A stretch of DNA of 64,000 bases, taken from contig NC_043019.1 in assembly GCF_006345805.1 (NCBI RefSeq), positions 9,423,360-9,487,359 on the forward strand, given 5' to 3'. Below the pieces are notes generated by a model, which was not told the origin of the DNA, ran no database searches, and saw only the letters and a list, made by a program, of their open reading frames with translations. Position numbers and translations under genes: made by a program. Shown here piece after piece: positions 1 through 64,000 of the stretch (position 1 is the first letter of the stretch; each line of letters begins with the position of its first letter). This stretch comes from Octopus sinensis (taxonomy: Eukaryota).

Positions 1-57050: not shown

Positions 57051-57818
57051 AAAGATAGATAGAGAGGTAGACAGACAGAGAAACAAAGAAAGTTATTGTG
57101 TGTTTGTTGTACGGCAAATATGACTGAAAGAACCAACAATGGTTTCTGACTTCAACCGAAGGCCAGGAATTTTGATGGGCGAGGAGCAGAATTTAAAAAT
57201 GTTTGTGACATAATTTTTTAGATCGGGTGTGGGGGGGGGTCGTTGGTCTCCTATAACAATTGTCATGAGAAAAAAAAAACAATGATGCACAGAAGAGGTG
57301 GGTGGTCTGTGATAGGGTTGGGGTGGGGTTGGATGTGATGGGCGCCGAGGCGCATTGTTTTGGGATGCAACATCTGGCATATTTAATGAACATCTGACTC
57401 CCGATGACCATCTGTAGCATATTTGTATGAATGAATATACACACAGAGGGAGAGAGAGAGAGAGAGAGCTAGATAGAACGCGCGCGTGCGTGTGATGGAC
57501 TACAAAATGATCCAATTAATATATTCATAAACATATTTATGCATATTAATGAGTGTAAACACAGCAATTATTTATCTGTGTATGCTCGCGCATGCGCACA
57601 CGCACACACATTCAAAATTAACACAAAAGGGAGCCAAAACGCACAAGGGCACGTGCCATAAATTTGGATGAGCCCACAGAAAATGGGCAAAACACTGCAC
57701 ACACACACACACACACACACATGCACACATACACACACACATGCACACACATATACAGACAGACAGTTATACGTTTCAGCAACGCGGCTGCGGTCGTGCT
57801 GGAGCATGTACACACATG

Positions 57819-57849
<31 letters not shown>

Positions 57850-58238
57850 GGTCAATATAGCTCTGGGTATGGAATTTATCTTAGAAATCCATTAATCCAA
57901 AACGAACACTATTTTCACACACACACACCGTCTACCCATTCTCTCTCTCTCTCCCTCCCCTCTTCCTCCCCTCTCTCTCTCTCTTCCCCTCTTCCTCCAC
58001 TCTTCCTCCCGTCTCTCTCTCTCTCTCCCCTCTTCCTCCCCTCTCTCTCTCTCTCCTCCTCTCTCTCTCTCTCCTCCTCTCTCACACTCGCTCCTACAAA
58101 CATTGATTATAATATATAAAACCGACACCAGCTTGTTCTGCTTAGTTGCTTTAAAATATATTTTTGTAATTTAAACTAAATTTCATTTGATCCCAGATAT
58201 TCCTTATGCATATGTGCGTATTGTAGTCACACACACAC

Positions 58239-58286
<48 letters not shown>

Positions 58287-58499
58287 ACATGCATTGTTAA
58301 TATTGTTCAACAGTATGCATAATGTATACGGTGTATTGACCGTGGAAATAGGCAATATCTTGTGTGTGTTTGTGTGTTTCGAGCAGTCAAGCAGTTCTTT
58401 GAGGTCGTGAGTACTTATTAGAAATGTTTACGGTTATATAGTTCAGAATAATCACCACGCGTTATAGGAAACATGTCTCTCTGACACAAATACATACGT

Positions 58500-58535
<36 letters not shown>

Positions 58536-58890
58536 TATGGTGTTCAGGCTAAATCTGACAGTTTGCACAAAAGGAGAATAAAACACAAACCCAAAAGCAT
58601 CAACTAGATAATGGCTTCAGCTCCCACTACGGCCTCAAGACGGCTCCAGAACCCGGTGCATGTGCTCCTCACTAAGCCCCTAAAAAGGTCTTTGAACATG
58701 TCCTTGATCTCGGCCACCAGCTCAGCTTTAGTGTTGCAGGTAGAGCGGTTGGTGTCTTTGTCGACAACAGCCCACACATGGTAATCAATTGGGTTACAAA
58801 TGGGAGGAATCTGGAGGCCAAAAATTGCGACTGGTGAAGTCGTAGAAATTCTCCGGCAACCGGAGGAAAGGCAAGAAGCCATCAGCACTG
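58536..58890 (-). mobile_element. Tc1/mariner (maT/DD37D-like) transposase C-terminus plus terminal inverted repeat end
   Basis: ENFYDFTSRNFWPPDSSH, then a frameshift, then CNPIDYHVWAVVDKDTNRSTCNTKAELVAEIK...SRLEAVVGAE matches the WPP.SPD.NP.DY..W catalytic motif. A TIR-like end GGTGTTCAGGCTAAATCTGACAG abuts a (TA)n run, consistent with a TA target. Confidence 0.85.
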
Positions 58891-59044
58891 TGCAGTGTCT
58901 AGCATATTGGTGCAGCCATGCAAAATAATTTATTATGCGCTGAAATTATTTTAACATGATGAAGGCTGCAAAATGGCCGTTACTCTATGGATATCAAACG
59001 GTTCGATAAATATATTCACCTTTCATGCCCTCGAACATTTTATG

Positions 59045-59308
<264 letters not shown>

Positions 59309-59409
59309 TATGTACATCAAGACATATCAGAAAGGCTTTTATCTTGAATGCCCAGTCGACATATTTCGCCTATAACACGCGACTTAATGCCGAGGCTGCT
59401 CTGCTCATT

Positions 59410-59500
59410 CATCAGTTGAATCCTTCAACTAGCCATGTCCTTGAGCAAGGTACTTCATTCCTCATTGCTGCAATCTCTTCAGCTGTAATGTGTAACAGCA
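59410..59500 (+). mobile_element. Old SINE core fragment
   Basis: TGTCCTTGAGCAAGGTACTTCATTCCTCATTGCT...CAGCTGTAA resembles the widespread metazoan SINE central domain. Confidence 0.4.
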
Positions 59501-59909
59501 GAAGACTGGTGGATGCAATCTCCTTTCTGTCTAAACGGTGCAGCCTGGATTTTCCTTTCAGTTAATGGATGAAAGGCTTCGAGAGGGAGTGTGTGTGTGG
59601 AGGGGCCTCGAAGAACAAAAGCACCTGCAAGAAGGAAAACCTGTTACAGAGTCCTGACTCGCTTATGATTTACAAGTGACAGAATGAGACTCTTATTCGG
59701 GTTACATACAGCATCATGAATGATAAACATGTCTGGGTGACATGGATCGCATTTGAAGTGACATATCGGCCGGATTTATTTCTCTAACAAATAACAGCAA
59801 TTGTATAAGACGTATGGGTGGAGGACACACATATAACTGTGCTCTGCCTGTATTTATTGTATTCAGTCTCTGTCAGTTAACATAATGTAATACTTTGTTA
59901 GCATGTATA

Positions 59910-59969
<60 letters not shown>

Positions 59970-60024
59970 GCGCATGGTTTTAACTAAAGGACGTATCGAA
60001 TAATCTCTAACATATGCATATATA

Positions 60025-60073
<49 letters not shown>

Positions 60074-60180
60074 GCACATATATATATTTATATTACATAA
60101 CATGTATATTACACTCCGACACTCGGGCTGTTCGTTCTTAGCCCAAATATAAATTTAGCCAAGTGAACGCGTATTTGCAA

Positions 60181-60218
60181 ACTGATTTATTTTCTGCCAA
60201 CACTAACTTCAGGTATGT
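60181..60218 (+). promoter_or_regulatory. Weaker second acceptor-donor fusion (possible recursive site)
   Basis: ACTGATTTATTTTCTGCCAACACTAACTTCAG|GTATGT with the junction at 60212/60213. It has a branch-like CTGAT and a strong donor hexamer, but an interrupted pyrimidine tract. Confidence 0.25.
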
Positions 60219-60617
60219 AGTTGCAGCCAATAACTCGGGCTCCTTTTATTGAGTCTGGTTGCAGTTCATTTATTTTCGTTCAGCTTCTGATGCTCGTCTT
60301 AGAGGTGTCCTGTCTCAAAAAATATCATTCATAGCAGATGTTCTCTCGACATCGTCCACACGCGCCTGACTTGGGCTCTGAAGTTACAGCCCCTGTTGTT
60401 ATCTATAATCGTAAAAATTAAAATATTATTCAAATTCAATGTTAACTTGAAATAATAAATTTCTGTAGCGATTTAAATTCCAAACGAAAAATTACCCAGC
60501 AACTCGGACTAATTAGAACGAGCCTGGTAGGTGTGAAAGACTAACTGGCATCTCTTGTCAAGAGTACAGGTGAGAGTCAGATCACTGATGTTTGTTGTGC
60601 ACTCAGCTGTCGTTATT

Positions 60618-60657
<40 letters not shown>

Positions 60658-61557
60658 CAGTGCACTTACTGTTAATAAATATTTGAGACAACATCAATAA
60701 TTTGCAGAGATTTCTATCGATATTCTCAGAATGCCTTTTTTCCATTTCTTTTTCCTTTTAACTATTTATATTTTGCCGCTGTAACTTTCTCTTTCTCATC
60801 AAATGTTATTTCAGAATGTTACTTCGCTGATAAATATTTTCGTTTGCAAATCAAACCATTTTTCCTTACTTATCTTATCCGATAACTTTATGAACACAGA
60901 ACAAAAACTCAACGCAAAGATTATCTTGGTTTTGCTAGTTGTATTAGCGTTCACAGGATTACCTGATTAGTCATGTACACAGTATTGCTGTATTGTGTGT
61001 GCATATGATATGATTGATATATATATATATATATATACAGATAGATAGATAAAGAGAGAGAGAGAGAACATGAGTAAGTTCCCCTAAAGTCCTTAATCTT
61101 TACGAACAATCTTCCACAGTCAACTTGAAGAAGTTGATCCTGTTAAGTTGGTGAATAAATTGGGACTGGAATCGTTTGCGAATGTTTCGTTCTGTTCTAA
61201 AAGAGATTTCACTCTGTGATTGCCAAATATTCATAGACTAACATTGGTCTGATTACACATAATTTGGAAAGTCTGCGTGTGTATGGATCATTTCAACGTT
61301 TCTGGGACAATGTGTGAATACATTGCGAAAGTTAAAAAGACAAAATTAAGTGCTAATTAAGTTACTAAATGGCAGGAATATTGAGACCGGCTTGTCTAAC
61401 TCAGCCAATTTTCCCAAAAGTCCATATCAATTCATTCATATGTGGTTGTACACATGACCTCAGAACCTCACCGGACGTAACTAGATACCGCAAACCATGT
61501 TAGCTTCAAATGATAACATGCTTATGTCGGTGAAATAATAATGATAATAACAACAAC

Positions 61558-61596
<39 letters not shown>

Positions 61597-61645
61597 CTAA
61601 ACTGTTTTTGTTTTTTGTGAATATATGAAATGATGATAATAATAA

Positions 61646-61673
61646 TTATTTTTGTTCTCTTTTCCAGGTAAGT
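61646..61673 (+). promoter_or_regulatory. Candidate recursive splice site (ratchet point): 3' acceptor fused to a 5' donor
   Basis: TTATTTTTGTTCTCTTTTCCAG|GTAAGT with the junction at 61667/61668. There is no AG from 61504 to 61665. It is on the same strand as cpo, 37.7 kb after the exon-1 donor. Confidence 0.55.
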
Positions 61674-61712
61674 TGAATTTCTTCAGCAATTTATTGTCGA
61701 ACAGAATATCAG
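61668..61712 (+). other. Candidate 45-nt cryptic RS/poison exon
   Basis: Bounded by the acceptor above and a downstream CAG|GTAAAC donor (GT at 61713). In the phase-0 cpo frame it reads GTA AGT TGA, giving a stop at codon 3. Confidence 0.4.
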
Positions 61713-61784
61713 GTAAACCAATGTTTTATCGGCTTCCTTACATGTCATTTTCAGTGTGCGTGTGTGTGTTCCTCTCAGCCTATT

Positions 61785-61824
<40 letters not shown>

Positions 61825-62048
61825 TCTCTTACCATCTAAGGTGTCCTTATTTTCAATCTCCTCCTCCCAAATGGTCAGCCTGCGTGGATGGTGTTTAGCG
61901 CCTCCTCCTCCTTCATCCGGAAGACGTTGGTCTAAACACGTTCTCACCATCAACATCAAACTTTTACTTAGACGTGTGTTCTTTTTTGGCTACAGGTCAG
62001 ATATGATCCGATAGACCTACTCTCAAAGACAACCTCGCCGTGGCTACA

Positions 62049-62093
<45 letters not shown>

Positions 62094-62507
62094 CTCCAAT
62101 GTAAAAATATCGAACAGCTGTTAAATAGTCCGGCTTTAGATTGGTAACCTTCCGTGCACCGTTCAGGCGGTCGTTGTCAATCACAAAAGATCGCACGTGA
62201 CGTTCCTCATCCTCAACTCTCTTCTTTCCATAGTGATGAGATGTACGTTGGTTGACGTTCCCCTAGGCTTATATCCCATTTTGAACCACTACAATAAAAT
62301 CGCTGCAGTGTGCTTTCAGTCATTTTTAATTTGGCAGCCAAAAATAAACGAGGATAAACAGTAAAAAACCAAAACCGTAAATCAATCGGCCGAGATCTGC
62401 TCTTCAAATTCCCATCAACAGAGATAAACGAACGATTGTTCTAAATTAAGCATCAATGGTGAAAATAAAACCGCACTTATTGTTTTTGGCAGCAAGCAAA
62501 TAATAAC

Positions 62508-62538
<31 letters not shown>

Positions 62539-62574
62539 TTAATAATAGTTTCACATTTACGCATAAACCGGCAG

Positions 62575-62685
62575 TTTCAGGGAAGGGGATAAATCGATTA
62601 CAGCGACCCCAGTGCCCAACTGCTATTTAGTTCATCGATCTCCGAAATGATGAAAGTTAAAATCAACCGCGGTGGAATTTGAACT
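62575..62685 (-). mobile_element. Family-B SINE fragment (antisense)
   Basis: ATCGATTACAGCGACCCCAGTG...TTCATCGATC...GGTGGAATTTGAACTC. Confidence 0.7.
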
Positions 62686-62689
62686 CAGC

Positions 62690-63000
62690 ATGTAAAATTA
62701 TTTTGAACGCATTGAAGACCCAGCTTATGAGAAGGACAGGGTAAGCCTTCTTGACTCGTTGAAGATAGCAATCGGAAAGATGACTTCCCTCTTGCTTTGC
62801 GGGAAGGACTGTTTCAACGAAGTTGCGTCTTGTCCTTACCTTCGTAACATGGAGTAGACGAAACAGGGACAACTGAAGAAGGGGAATATTCCTTGTGTTG
62901 TATGTCTCGTACTCTGTTTTTCGTTGTTTGAAAACAAGTTCGTTTTTATGTTTTCGTTTCTCATTGTGTTCAACGTTTTTTTGGTGTCCTGTACCCATAT
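62690..63000. mobile_element. Unclassified interspersed repeat fragment
   Basis: GACGAAACAGGGACAACTGAAGAAGGGGAATATTCCTTG...TTCGTTTCTCATTGTGTTC is a sequence I recall as a common octopus repeat. It is single-copy in this window and the class is not determined. Confidence 0.3.
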
Positions 63001-63065
63001 ATGCATGTATATATATGTAGGTATGTGCATATATGTATGTATATATGCATATATTTATATATATA

Positions 63066-63102
<37 letters not shown>

Positions 63103-63331
63103 ACGCACACATGCATGTGCGCAGGCACCCACGTACGTCGAAATGATAGAATTCTTTTAAAATATTTCCATATAAAAGTGTTTACAAACGTACGAAACAA
63201 TGACTCGCATTTTACATGTAGAGAGACAGACAGACAGACACAGAGTGATATATATAAACGCGCGCGCACACACGGAGGAGAGAGTAAACAAATTTTATAT
63301 TGCGAAAATAATTTTAGGCGTGTGTGTGTGT

Positions 63332-63377
<46 letters not shown>

Positions 63378-64000
63378 TGTGTCAAGGTCTCTGAAAAATA
63401 GACTGGGAATAACAAACCCGCGTATTCACACACATAAGTTATAACGTGTGTGTGTTTAAATATGTATGCAGGATGGGGAGAGAGAGAGAGACAGACAGAC
63501 AGAGCGCGTGTGAGAGAGAAGACCAGGCCAAAAGACTAAATCGTAAACCCTTGAACAAAGTGGTTAGTCCAGTCGTACTGGTTTTCATGTCATTATTACA
63601 GAACAATAGAATGTATCTGTGTTTCGATTTAGTAGGGATCACACAACCAGGATGGTAGGATGGAAGTGTAGCGTAGATAGAGAGAGAGAGAGAGAGAGAG
63701 AGGTAAGTAGGTAGGTAGGTAGAATGGTGGGTCCCTACGAGTAAGACCAGACCAGTTTTAACAAGCTATTGTTTTTCTCAGAGTAAATTCTTGCAGTCGA
63801 CTCTGGTACTGATTAATTCTCCTCGGGTCAATACGCCGTGCGCAGTGAATTCGCGTCCGATCTCATTAATGGCTCCTATCGTTAAAGTATTCGACATTAT
63901 GTTCAAATTAGAAATAACAACCTTGCCAGAGAGAAATCATCCTGCAGACAGCAACCAGCAAGATTTTTCTGATGAAAAAGTTCACCCAATTCAGTTTCTG

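What the first reader, a model, noticed from the sequence alone, without database searches (positions are those of the whole stretch)
61504..61718. Candidate recursive splice site with a 45-nt poison exon in the giant intron of a cephalopod couch potato gene
Seen: a strong 3' splice site (about 20-nt pyrimidine tract, CAG, no other AG for 162 nt, part of which is an (AAT)n run) whose next six bases are the perfect donor GTAAGT. A second donor (CAG|GTAAAC) lies 45 nt later, and the interval has an in-frame TGA at codon 3. The site is on the cpo strand, 37.7 kb into an intron longer than 40 kb. Established: Drosophila and vertebrates remove very long introns of neural genes stepwise at AG|GT ratchet points, defined through short cryptic exons that are often stop-containing. 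Inference: this intron is spliced recursively, and use of the downstream donor would give an NMD-targeted isoform. I am not aware of recursive splicing being described in cephalopods, but I cannot check the literature.
Basis: partly seen in the sequence, partly recalled or inferred. Interest (0 to 1): 0.85.

Follow-up and report, generated by a model that had tools for sequence, protein, structure and literature searches.

The report
Candidate recursive splice site in octopus
A near-perfect back-to-back acceptor/donor signal 37.7 kb inside the giant first coding intron of an octopus couch potato (cpo) gene probably lets that intron be cut out in two steps; cuttlefish mRNAs carry a GTAAGT-initial micro-exon in the same intron, but no octopus RNA could be examined.

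Summary
The Y-tract and CAG end at 61667, followed by GTAAGT at 61668. The 162 nt before the CAG contain no AG. A second donor, CAG|GTAAAC, lies 45 nt on. TGA is codon 3 in the phase-0 frame of cpo exon 1 (23830-23937).

The site is an extreme outlier. It scores 17.5 bits as a joint acceptor plus regenerated donor. The next best of 783 AG|GT sites, in 348 kb of octopus and cuttlefish cpo DNA (both strands counted), scores 9.0. About 0.007 such sites are expected by chance per 40-kb intron stretch, and about 0.0007 with the downstream donor.

New evidence comes from Sepia-type transcripts from four samples. In them exon 1 joins a 39-nt alternative exon that also begins GTAAGTTG, and one partly spliced RNA shows its Y-tract-TAG acceptor. 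So a recursive-type exon is used in this intron in another coleoid. Drosophila cpo is itself recursively spliced.

Not shown: any octopus junction, conservation among octopods, or orthology with the cuttlefish exon (similarity beyond 8 nt is not above chance).

Verdict: a probable (about 0.6) recursive splice site with a cryptic stop-containing exon. It is a new member of a known kind, in a phylum where I found no report of it.

The parts
23830..23937 (+). cpo first coding exon (coding part): 36 codons, ends in phase 0 with GAG
   Evidence: The peptide is identical to O. bimaculoides and O. sinensis cpo N-termini.
23938..23943 (+). Exon-1 donor GTAAGT (GAG|GTAAGT)
   Evidence: PWM score 7.7 bits.
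23938..61667 (+). Proposed first recursive segment (37,730 nt), removed when exon 1 joins 61668
   Evidence: Inference. No annotated cpo coding exon lies in it, and no other strong AG|GT site.
61504..61665 (+). AG-free zone of 162 nt, including (AAT)21 at 61534-61596
61639..61648 (+). Candidate branch-point adenosines in UAAU/UUAU contexts (A61639, A61642, A61645, A61648), 20-29 nt before the junction
   Evidence: Read; inferred. This lies at or near the -21 to -36 range reported for fly recursive lariats.
61646..61667 (+). Polypyrimidine tract plus CAG acceptor, with TT at -5/-6
   Evidence: 3'ss 9.8 bits. This is better than 8 of 9 real Sepia cpo acceptors.
61668..61673 (+). Ratchet-point donor GTAAGT. 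After ligation to exon 1 it re-creates GAG|GTAAGT, the same 9-mer as the original exon-1 donor
61668..61712 (+). 45-nt cryptic recursive exon (VS*ISSAIYCRTEYQ), with in-frame TGA at 61674-61676
61713..61718 (+). Weaker downstream donor CAG|GTAAAC that would define the cryptic exon
   Evidence: 3.7 bits. Real Sepia cpo donors score 0.9-7.9, mean 4.9.

Best explanation
61646-61718 is a recursive splice site (ratchet point) with a short cryptic recursive exon in the first coding intron of octopus cpo.

Proposed course:
1. U2AF/U2 recognise the Y-tract-CAG and a UAAU-type branch point. U1 on the weak donor at 61713 helps define the 45-nt exon.
2. The exon-1 donor (23937|23938) is ligated to 61668, which releases a 37.7-kb lariat.
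3. The junction re-creates GAG|GTAAGT. This outcompetes CAG|GTAAAC, so the second reaction runs from 61668 to the next exon and the 45 nt leave no trace in mRNA.
4. If the weak donor is used instead, the 45 nt are included. TGA at codon 3 then truncates the protein to 38 residues and should trigger NMD.

Shown: the signals, their rarity, the gene context, and the use of an equivalent GTAAGT-initial exon in cuttlefish cpo. Inferred: use in octopus, the order of steps, donor competition and NMD.
For: (1) The motif is exact and an extreme outlier at 17.5 bits. The next best score is 7.9 in the window and 9.0 in 110 kb of Sepia cpo, both strands. The chance expectation is 0.0066 per intron stretch. 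A downstream donor at least as good as GTAAAC within 25-100 nt has P of about 0.10.

(2) It fits published ratchet-point rules. TT at -5/-6 is seen in 99.5% of fly ratchet points, and fly branch points lie at -21 to -36 (Duff et al. preprint). The cryptic exon is about 50 nt, has a weaker donor than the regenerated one, and has stop-containing content (Joseph et al. 2021). Here the donors score 7.7 against 3.7 bits.

(3) The context fits: sense strand, and an intron longer than 40 kb. 63% of fly introns over 40 kb have a recursive site (Pai et al. 2018). [quoted passage not shown]

(4) Cuttlefish-type transcripts L001, L003 and L004 read exon1..GAGGAG|GTAAGTTGCGACC...GACCAG|GTACGG(RRM exon). 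L002 keeps the upstream intron ...cattcttttgctttcttgtag|GTAAGT while the downstream intron is already removed. L005/P0007 skip the exon. L005 maps at 98-100% to the Sepia pharaonis genome. This shows that a 3'ss|GTAAGT exon in this very intron is recognised by a coleoid spliceosome.

(5) The region is not repeated in the window and matches no Rfam family at threshold.
Against: No octopus RNA evidence of any kind was obtainable. The protein collection holds no octopod transcript contigs for cpo, although a cryptic or poison exon would not appear in protein sets anyway.

Orthology with the cuttlefish exon is unproven. Only YAG|GTAAGTTG is shared. The exon body and the 70 nt upstream align no better than shuffles (4496/5000 and 1473/5000 shuffles reach the observed score).

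Conservation among octopods was not testable, because the gene ranges are too long to fetch. Whether the element is a multi-copy repeat genome-wide is unknown.

[quoted passage not shown] About 400 YAG|GT junctions were examined in the brain study. Motif strength alone is therefore not proof.

My PWMs are generic and written from memory. I checked them only against 8 donors and 9 acceptors of Sepia cpo.
Confidence: 0.6

Rival explanations
1. Ordinary alternative cassette exon, or a decayed one. The 45 nt would be the octopus counterpart of the cuttlefish coding micro-exon, disabled by TGC->TGA. It would be included or skipped by conventional exon skipping, and the initial GTAAGT would never be used as a donor (for example, repressed by the exon junction complex as in many mammalian RS-exons).
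For: The cuttlefish exon is a normal in-frame coding alternative exon, VSCDQIAFALPDQ. The octopus interval is also a multiple of 3 and differs at codon 3 by one base (TGA against TGC). L002 shows the exon's own downstream donor being used before the upstream intron is removed. EJC repression of recursive donors is documented in mammals (abstract).
Against: A perfect GTAAGT at the first six bases of an exon is expected by composition about 3.4e-4 of the time (my calculation from the base frequencies). It occurs here and in the cuttlefish exon. Octopus exon 1 and the cuttlefish transcripts both regenerate GAG|GTAAGT. None of about 40 annotated octopod isoforms contains the exon. The downstream donor is much weaker than the regenerated one.
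Confidence: 0.17
2. Chance juxtaposition in AT-rich, microsatellite-rich intron DNA (possibly carried by a repeat family), used by the spliceosome rarely or never.
For: A genome of several Gb must contain some such sites by chance. The Y-tract lies next to an (AAT)21 run and T-rich low-complexity DNA. AGGTAAGT occurs 6 times in the window's two strands against about 2.5 expected from composition, so k-mer bias exists. No RNA or conservation data are available.
Against: The expected count is only 0.0066 per intron stretch, and about 0.0007 with the downstream donor. Nothing within 8 bits of it was found in 348 kb scanned. It is not repeated within the window. An equivalent element is in use in cuttlefish cpo.
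Confidence: 0.17
3. The sequence upstream of 61667 is an alternative non-coding first exon, and GTAAGT at 61668 is simply its donor.
For: cpo has several alternative first exons in cephalopods: MTLQSVK, MVEENLPSAFW/MGEENLPIAFW and MHKCMDSKVV. Non-coding first exons cannot be seen in protein data.
Against: The 160 nt upstream are an (AAT)21 microsatellite, a T-run and a textbook Y-tract-CAG with an AG-free zone. This is acceptor anatomy, not exon or promoter anatomy. None of the known alternative first exons maps to the window.
Confidence: 0.04

Closest known systems
Drosophila intronic ratchet points with cryptic RS-exons (Burnette 2005; Duff 2015; Joseph 2018/2021; Pai 2018), including the two ratchet points of Drosophila cpo
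   Same: Long Y-tract, TT at -5/-6, YAG|GTAAGT, location deep in an intron over 40 kb of a neural/developmental gene, a short (about 50 nt) cryptic exon with a weaker donor and a stop, and the same gene family (cpo/RBPMS).
   Different: The phylum is different (Mollusca). No saw-tooth, junction or lariat data exist. Only one site lies in 37.7 kb, whereas fly segments are usually shorter (my recollection). It is unknown whether the fly recursive intron is the homologous one.
Expressed recursive micro-exons, e.g. Ubx mI/mII (Hatton 1998)
   Same: The cuttlefish 39-nt exon behaves like these. It is an alternative micro-exon whose first bases are a consensus donor regenerated after ligation to the upstream exon, and it is seen both included and skipped.
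   Different: For the octopus element no inclusion isoform is known, and inclusion would be nonsense rather than coding. Re-splicing has not been demonstrated in either cephalopod.
Vertebrate RS-exons (Sibley 2015; Blazquez 2018)
   Same: Exon-definition model, competition between the regenerated and downstream donor, stop-containing cryptic exon leading to NMD, and long neural genes.
   Different: The reviews I read report that vertebrate RS sites do not carry the fly consensus. They also report that EJC repression of the regenerated donor maintains RS-exon inclusion in mammals (abstract). The octopus site looks fly-like in strength.
Poison (NMD-coupled) cassette exons
   Same: A short exon with an in-frame stop far upstream of the last junction.
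   Different: Poison exons do not need a donor at their first base. Regulated inclusion is unknown here.

Membership tests
Intronic recursive splice site / ratchet point with cryptic RS-exon | Juxtaposed strong 3' splice site and 5' splice site around AG|GT | tested here: met
   Y-tract-CAG|GTAAGT scores 17.5 bits. The next best of 783 AG|GT sites scores 9.0.
Intronic recursive splice site / ratchet point with cryptic RS-exon | TT at -5/-6 and a prominent pyrimidine tract (fly rule, 99.5% of ratchet points) | tested here: met
   ...cttttCCAG has T at -5 and -6. The cuttlefish acceptor ...ttcttGTAG also has TT there.
Intronic recursive splice site / ratchet point with cryptic RS-exon | Lies on the sense strand deep inside a very long intron | tested here: met
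   37.7 kb from exon 1, and the intron runs beyond the window. Gene spans are 244-389 kb in other octopods.
Intronic recursive splice site / ratchet point with cryptic RS-exon | Downstream donor defining a short cryptic exon, weaker than the regenerated donor | tested here: met
   GTAAAC at +45 scores 3.7 bits against 7.7 bits for GAG|GTAAGT.
Intronic recursive splice site / ratchet point with cryptic RS-exon | Splice junctions from the upstream exon into the site, saw-tooth read density, and recursive lariats | not testable with these tools
   No octopus RNA-seq is reachable. No octopod transcript contigs are in the protein collection, and the metagenome scans were empty.
Intronic recursive splice site / ratchet point with cryptic RS-exon | Core motif conserved in related species while the cryptic exon body drifts | tested here: inconclusive
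   The cuttlefish exon in the same intron shares YAG|GTAAGTTG, but the rest is not alignable above chance. Other octopod genomes were not fetchable.
Expressed recursive exon (Ubx mI/mII type) | Exon present in mature mRNA, beginning with a consensus donor regenerated at the upstream junction | tested here: not met
   Not met for octopus: none of the O. bimaculoides, O. sinensis, O. vulgaris or Argonauta isoforms seen has an insert starting VS after ...TPEEE. Met for the cuttlefish exon (L001, L003, L004).
Poison exon / NMD switch | In-frame stop more than 50 nt upstream of the last exon junction upon inclusion | tested here: met
   TGA is codon 3 in the phase-0 frame, with many downstream exons. 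By itself this is uninformative (P about 0.59 by chance).
Poison exon / NMD switch | Regulated inclusion and stabilisation of the isoform when NMD is blocked | not testable with these tools
   Needs RNA experiments.

The most novel reading that the evidence does not exclude
The element is an ancient recursive exon of the cpo first coding intron, shared by octopods and decapodiforms since their common ancestor. It may go back to the protostome ancestor, because Drosophila cpo is recursively spliced and tick and shrimp cpo isoforms carry inserts at the same junction that begin VS or VR. Its body would have switched between a protein-coding micro-exon (cuttlefish VSCDQIAFALPDQ) and a pure ratchet/poison exon (octopus TGA), while the acceptor|GTAAGTTG core was kept.
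Probability: 0.25. Interest if true: 0.7.

Novelty: new member of a known kind. Interest (0 to 1): 0.55.

Why it matters
Recursive splicing has been documented in insects and vertebrates. I found no report for any mollusc or other lophotrochozoan, although cephalopod neural genes have some of the longest introns among invertebrates.

A fly-strength ratchet motif in the octopus orthologue of a gene that is recursively spliced in Drosophila gives a concrete locus to test. The cuttlefish transcript evidence for a GTAAGT-initial exon in the same intron adds to it. The open questions are whether stepwise intron removal is ancestral to bilaterians or arises repeatedly with intron growth, and whether one element can alternate between coding micro-exon and silent ratchet.

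Practically, such sites explain saw-tooth coverage and spurious 'pseudo-exons' in cephalopod annotation. Inclusion of the stop-containing exon could tune cpo dosage. All of this can be tested with public RNA-seq and genome alignments.

Tried and rejected
- A homology search with the 122-aa pseudo-ORF across the site, meant to fish orthologous genomic contigs, gave nothing.
- Fetching orthologous introns through annotated proteins failed. The ranges were too long for Argonauta (389 kb), O. vulgaris (244 kb), Penaeus (248 kb) and Ornithodoros (194 kb). The O. sinensis and Rhipicephalus products were not on record.
- The Sepia pharaonis locus L006 was obtained, but its 10-kb upstream flank does not reach the 39-nt exon.
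- Exact look-up of the predicted 38-aa and 33-aa truncated products and of the exon-1 read-through ORFs found none in the collection.
- Two metagenome scans, for the exon1|GTAAGTTG junction and for the cuttlefish exon, gave 0 hits.
- A search for a better match to the cuttlefish exon elsewhere in the window found only chance 8-12-mers.
- Rfam gave only sub-threshold hits on (TG)n, so a ncRNA reading is rejected.
- I considered that the TGA might be recoded by A-to-I editing. The fold shows no extended duplex around it, only a 6-bp hairpin. The z-score of -2.1 is driven by the downstream (GU)n/(CA)n pairing. This idea has no support.
- Pfam on six intronic ORFs that looked transposon-like by eye gave no hits.
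- The supplements of Pai et al. do not list cpo. The Duff and Sibley Nature papers are not held.

Full report
**Observation.** The sequence is exactly as described.
- Window 61646-61665 is an 18/20 pyrimidine tract (16/17 for 61649-61665).
- It is followed by CAG (61665-61667) and then GTAAGT (61668-61673).
- The nearest upstream AG is at 61502-61503, which leaves 162 AG-free nucleotides. These include (AAT)21 at 61534-61596.
- Forty-five nucleotides later comes CAG|GTAAAC, with GT at 61713.

**Gene context.**
- The open frame ATG 23830 to GAG 23937 encodes MRSNEMTAHTSPSLNTETSISLSQSMDSVNTTPEEE and ends in phase 0 at GAG|GTAAGT.
- That peptide is identical to the N-terminus of annotated couch potato proteins of Octopus bimaculoides and O. 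sinensis, and near-identical to Argonauta.
- In that frame the 45 nt read VS*ISSAIYCRTEYQ.
- The next coding pieces seen in octopod isoforms are the micro-exons LSTLTTRGQFE and TEENLTSTETSPT, the RRM exon VRTLFVSGLP..., and the alternative first exons MTLQSVK, MVEENLPSAFW and MHKCMDSKVV. None is encoded anywhere in the window.
- The intron is therefore longer than 40 kb.
- The whole gene spans 389 kb in Argonauta, and 244 kb from an internal first exon in O. vulgaris.

**Is it more than chance?** I scored every AG|GT in the window on both strands. The acceptor PWM covered -20 to -3. The donor PWM used the exon-1 end GAG as the -3 to -1 context. Both PWMs are generic metazoan frequencies written from memory and serve for ranking only.
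- The candidate scores 9.8 + 7.7 = 17.5 bits. The next best of 333 sites scores 7.9.
- I calibrated on a real cephalopod cpo gene: Sepia pharaonis locus L006, with exon junctions mapped from transcript L005 at 98-100% identity. Nine real acceptors score -1.3 to 13.2 (mean 5.4). Eight real donors score 0.9 to 7.9 (mean 4.9).
- The candidate acceptor therefore beats 8 of 9 real ones. Its regenerated donor is nearly as good as the best real donor (7.7 against 7.9). The downstream GTAAAC (3.7) is a real-looking but weak donor.
- In the 110 kb of L006, both strands, the best of 450 AG|GT sites totals 9.0.
- Convolving the observed acceptor scores with composition-based hexamer probabilities gives 0.0066 expected sites at or above 17.5 bits in the intron part of the window.
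- A donor at least as good as GTAAAC within 25-100 nt has P of about 0.10.
- A stop in 13 random codons has P of about 0.59, so the TGA is uninformative.
- The 1.4 kb around the site is not repeated elsewhere in the window. It matches no Rfam family at threshold.
- Whether it is repeated elsewhere in the genome could not be checked.

**Fit to what defines recursive sites.**
- In Drosophila, 99.5% of ratchet points have TT at -5/-6. Branch points lie mostly at -21 to -36. [quoted passage not shown]
- The octopus site has TT at -5/-6 and four UAAU/UUAU branch candidates at -20 to -29.
- Most fly introns over 40 kb (63%) contain a recursive site.
- Joseph et al. describe ratchet points as defined through a short cryptic exon of about 50 nt. 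Its donor is weaker than the regenerated one, and its content is unconserved and frame-breaking or stop-containing.
- Here the exon is 45 nt, the donors score 7.7 against 3.7 bits, and there is a TGA.
- Ligation to exon 1 would re-create GAG|GTAAGT, the same nine bases as the original exon-1 donor.

**New comparative evidence.** Cluster members of the decapodiform cpo proteins include forms with a 13-residue insert, VSCDQIAFALPDQ, between ...TPEEE and VRTLFVSGLP (P0138, P0146, P0147).
- Their transcript contigs L001, L004 (Logan) and L003 (JGI sample 3300018952) read ...GAAGAGGAG|GTAAGTTGCGACCAAATTGCCTTCGCACTACCCGACCAG|GTACGGAC....
- This is a 39-nt alternative exon whose first six bases are GTAAGT. 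Like the octopus interval, it starts GTAAGTTG and ends CAG.
- Contig L002 begins in intron sequence...ttttaacattcttttgctttcttgtag|GTAAGTTGCG..., and is already spliced from the exon's 3' end to the RRM exon. It shows the genomic acceptor (7.3 bits, TT at -5/-6) and that the exon is defined as a unit.
- L005/P0007 and P0006 skip the exon.
- L001, L004 and L005 are 99.4-99.9% identical to one another in the CDS, and L005 maps to the S. pharaonis genome at 98-100%. These contigs, and probably L002 (a run of the same series as L005), are therefore S. pharaonis or a very close relative.
- L003 is about 95% identical in the CDS, so it comes from a second species. The exon is identical in it, but with about 1.8 differences expected this is not significant.
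- A recursive-type exon is thus recognised and used in this same cpo intron in another coleoid lineage.

**Limits of the comparison.**
- Beyond YAG|GTAAGTTG, the octopus and cuttlefish elements do not align better than shuffled sequence: 4496/5000 shuffles match the observed score for the exon body, and 1473/5000 for the upstream 70 nt.
- No other place in the window resembles the cuttlefish exon.
- The cuttlefish exon lies more than 10 kb upstream of the RRM exon, so its genomic neighbourhood is unknown.
- Orthology is therefore plausible but not shown.
- Transcripts with and without the exon do not prove re-splicing, because conventional skipping gives the same products.

**What could not be done.** No octopod transcript contigs for cpo exist in the protein collection. 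Two metagenome scans were empty. Orthologous octopod introns could not be fetched.

**Mechanism proposed.**
1. The 45-nt unit is recognised by exon definition.
2. Exon 1 is ligated to 61668, and a 37.7-kb lariat is released.
3. The regenerated strong donor is used in preference to GTAAAC.
4. The 45 nt are removed together with the rest of the intron.
5. Occasional use of GTAAAC gives a TGA-containing, presumably NMD-sensitive isoform.

The signals, their rarity and the cuttlefish precedent are shown. Use in octopus, the order of steps and NMD are inferred.

**Probabilities I assign.**

| Explanation | Probability |
|---|---|
| Recursive splice site with cryptic exon | about 0.6 |
| Conventional or decayed cassette exon without re-splicing | about 0.17 |
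| Unused chance or repeat-borne motif | about 0.17 |
| Donor of an unannotated first exon | about 0.04 |

The main caution is that motif strength alone is not proof. In mammals only nine fully suppressed intronic ratchet points were noted definitively.

**Novelty.** No paper in the searchable library combines 'recursive splic*' with octopus. The few co-mentions with cephalopod, mollusc or squid are reference-list or incidental. The mechanism is well known in flies and vertebrates, so this is a new member of a known kind in an unreported phylum. The added point is that the same gene is recursively spliced in Drosophila.

Noticed in passing
L001 374-412, L003 368-406, L004 667-705, L002 76-114: Cuttlefish-type cpo transcripts carry a 39-nt alternative exon that begins GTAAGT and encodes VSCDQIAFALPDQ. 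L002 is a partly spliced RNA: the upstream intron is kept and the downstream intron is removed. This shows the exon's own donor can act before the upstream intron is spliced out.
   Followed up: yes
proteins P0187, P0200, P0209, P0172 (ticks), P0175, P0242 (Penaeus), P0191, P0230 (Ornithodoros), P0174, P0190 (Procambarus): Arthropod cpo isoforms have inserts at the junction where the octopus candidate and the cuttlefish exon sit, and several begin VS or VR. The tick (VSVPRCCSCSLEPCGLHS, VRHKLPNFYDAVMERME) and shrimp (VSRAMSRKR...) inserts follow directly after ...EEE. The crayfish VREVVMPL... follows an earlier insert, QFCPLSQ. They could be GTAAGT/GTAAGA-initial exons. The codons could not be read because the gene ranges are too long.
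   Followed up: partly
proteins P0009-P0015, P0121-P0137 (not in window): Octopod cpo uses two micro-exons combinatorially between exon 1 and the RRM exon: LSTLTTRGQFE (33 nt) and TEENLTSTETSPT (39 nt). They are absent from the cuttlefish transcripts seen. An alternative first exon is conserved between octopus (MVEENLPSAFW) and cuttlefish (MGEENLPIAFW).
   Followed up: partly
window 43574-43603: The frame reads L-EENLPI-RTV, which resembles the alternative first-exon peptide M(V/G)EENLP(S/I)AFW. It has no ATG and no donor, so it is probably a chance 6-residue match.
   Followed up: partly
window 12843-13683 and 13870-14928: A direct duplication about 1 kb apart. There are identical AG|GTAAGT contexts at 13135 and 14113, and long identical ORF segments. 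It lies upstream of cpo exon 1.
   Followed up: no
window ~29300-29400: A run of 100 N (assembly gap) inside the intron, flanked by low-complexity repeats. The intron length in the window is therefore a minimum.
   Followed up: no
window 15300-21500: Several kb of strongly strand-biased CT/TC-rich low-complexity DNA upstream of exon 1. GC skew is +0.53 at 16-18 kb and -0.42 at 20-22 kb. These tracts give very high pseudo-acceptor scores and raise the chance expectation for the whole + strand (0.0185) above that for the intron part (0.0066).
   Followed up: no
window 61741-61821: Sub-threshold Rfam hits to mir-466 and mir-297 (about 30 bits against gathering scores of 85-90) fall on the (GT)n/(AC)n microsatellites just downstream of the site. 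They are repeat artefacts, not miRNA genes.
   Followed up: yes
L006 9971-10048: The Sepia pharaonis RRM exon itself starts GTACGG after a weak acceptor (1.8 bits). Its first downstream intron is 29.3 kb with no strong AG|GT site, so not every long cpo intron carries a ratchet-like motif.
   Followed up: partly
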